Shown here piece after piece: positions 1 to 64,000 of a DNA stretch of 64,000 nucleotides. The stretch is from an uncultured archaeon (GTDB taxonomy: Archaea > Micrarchaeota > Micrarchaeia > Micrarchaeales > CABMGC01). The stretch is taken from positions 448,001 through 512,000 of the forward strand of contig CAWBCT010000005.1 of NCBI GenBank assembly GCA_963787445.1. The letters are read 5' to 3'. The notes beneath the pieces were generated by a model. It saw nothing but the letters and a program-made list of their open reading frames with translations, did not search any database and had not been told where the DNA came from. Positions within the stretch are counted from its first letter, which is position 1; each line of letters opens with the position of its first letter. The translations under genes and the position numbers were made by a program.

Positions 1-618
1 GCCATGATAACCTGGGGCAACAACAAGATCATCGCCGCGGTAAGCGGGCCCACAGAGGCGCTGCCTAGGCACACGGCCAATCCGGACAAGGCAGTAATAA
101 AGTGCAGGTACATGATGGCCCCGTTCTCCTCCTTGGAAGAGCACGGAAGAGTCGGAATGAACCGCAGGGCAACCGAGATCTCAAAGGTTACGGCAGAGGT
201 ATTCGAGAACGTGATACTCGTAGACCAGTTCCCCGGAACCGAGATAAGCATCTATGTTGAAGTCCTGCAGAGCGATGGCGGAACAAGGGCCGCAGGAATA
301 ACCTGTGCGTCAGTCGCCCTGGCAATGTCAGGAATACCTATGCGCGACCTTCCCTACGCCGTCTCAGCCGGAAAGGCAGGAGACGAGATACTGCTTGACC
401 TCAACAAGATAGAAGACAACTATTCCGAGGCGGACATGCCCGTGGCCGTACTTCCAAGAACTGGTGCGATAACGCTTTTGCAAATGGACGGCTCGCTGAC
501 AAAGGAGCAGTACACGAAGGCGATGCAGCTGATAGTTGAGTCAGGAAAGGTTATCTCAAAGATCCAACAGGACGCGATAAAGGCGCCCTACCTGAAGGCA
601 GAGGAAAAATACAGGTGA
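1..618 (+). CDS. rrp41: Exosome complex exonuclease Rrp41 (5' end probably outside window)
   Basis: RNase PH fold (YMMAPFS, RRATEISK, QSDGGTR); followed by Rrp42; N-terminal RxDGR segment absent, so truncated by the window edge. Confidence 0.92.
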   Translation, partial: AMITWGNNKIIAAVSGPTEALPRHTANPDKAVIKCRYMMAPFSSLEEHGRVGMNRRATEISKVTAEVFENVILVDQFPGTEISIYVEVLQSDGGTRAAGITCASVALAMSGIPMRDLPYAVSAGKAGDEILLDLNKIEDNYSEADMPVAVLPRTGAITLLQMDGSLTKEQYTKAMQLIVESGKVISKIQQDAIKAPYLKAEEKYR

Positions 619-622
619 TCCC

Positions 623-1402
623 ATGGACAAAATAACAAACGAGTACATACGTGAAAGACTTGCAAAGGGCCTAAGAGACGACAACCGGGGCCACCTGTCC
701 TACCGCAACATTAATCTGTGGGTCAACCCGATGCCAAACGCTGAAGGTTCTGCAATAGCCCAGATCGGCAACACAAAGGTTCTTGCTGGAGTAAAGATCG
801 ACATCGGCGAGCCGATGCGCGACACCCCGAACGACGGGAGCATAGCGACCAACGCTGAACTGCTCGCAATGGCGGCTGATCAGTACGAGTCAGGACCTCC
901 GTCACCGGAATCTGTGGAGTTTGCACGAGTGGTAGACCGCGGAATACGCGCGGCCGGGATGATCGATACCGCAAAGCTCTTCATTGAGGAAGGAAAGGTG
1001 TGGAGCGTCTACATCGACCTCTATGTCCTGAACTTCGATGGAAATATCTTCGATGCAGGCACTCTCGCAGGCGTAGCTGCGCTTACGAGCGCAAGGATGC
1101 CGAAGTATGAAGACAGCAAGGTCATACGCGAAGGCAACCTGGCAAAGCTTGGGGTGGCAAACCTGGCGACTTCCTGCACATTCGCCAAGGTGGGCGACAC
1201 GCTGCTGCTTGATCCGAACGGCGCAGAGGAGTCGGTGATGAGGACCCGCCTTACCATAGCCAACGACGAGAATGTCATAAGGGCCATGCAAAAGGGGCTC
1301 AGCGGCTCGCTGACGCAGAAGGAGATAGACAGCCTTATAGATGTCACCTTCGATAAATCTAGGGAGCTTAGGAATATAGTCAAAAAAGCAACAGGTGTGT
1401 GA
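623..1402 (+). CDS. rrp42: Exosome complex protein Rrp42
   Basis: GLRDDNR, AEGSA, GNTKVLAGVK, ESGPP, ARVVDRGIR, DGNIFDA motifs; GGTGA ribosome-binding site upstream. Confidence 0.95.
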   Translation: MDKITNEYIRERLAKGLRDDNRGHLSYRNINLWVNPMPNAEGSAIAQIGNTKVLAGVKIDIGEPMRDTPNDGSIATNAELLAMAADQYESGPPSPESVEFARVVDRGIRAAGMIDTAKLFIEEGKVWSVYIDLYVLNFDGNIFDAGTLAGVAALTSARMPKYEDSKVIREGNLAKLGVANLATSCTFAKVGDTLLLDPNGAEESVMRTRLTIANDENVIRAMQKGLSGSLTQKEIDSLIDVTFDKSRELRNIVKKATGV

Positions 1403-1636
1403 ATGGCAAACAAGAGTATTAGATACGGAGTCACCCTTCGAAAGAAGGAAGCCGCAGTCCTAAAGCAGAAGAACGCCAAGTACAAGTGCGACATGTGCGG
1501 CAAGCAGGCCGTACATAGGATAAGCGTGGCAATTTGGAAGTGCGAGTACTGCGGAGCGACTTTCGCAGGCGGTGCCTACACCATGAAGACTGCCGCCGGA
1601 GAGACAATAAACAGGATATTAAGCAGGTCTGAATAA
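1403..1636 (+). CDS. rpl37ae: 50S ribosomal protein L37Ae (eL43)
   Basis: RYG..LRK, CxxC...WKCxxCG..FAGGAY zinc ribbon; conserved position after rrp42. Confidence 0.95.
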   Translation: MANKSIRYGVTLRKKEAAVLKQKNAKYKCDMCGKQAVHRISVAIWKCEYCGATFAGGAYTMKTAAGETINRILSRSE

Positions 1637-1645
1637 GCTGATTAG

Positions 1646-2011
1646 ATGGTAAAAGTAAGCTACTCCCCTATAAAAGAGCTCATCGTGCATGAGGTCATAG
1701 AGGTAGAGAAGGAGGACCTGCTCCGCGAGAGGGTCACCCCGCAGGGTACCATGCCTCTGTACTGGTGCAACGGGATACTCTTCAGCTTCTCATCCCTTCC
1801 CATGTCGGACGAGATAGTGAAGGATTACATGCAGGGCAAGATACACTGGCTTGAGATACATTTCGCAAAGGATCCCAAGTACACCCCGGTAATGGCACTC
1901 AGCGAGGAGGAGTACAAGACAGCGATGAACGTAAGGATAATTGATACCACAAAGTCCTCTCTGCACAGAGAGGTGGCCAAGTGGCTGAAGACGGTTAAGA
2001 CGGAAAACTAA
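1646..2011 (+). CDS. Hypothetical protein between rpl37ae and rpoP
   Basis: 121-aa ORF with genome-typical codon usage, short gaps to both neighbours (LYWCNG motif); family not recognised. Confidence 0.7.
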   Translation: MVKVSYSPIKELIVHEVIEVEKEDLLRERVTPQGTMPLYWCNGILFSFSSLPMSDEIVKDYMQGKIHWLEIHFAKDPKYTPVMALSEEEYKTAMNVRIIDTTKSSLHREVAKWLKTVKTEN

Positions 2012-2023
2012 ACACGTGATTTT

Positions 2024-2158
2024 ATGGCATATGTTTGCATGCACTGCGGAAAGGAGATGAAGGCGATAGAGAAGAACACGGTTAGGTGCCCATACTGCGG
2101 CTACAGGGTAATAGCCAAGAAGCGCTCATCCATAGCCAAGGAAGTATCCACTGACTGA
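2024..2158 (+). CDS. rpoP: DNA-directed RNA polymerase subunit P (Rpo12); not in supplied ORF track
   Basis: Translated by hand: MAYVCMHCGKEMKAIEKNTVRCPYCGYRVIAKKRSSIAKEVSTD*, with YxCxxCG...RCPYCGYR zinc ribbon; GTGAT upstream. Confidence 0.95.
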   Translation: MAYVCMHCGKEMKAIEKNTVRCPYCGYRVIAKKRSSIAKEVSTD

Positions 2159-2175
2159 TTTTAAGGCACCAATTT

Positions 2176-3237
2176 TTATATTCCTTCAAGCCCAGAACCG
2201 ATACCCTGAGAGTCCCCTGTGTCCCTTCCAAGCACCGATGAGCCAGACACACCCGTGAAGATCGCTATTACCTCCGCCTTTCCCTGGTATTCTGGGTCGA
2301 GCCTTGCGCCCCAGGTCACGCTGGCGTTGGTGTCGACGCTTTCGGTGAGCATCTCCCCTATCTTGTTGCACTCGCCCAGCGTCAGGTCAGGGCCGCCGGT
2401 GATGTGCATCAGCACTCCCTTGGCATTCGTGTAATCTACATCAAGCAGCTTGTTCGTCAGGGTGTTCTTTACCACATCCTCGACCTTGTTGTGCCCGCTT
2501 CCGGTTCCGACGCTGATCATCGACAATCCGCCGCCGGTCATTATGTTGCGCAGGTCGGCGTAGTCCAGGTTGATCATGCTCGGCTGGGTTATGGTCTCCG
2601 TTATGCCGCGCACAGCCTTTGCGGTTATCTCGTCTGCAAGCTTGAACGTCTGCTCTATGGGCAGGTTCGGGTAAAGCTGCACGAGCCTCTGGTTGTCTAT
2701 GACTATGAGCGTGTCTATGTTCTGGCGCAGCTTGGCGATGCCCTTCCTGGCAGTCTCAAGCCTTACCCTTTCAAGCGAGAAAGGCAGGGTGACTATCCCG
2801 ACCACGATGGCGCCCGCCTCCTTGGCTATCCTTGCGATAACCGGCGCAGCGCCTGTTCCAGTCCCTCCGCCCATTCCAGCGGTCAGGAAGATCAGGTTCT
2901 TGTCATTAAGCGCCATCTCTATCTCTGCACGCGAAAGGTCAGCGGCCTTCTCACCCATCTCGGGGAATCCGCCCGCTCCCAACCCGTTGGTGAGCTGCCT
3001 GCCCAGCATAATTCTGTTTATGTTCTGGTTGAGCATCCCCAGCTGCTTGCCGTCCGTGTTGAATGCATAAAGTCCGGCACCCTTGATGTCCATGACACTT
3101 AGTCTCTGGATGGTGTTGTTTCCGCCCCCTCCAACCCCAACCACTGAAATTCTTGGCTTGAAGGCTTCAAACTCGTCCACGCTGAAGTTGCTGTTGCTCT
3201 TTGCTGGCTTTTCCTCAAAACCGAATCCCGGGTACAT
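2176..3237 (-). CDS. ftsZ: Cell division protein FtsZ
   Basis: GVGGGGNN, GLGAGG, GMGGGTGTG tubulin signature, NLDYAD; start placed at MYPGFG (3237). Confidence 0.95.
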   Translation of the reverse strand: MYPGFGFEEKPAKSNSNFSVDEFEAFKPRISVVGVGGGGNNTIQRLSVMDIKGAGLYAFNTDGKQLGMLNQNINRIMLGRQLTNGLGAGGFPEMGEKAADLSRAEIEMALNDKNLIFLTAGMGGGTGTGAAPVIARIAKEAGAIVVGIVTLPFSLERVRLETARKGIAKLRQNIDTLIVIDNQRLVQLYPNLPIEQTFKLADEITAKAVRGITETITQPSMINLDYADLRNIMTGGGLSMISVGTGSGHNKVEDVVKNTLTNKLLDVDYTNAKGVLMHITGGPDLTLGECNKIGEMLTESVDTNASVTWGARLDPEYQGKAEVIAIFTGVSGSSVLGRDTGDSQGIGSGLEGI

Positions 3238-3316
3238 AAAGACACCTCTACATATAGACGGATAATTACCCCTAAAATACTTTCCTATAAAAGAAAGAAG
3301 GGGAGCACACCGCCAA

Positions 3317-4570
3317 TTAGGAGAGAAGGCCGTCAAATTGGCTGGAGATAGACGACAACTGGAAGTCATCAGATTTAGAAATTTCATTTACCAGAACCGT
3401 CGCGTAGGAGCCCGACGGGATCTTGAAGTCAAGTTTTACCGTCTTTTCATCAAGTCTGCAACTCATCTCCTTTGCGGGCGCCATCAAAACCCGGTAGGCG
3501 CCCTTCATGCTGAGCTCCGGCATGGTCTTTATCTTGAACTGGTCCTGCGTTACCCCTATCTTCTCCAATGCGCTCTTCGCGTAGCTGCTGATTCTTTCAG
3601 GAGGAGTCTCATAACCCACCAACGGCGCAACCGCAAAATCAGAAGGTTCCGAAGAAATCAGGTCCAGGTTTGGGAAACCATAGGCATCCCGCTGGCATCT
3701 CCGCTCCGTCTCAAGCTCGCCGCTTCTCATCCGCAGCTCAAGCTCCGCATTGAAGATTCCTGACTCAACCGAGTGGACAAACAGGAGCGAGATCCCGCGC
3801 GGCAGCTTCCGCAACGCGTTTGCAGGGTTATCGTACCTGCTCATGTACTCAATGACCGTACGTTCGTAGCCCATACGTTTTGGGAAGTACTCGAGCGCAG
3901 CCTTGAACTCCTGCTCCTCCATCAGCTTCTTGCGCGCAAAACGTGTCTCCTCATCATCTTCGCTGCCCGGATCAGTGAGAAAGCCCATTATTGCCTCCCT
4001 GAACTCTCCCCTTAGTATGTGCATCCCCACCTTGAAGTTGTTCATCCTGTATCCAAACCTTTGCCTGTCAAAGTAGTTCGGGAAAACGCCGCCCAACTCT
4101 CCTATTATCTTCTCCGCCTGCTCCGGATTCTCTGTTTCGCGCAGTGTAATCTCAAATTCATTGCCCAGGTTGCTCCCAAGCTCCACTGGTTCGCCGGCCC
4201 AGGCCCCGTTTATCCACATCTCGTTGAACTTCAGACTCATGACCCGTTCCGGAGTAACGCCGTATAGGCTTGCGAGCTGGGTTGAGACAGAGACCTTGTC
4301 CTTTGCGCCCGAGTAGCCTATCGACTTGCGTCCCCTCCCCAGTATCTTAGCGATTGTAAGGAGCGCCCTAACCGTATCCCAGTTCCTCTTTTGGAGCACG
4401 AAACGCGTGCACGGGGTTGCGGTGCCCTCCTGCTCCCCCAACTCTGCCGCAGAATAGGGTTTTGAGGGCTCCAAAACCATGCCCGAAGCGAGTATTTCCT
4501 TTACAATAAAGTCTTCGGGGGTGCTTTTTATGCGGCCCTTTGTGCCCCTGCTTTTCGACAAGAATAGCAT
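3317..4570 (-). CDS. truD: tRNA pseudouridine(13) synthase TruD
   Basis: GRIK..PEDFIVKE, GAKDK, GNEFEI, FPNYFDRQRFG, GSYAT; start at MLFLSKS (4570). Confidence 0.92.
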   Translation of the reverse strand: MLFLSKSRGTKGRIKSTPEDFIVKEILASGMVLEPSKPYSAAELGEQEGTATPCTRFVLQKRNWDTVRALLTIAKILGRGRKSIGYSGAKDKVSVSTQLASLYGVTPERVMSLKFNEMWINGAWAGEPVELGSNLGNEFEITLRETENPEQAEKIIGELGGVFPNYFDRQRFGYRMNNFKVGMHILRGEFREAIMGFLTDPGSEDDEETRFARKKLMEEQEFKAALEYFPKRMGYERTVIEYMSRYDNPANALRKLPRGISLLFVHSVESGIFNAELELRMRSGELETERRCQRDAYGFPNLDLISSEPSDFAVAPLVGYETPPERISSYAKSALEKIGVTQDQFKIKTMPELSMKGAYRVLMAPAKEMSCRLDEKTVKLDFKIPSGSYATVLVNEISKSDDFQLSSISSQFDGLLS

Positions 4571-4618
4571 CAAATCTAGGTTAATAAGCTTTCTCTTCCT
4601 ATATAAATCTGTGGTCGG

Positions 4619-5428
4619 ATGGCTGAGGAATCCTTGGTAGAAAAGATGCTTTACCGCCTGATCAAAAAACACATCGCAGGCACCACCATGAGCTCCGCCC
4701 TCGCGAAGGCCGAGGAGCTTAATTCGCGCAAGATTCCAGCATCCATAACCTTCCTTAGCGGCCCGGTTGACAGCAAGTCCAAGGCGCGCTACATAACCAT
4801 AACCTACATGGAGCTGATAAGGCGCATCTCCAGGCTGGGGCTCAAGGCCAGCATACACGTGGCCGAAGAGCAGCTTGGCGCGCAGCTCGACCCATTGAAT
4901 GCACTCAAAAACGCCAACGAGATAGTCGCAACGGGCAACCGGTGCGGCGTCTTTGTCTGGGTGGAGGTGCAGAACCCGGACAGCGCCATGCTGAAGCTCA
5001 ATGGGGCGAAGGGCTACGGCCTGGCCTTCTCCGGGAATGACGCCCGGCGCTTCCTGTTGGGGCATGCGAAGCCCCGCGCAGCCAAGCTGATGTTCGACGA
5101 GAAGGGCAGCTCCACAAAGGCTGAGATAAAGGACCTGAAGGAGCTGCTGAAAGGGATGAACAATGTGGTGCTCGCCTCGCCTCCCGAGGCACTCCTGAAG
5201 AAGTCTGCAGGAACGCTGCTGAAGAACTCGCCGATAGTTCTGGAGTTCAAGCTGGGCTACAGCGCGAGCAAGCTCACAAAGTCTGCGAAGAAGGGCGCAA
5301 TGGTGAGCGTGAGCGTGCCTTTCGGCAAGGACTGGACCGACTTCGCCATGAACCGCGTCCCGGAGAGCCACATGCGCTTCCTTGCCAACAACCTGCTCAA
5401 CGAGAAGCCAGGAGTGAAGGGATCCTAA
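4619..5428 (+). CDS. Proline dehydrogenase-like protein, catalytic motifs degenerate
   Basis: HIAG.T...AL..AEELN, QLG, GVFVWV, VPFGKDW follow the monofunctional ProDH barrel, but FAD/substrate motifs are missing. Confidence 0.6.
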   Translation: MAEESLVEKMLYRLIKKHIAGTTMSSALAKAEELNSRKIPASITFLSGPVDSKSKARYITITYMELIRRISRLGLKASIHVAEEQLGAQLDPLNALKNANEIVATGNRCGVFVWVEVQNPDSAMLKLNGAKGYGLAFSGNDARRFLLGHAKPRAAKLMFDEKGSSTKAEIKDLKELLKGMNNVVLASPPEALLKKSAGTLLKNSPIVLEFKLGYSASKLTKSAKKGAMVSVSVPFGKDWTDFAMNRVPESHMRFLANNLLNEKPGVKGS

Positions 5429-6417
5429 TGCCAACCAAAACCCCAAAACGCCACGTAAAGAGGCCTGCAAAGGAGACGGTCCTGGTCACCGGCGCCACCG
5501 GCAGGCTTGGCCACAGGCTTTCAAGAGAGCTCCTGAAGAGCGGCGTCACCGTGAGAGCGCTCATAAACCTCCATGAACACGCTACAAGGCTCCCACCCGG
5601 CACCATCCCATTCGTAGGCGATATAACGGACCAGGGCACGCTCCGCACCGCCTGCGAGGGCGTTGACACCATATACCATTTCGCCGCCATAGTCAGCCAG
5701 CACAAGTTTGGCCCGAAGGAGATAATGCGCGTCAACTCGCTCGGCACCACCCACGTACTGGAGGCCGCGGAGCATGCCGGCGCAAGGCACCTGATCTTCC
5801 CGAGCTCGGTAGATGTGTACGGCTCAAACAGAAGCGAGGTGCTCACCGAGGATGCGCCGCTGAAGCCAAACGACATGTACGGCCACAGCAAGATGGTCGC
5901 GGAGAGGCAGATAGTGGAGTTCGGAGGGACAACCGGCTACACGATCTTCAGGACCGCCACAATTTATGGGAAGGGCTTTGAGAACTCTTTCTTCAAGGTG
6001 TTCAAGCTCATAAAGTCGGGCAAGGGGTACCTCATAGGCAGCGCGAAGAACAACCTTGCACTGATTCACATTGACGATGTCGTGCGCGCCATGCTTCTTG
6101 CAAAGGACGCGAAACCGAGGCAGAGCATCTACAACCTTGCGGACGGGAGGCCCCACACCCAGGAGTCGCTCATGCAGATGGCCGCGGAGCTGCTTGGCGC
6201 GCCCATCCCCCGCAAGCACGTAAGCACCGTTGTGGTGAGGCTGCTGGCACGGCAGATCGGCCTTGACGCGGACGAGCTGCGCTTCGTGACGAGCAACAGG
6301 CTTATCGACATAGCCAGGATACGCAAGGAGCTCGGATTCAACCCGCGCGTAACGGTGAGAAGCGGGGCCAAGGAGCTTGCGGATGAATTCTTAAAGCATT
6401 ATAAAAACATGGCATGA
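5428..6417 (+). CDS. NAD-dependent epimerase/dehydratase (extended SDR)
   Basis: VTGATGRLG, HFAA, SS..VYG, YGHSK catalytic YxxxK. Confidence 0.9.
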   Translation: MPTKTPKRHVKRPAKETVLVTGATGRLGHRLSRELLKSGVTVRALINLHEHATRLPPGTIPFVGDITDQGTLRTACEGVDTIYHFAAIVSQHKFGPKEIMRVNSLGTTHVLEAAEHAGARHLIFPSSVDVYGSNRSEVLTEDAPLKPNDMYGHSKMVAERQIVEFGGTTGYTIFRTATIYGKGFENSFFKVFKLIKSGKGYLIGSAKNNLALIHIDDVVRAMLLAKDAKPRQSIYNLADGRPHTQESLMQMAAELLGAPIPRKHVSTVVVRLLARQIGLDADELRFVTSNRLIDIARIRKELGFNPRVTVRSGAKELADEFLKHYKNMA

Positions 6418-6421
6418 TCTT

Positions 6422-7219
6422 ATGGCAAACAAAGCTGTGAATAGGAAGACCGAGAGATACATCAACGAGAGCCTGGACGAGAGAGGCGCGCTTCTCTTCA
6501 CCGTGGTGGATCCGGTGGACTACCACTCTCCCGAGATCGCGATAAAGACCGCGATAAGCGCTGCAAAAGGCGGTTCAGACCTGATCCTGATCGGCGGGAG
6601 CATAGGGGCCCAGGGAGAGCTGCTGGATGACGTTACAAAGAGCATAAAGGAGAAGGTCGATGTGCCGGTGGTGCTGTTTCCTGGAAACATAGCCACCATC
6701 ACCAAGTATGCTGACGCGCTTTACTTCATGTCGCTACTGAACGCCAGAAACCCCTACTGGATAACCCAGGCGCAGATGCTTTCCGCACCCCTGATAAAGA
6801 GGATGGGCGTCGAGCCGCTACCTGTGGGTTACATAGTGGTCTCGCCGGGAGGCACGGTGGGCTGGGTCGGCGACGTAAACCTGGTGCCCCGCGAGAAGCC
6901 CTCCATAGCGGCGGCGCTCGCGCTCGCCGGAGAGTATCTGGGCAACCGCTTCATAATAACCGACGTGGGCTCGAACCCGCAGATGCAGGGCTACTCCGCA
7001 GTACCCTTGGAGATGATAAAGGCGGTGAGCAGCGTTGTAAGCGTGCCCTACATAGTCGCGGGGGGCATAAGAGACGAAGCCACGGTACGCCAGTCGCTCA
7101 AGGCCGGGGCAGACATAGTGCAGATCGGGACCGCGATAGAGCAGTCGAAGGCGGCGAGCGCGAAGTCCCAGTTCTTCGCCAAGATAGTCAAGGAAGAGGG
7201 GGCCAAGAAGCTCCGCTAA
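6422..7219 (+). CDS. Geranylgeranylglyceryl phosphate synthase family (group II-like)
   Basis: VVDP, DLILIGGS, VVLFPG, ADA..FMSLLN.RNPYWI, GGTVGWVG, AGGIR, ADIVQIGT. Confidence 0.88.
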   Translation: MANKAVNRKTERYINESLDERGALLFTVVDPVDYHSPEIAIKTAISAAKGGSDLILIGGSIGAQGELLDDVTKSIKEKVDVPVVLFPGNIATITKYADALYFMSLLNARNPYWITQAQMLSAPLIKRMGVEPLPVGYIVVSPGGTVGWVGDVNLVPREKPSIAAALALAGEYLGNRFIITDVGSNPQMQGYSAVPLEMIKAVSSVVSVPYIVAGGIRDEATVRQSLKAGADIVQIGTAIEQSKAASAKSQFFAKIVKEEGAKKLR

Positions 7220-8343
7220 TGGTTTTGGCAATGCGAGACATCACAGCACTAGAGATAAGCGCTGTGGTAACCGAGCTGAAGGGGAGCATAGAGGGCGCCT
7301 GGCTGAAGAAGTTCTACGATCTGGGAGATGAGGCCTTCAAGTTTGCATTCCACAAGGACGGAGTAACATCAATCCTGTACATCAAGCTGCGGCAGACTAT
7401 GAACCTCACGAAGTACACCGAAAAGGCAGAAGAGGCGATGGGTTTCTCCATGGGCATGCGCAAGAGGCTCGAGAACCAGATGCTCGGGAAGGTGGAGCAG
7501 GTCGCAAATGACCGCATAGTAGCGTTTGAATTTGCACGGGGCGCCTACAGGCTGGTCGTCGAGATGTTCGGAAAGGGCAACATGATACTCACCAACGGCG
7601 ATGGCGTCGTGGAAGTCTGTTACCGGAGGATAGACCAGAAGGAGCGAATAGTAAAGCCAGGGATAAAATACGTCCCGCCCCACGATAACGAGACGCTGCC
7701 GGTGGAAAAGATAACGAAGTCCACTGCCGCATCGCTCGTCAATGGGATGACCATAGAGAAAGGAGCCATCTCCTCCCTCGCGCTGAAGCTCAACCTGGGC
7801 CCAGTCTACCTGGAGGACCTTCTCCTCCGTTCTGGAATCGAGCCGAAAGAGCCGGAGCTTGACGACGACCAGAAAGAAAAGCTGGCCAACGAGATACTTG
7901 AACTGAGGCACAGGCTTGATTCAGAGAAGCCAAGGGCGTATCTAAATGGCAAGACCGTTCAGGATTACTCACTTTTCCAGCTTAGGAAGTATGAAGGATT
8001 AGAAACCAAGGAGTTCAAGAGCGTATCCGAGATGCTCGACTACGTCCACATTGTAGAAAGGTCCTCGATGAAAGACACGGCAAAGGCGGAACGGATAAGG
8101 GAGCTCACGCTGAATATCCAAAAGCAGCAGGAGCTGGTGGACACCCTGGAGAAACAGACCACGGATTACGCCAAGTACGGCCATGCGCTGCTCCTCCACA
8201 TGCAGCCGATAAACGAGCTAGAGAGATATCTCGAAGCCAACAGGAAGGCAACCCTGAAGGAAGTGCAAGAGCGATTTCCGGCGCTGAAGATAATAGGCCT
8301 CGACCTAAAGAATAAAACAGTTAAGATAGAAGTAGATGCGTGA
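7219..8343 (+). CDS. NFACT/Rqc2 (ribosome quality control) N-terminal part; lacks NFACT-R domain
   Basis: FSMGMRKRL, Q..NDRIV, EMFGKGN, Y.PP, LGPVYLED (HhH), then coiled coil; only 374 aa. Confidence 0.8.
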   Translation: MVLAMRDITALEISAVVTELKGSIEGAWLKKFYDLGDEAFKFAFHKDGVTSILYIKLRQTMNLTKYTEKAEEAMGFSMGMRKRLENQMLGKVEQVANDRIVAFEFARGAYRLVVEMFGKGNMILTNGDGVVEVCYRRIDQKERIVKPGIKYVPPHDNETLPVEKITKSTAASLVNGMTIEKGAISSLALKLNLGPVYLEDLLLRSGIEPKEPELDDDQKEKLANEILELRHRLDSEKPRAYLNGKTVQDYSLFQLRKYEGLETKEFKSVSEMLDYVHIVERSSMKDTAKAERIRELTLNIQKQQELVDTLEKQTTDYAKYGHALLLHMQPINELERYLEANRKATLKEVQERFPALKIIGLDLKNKTVKIEVDA

Positions 8344-9238
8344 GAACTTGATTGACATAACCTTCCTGGGAACTTCTGGCGCCTCGCCGACCAAGGAGCG
8401 CAGCCTGCCATCCATAGCCCTTTCCTACGATGGCAACCTCTTCCTGCTCGACTGCGGAGAGGGCACCCAGTTCCAGCTCCTGAAGTACGGGATCAGCCCG
8501 CAGCGCCTAAAAGCCATATTCATAACCCACATCCACGGCGACCACACCATTGGCATAGCCGGTCTTGTCCGCACGCTGGCGCTCAACAAGCGCAGGGAGG
8601 AGCTGAAGATCTTCGTGCCCAAGGGATTCGAAAACCAGATAAAGAACCTGCTAAACTTTGACAAGCCGCTTCTTGGCTATGAGATACGCGTCATCGGGAT
8701 AACCTCCGGCCCTGTGTACAGCGGCAAGAACTTTCAGATCTCTGCGTTCAGGTTAAATCACAACGTTCCCACCTACGGCTACTCATTCAAGGAGAACGAC
8801 AAGATCAATTTCATCCCGGGAAAGGCAAAGAAGCTGGGAATAAAGGGCACGATGTTCTCCGAACTCACAAGGAAAGGGCACCTGAATGTGAATGGGAGAA
8901 GGATAAGCCTTTCAAGCATAACAACCCTGACTCCGGGAAAGAAGGTTGTCTACGCCACAGATACGCGGCCAACGGCAGAAGTCATCAAGAACGCGAGCGG
9001 CGCCGACCTGCTAATACACGAATCCTCATTCGGAGAGGAGCACAAGCTCCTCGCGCTCCAAAGGAAGCATGCGACCGCCATCGAGGCAGCAACGCTTGCA
9101 AAGAAGGCTAAGGCGAAGAGGCTGGTACTCACACACTTCAGCGCAAGATACCGCGATACGAAGCAGCTGGTGAAGGAAGCAAGATCGGTTTTTATGAATA
9201 CAACCGCGGCAACAGACGGTTATAAATTACATATTTAA
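8336..9238 (+). CDS. rnz: Ribonuclease Z
   Basis: FLGTS, DCGEGTQ, THIHGDH, GP-like flexible arm, DTRP, LIHESSF, LTHFSARY. Confidence 0.96.
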   Translation: MRENLIDITFLGTSGASPTKERSLPSIALSYDGNLFLLDCGEGTQFQLLKYGISPQRLKAIFITHIHGDHTIGIAGLVRTLALNKRREELKIFVPKGFENQIKNLLNFDKPLLGYEIRVIGITSGPVYSGKNFQISAFRLNHNVPTYGYSFKENDKINFIPGKAKKLGIKGTMFSELTRKGHLNVNGRRISLSSITTLTPGKKVVYATDTRPTAEVIKNASGADLLIHESSFGEEHKLLALQRKHATAIEAATLAKKAKAKRLVLTHFSARYRDTKQLVKEARSVFMNTTAATDGYKLHI

Positions 9239-9253
9239 CATAGACTTATCCGC

Positions 9254-9324
9254 GGGGGTATCGTCTAGTGGTAGGACGGCAGATTGACATTCTGCAAGCA
9301 GGAGTTCAATTCTCCTTACCCCCA
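9254..9324 (+). tRNA. tRNA-Val(GAC), CCA not encoded
   Basis: Acceptor GGGGGTA/TACCCCC+A, D arm GTCT-AGTGGTA-GGAC, anticodon arm GCAGA-TTGACAT-TCTGC, T arm AGGAG-TTCAATT-CTCCT. Confidence 0.9.
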
Positions 9325-9332
9325 CTTCGGCA

Positions 9333-9872
9333 CTAGGGCGTGTTAGGGAACGAGTTGGAGGTCGAGGCCTTTACTACGATGGTGCCCACCGTTGACTCCT
9401 GCACCTGTGTGCTAACCAGGTAGTTCACCAAAGTGTAGTTTATCACTATGGACCCGTTGTACACTCCTCCCAAGTTCGTTGAGAATAGCGAGTTTGATGT
9501 TGTGTAGCACTGAACCGTGAAATTTCGCTGCGACCCAACCGGCATGTAAAGCTTATTCGAAGGAGGATTGTAGGGCGCCCGTACGTTCCTATAGGCCAGA
9601 CTCTGGTAGCAACCTATTCCCGTAACGTTTATCGGGTTGCTCGTATCCTGCAGCATGGTCAGTCGGACAATCCCATTCACATTCATCGCATAGGTCACGC
9701 ATTCGAAGCCCGTTGGCGCCACGCACTGCTGCGGCGCGCTGTTCAGGCTGCCGAATACACCCAGGCTGTAGAGCCCAACGAGTGCTATCGCGGTTACCAT
9801 TATCACCCAGCCGTAGGTGACCAGGTACTCCATGGCGCTCTGCAGTTTCACCGGTGTGCGAAAAGACCGCAT
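9333..9872 (-). CDS. Class III signal peptide (archaeal pilin-like) protein
   Basis: KLQSAMEYLVTYGW followed by a hydrophobic helix and a Cys-containing beta-rich domain. Confidence 0.8.
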   Translation of the reverse strand: MRSFRTPVKLQSAMEYLVTYGWVIMVTAIALVGLYSLGVFGSLNSAPQQCVAPTGFECVTYAMNVNGIVRLTMLQDTSNPINVTGIGCYQSLAYRNVRAPYNPPSNKLYMPVGSQRNFTVQCYTTSNSLFSTNLGGVYNGSIVINYTLVNYLVSTQVQESTVGTIVVKASTSNSFPNTP

Positions 9873-9940
9873 GCTATCTCATTGGACGATTGATTTTAAA
9901 TACGCATTAGCTTAAGCCGAAGCCGTGCGAAAATTAGCCC

Positions 9941-10258
9941 TCACTTCAGGACAACATTGCCCTGCGAGTCGGTCGTCTTCTTGAGGTTCTTTTTGTTGCT
10001 TTCAATCTTGTCCATCAGCGCCTTCTGCAGGTCGGTGTTCGGGCACTTAACCTGCATCAGCTCCAGAAGATAGTGCATGACGTCCGCAAACTCCTCCGCG
10101 ATTATCTTTTCCTCCTCTTTCTTTAGCACGGACTGCCCAAGCTCGCCTACCTCTATGTTAAGTGCGCTGAAAAGCCAGAGCCAGTCCCTGTTCCATCCCT
10201 TGAACCTGTAAAGCTCGTCTATGTTCGTCCTGAGCTGGTCCAGGCTAAGTTTTTCCAT
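9941..10258 (-). CDS. MazG-like nucleotide pyrophosphohydrolase
   Basis: EVGEL...EEFADV all-alpha NTP-PPase motif. Confidence 0.8.
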   Translation of the reverse strand: MEKLSLDQLRTNIDELYRFKGWNRDWLWLFSALNIEVGELGQSVLKKEEEKIIAEEFADVMHYLLELMQVKCPNTDLQKALMDKIESNKKNLKKTTDSQGNVVLK

Positions 10259-10270
10259 GCCCGCCGCCGC

Positions 10271-10528
10271 TCACTTGGCCTTCTTCGGTGCGGAATGCGG
10301 CTCACGCTCCTTTATCTCAAGGAACGTGTCCAGCTCCTGCTTGTTGCCCAGGTCTATCTTCTGGTTAAGGAACTCCAGGTGCTTAACGTTGCACTTCCTG
10401 TCCTTCGGCCTCGAGACGCTCCTCACATGGACGAAGTTCTTGTCCACGACCTTCGTTATCACTGCCCTATTCCCTGCATCCCTTCCCAGCTTCTTCACAC
10501 ATACGCGTCCTACTTCTAACAATGGCAT
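10271..10528 (-). CDS. rpl14e: 50S ribosomal protein L14e
   Basis: EVGRVCVKK.GRDAG, NVKHLE; position after cmk. Confidence 0.95.
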   Translation of the reverse strand: MPLLEVGRVCVKKLGRDAGNRAVITKVVDKNFVHVRSVSRPKDRKCNVKHLEFLNQKIDLGNKQELDTFLEIKEREPHSAPKKAK

Positions 10529-10531
10529 AAA

Positions 10532-11095
10532 TTACACCTTTTTAGCATGCTCCTTTATGATGATCTCCGCGACCTCCTCCGGGGTCCGCTTATCCGTCTC
10601 TATGACGAGGTTAAATGGGGAGGTATCATTCCCAAGATTAATATGGTAAAGTTCCATATATAGCTTGTGGTTCTCCCTGTCCCTCTCGCTGACCACCTGC
10701 TTTGACTCCTTCATGTCCGTGTCGTCCCTCTTCGCCATGCGCTCTGCCCTGGTGGTTGTTGAAGCGTTTAACCACACTTTGAAGCCCTCCTTGAACAGCC
10801 AGGGCACGGCCCAGCTCGTGATGACAATATTACCCCTTTTTATCTTTTCATGCAGCCTCCTGTCGGTCTCCCTGTCAAAATCCGGGTTGGTCTCCCTCTC
10901 CTTCAGGAACTTCAGGCCCTCCGGCATGTCCCACCAATCACTGCCGCCTGGCCGGTAGCCTCTTTCCACGGCCATCTCCTTGAGAATGTCCCCTCCGCCG
11001 ACCAGCGGGACCTTCAAGCGCTCGGCTAGAATCTTTGAAACGCTGGTCTTTCCAGATGCTGCCATGCCCGAGATGATTATCGCGTCCATGGCCAA
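10532..11095 (-). CDS. cmk: Cytidylate kinase (archaeal type)
   Basis: ISGMAASGKT P-loop, RA.R...RD, Y; synteny rpl34e-cmk-rpl14e. Confidence 0.9.
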   Translation of the reverse strand: MAMDAIIISGMAASGKTSVSKILAERLKVPLVGGGDILKEMAVERGYRPGGSDWWDMPEGLKFLKERETNPDFDRETDRRLHEKIKRGNIVITSWAVPWLFKEGFKVWLNASTTTRAERMAKRDDTDMKESKQVVSERDRENHKLYMELYHINLGNDTSPFNLVIETDKRTPEEVAEIIIKEHAKKV

Positions 11096-11105
11096 GCCCT
11101 AGGGA

Positions 11106-11429
11106 TTAATGCGAAATCATCTGCAAGACGTAGGAACGCTGCCTTATGCTTATGTCGCCCAGCTTCATCTCCCCCTGCTCGATCCTGCTGGCGGACTTTA
11201 TCACGCCGCTCGCGCAGGTGGCGCACAGGACGCCGCCGAAGAGCCTTGAGTTGGTCCTCCTGCTCCTTCCGCCGCTCCTGGAGAGCGTTATCCCGTTCAG
11301 CTCGGCCTTGCAGATGGCGCAGTGGGGAAGGCTGTTCTTCTTCCTCTCATAGTGAATAGTATTCCTCCCTGAGGGGGTGACCCTCGAGAGTCTCCTCATG
11401 CTCCTTGATCTATGCATTGGTTTTGGCAC
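11106..11429 (-). CDS. rpl34e: 50S ribosomal protein L34e
   Basis: RSRS.R...RVTPSG, CxxC, R.FGGVLCxxC; GTG start. Confidence 0.93.
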   Translation of the reverse strand: MPKPMHRSRSMRRLSRVTPSGRNTIHYERKKNSLPHCAICKAELNGITLSRSGGRSRRTNSRLFGGVLCATCASGVIKSASRIEQGEMKLGDISIRQRSYVLQMISH

Positions 11430-11488
11430 ATTAACACCGTTCTTTAAGTATAGAGTAGATATGGTTATTGCTCAATAAAGCTATTTAT

Positions 11489-12013
11489 CTATTGTGGCTG
11501 GGCCGGCTGAACCGGCTGCTGGGACTCCTGCTGCGGCTCCTTGTGGGACGGCTGTATCAGCCCGAAGTTGTACTTGTCCTTGAGCCTCCTGCGGTCAAAA
11601 ATCGAGAGGGCTATCGAGAGGACTATTCCCGCCACGAATATGACTACGAAGAAGGTGAGCTGGTATCCAAGCGTGAAACCCAGGAGGTTTACGCTGAAGT
11701 TCGTGCCCGCAAACACGTTCGGAAGTATCAGGTACTCGATTACGGCAAGGACCGGCAGTATCACTATCATCGGCTTCATCTGGTTCTTCATGCTCTGCAT
11801 GCTCAGCTCGGTCAGCTCGCGCTGCTTTGCGCTGAGCTTCTCCGGTGCCTCCTTGTTCTTGGACATGGCTATGAGCTCCTTGGTCTTGTGGTTCATGTGG
11901 GCGCGTATCTCGTACATCTTGTCGACGCCGGCGAGCTTGCGCTGCATGAGTATCGAGAAGCCAGCATAGGCTAAGCCTCCTACCACGATTCCTGCTGTCA
12001 AGATGTCGATCAT
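11489..12013 (-). CDS. DUF106 / EMC3-TMCO1 (Oxa1 superfamily) membrane protein
   Basis: TM-coiled coil-TM-TM layout with MKPM motif; sits between adk and rpl34e. Confidence 0.85.
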   Translation of the reverse strand: MIDILTAGIVVGGLAYAGFSILMQRKLAGVDKMYEIRAHMNHKTKELIAMSKNKEAPEKLSAKQRELTELSMQSMKNQMKPMIVILPVLAVIEYLILPNVFAGTNFSVNLLGFTLGYQLTFFVVIFVAGIVLSIALSIFDRRRLKDKYNFGLIQPSHKEPQQESQQPVQPAQPQ

Positions 12014-12026
12014 CCAATCACTACTT

Positions 12027-12575
12027 TTACGCTAGAGCCTCCCTTATCGCCTGCTGTACCTCCTTTGTGGCCTCTTCCACCATGTTTCTCTTGTTTTGTA
12101 TGATATATAATGCTGCGCCGAGCTCCTGGGCGTAGTAGGTTGCGAGGCTGATGTTGACGTCCCGCTGCTCGTCTATCTCGTCCGCGGTCTCGTCCTCCCT
12201 CTTCCTCGTCGTGTCCCTAATGCGCCTGAGTAGGATCTCCACCGCAGAGGCGTCCAGGTAGATTATCGCCCGTACGTCCTTCAGCATGGCCAGGTCCTCT
12301 TTTGAGAGGCCGGCGATGTACCTGTTGCCCCTCCTCACGGAGGTGTGGGTGTCTATGATCACATGCCCCTTGATATCGTTTATGTCGTCGAAGACGGTCT
12401 TCCTCATCTCGACTATCTCCTCCTTCTTCAGGGCCCTTATGTTGTCGCGCCCGATCTTCTTGTTTGTGTGCTTGAGCATCTCTGTGCCCATATTGAAGAC
12501 CCTGATGTTCTTCAGCTTCGAGATGATCGTGGTCTTGCCGCAACCCGGCGTCCCCGTTATTATTATTTTACCCAT
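12027..12575 (-). CDS. adkA: Adenylate kinase (archaeal type)
   Basis: TGTPGCGKTT, NMG..M, RD.IR, IIDTH, RR..D.TR.RE. Confidence 0.92.
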   Translation of the reverse strand: MGKIIITGTPGCGKTTIISKLKNIRVFNMGTEMLKHTNKKIGRDNIRALKKEEIVEMRKTVFDDINDIKGHVIIDTHTSVRRGNRYIAGLSKEDLAMLKDVRAIIYLDASAVEILLRRIRDTTRKREDETADEIDEQRDVNISLATYYAQELGAALYIIQNKRNMVEEATKEVQQAIREALA

Positions 12576-12668
12576 CGAACTCTTCTCCTAACACTTACGA
12601 TAATACACGCAAAAATAAAAGGATTCGCAAAACAACAAACGCGAACCAAAACTAACCGGTCTGGCTCA

Positions 12669-14321
12669 TTAATCGTCCAGGTGTCCGCCCATCCCTCCCG
12701 GCATGCCGCCTCCGCCTGCAGGTGCCCTGCCCTTGGAGCTGATCATGTCGTCTATGCGCAGGATCGATGAGGAGGCCTCTGTCGCGCTTGACATCGCCTG
12801 AAGCTTTACCTTCAGCGGCTCAATCACGCCGAGCTTCTCCATGTCCGCCATCTTGTTGTTGTAGACGTCGATACCGAAGTCCCTGCCGTCCTTGCCCTTG
12901 TGCTTGCTGCGCAGTGCGACGAGCGTGTCTATGGCATCCATGCCGGCACTGTCTGCCAGGGTCTTTGGCACAACCTCGAGAGCGTCAGCGAACGCCTGTA
13001 TCGCGAGCTGTTCCCTTCCGCCTACGTCTGTGGCGTACTCGCGCACCTTCATCGAGACATCTATCTCGGTGCTGCCGCCTCCTGTGACATACTTGCCTGA
13101 TTCAACGGCGCTTGCAAGCGCTCCCAGGACGTCCGTCATCGCACGTTCTACTTCGTCGACAGCCTGCTTTGTGCCGCCGCGTATGAACAGCGTTACGCTC
13201 TTGGGATCCTTGCACTTCTCCACGAAGATCATCTGCTCTCCTGAGATCTTTCTCTCCTCGACCATTCCTGCAAAGCCTAGGTCCTTCTGGCTCAGGTCGT
13301 CAAGGCTTGTTACCAGCCTTGCCCCTGTTGCCTTTGCGAGCTTCTCCATGTCGCTCTTCTTGACCCTCCTGACGGCGATTATGCCGTTCTTGGAGAGGAA
13401 GTGCTGCGCCACGTCGTCTATCCCCTTCTGCACGAAGACCACGCTCGCCTTGCTCTTGACGATCTTCTCGACCATGTTCTTTATCATCTTCTCTTCCTGT
13501 TCAAGGAAGGCCTGCATCTGCTCCGGTGAGGTTATCTCGATGCGTGCATCCGTCTCGGTCTTCTCTATCTCAAGTGCAACGTCGAGCAGCGCAATGGCCG
13601 CATTCTTCATGAGCCTCGGCATGCCCTGATGGGCTATCTCCTTGTCGATGACAACCCCGTTTATGAAGCTTGTGTCCTCGATGCTCCCGCCCTCCTTCTT
13701 CTCCAGCTTTATGAAGTCGCGGTCGATGGTCACTTTCGAGCCCTCCTTTATCGAGACCTGCTGCAGCGCCTGCAGCAGAAGGGAGGCGAGGTGCTTCTTC
13801 GTTATGTCGCTGCCTATATTCTTCGAACCCATCGAGATCATGGCGATGCGCTCAAGCTTGTCCTTGTCGTTTATCGTTATGTTCCTGGCCATGCTGTCGA
13901 GAGCGTCCACCGCCTTGATGCGGGCCATCTCATAGCCCTTGATTATCGCTGCGGGAGGGATTCCCTGATCAAGCAGTCCGCCAGCGTTCTTCAGCAGCTC
14001 GCCTGCGATTATCACTGCCGTGGTTGTGCCGTCCCCGACCTCTTTGTCCTGGGTCTTGGCTATCTCCACCATGATCTTCGCGACCGGGTGCTCCACGTTC
14101 ATCTCTTCGAGGATTGTGGCCCCGTCGTTGGTTATGATTATGTCCCCGAGCTCGCTTACGAGCATCTTGTCCATGCCCTTGGGACCGAGCGTGGTCCTCA
14201 CGATGCTTGCTACCGCATAGCCCACCGCTATGTTGGTGCGCTGTGCCTCCTTTCCTATAAGGCGGCTTGCGCCCTCAGGCAATATTAGATACTGCTGTCC
14301 CCCTAGTTGATTGTCTGCCAT
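12669..14321 (-). CDS. Thermosome (group II chaperonin) subunit
   Basis: [31 protein letters not shown]-rich tail. Confidence 0.97.
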
Positions 14322-14491
14322 TATATCACATTTATTTAGTATAAATCGCCCTACCTGGAAAAAGCCTGAATGAGAGTAAGGATAACAGTAACTTATAATG
14401 ACAAAAAACTATTTATAGGTTTGTTTTGACCCAGGATACGATGGCCGTAATAACGCATATATATCTGAAAAGGCGGTGTTTATAGTGTGAT

Positions 14492-15633
14492 ATGATGCCT
14501 GAAGTCAAGAGAGCTAAAACAGTAAGGACAGTCATGACAACCACGGCAGCCGCAGCGTTTCTTCTAGTTGCTCGACCTGCTGATGCCTGGCAAAGGAGTG
14601 CCGGAGGCGCAGCACCGCGGGCAAACGTTCAGCAAACCCACAATGTTGTAAACAATGGGAGGGGCAATGTGGGCACTTTCAACAGGAACTTTTCACTTAA
14701 TACTCGCGTAAACAACGGATTTAGAGGAAACCTCGGAGTTGCACGCACATTTGGAAACAACAGCGCAACTCGTGTCAGATAACAGAGTGAACTCACACCT
14801 AGCAGGCAACAATTTCAGGCCGAACAGGGGTATAGGTGGGAACACAGATTTTAGACTAGGCCACCGTGGAAATAATGGTATCTTTTTTGGAGGAATTAAC
14901 TACGGATTCGGGCAACGCTATCATCGCGCCTACGGCAGGGGCTGGGGCGGCTGGGGCTGCTACGGCGGCGGATGCTGGCTACCGGAGTACGTCGATAACC
15001 TGATGTGGGGCTGGAACGGCTGGCCTGTGATCTTTGCCGGTGGCGTAGAGTACGCTACCGCAGTTTACTCACCATACATTGTAAATGGAGCCCAGGTCGT
15101 AGTGGAAGGAAACCCAATGGTTACCTACGCCTATGACGTTCCAGGCCGGGGAGCAGTTAATGTTATAGGCCCTCAGCCACAGGTTGTCGATGACCAATCA
15201 ACTTCTCAGATAAACACTTTAACTGCAACCCAGAATGCACAGGAAAGAAAGATAGATGTACTGGCAGCCACACAGGTAGCTGATGAAAGAAAGTTCGGGA
15301 ATGCGATAACCACATTGGCAGAAAATCAGGCAAAACAAGGTAAAGGGTTCCAGAACGAGATTGAGTCCATAACAAAAACCCTGAAGCGCACCGCCGATGT
15401 GATCGGTGCCACTACCGAAAAGGTCAAGGACGACTGCAGATCAGGTTAAGGAACTAGAGAACTCAGATGAATCAGAAGCCAGCATGGAAGATCTGAAAAC
15501 CACTCAACGAAGAGTTCTGGCTGCTCTGATTGGCATCTCTGCCTACGCTCTTGGTGCTACCTTAGTCTCTTTGGGTCTCCACTTTAGGAAGCCTAAAAAG
15601 GCAAACACAGAAGCAGGCCAACCGGCAGGCTGA
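14492..15633 (+). pseudogene. Secreted, C-terminally membrane-anchored protein split over three frames (two +1 frameshifts); pseudogene, recoded gene or sequence error
   Basis: ORFs 14492-14782, 14739-15449 and 15406-15633 step +1 each time; signal peptide (PADA|W), N/G/R-rich region, coiled coil, TM helix and basic tail; 1142 nt = 380 codons + 2. Confidence 0.6.
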
Positions 15634-15639
15634 TGCGGG

Positions 15640-15647
15640 TTTATAAA
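15640..15647 (+). promoter_or_regulatory. TATA box of the half-TBP gene
   Basis: TTTATAAA ending 30 nt before ATG 15677, consistent with a leaderless or short-leader archaeal promoter. Confidence 0.6.
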
Positions 15648-15676
15648 AGTTGCTGTGACAATAGTATCTGAATACC

Positions 15677-15994
15677 ATGGCCAAATCAAAGGGTAGAATG
15701 AGGACCTACGCCTCGCGCAAGATAAACCCCCAGATAAAAGTGCAAAACATCGTGGTCAGCGCAGACCTTCACGCCAACATCGACCTGTTTTCTCTCTCAA
15801 AGAACGTCCGCGAGGTGGACTACGAGCCCGAGCAGTTCCCCGGCGCAATCTTCCGCATAAAGGAGCCCAAGGGCGTGATCATACTTTTCAAGAACGGCAA
15901 GCTTATCTGCACCGGCTCCAACACCACGAAGAACATAAAGATCGTGCTCGAGCGCGCCGCCAAGGTAATCTCAAAGTACACGATAGACGTTTAG
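15677..15994 (+). CDS. Single-repeat (half) TATA-box binding protein-like protein
   Basis: One complete TBP repeat: IKVQNIVVS, IDL, YEPEQFPGAIFR, ILFKNGKLICTG; 105 aa with basic N-terminal tail. Confidence 0.88.
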   Translation: MAKSKGRMRTYASRKINPQIKVQNIVVSADLHANIDLFSLSKNVREVDYEPEQFPGAIFRIKEPKGVIILFKNGKLICTGSNTTKNIKIVLERAAKVISKYTIDV

Positions 15995-17130
15995 ACGCTC
16001 TTTTTCTTCGTCTCTTCCAGCAGCCTGTCGAACTTCCTGAAGAATATCTCCCAGGAGTAGGTGCTCTCAACTCTTTTCCTTGCCTCGTGTCCCATCCTCT
16101 CAGTGAGCGAGGCATTTCCTGACAGCTGAAGCATCCTTTCGGCCATCTCCTTCTCCGAGCCCACAAGGAAGCCCGTCTTCCCGTCCACCACTATGTCCCG
16201 CGGGCCACCCTCATTCACCGATATTACTGGCTTGCCGCTTGCCATGCCCTCCAGCAGCGAGATCCCGTGCTCCTCGTTCTGCCCGGAGAAGAGCATCGCA
16301 GTCGCGGAAGCGTGCAGCCTCCTTATCTCTTTGTCGGAGACGTTGGTCTTCATCTCCACCTTCAGCCCATGCGCGAGCTTCTTGAGCTTGTTGTAGTAGG
16401 CCTGGTGCTCTGGGTCCTTCGACAATGTTCCTGCAAGGACCAGCGAGTAGTTCTTCTTGCTCCTTGCTGAGAACTGCCTGAATGCGTTTATCACGTACTC
16501 CTGGCGCTTGTTGACCACGAAACGGGAGGGGTAGAAAAAGTATTTGTCATAGGCCTCATTGTTAAACTCCGAGGGCTCCACCCCTGGATATATTATTGTT
16601 GAATCGCGCCCATAGAACTTCTTAACATTTGACTGGGTCTTGGCGCTGTTCGCGGCGATGACCTCAATGTTCTTTATCACCCGGTTGGCTATCAGCTTGT
16701 ACATCTTCGTCATGGAGGAGTAGAGGAACTTCTGCCTGCTCGACCTGTGCTTCATCCTGGTCTCGTACAGGTCGTACACCTCTCTTGGAGGGGTGTGGCA
16801 GTACCACAGCACCCGCGCATTCTTGTGGCGGATCCACTCGCTCGGCGAGATGTGCGCATTTATCACGTCGTAATCCTCCTTTAGCTTGAGGTTGTAGAAG
16901 TTGTAGCCGTACCTCAGCCCCTGCGAGGCCCTGTAGGGCAGCATCTCGGCGAAGGGGACGTCCTTCCCGACTATCTTCACATCAACATCCTTGAACTCCG
17001 GGAAGGTGTCCTTCGGGGTGTACTCCAGCGTGTAGATGGGGGCGTCGTAGTGCTGCGCTATCTTCAGGAACACCCTCTCCGCTCCGCCCTTGAGATTTAT
17101 GTACGGTTGGGCAATAATCAGCTTCATCAT
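15991..17130 (-). CDS. Glycosyltransferase family 4
   Basis: GGAERV, YCHTPPR, KRQE, EEHGISLLEGMASG (EX7E). Confidence 0.93.
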   Translation of the reverse strand: MMKLIIAQPYINLKGGAERVFLKIAQHYDAPIYTLEYTPKDTFPEFKDVDVKIVGKDVPFAEMLPYRASQGLRYGYNFYNLKLKEDYDVINAHISPSEWIRHKNARVLWYCHTPPREVYDLYETRMKHRSSRQKFLYSSMTKMYKLIANRVIKNIEVIAANSAKTQSNVKKFYGRDSTIIYPGVEPSEFNNEAYDKYFFYPSRFVVNKRQEYVINAFRQFSARSKKNYSLVLAGTLSKDPEHQAYYNKLKKLAHGLKVEMKTNVSDKEIRRLHASATAMLFSGQNEEHGISLLEGMASGKPVISVNEGGPRDIVVDGKTGFLVGSEKEMAERMLQLSGNASLTERMGHEARKRVESTYSWEIFFRKFDRLLEETKKKSV

Positions 17131-17166
17131 ATCAGCAACGAATGGCGAACCTAGGAATATATACGT

Positions 17167-20100
17167 TCAGCCAGGTATCGAGTAGTTGTTGTTCACGTAG
17201 CTCGGCTTGGGCACAACCACAGGCAGCGTGCCCGTGAAGTTGTTGAGCTTGAATATCATTATCTGGTTCGTGTCGTTCAGGTTCAACCCCTTGAAGCTCT
17301 CAGGGTACACCAGGGTGAAGCCCGGCAGCTTTCCGAAGAAGAAGCCGCGGTAGTAGTTCGAGTTGTAGAAGTCTGAAGGGGCATTCGTAACCGTGTCGTT
17401 GGGCCCGTTGGGCAGGTAAAGGGCCATGAAGTTTATGTAGAGCGGGCCTCCCTGGGTGAACTGGCGTTCTCCATTATAGAAGAGCTGGCCGGGCGAGATC
17501 ACGATGTTCGTAAGCGTCCCGTTGGGCGTGTAAACCGGAAGCAGGCCCTGGGCATTGGCCGTTGTCTGGACGCAGTAGGTCTGGTTCACCAGCTGGGGTA
17601 TCACCTCGCCCACGGTCAGCACAGCCTTTATCGCAGTTACGGAGGCGTTTGAGAAGCTGCAGTAGTCGGATATCTGCGGGCTTGCGGGTATGTTGATGTC
17701 CACCGGATCGTGGGAGATCTCGCACTGGGAGGTGCCCGTCAGGAACGGCTGGCCGTAGAGCTGCCCCTGCGCACTCGCGTAGGCCTGGCTTGTCTGGTTT
17801 ACGTTTACGCAGGCGAGGAAGTCAAGGGCCGACCACTTTGGTATCAGCTGATCGTCGAACAGCACGTAGCCCGCCTGAACCGAGTCCATGAACGTGCCCA
17901 GGTCCTTGGGCCCGTAGCTGTCGTTCACGCCCAGCACGTAATGGGCGGCGACCTTGTAGTCCAGCGTTGCCACAGAGTTGTCGCCCCTTATGACCGCGTT
18001 GCTGTTGCCGAACCAGTTGATCCAGTCGCCGTAGTCCCACCAGGAGAGTATTCTGGGCGCATAGGGCCCCACATTGGCGCTCATCCAGGCGGTCGCATAG
18101 AGCCAGGCCTGGGGCACGGTGTTGCAGTAAAGGTTCAGCCCTAGGACGTTCGTGTTGTTCGCGTTGGAGAGCGCACTGCAGCTCGGGTTTGCAGCGGCCG
18201 CGAACACGCTGACGAGCGACATGGCCTCCAGTAGCACGACAAGCACGAAGAAGCCGTAGAGCGCGTAGGTGTACCTAATGTCCGTAGCATGGTTCTTCTT
18301 GATGTAAAGCGCCGCCTCGCCGACGAGTATGCCGATTGCAAGTATGTACGCAACCCCGAAGTGCGGCAGGTACTTCACCTCGCTAAGCCCTGCCAATGCG
18401 AGCAGGCCGATTATGACCAGGTTCAGCACGCCCGTCTTCGAGTCGTTCTTTATGATGGTGTACAGCGAAACTCCGCCAAAGAGTATCAGCACCAGGAATA
18501 TTATGAGTGGAAGGCCGAAGGTGCTCGCCCCAATTATGCCAAAACCGTTGCTTCCGAAGTTGAAGGTAATTCCTGTTATCGCATACTCCTGCACTGTCAT
18601 GAACAGCGGTATGGACGGGGTGGTGAAGTGCACGCTGAGGCTATAGTAGTCCTTGACCGGCTTCCCCAGCGGGGTGAAGAGTATGAGCAGTATCACAAGG
18701 AGTGCCAGCACGCCGAGCCATTCATAATAGGTTATCTTTTCAACCTTCTTTATTATGCCGTACTTCTTTGCCAGCGTCGGCACGTACTCAAAGACCGCGA
18801 CTATGAGGAGCGCAAAGAGCGGGAACGCCACGATCGTAGGTATGCCCACCACCGACGGGATGCTGTCCGTTATCGCAGTCGTGTAGGGGCTGTAGAGTAT
18901 GTAGAAGAGCACAATGACGCCTATGACTATGGCGTTCATCTTGTAGAATGAGAGGCTGTTCTTGTTTCTCAGCACGTCGATGAGGCCCTGGACCACTATG
19001 TACAGGGCAAGTATTCCCGCATCGACGGTGTAGTAGTGGGATCCGAGGAAGGTCGAGACGAATGCTATGCCGGCAAGTATCGCATAGCGCTTCTCGTCCG
19101 GGTTTCTCACCGCCAGAAGGTATGTGGCGAAGAAGAAGAACAGCGCAAAGATGCCCCAGGGCTCGAGCAGCTGCTCTCCAGCGATGAACGTTGAGATGAG
19201 CGTGGGCATGGCCGCAGCGAGCGCGGCGGCTATGAGCGCAGGATACTCGCCGTACTCGTGATAAACGTACATGAACACCACGAAGACCAGCAGCGCAGCG
19301 GTTATGGGAGGGTAGACGCTGCTGGTGGTGCTGAGCAGCGAGGTGCTGATCTGCGCTGTTCCCGGCGCGCCCGCAGCTATCTGGTACCAGTAGGCCTCAA
19401 GGTAGGGCACTATGGGCTGTATGCTTTGAATCGTCCCGTTCACCAGGGTCGGCCAGGCCGAGTGGCTGTAGACCAGCTGGTAACCGTAGGTAAGTATGTA
19501 CTGGGTGCTGATCATGTCGAAGTAGGGGTCGAACTCGAAGAAGTGCGTGACCGAGCTCGGCACCGAGAGGTTCACTACGCGCGAGGCGAAAGAGACCAGC
19601 ATCAGCAGGAGAAGCAGCATCCAGACGATGGGCATGTTCGACTTCTTCGTGTCCTCCCTGGAGATGAGCCCGTACTCCTCGCGCTCATGCTCCTCGTACA
19701 GCCTGCGCTCCTGCCCGGCGTGGGTCTTCTTGACACTCTCGATCTCCTCAGAGCCGGCCCCGCTCTCCCTCAGGAGCCTCATCTCATTTTCATGGCCTTC
19801 CGCCAGCGTCTTCTCCTCCCTCTCGTGCTCGCGGAGTATCTTCATGTCAACTCCGAGGTGGGAGATCTTCGCGCGCAGTTCAGAGACCCGCTGCCTGTAA
19901 TCCGCGCTCGTGCTCCTGTACTCCTTTCCGGAGCCGTTGCGCCTGATTAGCGAGGACCAGTAGGCCGGGTCAAGGGCGCCCTGCCAGTAGCATAGGATGA
20001 GCCCTATTATCGTAAGTATGATGACGTTGATGTTGTAGAGGCCCGCTGAGAAGCTGAAGAAGCTGCTTACGGGTATGAGGTAGGCCTCTGCCCAGATCAT

Positions 20101-20244
20101 CGTTGGCGGGAAGATCAGGCCGAAGATGAAGCCGAGAATCCCGATCTCGATTATGTGCATGTTTGTTTTCTTAAGAAGCGCAAGAGCTAGGAAGAAGCCC
20201 GGAACCATTATCGCCAGGAAGGCTATTATAATGTCTAATATCAT
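17167..20244 (-). CDS. aglB: Oligosaccharyltransferase AglB (STT3 family) with N-terminal extension
   Basis: EFDPYF, TVQE, SWWDYGDWI, DNS; about 16 TM helices. Confidence 0.92.
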   Translation of the reverse strand: MILDIIIAFLAIMVPGFFLALALLKKTNMHIIEIGILGFIFGLIFPPTMIWAEAYLIPVSSFFSFSAGLYNINVIILTIIGLILCYWQGALDPAYWSSLIRRNGSGKEYRSTSADYRQRVSELRAKISHLGVDMKILREHEREEKTLAEGHENEMRLLRESGAGSEEIESVKKTHAGQERRLYEEHEREEYGLISREDTKKSNMPIVWMLLLLLMLVSFASRVVNLSVPSSVTHFFEFDPYFDMISTQYILTYGYQLVYSHSAWPTLVNGTIQSIQPIVPYLEAYWYQIAAGAPGTAQISTSLLSTTSSVYPPITAALLVFVVFMYVYHEYGEYPALIAAALAAAMPTLISTFIAGEQLLEPWGIFALFFFFATYLLAVRNPDEKRYAILAGIAFVSTFLGSHYYTVDAGILALYIVVQGLIDVLRNKNSLSFYKMNAIVIGVIVLFYILYSPYTTAITDSIPSVVGIPTIVAFPLFALLIVAVFEYVPTLAKKYGIIKKVEKITYYEWLGVLALLVILLILFTPLGKPVKDYYSLSVHFTTPSIPLFMTVQEYAITGITFNFGSNGFGIIGASTFGLPLIIFLVLILFGGVSLYTIIKNDSKTGVLNLVIIGLLALAGLSEVKYLPHFGVAYILAIGILVGEAALYIKKNHATDIRYTYALYGFFVLVVLLEAMSLVSVFAAAANPSCSALSNANNTNVLGLNLYCNTVPQAWLYATAWMSANVGPYAPRILSWWDYGDWINWFGNSNAVIRGDNSVATLDYKVAAHYVLGVNDSYGPKDLGTFMDSVQAGYVLFDDQLIPKWSALDFLACVNVNQTSQAYASAQGQLYGQPFLTGTSQCEISHDPVDINIPASPQISDYCSFSNASVTAIKAVLTVGEVIPQLVNQTYCVQTTANAQGLLPVYTPNGTLTNIVISPGQLFYNGERQFTQGGPLYINFMALYLPNGPNDTVTNAPSDFYNSNYYRGFFFGKLPGFTLVYPESFKGLNLNDTNQIMIFKLNNFTGTLPVVVPKPSYVNNNYSIPG

Positions 20245-20381
20245 ACAAACTCCACAGTTTGTCTGGATTCACGCGTTAGCTATATGTATAAAACGTTTAA
20301 ATACCTATAATTCTGCGGGAAAGTTTGAGATTAGTATGCTGTAAGTATAATTAAATATTTGCCTATTATTTGTGGTTTACC

Positions 20382-21488
20382 ATGGACTCTGAAGTTGTAG
20401 TGATCGGCGCCGGAACAGCGGGACTAATAGCGGCGAAGCGGCTGGGCGGCTACGGGATAAGCACCACCGTATATGAGCGCAAGGCGGTCCCAGGCATCCC
20501 GGTGCGCGCATCCGGCATACTTTCGTTAAGCGGACTTGCCTCGCTCGGAATATCCTACAGGAGCACCGTCACCAACACGCTGACCGGAGCGATAATACAC
20601 GCAGGGAGCGCCTCCCTCAATGTAGATGCGAAGGAGCCCATAGCCGTGGCGCTCGACCGCAGGAAGCTGAGCGAGGTCTGCCTTGACGAGGCGAAACGCG
20701 CAGGGGCAACAATAAAGGTAAACAGCAGGGAGAGCGTCTCCTCATTCGCAGAGTCGGGCAAGATAATAGTCGGGGCCGACGGGGCGGTGTCGGACGTTGC
20801 AAAGCATTTCAAGATGGGGGCCATAGGCAAGTACGCGCTGACCTACAAGGCGACATTCGCAAAGGATTGCACAGGAAACCACATGGTAGAGCTGTTCTTT
20901 GACAACAAGGTGGTTCCTGGCCTGTTTGGCTGGCTCTGCCCAAACAGCAAGGATGAATTGGAGGTCGGGATAGGCATAGAAAGCGGGAAGGGCAACGCAA
21001 AGGGCGCCTATGACCTATTCCTGAAGAAGAAAGAGGTCAGCGAGGCGATAGCCGGGGCAAAGCTGCTGGAGGGGCACGCCAGCGTGATACCGATGCGCCT
21101 GCGTGAACACCTTGTTGATGAGAGACACAAAGTCCTGCTCGTTGGCGATGCCGCGGGGCAGGTTAAGCCCTCAACAGGGGGCGGCATAATATTCGGAGGC
21201 AACGGCGCCATTCTTGCTGCAGATACGATAAATAACCATCTGAAGAAAGGGACCCCGCTTTCCACCTACGAAAAGGCCTACTTGAGAAAGTACGGAAAGG
21301 AGACAAAGCTTCATTCCATCGCGAACAAGCTGTACGGCAGGATGGGAGAGAGGAGCGCCACCAGCCTGATAACTGCGATGAATGTGCTTGGAGTGGGCAA
21401 ACTGCTGGGGAGAATTGGCGAGATGGACATGCCAAGCCAGATGCTGAGGAACCTGATAAAAGGCCGACCGAAGCCAACTCCGGCCTAG
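20382..21488 (+). CDS. Geranylgeranyl reductase family flavoprotein
   Basis: VIGAGTAG, LDRRK, GADGA.S, FGWLCP, VGDAAGQVKPSTGGGI. Confidence 0.88.
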   Translation: MDSEVVVIGAGTAGLIAAKRLGGYGISTTVYERKAVPGIPVRASGILSLSGLASLGISYRSTVTNTLTGAIIHAGSASLNVDAKEPIAVALDRRKLSEVCLDEAKRAGATIKVNSRESVSSFAESGKIIVGADGAVSDVAKHFKMGAIGKYALTYKATFAKDCTGNHMVELFFDNKVVPGLFGWLCPNSKDELEVGIGIESGKGNAKGAYDLFLKKKEVSEAIAGAKLLEGHASVIPMRLREHLVDERHKVLLVGDAAGQVKPSTGGGIIFGGNGAILAADTINNHLKKGTPLSTYEKAYLRKYGKETKLHSIANKLYGRMGERSATSLITAMNVLGVGKLLGRIGEMDMPSQMLRNLIKGRPKPTPA

Positions 21489-21542
21489 GAAGCCCGAACC
21501 TATCTATAAAAAATCAACGGTCGATATATCTTCGGGCTGTTT

Positions 21543-22871
21543 ATGACTACTCGTGTGGACTCTAGGATCAAGAACCTGATAGAACGAGACAAAAAAGTGA
21601 TGCTCACAACCACCCGCTCCTCTTATCCCTTCGTCCCCGTCAAGGGCTCCGGAGACACCGTGACCGACATCTCCGGAAACAAGTTCATCGACTTCTCCAG
21701 CTTCATCGCAGTATATACCCTGGGCGTGAACACAAATGCATCGGTGCACGCTGCGGTCAAAAAACAGGTCGATAAGCTTTCACATGCCGCATTCACGGAC
21801 TTTTACGGAGAGTTGCCCGTGGAATTCGCGGAAAATTTAGTTAAGATGTTTCCAAAAGGTTTCGGCAAGGTATTTTTCTCAAACTCCGGAACAGAAGCCA
21901 ATGAGGCTGCGATAAAGTTTTCAAGATTATTTACCAAGAGGCAGTACACTCTCTCATTCTACAACTCGTTCCATGGCCGTACTCTTGGATCTTTGTCGCT
22001 TACGGCGTCGCGCATAGTCCAACGCGAGCACTTCGGACCATTCAACAGCACAATACACGTCCCCTATGCCTACTGTTACCGGTGCCCGTTCGGCAAGGAG
22101 TACCCCTCCTGTGGTATGGCCTGCGTTGATTACATAAAGAAATACCCGCTTCGCGAAGAGGTTCCTCCAAAAGAGGTTAGTGCGGTGTTCATTGAACCGA
22201 TACAAGGCGAAGGTGGCTACATCGTTCCTCCAAAGGAGTTTGTAAAAGAGATAAAGAAGATCACCACTGACAACGGGATGCTTCTAGTGGCCGATGAAAT
22301 ACAAACAGGATACCTGCGAACAGGAAAGTTCCTAGCGCTGGATCATTTTGGAGTCGAGGCCGACATATACACGATGGCAAAAGGGCTCGGCGGAGGTCTC
22401 CCGATAGGTGCGACCATAACGAGAAGCTCGCTCGGCGACATTCCAAGGGGGGCACATGCAAACACATTTGGCGGGAACCTGGTCTCTGTCGCAGCGGCGA
22501 ATGCCTCACTGTCCTATCTGAACAAGAACAAGGCAATGTTGGTAAATGCGGTGAACAGGAACTCAAAAATAATCTTCAAGCGCCTTGAGAATATGAAGGA
22601 GGAGTACGAGATAATCGGCGATGTGCGCGGAATCGGGATGATGATAGGCATAGAGCTTGTGAAAAGCAAGAAAACAAAGGAGCCAGCGATAGACGAGCGA
22701 GAGACGATAGTAAAGCAGGCATTCAACAACGGCCTGATCCTTCTGACGGCCGGAATATCCGTAATACGCGTTATACCACCCATAACGATCTCGGCAGAGA
22801 ATCTTGAGAAAGGGCTGAACATACTTGAGGAAGCGATAAAGACGGCCAATGCTTCTCTAAAAACTAAATGA
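21543..22871 (+). CDS. Class III aminotransferase (acetylornithine/4-aminobutyrate-type)
   Basis: NSGTEANE, SFHGRT, EPIQGEGG, DEIQTG, MAKGLGGG (PLP lysine), NTFGGN. Confidence 0.93.
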   Translation: MTTRVDSRIKNLIERDKKVMLTTTRSSYPFVPVKGSGDTVTDISGNKFIDFSSFIAVYTLGVNTNASVHAAVKKQVDKLSHAAFTDFYGELPVEFAENLVKMFPKGFGKVFFSNSGTEANEAAIKFSRLFTKRQYTLSFYNSFHGRTLGSLSLTASRIVQREHFGPFNSTIHVPYAYCYRCPFGKEYPSCGMACVDYIKKYPLREEVPPKEVSAVFIEPIQGEGGYIVPPKEFVKEIKKITTDNGMLLVADEIQTGYLRTGKFLALDHFGVEADIYTMAKGLGGGLPIGATITRSSLGDIPRGAHANTFGGNLVSVAAANASLSYLNKNKAMLVNAVNRNSKIIFKRLENMKEEYEIIGDVRGIGMMIGIELVKSKKTKEPAIDERETIVKQAFNNGLILLTAGISVIRVIPPITISAENLEKGLNILEEAIKTANASLKTK

Positions 22872-25800
22872 ACCTACTTAGGTTGAACTGCCCCGTGGTG
22901 GCAGTGCCATCATCCTGCATTATGAATGTAGAGTCAATCTCATCCTTCACCAGCGCGAGCCTCTGCCTTATGTAGGCATCGAGCTCGTAGCGGTCTGCCA
23001 GGTTTATCGCCATGTTGAGATATTTCTCTATGCCACCCTTGGATATCGTCAGCAGAAGTTTGCCGCCGTCGCGCGTGCACTTTCCTGCAAGAGGCACCCT
23101 CCTGTATTTTGCATTGCACGAGGCGCAGCGGAACTGCTGCCTTGAAAATGAGTGGAGGTTTCCTATGAGGTCCGGAATGAAGTGGCTGGTTATGACTCTC
23201 CTCGCAGCATCCTTCTTGTTCACTGCGTAAATCTTGTTCATCAGCGAGAACTCTGCGTCAACCTTCTCCTGCATCGTCTTGAGCTGGGTGTAAAGCGTCC
23301 TCTTCGGCGCATCGGCAATGGCATTCGCAGAGCTTGCATGCGTGAACCAGATATTCTGGGACGAGGTTGCCGTCTTCAGCTTGTTTCCAACAAGATCAAG
23401 CTTAACTTCAGAAGGAGAAGCGTAAACATAGCTCTTCTCATAGAGCTCCATCGGATACTCCTTCATCGCTTCCATCTCATGGACCTCGTCGTCAATCTCA
23501 TCCACATGCACATTAAGCGTCAATATCAGCGGGGTGTCCATCGTCCCTCCAACCGTGAGAGGCAGGAACTCCTTTGAGAAGTTTATCAGTGCATCAAGCA
23601 GAAGCATCGTGGTGTCTTCGTCGCCGTCGCAGTTCCTTCTCCTCGCGCAGATCGTGTAAGGGTGGGCGAATCCTATGTTTGCATCCGTGAAACCGATTAT
23701 CCTGCCCAGCACTGCGCAGGAAGTGTGCGGCGCAAGCGTTATGACCAGCGTGCCCACGAGGTCGCCGATGCTCATCGCATTGTAGTAGCGTCCCATCCCG
23801 TAAAGGCCCTCAAGCATCTGGTCAACGAAGCGCGAGACCTTCAGCATATAATCTGCACCCCTCCGGTTTAGTATCACGTCCTGATGCCTAAGCTCAACTA
23901 ATTGCTCCTCGTTTGTCAGCTCGTTGCCCTCAAAATCCCTCTCATAACCCAGTGCCCTTAGCTTTTCCACAGGGACGCCAATCTCCTTGGGATAGAAGTG
24001 CGTTATTGGGACGTCAGTGGCATCAAAACGCGCTGTCCCGTCCTTGAATATGTAAACCCCGTTCTGCGTTCTCAGTATGCCTTTCTCGAGGTGCTCTGCA
24101 ACCTTGTTCTTGTTCGATAGCCCCTGCACACCCTTTATCACGTCGGGTATCTTGTTTATCCCCAGTCTCTTCATGCTGTGTCCGACTACACTGTGCAAAT
24201 CAATGCTCCTTTCAGAAGCACCCATCGTATCCGTGTTGCACCTTGGGCATTTTGTGCCCACCGTAACTGTAAAGCACTTCGGGCACTTGCGTTCCAATGC
24301 GGCCCGGGCATCGCAGTCATAGCAATACTGCGTGTCTATCGTTCGCAGGCACTTCGGGCACTTGTAGTTTGCTATCTCGGCAGTAAGTCCCGACTTGAGT
24401 TTCCGCGAGTCCAGGTTGTAGGCCTTGGTTATGTTCCTGTCCTTGCTGGCATGGGAGCCAACCGGGAAAAGCACATTGACTGCGGGTTTCATCAATCGCT
24501 CCTTTGACTTCTCCGGCCTTCCTATCCTCCCGCCAAGGAAGGTTGAGCGCTTCATTAGCTTTACGGAAGAGACCGCATTGAGCATCGCTATCTGGTCCTG
24601 GGTAATATCATATTTTGCCGGGACTCCAGCCGGCATCGCCATGACACCGTCTGCGCCTGCAAAGCCCAGAGAGACAAGAAGGCTTCTGGCATGGTCCCTA
24701 CTGATTACTATATGGCTCTGTTCTATTTTGTGTGGGACATTAATGAGTTCAAGGGAGCGTTTAATTATCGGCTCGTTTGTAAGCACAATCTTTTCCACTT
24801 CCGAAAGTTTTCCTTTCCTGAGTTCTTCCGAAATAGAGATTATCGATGCAAGGTCTTGAAGTTCCGTAGAACCAATCGCCTGGAACTCGTACAAGTATCT
24901 AGGGTGCAGTGGCACTCCGTGCTTCAAAGATAATTCATAGGCTTCATCAAAACCAAGCTCCCTGTTCTTCTGGACAACACCGGCCTTCTCGAGCTGGGCC
25001 TCCCAGATCTCCTCAACATAGCTGCTTGGCTGGAGGTGGGTGTTGGTCTTCTTGAAGTCGCCGTAGGTTATCAGTATATCACCCAGCGAAAGTATCTCTT
25101 CCACCTCGCCCTTAACCTCCCTCGCCATCTTCGCATCATTTATGCGCAGGGCTTCTCCGGACCGCAGCCTAACGAATGGGCCTTCAATGCTGTCAACAGG
25201 CATTGCCACGCAGCCCTTTCCAGGAAGCTCCACCTTGAGCTGGGTCCCGCTGGCTATGAATCCGTCGCAGATGAGCATCGTAGCCGGGCTGAAGCCCTTC
25301 GCGGCTATCCCTGTAAATCTGCTTCTCCCGTAACGCAGTCTTAGTCCGCCAACATATCCCGGATATGCAATCACCGGCCTTCCCGCAACAAGCTCCTCCA
25401 AAAATACCGCAACGCCCTTCTTCTTCTCCGAAGGATCCTTCTTCACGTCCGTTTTTATAACTCCGGCAAGCCAGCCCCAGTCCAATCCGGCCTCTTTCGT
25501 CTCCTTAACCATCTTCTTTGCCTTCTGCGCTATGCCCTCACAGGTTACCAGCGCGATCCCTCCCCTGACCTTGTTTGTTATCGGCGTTGTCTTCCCGTCC
25601 TTGTCAAGCCTGGAGAGATTTGCATGCACACCAACCTCTATCTGCTCTGTCGGGACCCCGTCTATGCAAACCTGGCAGTTCTTCAGCACTGTCCTTATGT
25701 CATCATCGCTTGGTCTGTACTGCAACCTTGCGCAGCGCGTGTGATAAAGTTCTATCTCCTCCACGCACCTCTCCACTTCATCGTTGGTCGCCTTATACGG

Positions 25801-26298
25801 CCCAATGTTGAGAAGCTTTCTCGAGAAATCTGCCAAAGCAACCGAGAGTGCTGCTCCAGTTCCACCTGCACCACGTATCGGCCCGGCATAGACCACTGCG
25901 ATGTATTCTGTCCCATCGGGGTTTCTATACACGTTAACCGTGCTTATCCCTTCCGTAGGCGCCACCAGCACGCCCTCTGTTATTATCGCCGTGCCGATCT
26001 TCACAGCAAGCTCTACGCGTCTTACTTTTTCATAATTCGAAAACGACTCTTCAGTGCAGATCTCCTTCGCTACCGCAAAAGCAAGCGCACTCCTGGTCTT
26101 GCCCTCCTGCTTCTTGCGTATGAGGTCCGCTATGCCTTTTATGTCAATGAGTCCCTCAACCCTTCCCGCAAGATCCTGCGCAGGAATAACCTCAACGTAG
26201 TCTTTTGGATCAAAACCCTTTGACCTGGCGTTCTTTGCCACCCCGTAAACTTTCTCGAACTGCTCTGAAAGTGCTGAAAAATAAGTTTCGGTGTCCAT
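22864..26298 (-). CDS. polC: DNA polymerase D large subunit DP2
   Basis: TEGVLVAP, YAGPIR, RLRYGRSR, FKDGTARFD, RRNCDGDED catalytic motif, zinc fingers; start at MDTETY; no intein. Confidence 0.97.
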   Translation of the reverse strand: MDTETYFSALSEQFEKVYGVAKNARSKGFDPKDYVEVIPAQDLAGRVEGLIDIKGIADLIRKKQEGKTRSALAFAVAKEICTEESFSNYEKVRRVELAVKIGTAIITEGVLVAPTEGISTVNVYRNPDGTEYIAVVYAGPIRGAGGTGAALSVALADFSRKLLNIGPYKATNDEVERCVEEIELYHTRCARLQYRPSDDDIRTVLKNCQVCIDGVPTEQIEVGVHANLSRLDKDGKTTPITNKVRGGIALVTCEGIAQKAKKMVKETKEAGLDWGWLAGVIKTDVKKDPSEKKKGVAVFLEELVAGRPVIAYPGYVGGLRLRYGRSRFTGIAAKGFSPATMLICDGFIASGTQLKVELPGKGCVAMPVDSIEGPFVRLRSGEALRINDAKMAREVKGEVEEILSLGDILITYGDFKKTNTHLQPSSYVEEIWEAQLEKAGVVQKNRELGFDEAYELSLKHGVPLHPRYLYEFQAIGSTELQDLASIISISEELRKGKLSEVEKIVLTNEPIIKRSLELINVPHKIEQSHIVISRDHARSLLVSLGFAGADGVMAMPAGVPAKYDITQDQIAMLNAVSSVKLMKRSTFLGGRIGRPEKSKERLMKPAVNVLFPVGSHASKDRNITKAYNLDSRKLKSGLTAEIANYKCPKCLRTIDTQYCYDCDARAALERKCPKCFTVTVGTKCPRCNTDTMGASERSIDLHSVVGHSMKRLGINKIPDVIKGVQGLSNKNKVAEHLEKGILRTQNGVYIFKDGTARFDATDVPITHFYPKEIGVPVEKLRALGYERDFEGNELTNEEQLVELRHQDVILNRRGADYMLKVSRFVDQMLEGLYGMGRYYNAMSIGDLVGTLVITLAPHTSCAVLGRIIGFTDANIGFAHPYTICARRRNCDGDEDTTMLLLDALINFSKEFLPLTVGGTMDTPLILTLNVHVDEIDDEVHEMEAMKEYPMELYEKSYVYASPSEVKLDLVGNKLKTATSSQNIWFTHASSANAIADAPKRTLYTQLKTMQEKVDAEFSLMNKIYAVNKKDAARRVITSHFIPDLIGNLHSFSRQQFRCASCNAKYRRVPLAGKCTRDGGKLLLTISKGGIEKYLNMAINLADRYELDAYIRQRLALVKDEIDSTFIMQDDGTATTGQFNLSRFI

Positions 26299-26303
26299 TC
26301 TGA

Positions 26304-27821
26304 TCACATATTGAAGTCTACCCCGACCATCGTACCTTTCTTCATCTGGTATATTGGAAGAATGCACGGGGTCGGCATGTGACCCAGCTTTGTCTGGTAC
26401 TCTGTCTTTGACTGCCAGGTGCCGCTGTTCACTATCTGCGTCCCGTGATACTCCGCGCTCCCATTCTTGTGCACGTGGCCCATGTGAAGGATATCTGGGG
26501 CCTCGGTCATCACAAGCCCGTCGCTTTTGCTTGGCGTTATCGACTTCATCCCGTAGATTGGCGAGATGTGCCTGCGCTTCAGCATCTCTATCATCGCGGT
26601 CTCGGGCCGGCTGTAGCTGCATCCGGCTATCCCGTGTATGACCGAGTCGAGCGAGGTGCCGTGGTAGGAGAGCACCTTCAGCCCGTCCAGCGTGACGTAG
26701 GAAGGGCTTGAGAGCATATGCACGTTGCTCCTCCTGAACTCCTTAATTATGTCCTTGCTCAAAACGGGCTGCGGGTCCGCAAGCTGCACTGCGTCGTGGT
26801 TTCCGGGTATCACAAACGTCTGTATGTAATCGGGAACATCCTCCAGGAACTTGAAGAAGTAGGAGTACTGGTCATAGATGTCAAGTATCGTGAGCTCTTT
26901 GTCCTGCTCCGGATACACCCCTATCCCGTCCACCAGGTCCCCGCCAATCATCAGGTACTTTATCTTTCCCGCAAGCTCCCTGTCCTTGTCGACCCTGCCG
27001 TTGAGCCAGTCTATGAACTGCTTGAACTGCTTTTCCATGAACAGCTTGCTGCCTACGTGGATGTCGGAGGTGAAGGCTATCGCGAGATCATCAACACTTT
27101 GCTTTCTTGTGTGGACGGGAACGTCCGGCCAGATGAGGCTGCTTGCGATTATGAACGGCGAGACTATCTTGCCCTTAACGGCTATGACCTCGTCCGTCAC
27201 TATCTTTGACGCGGAATCAAACAGCGCGATCATCTCCTTGCTGTTCCTGATGTCAGCCTTGCTGAAGATTATCTTTGCCGTGCCGTTCTCATCCTCTATG
27301 TTAAGCATCAGGTTGCCCTTCTTGGTTATGAACTTCTCATAGACCATCCCTATGACCGTGACCTCCTTGCCGTCGGTGTACTGGGAGATCTTGTCCGTGC
27401 CTATGACCAGGCCGAGATTCCTTGTGTAGGTGAGTATCTCCCTGAGTTTCTTGTACCGGTCGTTGAAGTAGGCGGTAAAATCTGCAACCGTGCCCCCTAT
27501 CTTGTCTGCCTCAATATTCCTTATCTTGAAGTCAGGCTCGAGCTCCTTCGCCAGCGGCTTGAAGTCTGAGGATTTTATGACCACCACCGTCTCCTTTTCT
27601 TGCGGTGCCCTTGCCTCCCTGATTTTTTGCAGCGCTTTCCTGTCCAGCAGCTTCATCCCCTCCTTTCCAGAGAAGAAAGCACGTATCTCCGCGCAAAGCG
27701 CATCAAGCGACTCGCCCTCCAGGTCCTTCTCGGTGAGCCCCGTCGCCACCATTATCTGCCCGTCAAGCTTTTTGTTGAGCCCAGAAATAGTTATGTTCGC
27801 CAGCGTACTCACCAAATGCAA
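26304..27821 (-). CDS. polB: DNA polymerase D small subunit DP1
   Basis: OB fold plus SDIHVGS, GDLVDG, PGNHD, YHG, RRH..P, GHVH, NSGTWQ; start may be GTG 27812. Confidence 0.95.
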   Translation of the reverse strand: MHLVSTLANITISGLNKKLDGQIMVATGLTEKDLEGESLDALCAEIRAFFSGKEGMKLLDRKALQKIREARAPQEKETVVVIKSSDFKPLAKELEPDFKIRNIEADKIGGTVADFTAYFNDRYKKLREILTYTRNLGLVIGTDKISQYTDGKEVTVIGMVYEKFITKKGNLMLNIEDENGTAKIIFSKADIRNSKEMIALFDSASKIVTDEVIAVKGKIVSPFIIASSLIWPDVPVHTRKQSVDDLAIAFTSDIHVGSKLFMEKQFKQFIDWLNGRVDKDRELAGKIKYLMIGGDLVDGIGVYPEQDKELTILDIYDQYSYFFKFLEDVPDYIQTFVIPGNHDAVQLADPQPVLSKDIIKEFRRSNVHMLSSPSYVTLDGLKVLSYHGTSLDSVIHGIAGCSYSRPETAMIEMLKRRHISPIYGMKSITPSKSDGLVMTEAPDILHMGHVHKNGSAEYHGTQIVNSGTWQSKTEYQTKLGHMPTPCILPIYQMKKGTMVGVDFNM

Positions 27822-27954
27822 AAAGCAGTAGAGATTATGCTAGCGCAATAATTTATAGACTCTGCAAGTGAGCGTATCTTTAAGGTAGCGAGTGGCAGTA
27901 AAAATCGAAACTGCCTCCTTCTTATCTTATGTAAATTTGAGATTTTTCCTAGGT

Positions 27955-28338
27955 CTAATGATGAGGCTGTAGAAGGTTAACCCTATTGCCCTCGGTATCA
28001 AAAAACGATAAAAATAGTCCAATATCTGGCATATCCATTATCTTGCCAGAGATCTTCCCCCCAGCTTTAATGATCTTCTCCCTGTAGGCTTTGATATCAT
28101 CAACTTGTATGGTCACGGTTGTCGTCTGTGCTACGTTCCCGGTCTTCTGGTAGAAACCGCCATTTATTGTGCCAGGCTTCTTCGGCATGTCATTTTCAGA
28201 TTCTGTCGTATTGACAGTGACAAAACTGCCCATCTCTGGCCCAAGCTGTTTTGTCTCCCACCCGAATGTTTTTGAATAAAAGGCTATCATGCGCTTTCGG
28301 TCTTCTGCCGGCATCTCAAAGTGTACCACGGGGTCCAT
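27955..28338 (-). CDS. VOC / glyoxalase-bleomycin resistance family protein
   Basis: VVHFE.PA.D..R...FY...FGW, INGG, V.DI, DTEGN. Confidence 0.88.
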   Translation of the reverse strand: MDPVVHFEMPAEDRKRMIAFYSKTFGWETKQLGPEMGSFVTVNTTESENDMPKKPGTINGGFYQKTGNVAQTTTVTIQVDDIKAYREKIIKAGGKISGKIMDMPDIGLFLSFFDTEGNRVNLLQPHH

Positions 28339-28375
28339 TCTATCACGCTATAAATCTAGAGTTGGGTTAGAGAAG

Positions 28376-28645
28376 CTAGTCCTTCACCGATTCCAGCGAG
28401 CTCAGGATGTTCCAGATCACCGTGCGCGCATAGGGCGGCAGGTTTATGTCGTTGCTGACCTCGTCTATCTTGTAGGTAGCCCCGGAAGCCCTCACAGAAT
28501 AGCTTTCCTTCGTCTGGTCCAGAGACTTCTTCGCCTCTTCCAGCGCAGCCTTCACGTTCCTCGGGACGCTGTTGTCGTTTATCAGCATCTCGATCTGCTG
28601 CCTGATTTGTGCAATGCTTTCGTCAATTTTCTTATCTTCTGCCAT
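28376..28645 (-). CDS. UPF0147 family protein
   Basis: D.SVPRNV, D.NLP.YART.IW. Confidence 0.9.
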   Translation of the reverse strand: MAEDKKIDESIAQIRQQIEMLINDNSVPRNVKAALEEAKKSLDQTKESYSVRASGATYKIDEVSNDINLPPYARTVIWNILSSLESVKD

Positions 28646-28662
28646 ACTAACACACCTTTATT

Positions 28663-28750
28663 CGGGCCCGGCGGGATTTTCAAAACTTTTTTGAACCCGC
28701 GATCCTCAGATTAGAAGTCTGTCGCTCTATCCAAGCTGAGCTACGGGCCC
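28663..28750 (-). tRNA. tRNA-Arg(TCT) with 13-nt non-canonical intron in the T-loop (59/60)
   Basis: Minus strand: GGGCCCG TA GCTC AGCTTGGATA GAGC G ACAGA CTTCTAA TCTGA GGATC GCGGG TTCAAA[AAAGTTTTGAAAA]T CCCGC CGGGCCC G. Confidence 0.9.
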
Positions 28751-28752
28751 TC

Positions 28753-29499
28753 TCACAATATTAGACCGAAGTAGTCTTTAAGGGTTTCTATTATCTTAAA
28801 ACCCACATCCTCTGGGGTCATCTCCTTAAAAGCCGCAATCCTTTCTACCGTCTTCCTGACATCTGAGGGGAACTTGCCCACCGCTGGCGCGTCAGTCTCG
28901 GTCACCAGGCTTTCAATGCCAACGGCCTTCACAACGCGCTTCAGCCTGCTTGATTCTATCGGCGGTATCGACATGAGGTAGCCCCTCTTCTCAAGCATCA
29001 GCGCATCCTCCTCGTTCCCGCTGAAGAAGTGGAACATCGCCTTCTGGATCGAGTTCTCCTCAAGCATCGTAACCACATCCGCGAGCGTTCCCCTGGAGTG
29101 TATGACCACGGGCATGTTCAGGTCGGCAGCGAGCCCCAGCTGGTTTGAGAAGAGCTCCTTCTGCACATCCATCCCTTTCCTTTCCATCGCCCTGCTGTCA
29201 AGCCCTATCTCGCCGATCCCAACGATCTTTCTGTTGCCTTTCACCAGCGACCTGAGCTCCTCAACGAACTCGCTTCCCGGCACCGCTTCTTCGGGATGTA
29301 TCCCAAGGACTCCAAAAACACCGTCGAAACGAAGGAGCCCGGCAATCCTGCGGTTGCTCTCCATGGTGGTTCCCGCGGTGAGCATCGCAACCACGCCATC
29401 TTTTCTGGAAGAGGCTATGGTCTCCTCGACATTCTCGTACATTTCAAGGTGGCAATGGGCATCGGACAAAGGATATCCTGCAACCGTCGCGCCATCCAT
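28753..29499 (-). CDS. TatD family deoxyribonuclease
   Basis: DAHCH, GIHP, GEIGLD, IHSR, FHF, ETDAP. Confidence 0.92.
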   Translation of the reverse strand: MDGATVAGYPLSDAHCHLEMYENVEETIASSRKDGVVAMLTAGTTMESNRRIAGLLRFDGVFGVLGIHPEEAVPGSEFVEELRSLVKGNRKIVGIGEIGLDSRAMERKGMDVQKELFSNQLGLAADLNMPVVIHSRGTLADVVTMLEENSIQKAMFHFFSGNEEDALMLEKRGYLMSIPPIESSRLKRVVKAVGIESLVTETDAPAVGKFPSDVRKTVERIAAFKEMTPEDVGFKIIETLKDYFGLIL

Positions 29500-29566
29500 T
29501 AGAACACCAAACCGAATAAACAGCCCACTCTTTATATTACTTCTTTCCTAATATAAACCCGATAGA

Positions 29567-30658
29567 ATGCCACGCAGAGCACCAGCAAAAACCGGCAACG
29601 CAAAGGCACTGAAGATAGCCTATGCGGCCCTTGCGCTGAGCATCGTTGCCGTAGTTGTATCTGCGATCGGCTACACACACATCAACACGATCTACATAAA
29701 CAACACGAAGACGGTATACGTTACCAACACCGTGAACGGCACGAAGGCCGTAAACCTGACCGCCTACGTCCTAAACAACGTAACAACGCTGGTGCCTCTC
29801 CATTACCTGCCCGGCTACCCGGTCATAAACTCCTCCCAAGCCCCCGGAGGCACGCTCAATGGCATCAACTCCCCGTTGAACAGCACCAACCTGGCAGTAA
29901 TAAACAACAGCTCAGACTCCTACTTTGAGCAGGCGGGCCTGATGTACCTAAACGGCAACCTGGTCAACGAGCTCGGCACCACGGTTAACAAGGTGCCCGT
30001 GTTCACCGTGAACGGGAAGCCCTCTGTGATATATCTCGGCTCGATAACGTGCATCTTCTGTGGAGAGAACCGCTGGGCCATGGATCTTGCGCTCTCCCGC
30101 TTCGGCAACTTCTCTACGCTATTCAACGGATACAGCTCCATCGGCGACGGCGACGTTCCCACGCTCTACTGGTCGCCCGCGACCTACAACCTATCTGCCG
30201 TGGACCTGGGCTCGTTCTACCAGAGCAGATACCTCAACTTCATAGTCTTTGAGGACACCGCCCCAATCTCAGGCGGCTTTGCCCTGCAGACTGTCTCGCA
30301 GATCTCGCAGGAGGTGAACGCCTCTGGAAATCCAGCCTACATAGACGCGTTCAAGTACATAATCCAGATCAACAACTTCGCCGGCACGCCATATACTATT
30401 TGGGGCATGAATCAGGTTAACGGGGCCGATGCGGTTGACTTTGGAAACAACACCCAGACCGCCCCAGCGCCGCTCAACCTCTGGACCCATGCCCAGGTGT
30501 TCTCGCAGCTAGCGAACCCGAACAATCAGTTTGCGTGGACCGAGTACGCCGCAGCAGACCTGTACATAGCGATGGTCTGCCCATCTCTCAACAGCACCGC
30601 ACCTCCAATCTGCCAGCTGCCAGCGATAAAGGCCATAGAAGCGAAGAACGGCTATTAG
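29567..30658 (+). CDS. Membrane-anchored extracellular thioredoxin-like protein (DUF929-like)
   Basis: N-terminal TM helix, NGKP...Y.G...CIFCGENRW, ALSRFGNFS, PTL; many N-x-S/T sequons. Confidence 0.7.
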   Translation: MPRRAPAKTGNAKALKIAYAALALSIVAVVVSAIGYTHINTIYINNTKTVYVTNTVNGTKAVNLTAYVLNNVTTLVPLHYLPGYPVINSSQAPGGTLNGINSPLNSTNLAVINNSSDSYFEQAGLMYLNGNLVNELGTTVNKVPVFTVNGKPSVIYLGSITCIFCGENRWAMDLALSRFGNFSTLFNGYSSIGDGDVPTLYWSPATYNLSAVDLGSFYQSRYLNFIVFEDTAPISGGFALQTVSQISQEVNASGNPAYIDAFKYIIQINNFAGTPYTIWGMNQVNGADAVDFGNNTQTAPAPLNLWTHAQVFSQLANPNNQFAWTEYAAADLYIAMVCPSLNSTAPPICQLPAIKAIEAKNGY

Positions 30659-31416
30659 AGGAACTTTCCTGTCTTGCCCTTTGCCAGGTCCCTGTAGATG
30701 AGGTCTATCATGTCCTGGAAAGCAGGATCTCTCCTGCGTCTCGGCCGCTTTATCTTGATCTCCCGCGTGGCAATGACGCGCGACGGCTTGTCCGACAGGA
30801 CCACCACCTTATCCGAGAGCTCCACCGCCTCCTCCACATTGTGGGTCACCATTATCACCGTCTTTACGGACGTGTTATTGCCCTTCAGCAGGGCGAGCAC
30901 GTCCTTCCTCAGCACGTCCGCCGTGAGCTCGTCGAGCGAGCTGAACGGCTCGTCCATGAGCAGCACCCTGGGGTTCGAGACCAGGGCGCGTGCTATCCCT
31001 ATTCTCTGCTTCATCCCGCCGCTCAGTATGTTCGGATAGGAGTCCTCGAACTTGGAGAGCCCGAAGCTGTTCAGCATCTTCGCCGCATTCCTCTCCTTAG
31101 ACCCGTCGCTCACATCCTGCCTCGACTCTCCCAGCTCCACGTTCTCCAGGTTCGTCAGCCACGGCAGCAGGGCAAAGTCCTGGAATACGAACGAGAGGCC
31201 GTCGGATGGGCCGTCTATGGGCTTTCCGTCATAGAGCACGCTGCCCTTGCTGGCATCTATGAGCCCAGCTATTATCCTGAGCATGGTGCTCTTGCCGCAC
31301 CCGCTCGGCCCTATGAGCGAGACGAACTCGTCATTCCCGCAGTCGAACGACGCCTCCTTTATTATGGTAGAGTCGCCGAATGAGAAACCCAACTTTTTGA
31401 CCTCGATTATGCCCAT
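30655..31416 (-). CDS. ABC transporter ATP-binding protein (NitT/TauT type)
   Basis: GPSGCGKST, VFQ.FALLPW, LSGGMKQR, MDEPFS.LD, VTH. Confidence 0.93.
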   Translation of the reverse strand: MGIIEVKKLGFSFGDSTIIKEASFDCGNDEFVSLIGPSGCGKSTMLRIIAGLIDASKGSVLYDGKPIDGPSDGLSFVFQDFALLPWLTNLENVELGESRQDVSDGSKERNAAKMLNSFGLSKFEDSYPNILSGGMKQRIGIARALVSNPRVLLMDEPFSSLDELTADVLRKDVLALLKGNNTSVKTVIMVTHNVEEAVELSDKVVVLSDKPSRVIATREIKIKRPRRRRDPAFQDMIDLIYRDLAKGKTGKFL

Positions 31417-31420
31417 CAGA

Positions 31421-32947
31421 CTACCTATAAACGTCGGAGACCCTCTTGTATAGTCTCTTCCACACGAACGTATTTATTATGATTATCATCACGACCATGT
31501 TGACTATCGCTATTCCCATCAGGATCAGGTTGCCCTGCGAAAGAGAGACGTCGAGGAGCTTGCCGATGCCTATGTTTACCTGGGTGCCGGTGAAATACTC
31601 GGCGACTATGCTTGCATTCCATTCGGCAGCTATGGCGGTTATGCTTCCCGTGATTATGCCGGGCAGGAGCGCCATCAGGTAGATCCTCCGCCAGGCCTCC
31701 TTGCCCTTCACGCCCCACAGCTTCCTCACCTCGAATATCTCGGGCATGATCGCCTTTGAGGAGCTCATCATGCTGAAGATGAGGTACCAGATGCCGCTGA
31801 GCACGTAGATGAGGAACGCGGTTATCTCCCCTGCTCCCGGGGTTCCCTGGACGGCTATCACTATGGCCGGCAGAAGTATCGTTGCAGGTATGGAAGCCAG
31901 CACCTGGAAAAGGACGGTATATCCGTTCGAGTGCTTGGAAAAGAAGACCAGGTACACACAGAGCAGCACCGATATTACTAGTGACACCACAAAAGCGGCC
32001 CATACCCGGATGAACGAGTAGGAGAGTGCCTGTACTATCTGCAGTTCGTAGGGCACGAGATTGAATGCCAGGAGCAGTGCGCCAAAAATAACGAAGAACA
32101 CGACCAGGGCGATGTATTTCAGCCTGGGGCTAAGCGGCTCGCCCGGTGCGTGCCTGATCTTCCCTGGCGGCCTCTTGACAAAGCCGCTGAAGACCCGCCC
32201 CTCGGCCTTCCAGTAGTGCAGAAGATGCCTTTCGAGGAAGGAGCTGTGTATTGCCTTCCTGGTGCGGATGTGCTTCTTTATGCGGTACTTGTTGGTGTAC
32301 TTTTCAAGGGGTCCGAAGAAGAGGAACCTGGTGATCACCACGGCGACGATGAACAGGGCAACGCCGAGCACGTAGCCCAGCGTGTTTCCTGCCTGCGCCA
32401 GGGACGTAAGCGCGACCCCGATTCCATAGGTAACCTTGTAGTTTGCGCTCCCGGTGGAGAAGATCTCGCTTGTGACCAGGTAGAACAGGCCTATCGCCCA
32501 GGAGAGCTTCGACTGCTCGACCACCGAGGGCAGGCAGGCGGGGATGAAGATCTTCCTCAGCCTTCCCCAAAAGCCCATCTTGCACAGCCTGCCCAGCTCG
32601 AGCAGCTCGTTGGGTATGAGCTTTATCGACTCGTACACCCCGAAAATTATGTTCCAGAGCATGCTGGTTATGATGAGCATGACCACTGCCGCATTGATCC
32701 CGATGAACCCGGGCAGTATCACGACCACCACGTATATCGCGAAGGGGAAGAAGGCCAGTATGGGCAGCGTCTGGAGCACGTCGACCACGGGCAGAATAAT
32801 CCTCTCGGCTCTCCCGGAGACGGCGGCCCACAGCCCTATGATTATGGCCAGGATTACGGAGATGAAAAGGGCAACGAACATCCTGCCCCACGAGGCAATG
32901 ATGTTTATGACAAGATAGCCGACAAGACCCAGAACATCTGTTGCCAT
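31421..32947 (-). CDS. ABC transporter permease, two fused NitT/TauT-type domains
   Basis: Two permease halves (DVLQTLP; QVLASIP); about 12 TM helices. Confidence 0.88.
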   Translation of the reverse strand: MATDVLGLVGYLVINIIASWGRMFVALFISVILAIIIGLWAAVSGRAERIILPVVDVLQTLPILAFFPFAIYVVVVILPGFIGINAAVVMLIITSMLWNIIFGVYESIKLIPNELLELGRLCKMGFWGRLRKIFIPACLPSVVEQSKLSWAIGLFYLVTSEIFSTGSANYKVTYGIGVALTSLAQAGNTLGYVLGVALFIVAVVITRFLFFGPLEKYTNKYRIKKHIRTRKAIHSSFLERHLLHYWKAEGRVFSGFVKRPPGKIRHAPGEPLSPRLKYIALVVFFVIFGALLLAFNLVPYELQIVQALSYSFIRVWAAFVVSLVISVLLCVYLVFFSKHSNGYTVLFQVLASIPATILLPAIVIAVQGTPGAGEITAFLIYVLSGIWYLIFSMMSSSKAIMPEIFEVRKLWGVKGKEAWRRIYLMALLPGIITGSITAIAAEWNASIVAEYFTGTQVNIGIGKLLDVSLSQGNLILMGIAIVNMVVMIIIINTFVWKRLYKRVSDVYR

Positions 32948-33078
32948 GATATGAAAGAGCAACCAACCCTTAAAAGCTTTTCAGCAATCACTTTTCAAGC
33001 ACAAAGTAGTTTTAAAGCATAAATATCTGAAAAATGTAGGAATTTGTACGTGTAGAACAACTTACATGTTCTGATGGA

Positions 33079-33813
33079 GTGCCTGAAATAAACTTCAAAA
33101 ATCCAAAACTCAGAGATGCCATAAGCAGCAGCCGAAGCACAATTTTAAGGGGGGCTATTGTTTGTATGCCAGAAGTAAGAACTATATGGGCTGGTGCTTT
33201 TGATAAAGAAGAAAGCATTGAAGCAAGAGTGAAATGTTCAGAAGAAGTAAGGGAAATATTCAGAGGTTTCGTCTCCATCGGGACCCCCAACCTGCTTAAG
33301 ACAATCAGAGATGCCGATTTGGGATGGGTTTTTGAGGTTCCATGCCCTGAGGTACAGAATAAATTGACAAATAAATCTCAAAACGGACTTCAGATCTTCA
33401 GGGGTGGCGAGGTAATACTGGGCGTTGTCCCAGTTGGTGGCATACTTTTTGGTGCCATGGTATATGAAAATTTGGTAGGTCTAGGGACCAAGCCTCCCGA
33501 AGTCGTATTTGTCGGGTGCTGCAGGAGTTGGACTATGAGCCCAACGACATTCGGAGATGGCACACGAATGGAACCCAAGAAACTTTACATATCAGATCAT
33601 GATACCAACATTCTACGCGATGCCGTGAGAACCGACAAGAAGCTTTTGCTTGTAGACGATGCTATTGCCGGCGGCTACACGCTACATATTCTAGAGAATC
33701 AGTTGAGGAAGTTTAAGCTTAAAATTTACAAGACGGCCGGAAACAAAGCAAAAAGCTGGTACGATTTCCCCTGGCTGCATCGGAAATTTACTGAGAACCT
33801 CATATATCTATGA
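33079..33813 (+). CDS. Hypothetical protein with type I phosphoribosyltransferase motif
   Basis: GVVPVGG and LLLVDDAIAGGYTL (PRPP-binding-like); AT-richer than flanks. Confidence 0.55.
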   Translation: MPEINFKNPKLRDAISSSRSTILRGAIVCMPEVRTIWAGAFDKEESIEARVKCSEEVREIFRGFVSIGTPNLLKTIRDADLGWVFEVPCPEVQNKLTNKSQNGLQIFRGGEVILGVVPVGGILFGAMVYENLVGLGTKPPEVVFVGCCRSWTMSPTTFGDGTRMEPKKLYISDHDTNILRDAVRTDKKLLLVDDAIAGGYTLHILENQLRKFKLKIYKTAGNKAKSWYDFPWLHRKFTENLIYL

Positions 33814-33832
33814 ATACATGAAAAGAAGCTAT

Positions 33833-34954
33833 TTACGAGAGGTATTCCTTATTCTTTATCTTCTCTCTTATGTACTCGCCCACGAAGGTAAGCCTTGGCC
33901 CCTGTAGCGCGTCCTGTTCGAGCTTTATCTTGGACTTTATCATCCTCTCCAGCTCGCCCTTCCAGTCGTCGTGGCGCTTTATCCACTCGTAGTCAAGCAT
34001 CTCCTGTGCCCTCTTCAGGTCGACTTCGGAGGCCTTTATCGTAAGCTTGTTCAGGAACGCGTACTTGTCCAGGTCCGACATGGTCACTCCTATGAACCTT
34101 GCCTCCGGCGTCGCAACCTCTCCGCCAATGTAAGCCAGGTTTATGCTGCCCGTCTTGATTGTCCAGTAAATGTACCATCCCCAGGCATCTGAGTCGGTGA
34201 AAACGTAGATCGGAAGCCCCATGTCCGCAAGCTTGCGTATGAGCCTCCTGGTCCCCCTCGCCGCCTGCCCCTGCGGGGTCATAAGTATGCAGTTCTCCTT
34301 CTGCCAGAACCGGTCCTCATTGAGCCTCTGCCAGAGCGCGTCCTTCTCCACCACGATTACGTACTTCGCCTTCACTTCGAACTCTATGTCGTTGTCTACG
34401 TCGCTCGGGATCGTCCAGCCGCTCCTGCCCTGCTTGCTGCAGTCTATGGTTATCTCATCGTTGTTCGAGCGGTCTATCACCTTCATGTTGCCCGCGAGCA
34501 CTCCCTTCCTGTTCGCGTTCAGGTTCAGTCCTTCGCGCTTCACGTTCAGCGCCACCTCTATGTCTTCTATGAGCGGGTTCGACTCGGCCTGCTCGTTGAA
34601 CACATTCTCGTCCACGTCCTCTCCCATCGAGAACTTCAGCTGGTAGAACAGGCCCCTTATGGTTGTGTGCAGCCCCTGCTTGACGAAGCTGTGGCACTTT
34701 GCCGCTATCGCTATGGTCTGCATGAAACGCCGTGACTGTGCGACATTGATGAAGTTCCTCTCCTCCTTTGCGTCGCCGAGCTTGAGCAGCCCCTTCTTCG
34801 TATCAAAGATTATGTTGGAGCGGGTCCTTGTGGTGGTCACGAAGCGCGGGTTGTTCCCAAGGCCTATGTCGTGTACTATCTCCTTCCCGAGCGCCTCTAT
34901 CTTCTCGTCCGGCTTGGCCTGTTTCGCTGGTTTCATCTCTTTTTCCTTTGCCAT
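33833..34954 (-). CDS. top6A: DNA topoisomerase VI subunit A
   Basis: TIRGLFY (catalytic Tyr), Q.ES..LIEDIE, VEK, GQ..R.TR, TDSDAWG, KLEQ. Confidence 0.95.
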   Translation of the reverse strand: MAKEKEMKPAKQAKPDEKIEALGKEIVHDIGLGNNPRFVTTTRTRSNIIFDTKKGLLKLGDAKEERNFINVAQSRRFMQTIAIAAKCHSFVKQGLHTTIRGLFYQLKFSMGEDVDENVFNEQAESNPLIEDIEVALNVKREGLNLNANRKGVLAGNMKVIDRSNNDEITIDCSKQGRSGWTIPSDVDNDIEFEVKAKYVIVVEKDALWQRLNEDRFWQKENCILMTPQGQAARGTRRLIRKLADMGLPIYVFTDSDAWGWYIYWTIKTGSINLAYIGGEVATPEARFIGVTMSDLDKYAFLNKLTIKASEVDLKRAQEMLDYEWIKRHDDWKGELERMIKSKIKLEQDALQGPRLTFVGEYIREKIKNKEYLS

Positions 34955-34962
34955 TCCTGCAC

Positions 34963-36939
34963 CTACTCTTTCTCCTTTATGTCCAGCGGAGCACGTTCCC
35001 TAGAATCGCTCGTTATGTACTGCCTGAGCTTCCTTACCATCTTGTCCCTTCTGGCGCTCCTCTTGAGCGCGTACTGAAGGACGTCTGCGATGTTCTTCAC
35101 CGGGATGATCTTTATCTTCTTGAGCACCCTCTTTTCAATGTATATGTCCTTGGCGTTGCTTTCAGGTATAATTACGAACTTCATCCCCGCCTCTATGGCG
35201 GCGATTATCTTGTTGCTGATTCCCCCTACTGGGAGGACCTCTCCTCTCACCGAGAGCGAGCCCGTCATCGCGGTCTCCTCGTTAACCGGGATTCCCTCCA
35301 TCGCGGATATCACCGCCACTGCCACGGAGATGCTCGCGCTGTCCCCCTCAACGCCTTCGTAGGTCTGGAGGAACTGGACGTGTATGTCGTAATTCGTCAT
35401 GTCCGTGCCCATGTGGCGCTTTATTATGGCGCTTATGTTCTTGACCGCCTCCTGGGCTATCTTGCCCAGCTTGCCGGTTGGGATGAACTTGCCCTCGGTT
35501 CTCGAGCTTGCCGGTGTGACCTCGGCGACTATGGGCAGCACTATTCCTGCTGACAGGTAGGAGGATCCCACCACGGCCAGGCCGTTCACCCGCCCTATCT
35601 GGTAGCCCTTTGTCTTGAAGATCTTGTAGTCCTTCCTGTACTCAAGGCTTTGCGCCACGTACTGGGCCTCTATCGGCCTTGCAAGGGTCATGGCCGCAGA
35701 GACGTCCGCCGCTGTGACCACTTTCTTGTTGTTCTCGACTGCGATGTCCCCGGCTGCACGTATAAGTCCCCCAAGGTCCCTCAATATGAGCGTAAGCCTC
35801 TCCTTCCTTCCGCTTCGTCTCCGAGCATCCTCCACTATCGCCATGCAGGCCTCGTAGTCGAAAGGCGGGATCTTCTTGTCCTTCTTGATCTCCTGGGCTA
35901 TGAACTTTATCAGCTTCTCCCTGTTTGCTTCTGTGTCTGGCATCGAGTCCTCCATGTAGACCTCGTAGCCGTAGCCCCTGATCCTCGACCGGAGTGCGGG
36001 GTGCATCTTGTTGATGTCCTGAAGGTTTCCTGCTGCCACAAGAAGGAAGTCGCAGGGGACCGGCTCGGTCCTTATGAGCGCTCCGGAGCTCATCTCGCTC
36101 TGTCCTGTTATGGAATACCTCTTCTCCTGCATCGCCGTGAGCAGCTCCTGCTGGGACTTGGGCTCTATATCGGCTATCTCGTCTATGAAGAGCACTCCCT
36201 TGTTCGCCCTGTGTATCGCGCCACTCTCGACCCTGAGATGGGGCGGCGTGCCGAGCCCTCCCGACTGCAGGGGATCGTGGCGCACATCTCCGAATAGCGC
36301 GCCCGCCCTGGAACCTGTTGCGTCGACAAAAGGGGCATGGGTGAGGCCCGTGTTGTCTATTATCAGCTTGGGCTCATTTGTCTCAAACATGCCTGGCATT
36401 ATCCCGCCCACGCGCTTGAAGCTTCCCACAAAGAGCCACATCGAGCCGAAGATGAAGACCCCGAGTATGACCGCAGCAACCACCAGTATCTCATAGCCCT
36501 GGATGTAGTTGGAGAAGCTCACTATGAGCAACACGGCTACTATAATCAGAATTATTGGGACTATGTTTGTCTTGCCCTTCGAGACGTCCGCCTTCCCGCG
36601 CATCCTCTCCTTCTGGACCATGATGCGCCCCTGTCCGTCCCCGAGTGGTTTCCCTTCCTCCGGCTTCTGAGGATATGTCTTGACGCTCTTTATCACCGGC
36701 CTGTTCTCGTCGTTGGGGTTCTTGAATACAAGCACGTCCTCGAGGTCGGCATTGGGCAGGAGTTCTGCTATGCCCTGGGCAAGCATCGTCTTTCCTGTCC
36801 CTGGCTGCCCTATGAGGAGCACATTGCGGTGCTGTTTTGCCGCCTTTCTCGTTATCTCCACCGCCCTGTCCTGGCCTATCACCTGGTCGATGACCTTGTC
36901 CGAGACTTTTATATCGTCCGTTGTCTTGAAACGTTTCAT
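34963..36939 (-). CDS. lonB: ATP-dependent protease LonB
   Basis: [10 protein letters not shown] insertion, DVRHDP, FIDE, EGDSAS (catalytic Ser), PVGG..K. Confidence 0.96.
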
Positions 36940-37007
36940 GCTGGCACTCGTAGAATGGGTAGTATAATCTACTAAGGTATTAAAGTATTTATATTCAAGC
37001 CCGGCGT

Positions 37008-39218
37008 TTAGGTATTTTCTTCAGGCTTCTTCCTGGCCGCTTTTCGCTTTGCCGGTGCGTCTTTTTTCGGCTTAGCTTCAGCTTTTGTCCCCTTAGATTT
37101 CACCTTCCCCTCTGCCGCCTTCTTTAGTTCTATGGCCTTCACTACTGCAGGACCCTCCTCGGTCTTCGCCTTCGAGTTCCAGTCCTTCTTGCTTTCACAG
37201 TTGGGATCGAGGCACATCTCGAAGACCTTTCCCTTGCTGAAGACCTTGATCTTCGGCGACTTGCAGAGCTCGCACACCTTGTTGAGCGGCACGACCTTTG
37301 CATACTGCGGCAGGGGGTAGCCGTTGCTGCACTTCGGCCAATTGCTGCATCCGACAAACTGCTTGCCGATCCTCGACTTCCTTATTGAAAGGTTTCCGCC
37401 GCACTTAGGGCACAAGCCAAGGATATCCGCTTTCTCGCTGTCTTGGAGACCTTTGCCAAGCGCCTGGCCTATCTCCTTGCCGTTTACCGCGAACTCCTTT
37501 ATTATTTTTGTAAGTATCTCTTTGCCCTCCTCAACTACCTTCTCCTTCTTTATCTTGCCTTTAGTAATCTCCTCAAGGTCGTCTTCGAGCTTCTTTGTCA
37601 TCTCCTCTTCGGTTATCTCCGGGCAGTATTTTGATAATGCCTCATAGACGCTCATCCCGAAGCTCGTCACCTCCAGTTTTGAGTTCTGAATATACCCCCT
37701 GTTGAGCAGGGTGTCTATTATTGCTGCACGCGTGGCTTTGGTCCCAAGGTTCTTCTTCTCGAGCAGGCCAATGAGTGCTGCCTTTGTGTAACGCTTCGGA
37801 GGCTCTGTCTTGCCCTCCTTCATGTAGGCATCGTCTATCTTTATCGGAGCACCCTTTGCAAATCTCGGGATCTCAAGCTCCTTCGGCTTGTAATACTGCT
37901 CGTAGAACTTCAGCCAGCCCTTCTCCGTTATCGTCTCCCCAGTGGCATAGTACTCCTCGCCGTTCACCCCTATCGTTGCGCTGCGCCTCTGCCCCTTTGC
38001 ATACTCTGCAAAGCAGGAGAGGAACCGCTTTACTATAAGGTCGTAGATCTTCGCCTCCTCCGTGCTCATCGTCTTCGGCTTCTCTCCGGTAGGGTAGATT
38101 GCCGGATGGGCCTCGTCAACCTTTATTCCTTCATGAGGCCTGAACCTTGACTTTGCAATAAGTTCCTTCGCGAGCTCCGAATAGCTCTCAGACTCACCCA
38201 ACATCGTTATCACCCGCTTCAGGTTCAGTGTAGGTGGCAGCTTCTGGGACGAGGTTCTTGGGTATGAGATGTACGATCTCTCGTAAAGCGCCTGGGCGAT
38301 CGCCAGAGTCCTCGACGGGTCTATCCTGAAAGCCCTGCTCGCCTCAAGTTGAAGAGAGGTCAGATCAAACGGAGGAAACGGCGCATGCATCTCCTCTTTC
38401 TCATCAAAAGCTGTTACTACCCCTTTTCCTGACTTTGTTTTTTCTAAACTCTCTTCCGCTACCTCCTTTTTCTCTATGTTGCCTTTCCTATTCTCAAATT
38501 CTGTGCCTTCGATCTTTGCGAAGAGCTTCCAGAACGGCGCCGAGACGAAGTTCCTTATCTCCACATCGCGCTTCGCAAGAATTCCCAGCGTTGGTCCCTG
38601 AACCCTGCCTATGCTCATGACTTTCTTCATGCCATTCGCATAAAGCGCATTCATCAGGGCTCTGCTCATGTTTATTCCCCACATCCAGTCTAGCTCGTGC
38701 CTCGCCTCTCCAGCATCGAAGTTGCTGAAGTCGAACTCCACCATGTTCTCATAAGCGTATTCGAGGTCGGGCTTGGTCGTTGTTGAGAACCGCATTCTTC
38801 CCAGCTGGCCTGACTTCAGCTCCGTATTCACGTCCTTGTTCACAACGGTCTTTATGATGTTTGTGCCGATGACACTGCCCTCAAGGTCATAGTCACAGGC
38901 ATTGATGAAGAATGTGCAGCGTTTCGCTATCTGTTCTATGGTGTCCAGATACCTCTTTGTGAAGTACGCATCCTTGTTCACCTTGTAGGATGGGATCCAT
39001 TCGATATCGAATATCGGCAAGGTGTTTTTCGTCTTGTCCCGCTGGTGCAGGGTGAAGAGGTGGCCTGCCGCCGCCACGATGAACAAGACATCGTTTCCCT
39101 TTTGCACCTCAAAGTAACCCACCTCGTTGACGTTAAACCTTTTAGGCTGCGAGTCTCCCAATGATAGAGCTAATCGCAGCGCTACGCTAGGTTTCTCTGC
39201 TATGACCAACTTGTTCAC
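37008..39218 (-). CDS. topA: DNA topoisomerase I (type IA)
   Basis: [26 protein letters not shown] (catalytic Tyr), GTKATR, C-terminal zinc ribbons, Lys-rich tail. Confidence 0.96.
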
Positions 39219-39222
39219 GGTC

Positions 39223-39438
39223 TCACCTCTTCGACTTCTTGCCTTTTGCTGTTCTGTTCGCGAGCTTGGCCTCCCTTGAGATTCTGTAGGATGTGTACAC
39301 TCCGGCTATCAGCGCCAGTACCGCCACGAGATAGAACAAAGGACTGCCACCCGTAAATATGAATGAGATGAATGCAACAATGGTAAGTGCTATCACTGCA
39401 GCGGACGCCATTACCGATATGCGCTCATGTTCCTCCAT
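39223..39438 (-). CDS. Small two-TM membrane protein
   Basis: Two hydrophobic helices and a basic C-terminus; 4 nt upstream of topA. Confidence 0.65.
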   Translation of the reverse strand: MEEHERISVMASAAVIALTIVAFISFIFTGGSPLFYLVAVLALIAGVYTSYRISREAKLANRTAKGKKSKR

Positions 39439-39586
39439 TCCTATCCTGCTCTGGTATTCTAGATATTCTCAAAAACTATAAATGTATTGGGGTGGATCCG
39501 GCTGCTTGCACGGGCACCATGCAAACCTGACCGCCACATCAGCCTTTTATTAATTCCCTTCACATATCTCGCAGTAGGTTGATGCA

Positions 39587-39946
39587 TTGCTTAATGAGCT
39601 TGAGATACTCGTGGCGAGTTTCATCTCCGCCGGTTTGGTTGGCGTCTCGCAGTACCTGATGAAGAAACACATAGGCAAGCTAAAGCCAAGCCTGAAGGGC
39701 ATGGTTAGCCTGCTTCACAACAAGGGCGTACTGATCGGCCTGGCCACCCTCTTCTGCGGCGCGCTCTTCTATCTGCTGGCGCTGAGCTCCGGCGACCTCG
39801 ATTTCGTCTATCCGATATCGGAAAGCGCCTTCATCTTCGTGCTCATAATCTCTGCGGTGATGTTCAAGGAGCGCATCAGCAAGAAGCGCATTCTCGGCGT
39901 ACTGCTAATACTTCTTGGAATTACCATCATAGCGCTTACCTTCTAG
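39587..39946 (+). CDS. EamA/SMR-like 4-TM transporter subunit (pair 1, A)
   Basis: SQYLMKK, ALSSGDLDFVYP, FKE; TTG start. Confidence 0.8.
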   Translation: MLNELEILVASFISAGLVGVSQYLMKKHIGKLKPSLKGMVSLLHNKGVLIGLATLFCGALFYLLALSSGDLDFVYPISESAFIFVLIISAVMFKERISKKRILGVLLILLGITIIALTF

Positions 39947-39953
39947 TGAGAAC

Positions 39954-40292
39954 ATGGACTACGAAACAAAAGCATTTCTCGTCTTCGCCCTTATCGTGAG
40001 TTCACTCTTTGCCTCTGTCGGGCAACTCTTCTTCAAACTCGGATTTGAAAACACCATAATAACCTTCTTAATCTACATAGCAATCGGCATAATCTTCTAC
40101 GGTGTCTCTACGTTGATCTACCTATTCGTGCTTGGCCGCGCCCACCTGAGCTGGGTGTACAGCTTCGGCGGACTGAGCTACATCTTCACCAGCTTCTTCG
40201 CCATCTTCTTCCTGAGCGAGCCGATGAGTCTGGGCCGCTGGGTCGGGGTAATCCTCATAATCATAGGTTCTGTGCTGATAAGCCTGAGCTGA
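39954..40292 (+). CDS. EamA/SMR-like 4-TM transporter subunit (pair 1, B)
   Basis: GQLFFKLG, HLSWVYS..GLSY, RWVG. Confidence 0.8.
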   Translation: MDYETKAFLVFALIVSSLFASVGQLFFKLGFENTIITFLIYIAIGIIFYGVSTLIYLFVLGRAHLSWVYSFGGLSYIFTSFFAIFFLSEPMSLGRWVGVILIIIGSVLISLS

Positions 40293-40341
40293 CCCGCCAG
40301 GCTTTTATTGGTTCTCTGCATATACACCTTGGGCTGTTCTT

Positions 40342-40701
40342 TTGTTTGGCGAAGTTGAGATCATAGCACTTACCTTGGTTGCCGCAGCTCTTGCCGCAAC
40401 TTCACAGTATTTCATGAAGAAGTACGTCCACAAGTTTCAGTTTGACATAAAAGGCGCCCTAACACTGCTAAAGAACAGGGGCATACTGGTCAGCATCGGC
40501 CTCTACTTTTTCAGTGCGGTGTTCTATCTGCTTGCACTCAATTCCGGTGAGCTGGACTTTGTGTACCCGATCTTCGCAAGTACCTTCATCTTCGTGCTCA
40601 TAATCTCCGCGGTGATGTTCAGGGAGCACATCGGCAAGAAGCGCCTTCTCGGCGTCCTGCTTGTGGTATTCGGAATAGTGATAATAGCGATGACTTATTA
40701 G
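40342..40701 (+). CDS. EamA/SMR-like 4-TM transporter subunit (pair 2, A)
   Basis: Paralogue of 39587-39946, same length (119 aa), TTG start. Confidence 0.8.
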   Translation: MFGEVEIIALTLVAAALAATSQYFMKKYVHKFQFDIKGALTLLKNRGILVSIGLYFFSAVFYLLALNSGELDFVYPIFASTFIFVLIISAVMFREHIGKKRLLGVLLVVFGIVIIAMTY

Positions 40702-40708
40702 TGATTGG

Positions 40709-41047
40709 ATGGATAGGGAAACCAAAACATTTTTCGTGTGCATGCTGATGGTAGGTCTGCTCTTCGGGGCAACAGGCCAGCTCCTATTGAAGCTCGGCCT
40801 TCTGAATACAACTCCTCTTCTAGAGCTGTTCATACTTCTCGGCGTTGCGCTATACGGGCTATCAACAGTTATCTACCTCTATATTCTCAGCCGCACTCAC
40901 CTGAGCTGGGTCTACAGCCTAGGCGGCCTTAGCTACGTCTTCGCAACCATACTCGCCGTGTTCGTTCTGGATGAACCGACAAGCCTGGCACGCTGGCTAG
41001 GGGTCGCAGTGATAGCAATAGGCTGCATCCTAATAGGGCTTAGCTGA
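40709..41047 (+). CDS. EamA/SMR-like 4-TM transporter subunit (pair 2, B)
   Basis: Paralogue of 39954-40292, same length (112 aa). Confidence 0.8.
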   Translation: MDRETKTFFVCMLMVGLLFGATGQLLLKLGLLNTTPLLELFILLGVALYGLSTVIYLYILSRTHLSWVYSLGGLSYVFATILAVFVLDEPTSLARWLGVAVIAIGCILIGLS

Positions 41048-41068
41048 TCTTATTTGAGATTAACCGGT

Positions 41069-41968
41069 TTACTCCTCCCTGCGCTTGACCTTCCTGCCCT
41101 TCGGCGAATCAATCGTGTTCATGTAGTCTATCACAGACCCGTATATTGCTGACTTGAGGTCCGCTCTCCCCTTGAACTCGGATTCCAGATGCACAGTTAT
41201 GACATAAATCTCGTTATGGAGGTACTCAATGTCAATCTTGAACCAGCGTATCTTCTTCGCCTTGAGCTCCCTAGAGATTATGACCTTTAGCTTATCATAA
41301 GGAACCTTTGTGTTGATATCAAACTGCATTTTTATTATGTTCTCCTTGGCTCTCCTGTAGTTTATCACCAACGCCTGAACAACGACATTGTTCGGAACAT
41401 AAACAGGCATCGCCTCGTCGTTTTCGAGCTCGGTGTAGAGAAGGCCTATGGTCTTTATCACTCCGGTGAAGCCCGGAATAAACTTGTCATGCGGATAGCT
41501 CTGCGGCTGCAGGGTATACTGCCAGGTATGTATCGTAACCCTGTCACCCGGCTCAAAGACCCCGCTTGTGAGCAGATACACCCCGGCTATAAAGTTGGAG
41601 AGCGTAGACTGCGCCGCAAGACCAAACACTATGCCCAAGAATCCCGCGCTCACAAGCAGGCCCGTAATGTCCACGTTGAGCTTGTAGAAGATGAAAACGA
41701 TCAGGATTATGTACGCGAGCACCCTGAACAGAGTCCTAATGGTCTTCGATTCAACCTTGTTCGCACCCATCCCAACAAAGCGCTGCACGGCTATGCCTAC
41801 TATCTCAATAATTATTATTCCCGCGAAAATTTGAAGCACTATCGATTCCGCAGCATTTCCTGACGCCACTCCAAGATAGATGAGGCCAGCGTAGAATGCC
41901 GCTAGGAGCAGAACCACTACGATGCCAATCTCAACATTCCTCAGAGTTTTTGCAGTTTCCTTTCCCAT
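41069..41968 (-). CDS. Small-conductance mechanosensitive channel (MscS family)
   Basis: GFLGIVFGLAAQSTLSNFIAG, PGDRV, VPN. Confidence 0.9.
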   Translation of the reverse strand: MGKETAKTLRNVEIGIVVVLLLAAFYAGLIYLGVASGNAAESIVLQIFAGIIIIEIVGIAVQRFVGMGANKVESKTIRTLFRVLAYIILIVFIFYKLNVDITGLLVSAGFLGIVFGLAAQSTLSNFIAGVYLLTSGVFEPGDRVTIHTWQYTLQPQSYPHDKFIPGFTGVIKTIGLLYTELENDEAMPVYVPNNVVVQALVINYRRAKENIIKMQFDINTKVPYDKLKVIISRELKAKKIRWFKIDIEYLHNEIYVITVHLESEFKGRADLKSAIYGSVIDYMNTIDSPKGRKVKRREE

Positions 41969-42163
41969 AAACCTATTCCTCTATCCGAGCGTATTTATAT
42001 ATTCAGCCCTCGGGGTGTTCTATATACAAGTAAAATGGTATTACCTACATCTTTATAAACTTGTATGTACAAAACTGTTCCATGCGTTTAGAGTAATCTA
42101 CTTATATCCCCACCCTCTAAACGCTATTTTTTAAATTAAGATATTAGCGAAGCGGATTCGCAG

Positions 42164-44647
42164 TCAGGAAAAATCTGAGATGCTCTTCTGCGCCTTGGGC
42201 TCCTTCAGCTTCTTTTTCCCGCCACCAATTTCTATCACTCCGTACTCCCCATCAAAGCCGGGCTTCACCGGAAGCCTCCCCTCCCGGCTCAAAAGGATAA
42301 GGTTTACTAGCCCCGCGTCAATCTCTGCGTCAAGCAGTTGTTGCTTGGAAACGTTGAGTAGGATGTTCAGCTCATTACCAAACTTCTTGACCAACGGTTC
42401 GTAAGCCGCGGCCACCTTCTTGCTCGCCATTGAAGTTCCCATGTTAAACGCGAGCATCTCATGGAGCGGAATCAGTTTGTAATACGGTTTCGCGTTCTTG
42501 GGCTTGTACCCTTCGGGCTGCTTCGCCAGCTCCTCAATGCGGTACTCAACGCCTATGGTAAGTGGCTTTTTGCAGATTGGACAGATTCCATTGAGCTTGC
42601 GAGTTTCTGCTGGAGAGCAAGAGAAGCCGCACACCCTGTGCCCGTCAAAATGATACTTGCCGTACTCTGGCGGCGTCTCGATGGTTGCTTTAAGGCCGAC
42701 TCCTGTTCTAATTGCGTTCATTATGGCTGTGTATGAAAGCTCCTGAACATCAAAGATTGTTGCCTCGCGCCCCAGCCTCCACGGCCAGAAGCTATGAGCG
42801 TCCGAGAAACTAACAACATTTACTCCCTGGTCCATCCTCCAGATCATGCCCGGATCTGCCGACATGCCCGACTCAACCGCATGAATGTGTTTGGTCTGCT
42901 CCTCGAAGCATTCCTTGATGCTGTCAAATCCGCTCCCGCTGCCAAACAGTCCGAACCACGGGGTCATGCAGTTATGGACAGCAGCAGAAGGTGTGACAAA
43001 GGAATGACTTCCCTCAATCTGTAAATCGTATACTTTGCCTTCGTAGTCAGAATATTCTATTGTTTTAATAGGTAAATAAACGTAGTTGTCATCAATCCAT
43101 CCGTGTCTCCGAGAAAGTTTTGTATTAAATCGTTTGAACTCCGGTTGTGTCATTAGATTAAACTCATCTTTAAAGAAGGCCAGGGTACGAAACGTGAAGC
43201 AATCGTGATTTACTATTATTTTTCTACCACCAATACTTCTCTTGTACTTTTTGCTCGTCTCTTTTTTAACAATGTAAATAGAAGGGATTACGCCAATTCT
43301 TAAGCAAATTGCTTTCATCTGTTGGGCTAAAGTCTCAGAAACAGTGACTCCCGCATCTCCTCTCCACCAACCTCTAAATAGTTCAACTTGTTTAACTTTA
43401 GGTAAATAGAGCATCCACTGTGGAATTAGCTTTGTGTTGGCCCTGAAAATATCACCTCTTTCATAAAATAGAATACTAAATAACTCGGCAACGACCTTGG
43501 AGTAGAAATAGAGTTCATAACCATGGTTTTTCCTAATTTTAGAGATCTCTATTCCAAAGACGCTTTTCATTAATTGCACAACCTCACTTATATAATCTGA
43601 TTCATGTTCGGCGAAGGCGAATTGTATACAATTATTTTTCCTAACGATGTATCCCTCTGCAAGGTAGTAACCAACTAGTCTACAAAATTCTGGGGTAATC
43701 TGAATTATGTTACTAATTGGTCTATCCTGTCTACCAGAAATAGGAAGTACCTTATTATCTTTCAATCTGTATTCCCCCATTTCGATAACTTCAGATAACC
43801 TAATCACTTCTAGGTCTTTTTCTTGTTTGATTTTAGGGTATACTAGAACATCATTAACTTCTAGATTCTCAGCAAGCGTCCAACCTGGTTTATAATTCTC
43901 ATAGTGTTTTTTCTTGCATTTGTGTTTACCCTTAGCTATACTGTTTGGTTTACATAAGCCTCCCACATATTGACAATTTTTAGTTGTCTTAATACTAAAG
44001 AGAGGGTGTTCTGGAGTGGTTTGTATACCCTCTGCAAAATAATAAGGTTGTAATCTAAGAATTTTGCCTTTATATTGTCTTGATAGAACATTTGAAACCG
44101 GCTTAAATTCTCCAGTGTGAGTAAGTACCTTATCTCCGTTAGAGATCACACTTATATTTTTGACACCCGGATTGCATATAATCTTCTCGCTTGGTAATAA
44201 ACAATGTGCTGGTATAATCTCTATCAGATCATCGATCTTCTTCAGATCGGCAACTAGCTGCTTGCACGTGATGCCGAATATCGGCCTTCCATCGTAATCA
44301 AGCCGGCCCTTGCTTCCTAGGTAAGATGTTATTGCGTCAGCAATTTTCGTATTGGGCGCAAAAAGCAGAAGGTGCACCGCACGCCGTTTCCCTCCCTGCG
44401 AAAACATGAGGCTCACCTCGGTCTGCCAGATGAACGGGAACTTTGTGTCGCTCCACAGTACCCCATTTTTGTCCTCCTTCAGGTAGTTATCAATCTCTTT
44501 CCTGTGAAGGGGGTGCTGAAAATCGCCGGTGCCGAGCAAGTCTAGGCCTTTTATACGCGCATATTCCTCAAGTTTCTGTAGACTCAATGCTGTTGATGTC
44601 GCTCTTGCGTATTTGCTGTGAATCTGAAGATCCGCGATGATGTCCAT
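42164..44647 (-). CDS. Endonuclease Q (PHP domain, TIGR00375-like) containing an intein
   Basis: ADLQIHSKYARATS, GTGD..HP, DGRP, PAH|CMTPWFG, E.G.SADP, SDAHS, LGRE, GKYH.DGHR, CPIC, GV..RIEELA, PG.DG.YG. Confidence 0.9.
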   Translation of the reverse strand: MDIIADLQIHSKYARATSTALSLQKLEEYARIKGLDLLGTGDFQHPLHRKEIDNYLKEDKNGVLWSDTKFPFIWQTEVSLMFSQGGKRRAVHLLLFAPNTKIADAITSYLGSKGRLDYDGRPIFGITCKQLVADLKKIDDLIEIIPAHCLLPSEKIICNPGVKNISVISNGDKVLTHTGEFKPVSNVLSRQYKGKILRLQPYYFAEGIQTTPEHPLFSIKTTKNCQYVGGLCKPNSIAKGKHKCKKKHYENYKPGWTLAENLEVNDVLVYPKIKQEKDLEVIRLSEVIEMGEYRLKDNKVLPISGRQDRPISNIIQITPEFCRLVGYYLAEGYIVRKNNCIQFAFAEHESDYISEVVQLMKSVFGIEISKIRKNHGYELYFYSKVVAELFSILFYERGDIFRANTKLIPQWMLYLPKVKQVELFRGWWRGDAGVTVSETLAQQMKAICLRIGVIPSIYIVKKETSKKYKRSIGGRKIIVNHDCFTFRTLAFFKDEFNLMTQPEFKRFNTKLSRRHGWIDDNYVYLPIKTIEYSDYEGKVYDLQIEGSHSFVTPSAAVHNCMTPWFGLFGSGSGFDSIKECFEEQTKHIHAVESGMSADPGMIWRMDQGVNVVSFSDAHSFWPWRLGREATIFDVQELSYTAIMNAIRTGVGLKATIETPPEYGKYHFDGHRVCGFSCSPAETRKLNGICPICKKPLTIGVEYRIEELAKQPEGYKPKNAKPYYKLIPLHEMLAFNMGTSMASKKVAAAYEPLVKKFGNELNILLNVSKQQLLDAEIDAGLVNLILLSREGRLPVKPGFDGEYGVIEIGGGKKKLKEPKAQKSISDFS
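42971..44203 (-). mobile_element. Intein with LAGLIDADG homing endonuclease (411 aa)
   Basis: Starts CLLPSEKI, block B TPEHP, LVGYYLAEG and LFRGWWRGDAG, VYDLQIEG, ends VHN|C; DNA is markedly AT-rich compared with the exteins. Confidence 0.93.
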
Positions 44648-44655
44648 TTATTATC

Positions 44656-45141
44656 TCACTTCTTGTAGCCTATGTCTCTCAAAAACTTCCTCCTTGCCGC
44701 TCTGTCTGCCTGTTTCTCCACGCCTTTTGAGTCTGAACCGTCAACCACACCTACAATCCCACGGCCCTGCCTAGTTTCAACAACTAAAACTTCCACAGGG
44801 TTTGCAGTTGCGCAGAAGATCCGAGCGACTTCAGGCACCTGTTTTATCGCATTGGCAATGTTGATTGGAAAGGCACCTTTGAACATTATTAGGAATGAGT
44901 GACCCGCGGCTATCTTCTGCATGTTTTTTCCTGCTGAACTCTCGAGAGGACCATCGTTGCCCTCGGTTCTTATCAGACCAGGTCCACTGGCCTCGGCAAA
45001 CGCGATACCAAACTTTATGCCAGGTACAGCTCCGACCATACACTCGTATAAGTCCTCAGCTGTCTTTATGAAGCCTGCGTGCCCTAAAATGATCTGCTCA
45101 TCATCGTTTTTCACAATTTTTACTATCTCAATCTCCGCCAT
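44656..45141 (-). CDS. Adenosine-specific kinase family (DUF355)
   Basis: [44 protein letters not shown]. Confidence 0.9.
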
Positions 45142-45235
45142 ACTCTCACCATGCGGCTCTATTCTATGAAGAGAAAGCCACATTACGTACTTAGAGGAAA
45201 AGGTCTATAATATATATGAAAATGGGAAGAACGCC

Positions 45236-45532
45236 TCACTTCGTAAGCGTTATCTCTATGGAGCTTACCTTGGAGATTGTCCCGTCCTCGTTGGAGAGCT
45301 CCTCCGAGTTTATCTCTATCTGGCCGACATGCGTGTCCGTCACGAACCTGTGCCTTGAGATCTCCGCAACATCGACTGCGCGTGAGATTGCATTGCCCCT
45401 TGCACGCACTTTTACGCTCTTTGCGCCGCCGTTGAATTGCGTAACCACCGCAAGCACATAGTTCATCGCTGGCTTCTTGCCTATAAGCACTACATTTTCT
45501 CCAATCGTCGTTGTTTCCATTTCTTCAGCCAT
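45236..45532 (-). CDS. albA: DNA/RNA-binding protein Alba
   Basis: [26 protein letters not shown]. Confidence 0.96.
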
Positions 45533-45605
45533 AGTCTCACCATCGTATTGTCAGCATGATATCTGATGCGAAGCCCTTGCTAATGGGTTATTCCGTAAAA
45601 ATATA

Positions 45606-46247
45606 TTAAGCTTTCACTGACTTTTCGGAACCTGTCTGAACCCCGGAGCCTTTCCTGGCAAAAACAAGGTAAGCAGTGTGCAGAAGCCCCTTTGTTGAAG
45701 GCCGAACGCCCTCCTTTCTCACAAGCATCTCCCTGACTATGACCTCTATGGAGTGTATGTCGTAGAAGCCCATCTTCTCAAGCTTCATCACGAAGGCCTT
45801 CATCTGCTCGGTGTGGGGCAGGTAGGCAGCAACTATGCCGTCGTTTTTTAGCGCCTTCTTAACCGTCCTGACTGCCTTCTCCGCGTTTGGCAGGTCCAGC
45901 GTAAATATGTCAACCTCTTTTTCATCAACACCCTTTGAGACGTCCCCGTTCTTGAAAACAATATTGCTGAGACCCAAGATCTCCTTATTCTTCTCTGCTA
46001 TTCTGGTGAACTCCTCGCGCAGATCGTAGCTGTACACCTGCTTGCACACTCTTGCCAGGCTCACCGCAAGCCACCCGCTCCCCGTTCCTGCATCAACGCA
46101 AACGCTCTCCTTGCTTGCGCAGGTGTAGGCGAGGATGATACCGATGTCCTTCGGCAGTATCACCTGCGGCCCGCGCTTCAGCTTCCTGTAAATTTTTGGG
46201 TAGATGAACAAGTTATCACATTCATTAAACGATTGTTGTTGTGGCAA
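45606..46247 (-). CDS. trmI: tRNA (adenine-N1)-methyltransferase TrmI (short N-terminus)
   Basis: KRGPQVILPKD, DAGTGSG, LDLP, YLP..EQ, RP.....HTAYL. Confidence 0.88.
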   Translation of the reverse strand: MPQQQSFNECDNLFIYPKIYRKLKRGPQVILPKDIGIILAYTCASKESVCVDAGTGSGWLAVSLARVCKQVYSYDLREEFTRIAEKNKEILGLSNIVFKNGDVSKGVDEKEVDIFTLDLPNAEKAVRTVKKALKNDGIVAAYLPHTEQMKAFVMKLEKMGFYDIHSIEVIVREMLVRKEGVRPSTKGLLHTAYLVFARKGSGVQTGSEKSVKA

Positions 46248-46749
46248 ACGTGGTGCTCACTGATGAAACAAAGGAAACCTTCGAAAGCACCCTGCCAGTG
46301 GTTGAATAGGCGAAACCCGTGGTGGTGTCCAGGTAGTTTAGGTACAGATTCCCTGAAAACAGCGTATTTAAGTTTCCCGCGAAGGCGCCCGAGCTGCCAT
46401 AACATCGGATCGTGATATTATACGTGGCGCCCTCTGTGAGGATTACCTGGTTTGCAGTGGTGAATGTACTCATGTGCTCGTTTGTCGCGTTTGAAGAGCA
46501 CCCTACACCGGTCATGTTCACCGCTACGAACTTGGACTGCTGGATGGAGATGGTCAGCAGGCCGTTCTCTGATAGGCGTGCATTGTTGCAAAGGAAGACC
46601 TGGTTGATGAAGCAGGACTGGCCCGTTGCGGCCTGGGGGCTAAGAAAGCCGAAGTACGAAATCGCAGCGATGGCAAGCGCGAGTATCAAGAATGCCCATC
46701 CGTAGGTCGTAAGATACTCAATTGCACTTTGCATGCGTCTTTTTTCCAT
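46225..46749 (-). CDS. Class III signal peptide (archaeal pilin-like) protein
   Basis: RRMQSAIEYLTTYGWAFLI; paralogue of 9333-9872 with similar Cys spacing. Confidence 0.8.
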   Translation of the reverse strand: MEKRRMQSAIEYLTTYGWAFLILALAIAAISYFGFLSPQAATGQSCFINQVFLCNNARLSENGLLTISIQQSKFVAVNMTGVGCSSNATNEHMSTFTTANQVILTEGATYNITIRCYGSSGAFAGNLNTLFSGNLYLNYLDTTTGFAYSTTGRVLSKVSFVSSVSTTFATTTIV

Positions 46750-46816
46750 CTTTTTCCCAGAATCTATATGAATATAACTCTTCATAATAAAAGCTTATCA
46801 CAGAACAGGGAAAGTC

Positions 46817-47923
46817 ATGGCTTATAATCTTGGCGCTGTAGGCTTCGGCCACTGGTTTGAGCGGCTCTACGCCGGAATGGTCAAGACGAACCAGATCACG
46901 CTCGCAAAGGTCATCGGAGTAAGCGGGATAGAGGGCAAGGCGGAACGTCTCCGCGCGGCAGGACTGAAACCAGAAAACTACTATAAAATGGATCCGGAGG
47001 CCCCGCTCCCCGAGGCGTTCTTCGAAGGCCTTGACATAGTGCACATCTCGGACCCGAACAAGTACCATGCACAACAGACAATGCAGTCCTTAGGCAAGGG
47101 AAAGATAACGATAACCGAGAAGACCTGGGGTATCAACAAGGCGGAGTTCTACAAAGTCCTTGATTATGCGAAGAAGAACAACCAGGAGGCTATGCTATAC
47201 CTCCACCTGCATTACCTCCACAAACTACTTACCATGGAACTGCCCGGGTTGCTCCGAAACTTCACCCAGGAGCACGGGAAGGTCTCCAAGATTGCCATGA
47301 CCTTTTTTGAGCAGTCCAGGGAGGAGGACCTCCGCAGGAGCGGGTGGCTCTTCGCCATGGAGAATGGCGGCCTTTTCATGGACTGGATACATCCTTTTGA
47401 GATACTCTATGCAGGGGCCAAGGCAAGCAAGGCAGAACTCACAGATGTCATGCTCTACGCCACCAAGCCAGAGTACGACCTAAAGAACCCCACGGGAATA
47501 CACGCCACGGTCTCGTTGTCCGGAGAGTTCTTCGAGGACGGTGCTATAGGCGACATACGCGTGGCGAAGGGGATGGAGTTAAACAAGAAGGCAGTTCGGA
47601 TCACGTTCGAAGACGCCGCCCATCTCGAGCTTGCCTACATGGACTCCGACAAGGAAGCCTCGACCGGGATGCGCGGCTCCTGGGTGCTCAACGACCATGG
47701 GAGCACGATAGAGTCCTGCGCCAGGGGTCCGGAGACCTCCGAGTTTTTCGTTTCCGATATCCTGCGCATTTGCACGGGAGAGCAGGCGGGCCCCAAGATT
47801 GAGCTTTTGGAGAAGATCTTCAGCGCCCAGTGGGCCTACCAGGAGATGCAGAAGGGGAAGCCCCTGCACAGCTCAAAGGATGAGGTAGCCCTGTTTCAGG
47901 AAGAGGGCGTGACGCTTTTCTAG
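46817..47923 (+). CDS. Gfo/Idh/MocA-like NAD(P)-dependent oxidoreductase
   Basis: GAVGFGHW, D.V.I..PN..H, TEK, GGLFMDW.H. Confidence 0.7.
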   Translation: MAYNLGAVGFGHWFERLYAGMVKTNQITLAKVIGVSGIEGKAERLRAAGLKPENYYKMDPEAPLPEAFFEGLDIVHISDPNKYHAQQTMQSLGKGKITITEKTWGINKAEFYKVLDYAKKNNQEAMLYLHLHYLHKLLTMELPGLLRNFTQEHGKVSKIAMTFFEQSREEDLRRSGWLFAMENGGLFMDWIHPFEILYAGAKASKAELTDVMLYATKPEYDLKNPTGIHATVSLSGEFFEDGAIGDIRVAKGMELNKKAVRITFEDAAHLELAYMDSDKEASTGMRGSWVLNDHGSTIESCARGPETSEFFVSDILRICTGEQAGPKIELLEKIFSAQWAYQEMQKGKPLHSSKDEVALFQEEGVTLF

Positions 47924-48594
47924 ATCCTGGAAAGCCCCTTTGGCTTGTCCTTTAGCGTATTTATCAGCTCATTCGCTCCGGCTTCCTCCAAAGCCTGCTT
48001 TCTGTCCTTTTCGCCCTGCACTACTCCTATCGAATAAAGCCCCAGCTCCTTGGCGGCGGTCACGAACTGCGGTATTGAAGTGACCATGAATCCCCTGTTG
48101 GTCTCCAGTCCAAACTCACCGGTCACCTTGTCCAGCGCCTTTCCGACAATCTCCCTTGCCGAGTATCCAGCCTCTGCGTAGGCGCCGAACTCGAAGTACT
48201 CGGAAAGCCCCACCTTGTCGAGCCTCATCTTGGTGACCCGCTCGGGCTCGCCGGTGACTATGCCGATCTTTGCCTCCTTCCTCTTCACGGTGTCGAGAAT
48301 CTGCTTTGCGCCGTCGAGCAGTACCACCTTGTCGCTCCAGGCCACATTATAGTAGGAATAGGGAAGATCCTCGAGATACCTGTCCAGGCGGGCCTTTATC
48401 TCGGCATTGTCCAGGCCGTAATTTCTTAGGACCGCATCGGCCACCTCCTTTGAGGTCATCCCACGGTAGTTGTCAAGCTTGACCTCAACGATTATCCCGT
48501 AGATGTTCCGAATGGACTCGGCAACGTAATCGGAGATATCCTTAACGTCCCTGACCATGGTAGCATTTGTATCAAACAGCGCGAAGCTTTCCAA
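47920..48594 (-). CDS. HAD-superfamily protein with degenerate active site
   Basis: LFDTNATM (motif I), GIVTG (motif II), L.EAGA; TTG start after GGTGT. Confidence 0.7.
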   Translation of the reverse strand: MESFALFDTNATMVRDVKDISDYVAESIRNIYGIIVEVKLDNYRGMTSKEVADAVLRNYGLDNAEIKARLDRYLEDLPYSYYNVAWSDKVVLLDGAKQILDTVKRKEAKIGIVTGEPERVTKMRLDKVGLSEYFEFGAYAEAGYSAREIVGKALDKVTGEFGLETNRGFMVTSIPQFVTAAKELGLYSIGVVQGEKDRKQALEEAGANELINTLKDKPKGLSRI

Positions 48595-48689
48595 AATAAC
48601 ACCCAGGCTGTAGTGTAACAGGTATAGATTAATGCAACAGATATTTAGGCTTTCACACAGGGTAATCCTATGGCTAAAATGGTGCCCTA

Positions 48690-49025
48690 ATGCATAACGA
48701 CAAGAAGCTCGAAAGGGAGGTGGGACTTGCACGGATAGGCGTGCTGTTCAGGCTGGCCGCCGTCCGGACCGGCAAGGGCACCCCGGAAGACAAGAGGCTA
48801 GCCAAGCGCTACCTCAGGCTGGCAGGCCAGATAAGCAGGCACTACAAGATACCCCTGCCCAAGGTCGCCGACTCCCAGGTGTGCAAGAAGTGCGGCAATC
48901 TGCTGGTCCCGGGGCGGAACTGCACGGTGCGCGTTTCCAGCTCCGGGTTCCTTGCCTACCTATGCGAATGCGGCAGCACCACAAAGCTGTTCATACCGGC
49001 AAAACAGAAAAGCAGAACCCTGTAA
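48690..49025 (+). CDS. rnp4: Ribonuclease P protein component 4 (Rpp21)
   Basis: ARI..LF, KRY..LA..I, CKKC...LVPG.N..VR, CECG. Confidence 0.9.
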   Translation: MHNDKKLEREVGLARIGVLFRLAAVRTGKGTPEDKRLAKRYLRLAGQISRHYKIPLPKVADSQVCKKCGNLLVPGRNCTVRVSSSGFLAYLCECGSTTKLFIPAKQKSRTL

Positions 49026-49093
49026 CGGAACAGCCCGATGTATTTATAATATACAAAGCCACCATATCAATACCAGCTGTGTAGATTGATGCA

Positions 49094-50653
49094 ATGCCGT
49101 CGAAAATCAACCGTGATATACTGATGCGCCTGCTCACAGTGCTCACCTTCAGCCTGCTCACCTCCTTCGGCATAATTTTCTTCCTTTACCTCTTCTTCAC
49201 CGCCAGCAGCTTTTACACGTACATTTTGGCGTTTGCCTACATGGCACTGATACTGTTCTCGGGCTTCTTTAACATCTTCACCTCCTACTCCTACTACCGC
49301 TCCTACTTCTACGATGAGTACCTTAGGAAGATAAAGGAAAAGCTGCTCCCCGTAACTGAAAAGCCCACCGTGGCCATAGTGATGACCACCTTCAACGAAA
49401 ACACGGCAGTGGTGAAGAGGAACCTGCTCCAGCTGATGAGGCTCAAGTATCCAAGGCAGCAGCTCCGCTTCTACCTGCTCGATGACTCGACGGACAAGGA
49501 GAAGGCGTCCGAGATGGAGCTCTTCAGCAAGCAGAAAAGGATAACCTACATACACCGGGACGACCGGAAGGACTACAAGGCGGGCGCGCTCAACAACATG
49601 CTAAAGTATTCAAGGGAGAAGTTCATCGCGATCTTCGACTACGATGAGCACCTGGTCAACTTCAACTTCCTCAACGATCTTCTTCCCTACTTCAGCGACC
49701 CGAAGCTCTCCTACATACAGACCGAGAAGCAGTACTCCAAGGGCAACTTCTTCTCCGACACGGTGAACCTGTTCGATGCATTCTTCTTCAAGTTCATCCA
49801 GCCTTCCCGCGCGCTCAACAACACCGCGATCTTCGCAGGCTCGTGCGGGATGATACGCAGGGAGCACCTGAACTCGATAGGCGGGTTCCCGAGCTACGTT
49901 ACTGAGGACACCTTCTTCAGCTTCGAGTCCGATGTTAAGGGCTTCAAGAGCCTCTACATCCCGGCCGTATACGCGCTGGGCAAGCCGATAATGACCTTCA
50001 CCGAGCTGGTGAAGCAGCAGTGGCGCTACAACTATGGCGACACACAGTTCATCGGCTACTTCTTCAACCACCTGAGGAAGAAGGACAAGAGGAAGCAGCT
50101 CTCGCCCCTTTCGAGGATCGACTACTTCACCCACGGGATGGGGCTGAACTACATCTCGGTGATAATCATAGTCTTCACCGTGCTCTCCATACTCATAACC
50201 TTCTCACAATTCCCGATAACAAACCTCAAGATAACCGACCTGCTCCAGGCAAGGTACGTCAGCTTCGACCTTGAGGTGATAGGGCTTGCGGCGCTGGTCC
50301 TCTCCATAGCCACCCCCATGTTCCTTGCAAAGATGTACTTCAACTCCTTCAGGAAGGGCTTCATGATGTTCCTGCTCAACTTCGCTCTTGCATTCATCCG
50401 CGCCAAGGCCGCGCTATCCGCAATCTTCAACAGCAGCCAGAAGATAATCTGGGACCACATCCAGCCGACCAAGGGCTACGGCCGATTGATATACGCGGTA
50501 AGGAACTCCGTCATGGAATCCTCCTTCTCGGTACTTTTGATAATACTCGGCCTCTCCGCCGTGGCGCTGGACAACGCCTTTGGCGCGTTCTGGCTGCTCT
50601 GGTACGGCGTGCTGTACATCTCAACCCTGTTCATGTTCTACAAGTATGGGTGA
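49094..50653 (+). CDS. Membrane GT2 glycosyltransferase (cellulose-synthase-like processive type)
   Basis: NE, DDS, KAGALN, DYD, GS, TED, QQWRY; 2 N-terminal and about 5 C-terminal TM helices. Confidence 0.88.
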   Translation: MPSKINRDILMRLLTVLTFSLLTSFGIIFFLYLFFTASSFYTYILAFAYMALILFSGFFNIFTSYSYYRSYFYDEYLRKIKEKLLPVTEKPTVAIVMTTFNENTAVVKRNLLQLMRLKYPRQQLRFYLLDDSTDKEKASEMELFSKQKRITYIHRDDRKDYKAGALNNMLKYSREKFIAIFDYDEHLVNFNFLNDLLPYFSDPKLSYIQTEKQYSKGNFFSDTVNLFDAFFFKFIQPSRALNNTAIFAGSCGMIRREHLNSIGGFPSYVTEDTFFSFESDVKGFKSLYIPAVYALGKPIMTFTELVKQQWRYNYGDTQFIGYFFNHLRKKDKRKQLSPLSRIDYFTHGMGLNYISVIIIVFTVLSILITFSQFPITNLKITDLLQARYVSFDLEVIGLAALVLSIATPMFLAKMYFNSFRKGFMMFLLNFALAFIRAKAALSAIFNSSQKIIWDHIQPTKGYGRLIYAVRNSVMESSFSVLLIILGLSAVALDNAFGAFWLLWYGVLYISTLFMFYKYG

Positions 50654-50970
50654 CCACGATGCTCTACTTCAAGAAGCACGAAACGGAAAGGGGCGACATG
50701 CTCGCCCTGTGCGACGAGGAGCTGATCGGAAAGGTGCACAAGGACGGCTCCGGCACCATTCTTGACCTGGTGATGTACGCGGATTTCTACAAGGGAGAGC
50801 TGCTTGAGTACGAGAAGGCAAAGCAGGCCTTCATCGAGTCCGAGCTCTACACCGCAAACATCGTGGGAGAAGACAGCGTCAAGATTGCAATCGAGCTAGG
50901 AATCGCCGACGAAAGCAACGTAAAGAATCTCGGCGGTGTGCCGTCTGTGCAGATCTTCAGAATGATCTAA
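50650..50970 (+). CDS. DUF424 family protein
   Basis: LALCDEELIGK, FY.G, ANIVG, GVP. Confidence 0.85.
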   Translation: MTTMLYFKKHETERGDMLALCDEELIGKVHKDGSGTILDLVMYADFYKGELLEYEKAKQAFIESELYTANIVGEDSVKIAIELGIADESNVKNLGGVPSVQIFRMI

Positions 50971-50979
50971 CTAATAGGG

Positions 50980-51579
50980 TTATTTACCGTCAGGGTAAAT
51001 GAACATCTCATCCTTCACTTTTCTTGCACCATCCTTATTCACATCTATGATAAGAATTCCAGTATTTCGTGTGTGAAGGCGAATAAGCTCTTCTATGGGA
51101 ATATTTAGATAAATAGAAAGGAAACATCTTGCGACAAAACCATGGGTTGATATCAAAAGTGTATTATTTCCATATCTTTCGTATAATCCTTTTGTGAATT
51201 TTTCAATTCTACCAAGAAATTCCCACCAACTTTCCCCTCTCTCTGGCTTAAACTCCATAAAAGATACATTAGAAGCGGATTCAGCAGCCCATAATTTGTC
51301 TTGAGGTCCGCCTTCAAAGACCCCACCATGTTTCTCACGAAGTTCTTTAGTATAATAAATAGGCACCTTATGAAACTTCGCTATCTCCTTAGTTGTATCA
51401 ACAGCCCTCTTTAGATCACTGGAGAAGATGAAATCTATTTTCTCATTCTTTAGCTTCAGAGCGAGGGTCTCTACCTGATGTCTGCCCTCCTCAGTCAACG
51501 TTCCATGAACGGTATTTCCTTGATATATGCGTTTGGCATTCTCCTCTGTAATTCCATGTCGGACAATTATCAACCGCAT
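50980..51579 (-). CDS. Histidine phosphatase (phosphoglycerate mutase-like)
   Basis: RHG.T..N, SSDLKRA, LRE, GES, THG; AT-rich. Confidence 0.9.
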   Translation of the reverse strand: MRLIIVRHGITEENAKRIYQGNTVHGTLTEEGRHQVETLALKLKNEKIDFIFSSDLKRAVDTTKEIAKFHKVPIYYTKELREKHGGVFEGGPQDKLWAAESASNVSFMEFKPERGESWWEFLGRIEKFTKGLYERYGNNTLLISTHGFVARCFLSIYLNIPIEELIRLHTRNTGILIIDVNKDGARKVKDEMFIYPDGK

Positions 51580-51580
51580 C

Positions 51581-51922
51581 TTATTCTCCTGTCAGTGCTA
51601 GTATAGCTTCTGCCATGTTTCCCCGCGCCTCCTCAAGGGCTTTTCTCGCTGCTTCCTCACTGGCACCCGTTTTCTCCATCACCGTTTGAACATCTTCCTT
51701 GTCAACCTCTATCTGTGCGGTGCTGACCTCCCTCTGGCTCCCGCCGGACACGCTGAAGGTCTTGTTTCCCTGAACTTCAACTAGAGTGACCTCGGGGTTG
51801 TCTATGATTATCTCCTTGCCGTCGCACTTGATTATCACCTGGCTTGCCTCCACGGGCGTGTTCTTCATGCCCATGCTCTCCATCATTCGCTTTAGCTGGC
51901 GCGGGTCGATGTTCGGCATCAT
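51581..51922 (-). CDS. nac: Nascent polypeptide-associated complex protein
   Basis: DPRQLKRMM..MG, NAC barrel, C-terminal UBA (G.MAEAILAL). Confidence 0.93.
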   Translation of the reverse strand: MMPNIDPRQLKRMMESMGMKNTPVEASQVIIKCDGKEIIIDNPEVTLVEVQGNKTFSVSGGSQREVSTAQIEVDKEDVQTVMEKTGASEEAARKALEEARGNMAEAILALTGE

Positions 51923-51979
51923 AGAATCGGTTAAAACATTGTAATCAAAGTATAAATATATTCTTTCAATATAGAAAGC

Positions 51980-52258
51980 GTGGAAGGCCAGGCGTCTTAT
52001 AAGGTTCCGGGAGGCAAGCTGCTTAACGCAAAGGTCAGCTTTGACAAAAAGATCAAAAAAGTGCAGCTGACCGGAGACTTTTTTGCCTACCCGGAGGAAG
52101 GGATACTCTGGATCGAATCTGCCCTGGTTGGCATCGACTCTGACGGAAAGCAGATCCTGCAGAAGGCCTCGGAAGCGATAGGCGCCGGCAAGATTGAGCT
52201 GATAGGCATAGATGCGGCTGCCATAGCCCGGGTCGTAAAAGAGGCGATGAAAGCATGA
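51980..52258 (+). CDS. lplB: Lipoate-protein ligase accessory subunit (LplB, C-terminal domain)
   Basis: KVPGGKL, TGDFF.YPEE...IE..L.G. Confidence 0.85.
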   Translation: MEGQASYKVPGGKLLNAKVSFDKKIKKVQLTGDFFAYPEEGILWIESALVGIDSDGKQILQKASEAIGAGKIELIGIDAAAIARVVKEAMKA

Positions 52259-52998
52259 GATGGAGGGTACTCCCGCTGGAACAGCACGATGCCTTCACCA
52301 ACATGGCCCTGGACGAGGCGATAATGGAGTGCATGGCGAGCGGAGACGCAGAGCCCACGATCCGCTTCTACACCTGGAAGCCCAGTGCCGTGTCCATAGG
52401 CCGATTCCAGAGCCTGAACGACGAGATAAATGTGGACCAGTGCAAGGAGTTGGGTGTTGATTTTGTTCGGCGGCTGACAGGCGGCGGCGCGGTCTATCAC
52501 GATGAGGAAGGAGAGATAACCTACAGCATCATAGCTCCTGAGAAACTCTTTCCCAAGGGCATACACGAAAGCTACGGGGAGATATGCGGCTACGTGATTG
52601 ACGGGCTTGCCGAACTGGGAATAAATGCCTCATTTGCGCCGATAAACGATATACTTCTGAACGGGAAGAAGATCTCTGGAAACGCGCAAACGAGGAAGCA
52701 GGGGGTGCTGCTGCAGCACGGCACCATACTCTACCGGACAAACGTTGCAAAGATGTTCTCCCTACTTCAGGTGAGCAAGGAGAAGCTCTCGGACAAGATG
52801 ATAAAGAGCGCCGAGGAGCGCGTTACCTCTGTCACGGCAAGCAAAGATGTCAGCCTGTGCGAGCTTTATACCGCGCTCCTCCACGGGTTCACGAAGGGCA
52901 AGAAGTTTGAGTTCGGCGTTCTTAGCTACAAAGAGGTTGAGATGATTAAAACTCTGCACGAAAGATACCGCAGCAGCTCCTGGAACTTCATGCGTTGA
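52255..52998 (+). CDS. lplA: Lipoate-protein ligase A catalytic subunit
   Basis: NMALDEA, RRLTGGGAVYHD, ND, KKISGNAQ, LQHGT. Confidence 0.93.
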   Translation: MRWRVLPLEQHDAFTNMALDEAIMECMASGDAEPTIRFYTWKPSAVSIGRFQSLNDEINVDQCKELGVDFVRRLTGGGAVYHDEEGEITYSIIAPEKLFPKGIHESYGEICGYVIDGLAELGINASFAPINDILLNGKKISGNAQTRKQGVLLQHGTILYRTNVAKMFSLLQVSKEKLSDKMIKSAEERVTSVTASKDVSLCELYTALLHGFTKGKKFEFGVLSYKEVEMIKTLHERYRSSSWNFMR

Positions 52999-53062
52999 GC
53001 GTGCAAAGCCAGGACACAACGTTTTTATACCAGATGGGGCAACAACATAATTCCGTGATTAG

Positions 53063-53239
53063 ATGAAACTATCTACGCTAAAAGGAAACGAAAAACAGCC
53101 TCCTAGAGAAAATGCAGCCGCAACTGCCTGGACGTTTTCCCGCACCTCCCTTACGGGAAATAGCATTAGAGTTGAGATACACCCAGTCCCTAAACAACCG
53201 CTAGCGGGGTTGATACGCCCTCTAACTCCCTCCCATTAA
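53063..53239 (+). CDS. Possible 58-aa hypothetical or remnant ORF
   Basis: TTTTTATA box near 53023, GTGAT upstream, ATG 53063 (MKLSTLKGNEK...TPSH*); overlaps the lipA 3' end. Confidence 0.3.
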   Translation: MKLSTLKGNEKQPPRENAAATAWTFSRTSLTGNSIRVEIHPVPKQPLAGLIRPLTPSH

Positions 53240-54092
53240 GCATCGTCTTTGCGAACGCCTCCCCCGCCAGGTAAGAGCTCCTGACGAAAGGGCCCGCCGC
53301 AACGTATAGGAAGCCTTTCTGAAGTGCAATCTCCTTTAGTCTTCCAAATTTCTCCGGCTTCACATACTCCTTTACCTCTGCATGTGCCTGACTTGGTCTC
53401 AGGTACTGTCCAAGAGCAAGGAAATCGACGCCGGAGGTCCGTAAATCGACAAAAGCCGACTCCAGCTCCTCTTCTGTCTCGCCAAGCCCGAGCATCATTG
53501 CAGACTTTGTATAAATCGACTGGTCAAGCGACTTAATCTTTCTTAGGACCTCCAAAGACTGGCGATAGCCTGCGCGCCTGTCCCTTATCTCTGGATTCAA
53601 CCTTTCCACACTCTCAATATTATGTCCCACAACATCAGGTCTCGCTTCCGCTATCTTTCTTAGGCACTCATCCTCATCCCTGAAGTCCGGGATAAGCACT
53701 TCTATCTTTGTGGCTGGGCTATGTCTCTTTATCGCAGCAACGCAATTCGCAAAATGGCCTGCTCCCTGATCCGGAAGGTCATCCCTGCAAACCGAGGTTA
53801 TCACTATGTAACCAAGCCCCCACTTCTGCACAAGCTTTCCGAGCTTCTCAGGCTCCTGGGTGTCAACTTCGCCACCCTTAGCCCGTTTCTGAACCGCACA
53901 GAACTTGCAGCCCCTTGTGCATAGGTCCCCAAGAACCATGAAGGTGGCGGTTCCTGCGCTCCAGCACTCCGCCAGGTTGGGGCAGTGAGCCTCCACACAG
54001 ACGGTGTGAAGTCCAGATTCGTTTATCTGCTCCTTTATGTTCGAATAGGTCTTAGTGGAAGCAGGACGGATAGAGAGCCAGTCGGGCAGCAT
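53190..54092 (-). CDS. lipA: Lipoyl synthase
   Basis: CVEAHCPNLAEC auxiliary cluster, CTRGCKFC radical SAM motif, RDDL.D, GQYLRP, VRSSY. Confidence 0.97.
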   Translation of the reverse strand: MLPDWLSIRPASTKTYSNIKEQINESGLHTVCVEAHCPNLAECWSAGTATFMVLGDLCTRGCKFCAVQKRAKGGEVDTQEPEKLGKLVQKWGLGYIVITSVCRDDLPDQGAGHFANCVAAIKRHSPATKIEVLIPDFRDEDECLRKIAEARPDVVGHNIESVERLNPEIRDRRAGYRQSLEVLRKIKSLDQSIYTKSAMMLGLGETEEELESAFVDLRTSGVDFLALGQYLRPSQAHAEVKEYVKPEKFGRLKEIALQKGFLYVAAGPFVRSSYLAGEAFAKTMLNGRELEGVSTPLAVV

Positions 54093-54162
54093 ATGCTCGG
54101 TAGTAAGGTCTACCGTTGAAAATAAATACTATAGCTTCAGATACTCTTCAGGCTATTGCACC

Positions 54163-54912
54163 CTAAATCCATATCATGCTAGCGAACTTTTCCATGACAT
54201 CTCTTTTCACGTCCGAATAGCTGGGTGGAGACCTAACGTATGCTCCTATAGAATCCCACACGGGCTGGATGTTATCAACACTCTCGCCGAACTCCTTTAC
54301 CGAAAAGCGCCTCTTTATAAACTTGAATTTCAGGGCTATGAGCCCAGGATCAACACCGATGCCCTTGCTCAGTAGGAAATGCAGGTCGTAGAGATCCCTG
54401 GCCTTCGTCGCGTTTCTGCTCACAATGGCCCTCACTTTCTCGGCAAGTATCTCCCTCTCGTCCATTACGTGCAGTATGTACGGCTGGGGATCCCCGTAAA
54501 CGGGTTTCACTATGTGCGCCCTTGTTTTGATTACTGTTTGCTCTTCCACAACGTCCACCCTAATGCTTTGAATGGTCGCCGGCCCGCGGACCATCAGCCT
54601 GAATGTTGCCAAACCACGGGCTGTAGTACGATCCTCATCAACATTGTTAACTATCTCGCAAAAGTTTGACGCGTTGTCTATGCCATCATCAACCTCCACC
54701 ATCGCGTCTCCCGCGCCGATGCTGAAATCCAGGTCCTCCGAGAACCTATCCAGCCCGTAAATCTTCTGCAACGCAGTCCCACCTTTGAAAACCACACCGC
54801 TGCCAATCTTCTCCGAAAGCCCCTTGAGCACCAGATGCTGCAGATAGTCCTTTTCTATCTGTTCTGCAGTCTGGAAAGTTTTATGTGAAAATAAGGCGTC
54901 CCTGTTGAGCAT
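54163..54912 (-). CDS. AbiEii-type nucleotidyltransferase toxin (type IV TA)
   Basis: EKDYLQ, FKGGTAL...Y...RFSEDLDF, EK, RDLYDL; start may be GTG 54921. Confidence 0.92.
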   Translation of the reverse strand: MLNRDALFSHKTFQTAEQIEKDYLQHLVLKGLSEKIGSGVVFKGGTALQKIYGLDRFSEDLDFSIGAGDAMVEVDDGIDNASNFCEIVNNVDEDRTTARGLATFRLMVRGPATIQSIRVDVVEEQTVIKTRAHIVKPVYGDPQPYILHVMDEREILAEKVRAIVSRNATKARDLYDLHFLLSKGIGVDPGLIALKFKFIKRRFSVKEFGESVDNIQPVWDSIGAYVRSPPSYSDVKRDVMEKFASMIWI

Positions 54913-54917
54913 CACAA

Positions 54918-55619
54918 TCACGTAGGGAAGGCAAGCCACCGTTTCTCATAAAGGACACGCCATTCCGCATCCTTCAGATCCGCCTTTGCGGAGAGCTTTG
55001 TCCAGTTGTAGGGCCTGTATCTTTTAAGCGCCCGCGCGTCAAACTTGAATAGCTTGAGCAAAAATCCAACTCTTGCCGCAAGCGCCATGCTATCCATCTC
55101 TATTGTAAGGTTTATGAGCGCCTCTATATTAATTTTCTTGCGGCCCAAGGCGCTCCCGAATGCCTCCATGCACTCGCCGAATCCCACGCCCAGGTACAAT
55201 GAATCTATTATGGCCTTTTCTACGCTTGCCACCACAACGCCGTTCGCCGTAACATATCCGAACAGCCTTTTTCTCTCCACACTCAAAAACCTTATGGTAT
55301 ACCCGCCGATTCGCATCGCCTTGTGTCTCCTGCTCGATGCGACAGTTATGACATTTGGAATCTGAGTCGTGAGGTTGTGCAGCCTGAAGGCGGTTTCAAG
55401 GTCGAGGTAAGACGGCGAAAGCACGTGCGACGCAATCTCGTATATGCCGGTCCCGTCAATGTAGTACTTGCCCCGTTCAAGCCGCCGCACGCCCTTGGCC
55501 CTTGAAAGGAAGAGCGAAGCGTATTTCGGGCTCTTTCCCATAAGTTTGCCTGCATCCTTGACGGTAAACACGCGCATGCCGTTTTCGGCCAAAAGTGCCA
55601 CAAGGCTTTCGGCTTTCAT
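54918..55619 (-). CDS. AbiEi-type antitoxin / transcriptional regulator
   Basis: N-terminal winged-helix (VFT..D, R.ERGKY), PSY...ETA...H.L..QIP, ASVEKAIIDSL. Confidence 0.88.
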   Translation of the reverse strand: MKAESLVALLAENGMRVFTVKDAGKLMGKSPKYASLFLSRAKGVRRLERGKYYIDGTGIYEIASHVLSPSYLDLETAFRLHNLTTQIPNVITVASSRRHKAMRIGGYTIRFLSVERKRLFGYVTANGVVVASVEKAIIDSLYLGVGFGECMEAFGSALGRKKINIEALINLTIEMDSMALAARVGFLLKLFKFDARALKRYRPYNWTKLSAKADLKDAEWRVLYEKRWLAFPT

Positions 55620-55636
55620 GATCCCATTACCACGCC

Positions 55637-55652
55637 AAGATATATAAATCTT
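55637..55652 (-). promoter_or_regulatory. TATA box embedded in a palindrome (candidate AbiEi operator)
   Basis: Minus strand AAGAT-TTATAT-ATCTT, 18-33 nt upstream of the antitoxin ATG. Confidence 0.45.
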
Positions 55653-55741
55653 ATTCTATGCTCTTTTATCCATCTTAATATAGATATAAAGACATCAAAT
55701 ACTAATAATAGTGTAGTTTTATCATAAATTCGGGTAGCGCG

Positions 55742-55843
55742 CCCAACGCACATTGTGTGTAGTCCTGAAACTATTATCTGCTCCTTTATGCCGGAGTAGG
55801 CCTGGGTGGAAGCGGGGCGTATAGAGAGCCATTCGGGTAGCAT
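55742..55843 (-). pseudogene. lipA: lipA 5' fragment (about 33 codons)
   Basis: MLPEWLSIRPASTQAYSGIKEQIIVSGLHTMCV vs MLPDWLSIRPASTKTYSNIKEQINESGLHTVCV; then reads into AT-rich unrelated DNA. Confidence 0.88.
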
Positions 55844-55852
55844 GCTCTCACT

Positions 55853-58189
55853 TCAGACGAAGCGTCCCGTGGTCTGCACTGGCATGACGCCGCCGGGCGG
55901 AAGTATCCTCGTACGCACCCACTCGGTGTTTAATGTGGCGCCAAACGTAGTTGAGCCACTCAGGGACCCTTGGTAGAGACCCAGGTACGCGTATTCGCTG
56001 TTACCGTAAGTGCCCGAGACGCTTGCAGTGTTGTAATTCAGATAAGCGTAGATTGTTGTGCTCGACATGGCCGAACCGACAATATAATACTGATTTGACG
56101 TGAAGCTTCCAATATTGTACGCATTCCATAGGTTGTACGCAGTTCCGCCGTTATCGTTTGCCCATTCACCAACATATGATGTTTCGAATAAGGAAAGTAC
56201 TACGTTGTTGTCGCCTCCGTTGCTGCTCATAAGGCCCTGTGCATTCGCCTGCGACAGACCAGAAACGACTATGGAGCTGCTCGACGCGGATTGGTAGGCC
56301 TCTAGCACGTTGCCGACAGAATAAAATAGCGGGGAGTTCGAATATAATGCGCCGGCGCTTATTGCGAGGCCGTTGTTCACGGTGTAGCTCGCCCCGCTGG
56401 AAGCGGCCCAGGTCGATCTCAGGATCCCGCCCTTAAAGTCGTCGTAGAAGTTGAACACTTTTGCGCCGTTGTCGTTCTGCCCATAGATCAAAGAAAGCTG
56501 CGGCGCCTCGCCCATCGGCCCGCCATTCGACATCACGCTGTAGGGCATGAAGTTCATGAAGATCGTGATGCTAGAGCTCGCCGGTATGCCACCCGGCAGG
56601 TTCACCCAAACGACTGTGTTGGTAGAGGTGGTTAATGCGCCGGACTCTATCCACGCCTGGAGCACGTTTCCGCTCCCGCCGCTTCCCGTGCTAAACTCCA
56701 CATTGGACCAGTTTGCAGCTATGTACGGGGCGTAGGACAGGGCGTTCGCAGTGATCATCTGCTGGAAGTTGCTGCCTGTTCCGGTACTTTGCGAGTTTGT
56801 CAGAGTTATCGGAACGTAATAGACCAGGCCACCCACAGTCACGTTCACAGGTATAACATAATTAGACACGCCATACGTTTGGTTTATTGCCACATTCTCA
56901 AGATATGACACAGAGAAACGGAACGGCCCCTGCTGTGCCACCTTGAGGTTCGTCTCGTTTACCGATACCAAACCTGTGTTGCTGAAGTTAGACAACAGCA
57001 ACGAATTATATTTCTGAAAGTTCAGTGAACCCATGGCCTTACTAAAGTAGTCACTGGCTGCGGTTCCGGTCCCGAAAGGCGCAAACGCCATGCCATAGGG
57101 TCGGTTAAACCCGGCCCATGCAATCGAGCCCACTACCGAACTTGAGGAGGTGTTTACTATGACCACGTTGCTGGAGCCATAGTTCGTAATGTACGCATAG
57201 GCTCCGGAAGGCGCGAACGCGATTCCAACGGGCCCGTTAAGCCCGGCCGTGAATGAACCTGTTATTGTTTTTGTCGAAGTGTTGACTATAACCACGTTGC
57301 TGGCACCGTATTCCGCCATGTACGCATAGGCTCCGGAAGGCGCGAACGCAATGCCGTAAACACCACCGACCCCTATCGATCCCACTACGCCATTTGTTGC
57401 CGTGTTGACTATAACTACGTTGCCACTGCCGAGGTTTGAAACATACGCGTAAGTCCCGGAAGGCGCGAACGCAACACCGACAGGTGCGTTAATGCCGTTC
57501 GTGATCGCACCCGCCACTGTGCTCGTCGCAGTGTTTATTATGGCCACATTACTGGAGCCATAGTTCGTAACGTATGCGTAAGACCCGGATGGCGCAAACG
57601 CGTCTAGATATGGATTCGGAGCCGTGTCTGTAATCGAGCCCACCCCGGTGCCTGTTGCCGTGTTGACTACGACCACGTTACTCGCAACGTGGTTTATTAT
57701 GTATGCATATGCCCCAGAAGGCGCAAATGCAACCCCAATGGGCGTCGACCCGCCTACGATCGAGCCCACAACAGTGCCTGTTGCCGTGTTGACTATGATC
57801 ACGTTGCTGCCACCGTAGTTCGCAATGTATGCGTATTGCCCATAACCTGAGATGGTACCGTTCGTAATCAGGGAGGCGATGTAACCGCCCAGGTTTATGT
57901 TGAAGAGCGTGTTTGTCCCGCTGAGCGAGGTGTTGTAGGCATAGTAGCTGATTGCCGTAGCGGCGGTCTGGGCGCTTGCATTCGCAAACGCAAAAGAGCT
58001 CTGCCTAAGGACCCCGGCGAGGGTCACCGAGGCCGACGCAGGGCCGATGCGCGCGGCTATCTGGTTATACTGTATGTTTATCACGGCGAAGATGAACATC
58101 ACCGCAAACACGAGGATGAAGATGAGGAGCACGGTCATCGTCATCAGCTGCGCCTTGAATACTGTCCTGTTAACTCCTTTCATCGCCAT
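55853..58189 (-). CDS. Surface protein: class III-like signal/TM, YVTN-like beta-propeller, DUF2341-like domain
   Basis: KAQ + hydrophobic helix; about 6 repeats YAY..N.G..NV.IVNT...GSI...P.G.AFAP; YVPITLTNSQ...FQQMI, L.AWIES, VWVNL, GEAPQLS..YGQ.DNG..VF.FY. Confidence 0.82.
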   Translation of the reverse strand: MAMKGVNRTVFKAQLMTMTVLLIFILVFAVMFIFAVINIQYNQIAARIGPASASVTLAGVLRQSSFAFANASAQTAATAISYYAYNTSLSGTNTLFNINLGGYIASLITNGTISGYGQYAYIANYGGSNVIIVNTATGTVVGSIVGGSTPIGVAFAPSGAYAYIINHVASNVVVVNTATGTGVGSITDTAPNPYLDAFAPSGSYAYVTNYGSSNVAIINTATSTVAGAITNGINAPVGVAFAPSGTYAYVSNLGSGNVVIVNTATNGVVGSIGVGGVYGIAFAPSGAYAYMAEYGASNVVIVNTSTKTITGSFTAGLNGPVGIAFAPSGAYAYITNYGSSNVVIVNTSSSSVVGSIAWAGFNRPYGMAFAPFGTGTAASDYFSKAMGSLNFQKYNSLLLSNFSNTGLVSVNETNLKVAQQGPFRFSVSYLENVAINQTYGVSNYVIPVNVTVGGLVYYVPITLTNSQSTGTGSNFQQMITANALSYAPYIAANWSNVEFSTGSGGSGNVLQAWIESGALTTSTNTVVWVNLPGGIPASSSITIFMNFMPYSVMSNGGPMGEAPQLSLIYGQNDNGAKVFNFYDDFKGGILRSTWAASSGASYTVNNGLAISAGALYSNSPLFYSVGNVLEAYQSASSSSIVVSGLSQANAQGLMSSNGGDNNVVLSLFETSYVGEWANDNGGTAYNLWNAYNIGSFTSNQYYIVGSAMSSTTIYAYLNYNTASVSGTYGNSEYAYLGLYQGSLSGSTTFGATLNTEWVRTRILPPGGVMPVQTTGRFV
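57070..57840 (-). repeat. Intragenic beta-propeller blade repeats (about 120-130 bp)
   Basis: Identical 32-mer ATGTACGCATAGGCTCCGGAAGGCGCGAACGC at 57189-57220 and 57318-57349; other near-identical blocks. Confidence 0.8.
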
Positions 58190-59955
58190 GTGTAAACACC
58201 GACCGAGTAGAGCCTAGGGGTGTAGGAGTACACCGCATTTGAGCTGTAAAGCGAAGCGTACTTGCTGAAAGGCAGCAGGGTTCCTGCGCGGGAGACGCTG
58301 TAGGAGTTAGTAAAGCCCGCCGGAATGTAATTTCCGTTAAAGTATACGACGTTTGAAGGTATGCCTGTATTGCCAAATCCGCTGTAGTCTTTCGAATCAC
58401 CCTCAAGCAGCCACCAGCCTACGTTGCCTGCACCAGAAATTGGAGGTGCCGCTAAGCCCTCTTGGTATAACGCAGAGATTTGGGTTGATGTGAGCGAGGT
58501 GTTGTAGATCTGGACATCTGCAATTGAACCTGGGAAGAAGTAGCCGTAGTTTGATTCACCCCCAATTATTAAATCCTGAGTGGTAGCCCACGAACCAGTT
58601 CCCGAAGTAGTTGAATTTCTCATCACCCCATCAACCCATATGCTCCAAGTCGAGCCGCTTCTCATACCCACCACATAATGCCAATTACCATCATTAATCA
58701 TGTTTGTGGTTCCGCTTGTCTGATATGTGGTTCCAGGTGCCGCTCTGCCAGCAAAATTAATCCTGCCGTTATTTAGTACTAATTCCCAACCTAGACCGGC
58801 ACCATACTTTGCTGATGCAACAACAAGACTGTTCGTATTGAATCTTAACCATTCTGAGACAACGATATTTCCAGGAACATTCAACAACGCCCCATTTCCC
58901 GCATCAATATAGCTGTTCTGCCCATTCAAATAGGCAGTATTCAAGGCAGGCCCATATGCGCCGCTTGCGCCGTATCCATTCGGCAAGCTTGGGGAGATGT
59001 AGTTGTTTTGTGCAAACATTATGCTATTTGTGGATCCTTGGTTGTTGTTTCCACTGTAATCCGCTGTATCACCTTCAAGTGGCCACCAACCCGCGTTGCC
59101 TGCGTTGCTTAATGGTGCACCTGTAAGGCCTTCCTGATACAGCGAGGCGACCTGTCCGCTAGGAAGCGCGGTGTCATAAAACTGGACATTTGCTATCGAA
59201 CCGGTGTAGTACCCTCCGCAGGTGCTTGGGGGACCATCGCACTGCACGCCGATCTGATTGGTTAGCGTGCTGCCTGTGTTGAACGTTGCACTACCACTCG
59301 TTGCCAGCACCCCATCAACGTAAATATAAATAGTTGATCCAGGCCCCCATACTGCTACGACATTATGCCACGCCCCGTCATTTATTACCTTTGATGATGC
59401 CAGCGAACCCGTGCCGCTTGACCATACCGCAGCAACCGAATTCTCGTAAACCTGAAGCCCGTGGCCATTACCGTCCCATGTGGAGAAAAGTATACCATAG
59501 GTGGTGGTTGACTTCATCCACAAGCTTACGGTGACTGTGCTGGGTGGATTGTCGATGGGAGCCGAATTAGGTATGACTACCCAGCTCTGCCCATTGAACT
59601 GTGCAACCGGAGGCGCACTTATTCCATTTATGAATACGCCGTAGTTACTACTTGGATTAACTGTGTCCAGCAGGTAGGTTGCGCAGCTGCCGCTTCCGTT
59701 AAGATAATATTGAACGGCTGCCTGCAGCACTGTCGCCCCAGACATCGGGTTGCACTGCGCGAGCGCGCCGAAGGAAGCGGCCGAGAGGCTGCCTACTTTT
59801 ATCGTGCTCAGCAGGTTGAGTATCGACTGTGCCTGGCCCGATGCAAGCGTGTAGGGGCTTCCGGTGGCGTAGTTGAAGTAGACGACTATGGAGATTGCGG
59901 CGCCGACTATCACCAACGCGAAGATCGCGTCGGTGGTAAAGATCATTCCTTTCAT
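58180..59955 (-). CDS. Surface protein with class III signal peptide and two LamG/concanavalin-like domains
   Basis: MKG|MIFTTDAIFAL; twice INDG.WH.VV, YVDGV/WVDGV, GSIA.VQ.Y, LYQEGL...P, GWW.LEGD..DYSG. Confidence 0.82.
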   Translation of the reverse strand: MKGMIFTTDAIFALVIVGAAISIVVYFNYATGSPYTLASGQAQSILNLLSTIKVGSLSAASFGALAQCNPMSGATVLQAAVQYYLNGSGSCATYLLDTVNPSSNYGVFINGISAPPVAQFNGQSWVVIPNSAPIDNPPSTVTVSLWMKSTTTYGILFSTWDGNGHGLQVYENSVAAVWSSGTGSLASSKVINDGAWHNVVAVWGPGSTIYIYVDGVLATSGSATFNTGSTLTNQIGVQCDGPPSTCGGYYTGSIANVQFYDTALPSGQVASLYQEGLTGAPLSNAGNAGWWPLEGDTADYSGNNNQGSTNSIMFAQNNYISPSLPNGYGASGAYGPALNTAYLNGQNSYIDAGNGALLNVPGNIVVSEWLRFNTNSLVVASAKYGAGLGWELVLNNGRINFAGRAAPGTTYQTSGTTNMINDGNWHYVVGMRSGSTWSIWVDGVMRNSTTSGTGSWATTQDLIIGGESNYGYFFPGSIADVQIYNTSLTSTQISALYQEGLAAPPISGAGNVGWWLLEGDSKDYSGFGNTGIPSNVVYFNGNYIPAGFTNSYSVSRAGTLLPFSKYASLYSSNAVYSYTPRLYSVGVYTWR

Positions 59956-60119
59956 GCGCTGCGCCCGGAGATAAGAACAATCTTTATATTTATAAACTTG
60001 CGCTACTTCCCTCACCCCCGCATCCGCAGCACGCCTTTGCCTCGGCACACGCGGCTTCTTTTATGCGACTCGCACAAAATCTCGAAATGCTTTAAATAAC
60101 TTATTGTAAAATAAACACC

Positions 60120-61709
60120 ATGCCGACAAGGTACATTGTTATATTGGGCTCAGTGATGAGTGGGCTTGGCAAGGGCGTCGTCACCTCCTCCCTCCTCAAG
60201 ACCCTTGATTTCTACGACACCACGTCGTTGCCGATAAAGTTCGACGGTTATCTCAATTATGACTGCGGCACGATGAACCCCTACCGCCACGGAGAGGTGT
60301 TCGTCCTGGATGACAGGAGCGAGGTCGACATGGACTTCGGGATCTACGAACGCTTCCTGAACAAGAGCATGTCCGGCGATCAATCCATAACCGGAGGCAA
60401 GCTGTTCGGCTCGGTGCTCGAGAAGGAGCGCAGGGGCGAGTACCTCGGAGAGGATGTCCAGATAATCCCACATCTCACGAACCGCGCCATCGAGATGATA
60501 GAGAAGGTCTCGAAAAGCGAAAAGCCCGATGTGGTTGTCATAGAGGTGGGCGGCACTGTTGGAGACATAGAAAACAGCTATTTCATCGAGGCCGTAAGGC
60601 AGCTAGCTCTCAAGGAGTCGGCCACGTTCGTCAACCTCACCTATGCACCCAGGATGGAGGTGGTGGGCGAGCAGAAGACAAAACCCGCCCAGCTGGGTTT
60701 CAGAAACCTTCTTGCAGCCGGTGTGCCTCCCCGCTTCGTAATATGCAGGAGCAACACCCGCCTGTCCGAGAAGACCAAGGAGAAGCTTGCGCTGTTCGCA
60801 AACGTGGCGAAGGAGAAGGTGATCGACGACTCCGACCTTCCAAGCATCTACGCGCTGCCGCTTCACTTCATCGAGCAGGGATTTGACAAGAAGCTGATGG
60901 AGGAGTTAGGATTTGACCGGAAGCTCAATAAAGCAAAACTCGAGAGATGGAAGCGCAGTGTAGATGAGATCTGCAATCCAAAGGGCACCGTAGAGATTGC
61001 GATAGTGGGCAAGTATACCGAACTGGTTGACGCTTATGCAAGCCTGAAGGAGGCGATCTCGCACGCAGGCGGCTCAGTCTCTGCTAAGCCAAAGATTCGC
61101 TGGGTCGAGTCCACGACCCTCGAAGGCGGCGACATGGACAAGCTCAAGGGGATAGACGCGATGATAGTTCCCGGCGGCTTCGGCAGCCGTGGGATAGAAG
61201 GGATGATAAACGCGATCCGCTACGCAAGAGAAAACAAGATTCCATACCTTGGCATCTGCCTTGGGATGCAGCTCATGGCGGTGGAGTACGCCCGCAATGT
61301 CTGCGGCCTGGAGGGCGCGAACTCCTCTGAGTTCGACCCGAAGACCAAGAATCCAATCATCCATTTGATGGAGAGCCAGAAGTTCCTCAAGCAAAAGGGC
61401 GGGACGATGAGGTTGGGGCTGTGGGAGTGCAAGCTCGCGAAGGGCAGCCAGGTGCACAGGGCCTACGGCGCCGAGAGGATAGGCGAGCGCCACAGGCACC
61501 GCTACGAGTTCAACAACGAGTACCGCAGGCAGCTGGAGAAGAAGGGCCTTGTGGTGAGCGGGACCTCGCTTGACAACAGCCTGGTCGAGTTCATAGAGTG
61601 GGCGGACGGCTTTGGGGTCGCCACCCAGGCACATCCGGAGCTGAAGTCCAGGCTCGAGGCGCCGGCGCCGCTCTTTGTGGCGCTGCTGAAAGCTGCGACG
61701 GCGCGATAG
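60120..61709 (+). CDS. pyrG: CTP synthase
   Basis: SGLGKG, GTMNP..HGEVFV, KTKP, PGGFG.RG, GICLGMQ, RHRHRYE, HPE. Confidence 0.97.
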   Translation: MPTRYIVILGSVMSGLGKGVVTSSLLKTLDFYDTTSLPIKFDGYLNYDCGTMNPYRHGEVFVLDDRSEVDMDFGIYERFLNKSMSGDQSITGGKLFGSVLEKERRGEYLGEDVQIIPHLTNRAIEMIEKVSKSEKPDVVVIEVGGTVGDIENSYFIEAVRQLALKESATFVNLTYAPRMEVVGEQKTKPAQLGFRNLLAAGVPPRFVICRSNTRLSEKTKEKLALFANVAKEKVIDDSDLPSIYALPLHFIEQGFDKKLMEELGFDRKLNKAKLERWKRSVDEICNPKGTVEIAIVGKYTELVDAYASLKEAISHAGGSVSAKPKIRWVESTTLEGGDMDKLKGIDAMIVPGGFGSRGIEGMINAIRYARENKIPYLGICLGMQLMAVEYARNVCGLEGANSSEFDPKTKNPIIHLMESQKFLKQKGGTMRLGLWECKLAKGSQVHRAYGAERIGERHRHRYEFNNEYRRQLEKKGLVVSGTSLDNSLVEFIEWADGFGVATQAHPELKSRLEAPAPLFVALLKAATAR

Positions 61710-61740
61710 TCACTCCCAAAAGCACTTAGCTCACCTGCCC

Positions 61741-63348
61741 CTACTCAGGCGGCAAAAATCTGGTGGTGTAGCCGAGCAGATATCCAAACACGGGCCCAAG
61801 CACCGGCATGGTGCTGCTTGCGCCCTTCAGGAGCTCCAGGTCGCTCCTCTCCACGCCGTGCAGCAGTGCCGCCACTACCGGGTAGATGATTAGGTACAGC
61901 ACGATGCCCACTGCGATCGTCAGGGCGTAGGACACCACACCCAGGAACGGGGAAGCCAGGCTCAGCACCAGGGCGACAATTCCCGCCACAACCAGGTTCG
62001 CGAGCAGCAGCTGCAGGATCTTGCGGAACCGTATCTTTGCCTCCGCCGATCCGGTCTTCCACAGGTAGTTGACGTACAGCGCGGCCAGGATGAAGTTGCC
62101 CAGGTAAAACACGGCGGCTATCATGCCCACGACGCCGAAGTAGTAGGTGAGGGAGATCATGGCAATCAGCTCCAGAACCCCAGATATTATCGCGTACTTG
62201 AGCACCTTCCTGGTGTTGCCCTCCCCGATCAGGAGGTTAGGTCCGAAGTTTGCCACAACAATGATCAGCAGGCTCACAGCTATGAGCTGCAGGTACGGGG
62301 TGGCCCCAAGATAGGCGGCGCCGAAGAAGAGCAGGATAAGCGGCTGCGCGAAGATCACGACCAGCATTATCGCCGGGGTCGCAAAGACGAGGCTGAAGTA
62401 GACCGAGTAGTAGAACAGCCTCTCCACATTTATCCCTGACCGCCTGCGCCCGAAGGCCTCGGAGAACATCGGTATCAGGGCAAGCGCAATCGAGGCCCCG
62501 AACAGGTCCAAGGAGGCGCCGATCTTCTGGGCTATCCCGTAAAAGCCTATGATTGAGGGGATCTCGAAGAAACCCAGGTAGATGACCGAGAAGTACAGGA
62601 GCACGGTGCTTATCATGCCGGAAAGCGTGAGGTGCTTGGCAAAGTTTATCGTCTCCTTCATGCGCTTGAACATCCCATTGAACTTGAACTTCAGCGGGTA
62701 CTTCCTGTGCACCAGGTAGAGCTGGAGCAGGAAGCTCACGGCGAGGCCCGCGGAGAACCCGAGCAGCGCGCCGATCACTCCGTAGCCCAGCAGGATGAGG
62801 CCGATGCTGACCAGCGCCTGGACTACCGAGTGGACGACCGCCGCGCCGGCAGCCTTCTCGCTGTGGTTTATGCTTATAAGCGCATCGCTGAACGTGTTGA
62901 AGGAGAGGTTGAACACTATTGCTATGAGCCCTATGTCGAGCGCGTAGATGTAGAGGGTCGTGTTCAGGAAGTAGGTTGAGATCTGGTTTCCGAGCGCGAT
63001 ACAAAGAACAACCAGTCCGCCACCCAGAAGGACTGACAGCAGCAGCGCATCGCCCATGGCCACGCCGATCTCATCCGTCTTATTCTTCGCCTTGAGGCGG
63101 GGAATGTGCTCCTTGAGGAACGGCCCTATGTTCGGGTTTCCCAGGGTCGTTATGAATGCTACCACGCTCGTGATAAGCACGTATATGCCGTAATTGTGCG
63201 GAGCCAGCAGCCGCGCTACCACCACGAACATCGCCGCGCTGATTATCAGTGCCAGCACTCGTCCCGAGATAAGAAATGAGGCGGCCTTTGCGGTCCTGAG
63301 GCCCAGCTCCTCGGTCGCGCTCTGCTTGTCAAGAACCATGGGAGACAC
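61741..63348 (-). CDS. Polysaccharide/oligosaccharide flippase (Wzx/MOP family)
   Basis: ARLLAP..YGIY, G.Y.IA, L.P.FS, about 14 TM helices. Confidence 0.87.
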   Translation of the reverse strand: MSPMVLDKQSATEELGLRTAKAASFLISGRVLALIISAAMFVVVARLLAPHNYGIYVLITSVVAFITTLGNPNIGPFLKEHIPRLKAKNKTDEIGVAMGDALLLSVLLGGGLVVLCIALGNQISTYFLNTTLYIYALDIGLIAIVFNLSFNTFSDALISINHSEKAAGAAVVHSVVQALVSIGLILLGYGVIGALLGFSAGLAVSFLLQLYLVHRKYPLKFKFNGMFKRMKETINFAKHLTLSGMISTVLLYFSVIYLGFFEIPSIIGFYGIAQKIGASLDLFGASIALALIPMFSEAFGRRRSGINVERLFYYSVYFSLVFATPAIMLVVIFAQPLILLFFGAAYLGATPYLQLIAVSLLIIVVANFGPNLLIGEGNTRKVLKYAIISGVLELIAMISLTYYFGVVGMIAAVFYLGNFILAALYVNYLWKTGSAEAKIRFRKILQLLLANLVVAGIVALVLSLASPFLGVVSYALTIAVGIVLYLIIYPVVAALLHGVERSDLELLKGASSTMPVLGPVFGYLLGYTTRFLPPE

Positions 63349-64000
63349 CCTCGTGCGGAAGGAAGCGCTGCGTATATGCGCAGAACCAGGCCATTATCCC
63401 TCCGAATATCCTTATCCTGGCCGAGTACTCGACAAGCATCCTGAGGTCCTTGCTCTCCACCAGCTTCAGGAGGCCGAGCATCGCGGGATACACCGCGGCC
63501 AGTATGATGATTCCCGCGATGAGCTCCAGCACCGATGAGCCCAGGAGCAAAGCCGCTGCCAATGGGATCGCGAGCACCAGGTTCACGACTGTTATCTTGG
63601 CCATCTTCCAGTACTCAAGGTGCGCCTTCAGTTCGTCCTTTGCGAGTTTTATGAGGAAGAGGTCAGTCGCGACATTTCCTATGAGGAAGATTGCGACTAT
63701 GCTACCAACCACCGTAAAGGTGGGCGTCAGGGCCACCAGCGCCACAAGCTCAATTATCGTCGCCGCAAAGTTGTAGAGAAGGAATTTTCTGGTCAGTCCG
63801 CGCGCCGCTATAAGGCTGCCCAGGAAGTAGCCTATCATGCTGATTGCGGTTCCGAATGCGATGAGCGTAAGATAGAGCGGTGCAGCGGCGTAGCTCGCGG
63901 AGAAGAAGAGCGTGATCTCCGGCCGCGCCAGCACCCCCACGTAGATTATGAGCGGCAGCGTGAGTGTCAGCGAGTATAGCATGATCTTGTTGTAGGTCTG
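63329..64000 (-). CDS. Second flippase paralogue (5' end outside window)
   Basis: C-terminal half resembles 61741-63348 (Y..A..YL.LIA, YP..., VE..DL). Confidence 0.8.
   Translation of the reverse strand, partial: QTYNKIMLYSLTLTLPLIIYVGVLARPEITLFFSASYAAAPLYLTLIAFGTAISMIGYFLGSLIAARGLTRKFLLYNFAATIIELVALVALTPTFTVVGSIVAIFLIGNVATDLFLIKLAKDELKAHLEYWKMAKITVVNLVLAIPLAAALLLGSSVLELIAGIIILAAVYPAMLGLLKLVESKDLRMLVEYSARIRIFGGIMAWFCAYTQRFLPHEGVSHGS

What the first reader, a model, noticed from the sequence alone, without database searches (positions are those of the whole stretch)
15640..15994. Stand-alone single-repeat ('half') TATA-binding protein
Seen: a 105-aa ORF containing exactly one TBP repeat. It keeps the Asn of NIV, both Phe residues that kink DNA (EQFPG, ILFKNG) and the TG motif, and has a basic N-terminal tail. 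It has a TATA box 30 nt upstream and its stop overlaps the stop of the convergent GT4 gene, so there is no room for a second repeat on either side, and the frame is clean. Known: archaeal and eukaryotic TBPs are about 180 aa with two direct repeats forming a pseudo-symmetric saddle, thought to derive from a duplicated single-repeat ancestor. Inference: this protein could homodimerise into a fully symmetric saddle, acting as an alternative TBP, a repressor, a chromatin protein or a TBP/TFB decoy. It could also be one half of a split TBP. I regard it as the best candidate for an undescribed system in this window.
Basis: partly seen in the sequence, partly recalled or inferred. Interest (0 to 1): 0.85.

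Follow-up and report, generated by a model that had tools for sequence, protein, structure and literature searches.

The report
Single-lobe TATA-binding protein paralogue in Micrarchaeota
This 105-residue gene is a real, conserved half-size TATA-binding protein, and it lies in a group of tiny archaea where no normal two-lobed version was found, so these cells probably build this core transcription factor from separate half-proteins.

Summary
ORF 15677..15994 (+) encodes 105 aa with exactly one complete TBP repeat (Pfam 85.5 bits). Its model superposes on TBP lobes at 1.4 Å.

It is not a fragment. Orthologues are also ~100-130 aa, pairwise dN/dS has a median of 0.13, and 19 of 23 loci keep the convergent GT4 neighbour.

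The genome holds only one other TBP lobe, a 111-aa paralogue "A" 175 kb away with 51% identity. A sits beside rpl21e, the position that the normal TBP gene occupies in related families. The window gene, "B", is therefore an accessory lobe.

The pattern extends across the phylum:
- Three Micrarchaeota orders carry only single-lobe TBP genes.
- One order carries two-lobe genes.

A and B are not the N and C halves of a classical TBP (AU p = 0.031).

Best reading: B dimerises, with itself or with A, into a TATA-binding saddle that recruits the single TFB. Dimerisation and DNA binding were not shown here. Single-lobe TBP-like proteins are in print, but I found none described as the only TBP of a lineage.

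The parts
15640..15647 (+). TATA-like box TTTATAAA (palindromic), 37 nt from its first base to the ATG
   Evidence: Read directly. A T[TA]TA[TA]A hexamer starts 33-38 nt before a candidate ATG in 13 of the 23 B-type loci listed. Promoter function is inferred, not shown.
15677..15994 (+). B-type single-lobe TBP gene, 105 aa: basic N-tail (residues 1-19), one TBP lobe (residues 19-101), no acidic C-tail
   Evidence: ORF. PF00352 85.5 bits. PDB TBP matches. AF2 model pLDDT 86.3 with strand/helix order S1-H1-S2-S3-S4-S5-H2. Foldseek: the 44 matches with E <= 0.001 are all TBP chains, TMq 0.68-0.77. dN/dS median 0.132. Orthologues of 90-150 aa at 49-87% identity.
15991..17130 (-). Convergent GT4 glycosyltransferase gene whose stop overlaps the TBP stop; conserved synteny anchor of the B locus
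   Evidence: ORF. PF00534 104.7 bits and PF13439 41 bits. An opposite-strand GT4 homologue lies within the fetched flank in 19 of 23 B-type loci, from families f1 and f3. L091 and L055 were inspected.

Best explanation
The ORF is a functional accessory paralogue ('B') of a single-lobe TATA-binding protein. In this lineage the general TBP ('A', 111 aa, 175 kb away beside rpl21e) is itself single-lobed.

One lobe is half a saddle, so B must pair with another lobe to give the ten-stranded DNA-binding saddle. The partner could be a second B or an A. The dimer would bind and bend TATA-like boxes and present a YEPEQFPG stirrup to the genome's single TFB. Transcription polarity would come from TFB-BRE contacts rather than from TBP asymmetry.

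B is not essential to the lineage, because related genera keep only A. It most likely provides an alternative saddle with an altered DNA-facing surface (Q, F and R where A has E, C and K) for a subset of promoters or conditions.

Shown here: gene integrity, fold, conservation, purifying selection, synteny, paralogy, and no detectable two-lobe TBP. Inferred: dimerisation, TATA binding, TFB recruitment, and any promoter specialisation.
For: Identity and fold:
- PF00352 85.5 bits over the whole profile.
- Both lobes of archaeal TBPs align to it, with N, F, F and TG conserved.
- AF2 pLDDT 86.3. Foldseek gives rmsd 1.4 Å over 84-85 residues to human, yeast and plant TBP lobes.

Functional gene:
- dN/dS median 0.132, maximum 0.25, in the 45 of 253 B-B pairs with 0.05 < dS < 2. 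A-type gives 0.137 in 177 of 741 pairs.
- 20 invariant columns, including Y49-I58 (YEPEQFPGAI) and L70-K75 (LFKNGK), in 63 aligned sequences.
- The B-GT4 convergent arrangement is kept in 19 of 23 loci across two families.

No two-lobe TBP:
- Only two lobes in the own genome.
- In 41 of 41 genomes of the order, all 74 hits lie at separate places. 33 genomes have two hits and 8 have one.
- A two-lobe query at E <= 1e-40 hits 0 of 82 f1 genomes (and not G000) and 1 of 94 f3 genomes.

A is the positional TBP:
- An opposite-strand rpl21e neighbour is found at 36 of 39 A loci, 11 of 13 sole single-lobe loci of other families, and 14 of 14 two-lobe TBP loci of the two-lobe order.

A alone suffices:
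- 15 of 26 f1 genomes in the phylum sample have one lobe only, including the single-contig genomes G060 and G064. The 8 one-lobe f1 genomes whose loci were fetched (L003, L004, L005, L011, L014, L026, L056, L057) are A-type by phmmer.

B is a paralogue of A:
- The B clade has 98/100 support. A+B group together at 76.6/56 in IQ-TREE and 0.977 in FastTree.

One TFB:
- One two-cyclin TFB gene (two PF00382 matches) in 37 of 41 genomes of the order.

Polarity from TFB-BRE:
- Stated in the review PMC7289017 (passage read), which cites Bell et al. 1999.
Against: - No experiment or expression data. No RNA run was listed for the locus.
- Dimerisation was not demonstrated.
- B was not seen alone in any complete genome. 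G015, 88% complete, shows only B. This co-occurrence with A also fits an obligate A:B pair.
- B differs from A at eight positions that are each at least 80% conserved within their group. Several are core residues, so B could have lost self-pairing.
- The own genome is only 82% complete and shows signs of indel errors.
- The A+B grouping has weak support in the ML tree (76.6/56).
Confidence: 0.6

Rival explanations
1. Obligate heterodimer. A and B work only as an A:B pair, a two-lobe TBP encoded in trans, with B playing the C-lobe role (TFB side) and A the N-lobe role.
For: - B always co-occurs with A in well-assembled genomes. All 15 f3 genomes have two lobes.
- B leans towards the C lobe on an N/C-lobe HMM discriminator: median +3.0 bits, 22 of 23 positive. 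A leans slightly towards the N lobe: median -1.2, 8 of 39 positive.
- B-specific Q16, F52, R53 and V60 match the C-lobe consensus, while A has the N-lobe-like E16.
- There is only one TFB per genome.
Against: - 15 of 26 f1 genomes carry one lobe only, two of them on single contigs, so A works without B.
- Whole orders run on one lobe (55 of 61 genomes with a match, one over-threshold lobe each except G417).
- The N/C leanings are small next to classical lobes (+10.7 and -7.5 bits).
- The topology with A among N lobes and B among C lobes is rejected (delta lnL 63.6, AU p = 0.031).
Confidence: 0.22
2. Regulator or decoy. B does not nucleate initiation. It titrates A (forming poisoned dimers), TFB or TATA boxes, and so acts as a repressor or chromatin-like protein.
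For: - B is dispensable in several genera.
- It has a conserved Lys/Arg-rich tail (57 of 59) and lacks the acidic C-tail seen in the genome's own A.
- It has a distinct helix-2 surface.
Against: - Every hallmark needed for TATA binding and for the TFB-facing stirrup is invariant in B orthologues. A pure decoy would not need all of them.
- There is no direct evidence either way.
Confidence: 0.12
3. Artefact. The ORF is a truncated or decaying fragment of a two-lobe TBP, or an assembly collapse of a tandem repeat.
For: The assembly shows probable indel errors elsewhere: a 1-base difference at 15428 and a frameshifted TFB.
Against: - The same ~100-130 aa gene recurs in dozens of independent assemblies.
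- dN/dS is 0.13.
- Short-read contigs match the ORF without indels.
- Synteny is conserved.
- The flanks hold other genes.
Confidence: 0.01

Closest known systems
Canonical archaeal TBP (two-lobe, ~180-190 aa; e.g. PDB 2z8u, 1mp9, 1pcz/1ais)
   Same: - Same domain family, with 36-40% identity per lobe in structure alignments and E 1e-34 to 1e-36 by sequence.
- Same conserved Asn, Phe, Phe and Thr-Gly positions and the same YEPEQFPG stirrup.
- Presumably the same job with TFB.
   Different: - One lobe per polypeptide, so the saddle has to be intermolecular.
- No N/C-lobe differentiation.
- A basic 19-residue N-tail and no acidic C-tail.
Halobacterial TbpA and the Thermococcales ~95-aa monopartite TBP-domain proteins (Brindefalk et al. 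2013, PMC3597702, section 24 read)
   Same: Stand-alone proteins made of a single TBP domain with no adjacent second domain.
   Different: - According to that paper, those proteins coexist with one or more full-length TBPs. The Thermococcales group is highly diverged from TBP, and TbpA is non-essential.
- Here no two-lobe TBP is detectable in the genome or its order.
- The lobes score 85-108 bits on the TBP model.
- The partner lobe A sits at the orthologous TBP locus.
Two-lobe TBPs of the sister Micrarchaeota order (families f4, f5, f6, f8, f9, f13, f19, f21 and others)
   Same: - Same clade of lobes (88.9/83).
- Same rpl21e-adjacent locus as paralogue A.
- Same undifferentiated lobe character (mN 0.0, mC +1.5 bits).
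   Different: - They are fused. 59 of 61 sampled genomes show two adjacent full matches in one 185-264 aa frame.
- Their N and C lobes are 50-72% identical to each other.
Multiple TBP paralogues of haloarchaea (recalled; mentioned in PMC7289017)
   Same: Extra TBP copies beside a housekeeping one, thought to diversify promoter usage.
   Different: Those are complete two-lobe proteins and often come with multiple TFBs. Here the paralogue is a half-protein and there is one TFB.

Membership tests
TBP domain family (Pfam PF00352) | Sequence match to the TBP repeat profile above the curated cut-off | tested here: met
   85.5 bits against a cut-off of 22.9, covering profile positions 1-85 of 85.
TBP domain family (Pfam PF00352) | TBP lobe fold (S1-H1-S2-S3-S4-S5-H2) | tested here: met
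   AF2 model pLDDT 86.3 with that order of elements. The 44 Foldseek PDB matches with E <= 0.001 are all TBPs, with rmsd 1.4-1.7 Å over 84-85 residues for the best.
Canonical TBP (general transcription factor) | Two tandem repeats in one polypeptide forming a pseudo-symmetric saddle | tested here: not met
   A 105-aa ORF with one repeat. The only other lobe in the genome is 175 kb away.
Canonical TBP (general transcription factor) | Conserved DNA-contact residues (Asn in S1, two Phe, Thr-Gly) | tested here: met
   N24, F54, F71 and T79-G80 align with the equivalent residues of both lobes of 2z8u, 1mp9 and 1pcz. N24 and T79 are at least 90% conserved, and F54, F71 and G80 are invariant, in 63 sequences. 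Their roles are recalled from TBP-DNA structures.
Canonical TBP (general transcription factor) | Binds and bends TATA DNA and recruits TFB and RNAP | not testable with these tools
The stirrup motif YEPEQFPG is invariant and one TFB gene is present.
Monopartite TBP-domain proteins as described in print (TbpA; Thermococcales group) | Single TBP domain with no adjacent second domain | tested here: met
Monopartite TBP-domain proteins as described in print (TbpA; Thermococcales group) | Accessory to a full-length two-lobe TBP in the same genome | tested here: not met
   No two-lobe TBP in G000, in the 41 genomes of the order, or in 0 of 82 f1 and 93 of 94 f3 genomes with a two-lobe query.
Split gene (fission of a classical two-lobe TBP into N-half and C-half) | The two genes are the descendants of the N lobe and the C lobe respectively | tested here: not met
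   A and B group together. The constrained topology is rejected (AU p = 0.031). Discriminator scores are -1.2 and +3.0 bits, against -7.5 and +10.7 for classical lobes. The evidence is moderate because the alignment has only 99 columns.

The most novel reading that the evidence does not exclude
Most Micrarchaeota run all transcription on a ~100-residue homodimeric TBP, a living equivalent of the hypothetical pre-duplication ancestor of TBP. The bipartite state has since been re-invented in this phylum in two ways. One order did it in cis, through a secondary tandem duplication-fusion at the rpl21e locus, which gives N and C lobes that are 50-72% identical and lack the classical N/C signature. 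The window's order did it in trans, through paralogue B, which is drifting towards C-lobe character. On this reading the TBP lobe duplication is not a single ancient event but a recurrent one.
Probability: 0.4. Interest if true: 0.9.

Novelty: new variant of a known kind. Interest (0 to 1): 0.8.

Why it matters
TBP is required for transcription initiation in archaea and eukaryotes. Its two-lobe saddle is the textbook case of a protein thought to descend from a homodimer by duplication and fusion.

If single-lobe proteins are the only TBPs of whole archaeal orders, that homodimeric stage can be studied in natural proteins. The questions then become testable:
- How does a symmetric saddle bind TATA boxes?
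- How does TFB choose a side?
- What does lobe asymmetry add?
- How easily does fusion recur?

The A/B pair of this genome adds a natural test of whether asymmetry can be supplied by two genes.

There is also a practical point. NCBI records name several of these proteins 'hypothetical protein'. Length-based expectations for TBP could therefore mis-score them as fragments.

Tried and rejected
Homodimer prediction. Complex prediction with B x 2 copies (alignment A1) returned 'no answer': score 0.37, 0.36, 0.37 against a mark of 0.42, with the three controls at 0.00. This is neither support nor evidence against binding. The A+B pair was not submitted because the cap is one job.

Expression. No RNA holder was listed for the locus.

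DNA contigs. Parts of 15385-15576 lack cover in runs X2-X4. I draw no conclusion from that.

Promoter symmetry. A crude EM on 875 crude gene starts of G000 gave the motif tTWWAWAtcT in about 32% of upstream regions. Its core correlates with its own reverse complement (r = 0.85 at offset -2). There is no control genome and the start calls are crude, so I do not use it as evidence.

dS between lobes. N-versus-C dS inside the two-lobe genes is 0.37-2.8, and the own A-versus-B pair gives 0.80. NG86 dS seems compressed by codon bias. Only the lowest values (L072 0.37, L090 0.45) hint at recent exchange between lobes, which is not decisive.

AU test of a single ancient duplication. Forcing all N lobes against all C lobes gives delta lnL 49.1, AU p = 0.064, KH 0.040, SH 0.041. 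This is borderline, and the classical outgroup lobes did not separate cleanly in that 60-row tree.

Fused N-terminal domain. The long open frames upstream of B in L091, L055 and L087 were considered as a possible fusion. Searches show low-complexity read-through without a credible start, so I rejected this.

Taxon names for P0050, P0052 and P0053 could not be obtained.

Supplementary files of PMC3597702 and PMC7221094 were not seen. Their lists of single-lobe TBPs may include Micrarchaeota sequences.

Full report
**The object.** ORF 15677..15994 (+) encodes 105 aa. Pfam finds one complete TBP repeat: PF00352, 85.5 bits, residues 19-101 covering profile positions 1-85 of 85. phmmer against PDB sequences returns 35 TBPs. 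The best are archaeal (2z8u E 2.2e-36, 1mp9, 1pcz), and the query aligns equally to their N and C lobes. The Asn of QNIVVS, the Phe of EQFPG, the Phe of ILFKNG and the TG of CTGS align with the equivalent residues of both lobes. That these contact DNA is recalled from TBP-DNA structures.

An AF2 model built on 63 sequences has pLDDT 86.3 and the lobe topology S1-H1-S2-S3-S4-S5-H2. All 44 Foldseek PDB matches with E <= 0.001 are TBPs, with rmsd 1.4 Å over 84-85 residues for the best. A palindromic TTTATAAA lies at 15640-15647. The stop codon overlaps that of a convergent GT4 glycosyltransferase gene at 15991..17130.

**It is a gene, not a remnant.**
- The word-indexed search lists about 80 proteins of 90-150 aa at 66-92% identity among its best 120. 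NCBI names several of them 'hypothetical protein [Candidatus Micrarchaeota/Micrarchaeia archaeon]', and JGI names them TBP.
- In a 63-sequence alignment, YEPEQFPGAI and LFKNGK are invariant.
- Pairwise NG86 dN/dS among B-type orthologues has a median of 0.132 and a maximum of 0.25, in the 45 of 253 pairs with 0.05 < dS < 2.
- An opposite-strand GT4 homologue is present in 19 of 23 B loci from two families (examples).
- The basic N-tail is net positive in 57 of 59 orthologues.
- Short-read contigs of four runs from one study, possibly the source sample, cover 15577-16080 with substitutions only.

**The second lobe.** The own assembly (1.05 Mb, 19 contigs, 82% complete) contains exactly two TBP-domain matches: this ORF and a 111-aa ORF 175 kb upstream on the same contig. 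I call them B and A. They are 51% identical over 89 residues. A lineage-specific HMM run with --max on all 13,135 six-frame segments of at least 40 aa finds nothing else below E 0.3. A is preceded by TTTATAAAGG twice and lies next to an opposite-strand ribosomal protein L21e gene.

**Distribution.**

| Group | Genomes sampled | Result |
|---|---|---|
| Own order (f1, f2, f3) | 41 | All 74 PF00352 matches at separate places, in open frames of 100-185 aa (one of 274). 33 genomes have two matches, 8 have one. |
| Own order, two-lobe query (P0050, E <= 1e-40) | 401 across the phylum | Hits 0 of 82 f1 (and not G000), 0 of 1 f2, 1 of 94 f3. |
| Order of G164 (11 families) | 61 | 55 have a match. One over-threshold lobe per genome, in frames of 93-182 aa, except G417 with two. 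|
| Order of G044 (9 families) | 29 | 28 have a match, with 1-3 separate single lobes each. |
| Order of G082 (12 families) | 61 | All 61 have matches. 59 show two adjacent full matches in one frame of 185-264 aa. G139 and G048 are fragmentary. |

The single f3 hit is G159, on an 8.4-kb contig. That gene lacks the rpl21e neighbour and has a classical N/C signature, so it looks foreign to the bin.

In short, three orders show only single-lobe TBP genes and one order shows two-lobe genes. Families f12 and f16 are also single-lobe, but I did not determine their order.

**Which lobe is 'the' TBP.** phmmer scores split the order's lobes into an A group and a B group. An opposite-strand rpl21e neighbour is found at:
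- 36 of 39 A loci;
- 11 of 13 sole single-lobe loci of other families (the two without it are extra paralogues of G122);
- 14 of 14 two-lobe TBP loci.

A is therefore the positional orthologue of the TBP gene, and B is a relocated paralogue. In the phylum sample, 15 of 26 f1 genomes have one lobe only, including the single-contig genomes G060 and G064. The eight one-lobe f1 genomes whose loci I fetched are A-type. So A works without B. Because the B-GT4 arrangement occurs in both f1 and f3, B predates their split and was later lost in some f1 genera.

**Paralogue or split gene?**
- FastTree on 352 lobes (99 columns): A (37) + B (23) + 4 unnamed singles form a clade at 0.977, and B has 1.0.
- IQ-TREE LG+G4 on 84 lobes: all Micrarchaeota lobes form one clade (88.9/83), B has 98/100, and A+B has 76.6/56.
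- AU test on 60 lobes: forcing A with the N lobes and B with the C lobes costs 63.6 lnL, AU p = 0.031. Forcing all N lobes against all C lobes costs 49.1 lnL, AU p = 0.064, KH 0.040.

I also trained HMMs on the N and C lobes of 34 classical two-lobe TBPs, which separate 33 held-out proteins well. The scores are C-model bits minus N-model bits.

| Lobe set | Median score (bits) | Positive |
|---|---|---|
| Held-out classical C lobes | +10.7 | 33 of 33 |
| Held-out classical N lobes | -7.5 | 2 of 33 |
| A | -1.2 | 8 of 39 |
| B | +3.0 | 22 of 23 |
| Sole singles of other families | +0.9 | 7 of 13 |
| N lobes of the two-lobe order | 0.0 | 7 of 14 |
| C lobes of the two-lobe order | +1.5 | 9 of 14 |

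Micrarchaeota lobes are thus undifferentiated, and B is only mildly C-like. Its group-specific Q16, F52, R53 and V60 match the C-lobe consensus, whereas every other Micrarchaeota group has E, L or C, and K. Inside the two-lobe genes the N and C lobes are 50-72% identical, against a median of 44.7% in the sampled two-lobe TBPs. Some unnamed proteins reach 78-88%.

Together this favours a single-lobe, or fully homogenised, ancestor for the phylum's TBPs, with secondary fusion in one order. With 99 columns and no species tree this remains an inference.

**Mechanism.** One lobe cannot form the saddle, so the working unit must be a dimer. That A-type or sole lobes homodimerise follows from genomes that hold nothing else. 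This is an inference from gene content and was not shown.

B could form B2 or A:B. The genome data do not decide between them, and my one complex job gave no verdict (see Tried and rejected).

There is one TFB gene per genome in 37 of 41 genomes of the order, and both A and B carry the identical stirrup VDYEPEQFPGAI. [quoted passage not shown] 1999).

I commit to this reading: B is an accessory lobe that forms alternative saddles with a more C-lobe-like, less acidic DNA face (confidence 0.6). The rivals are an obligate A:B pair (0.22), a decoy or regulator (0.12) and an artefact (0.01).

**Literature.** Brindefalk et al. 2013 (PMC3597702; abstract, passages and section 24 read) describe monopartite TBP-domain proteins: halobacterial TbpA and divergent ~95-aa Thermococcales proteins. 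Each is listed beside a full-length TBP. Ravarani et al. [quoted passage not shown] A DPANN comparative paper (PMC8407392, passages read) simply scores TBP as present. Eight searches found nothing on lineages lacking a two-lobe TBP.

**Verdict.** It is a new variant of a known kind: single-lobe TBPs as the sole TBPs of a lineage, with a paralogous second lobe. Interest is high.

Noticed in passing
G000:C5:575677-576593 (locus L092:878-1793), outside the window: The genome's only TFB gene is in two frames. A 228-aa ORF holds the Zn-ribbon and first cyclin repeat, and an overlapping 85-aa ORF holds the second cyclin repeat. Relatives mostly have one intact frame of about 340-430 aa (one contig-end frame of 228 aa). 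This is probably an assembly indel, less likely a real split.
   Followed up: partly
window 14739-15633: ORFs 14739..15449 and 15406..15633 overlap on the same strand, and a short-read contig (X1) lacks one base at 15428. They are probably one gene with a C-terminal membrane helix, broken by an indel in the window. No Pfam family was found.
   Followed up: partly
L069, L070, L071 (G122:C1, three places); G140, G165, G359, G399: In family f7, which lies in another order, genomes carry one to three separate single-lobe TBP genes. Only one of the three in G122 lies beside rpl21e. This is an independent expansion of single-lobe paralogues.
   Followed up: partly
L083 (G159:C43, 8.4-kb contig) and L085 (G054:C77, 3.7-kb contig): These are two-lobe TBP genes inside bins of the single-lobe order. 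They have low similarity to A and B, a classical N/C signature and no rpl21e neighbour. They look like foreign contigs in the bins.
   Followed up: partly
proteins P0050, P0052, P0053, P0045: These are two-lobe TBPs whose N and C lobes are 72-88% identical to each other. P0050's nearest genome hits are f4 TBPs at 72% identity. That suggests very recent duplication or conversion between lobes. Source names could not be obtained.
   Followed up: partly
L091:589-1509, L055:841-1506, L087: In some f3 genomes the open frame continues 80-230 codons upstream of the B lobe, through low-complexity Ser/Pro/Leu-rich read-through, with no ATG near the lobe. The true start codon is unclear.
   Followed up: partly
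window 17167-20244 (-): A 1025-aa multi-pass membrane protein lies next to the GT4 gene. It contains a WWDYG motif, which I recall as typical of AglB/STT3 oligosaccharyltransferases, but it has no Pfam hit at E <= 0.001.
   Followed up: partly
G000 genome-wide, upstream of crude gene starts; also window 15662-15669: 8-mers such as TAAATATC, ATATCTGA and TCTGAAAA are among the most frequent 19-47 nt upstream of crude starts. TATCTGAA also lies between the TATA-like box and the ATG of the B gene. It may be a promoter-proximal element.
   Followed up: no
G285:C12:19300-19539, G195:C12:16301-16498, G224:C28:8329-8526: Weak extra TBP-like lobes (42, 25.5 and 21.5 bits) occur in ~105-114 aa frames in genomes of the G044 order. 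They may be divergent single-lobe paralogues.
   Followed up: no
window 12669-14321 (-): A 550-aa ORF whose sequence looks like a thermosome/group II chaperonin subunit. This is judged by eye and was not searched.
   Followed up: no
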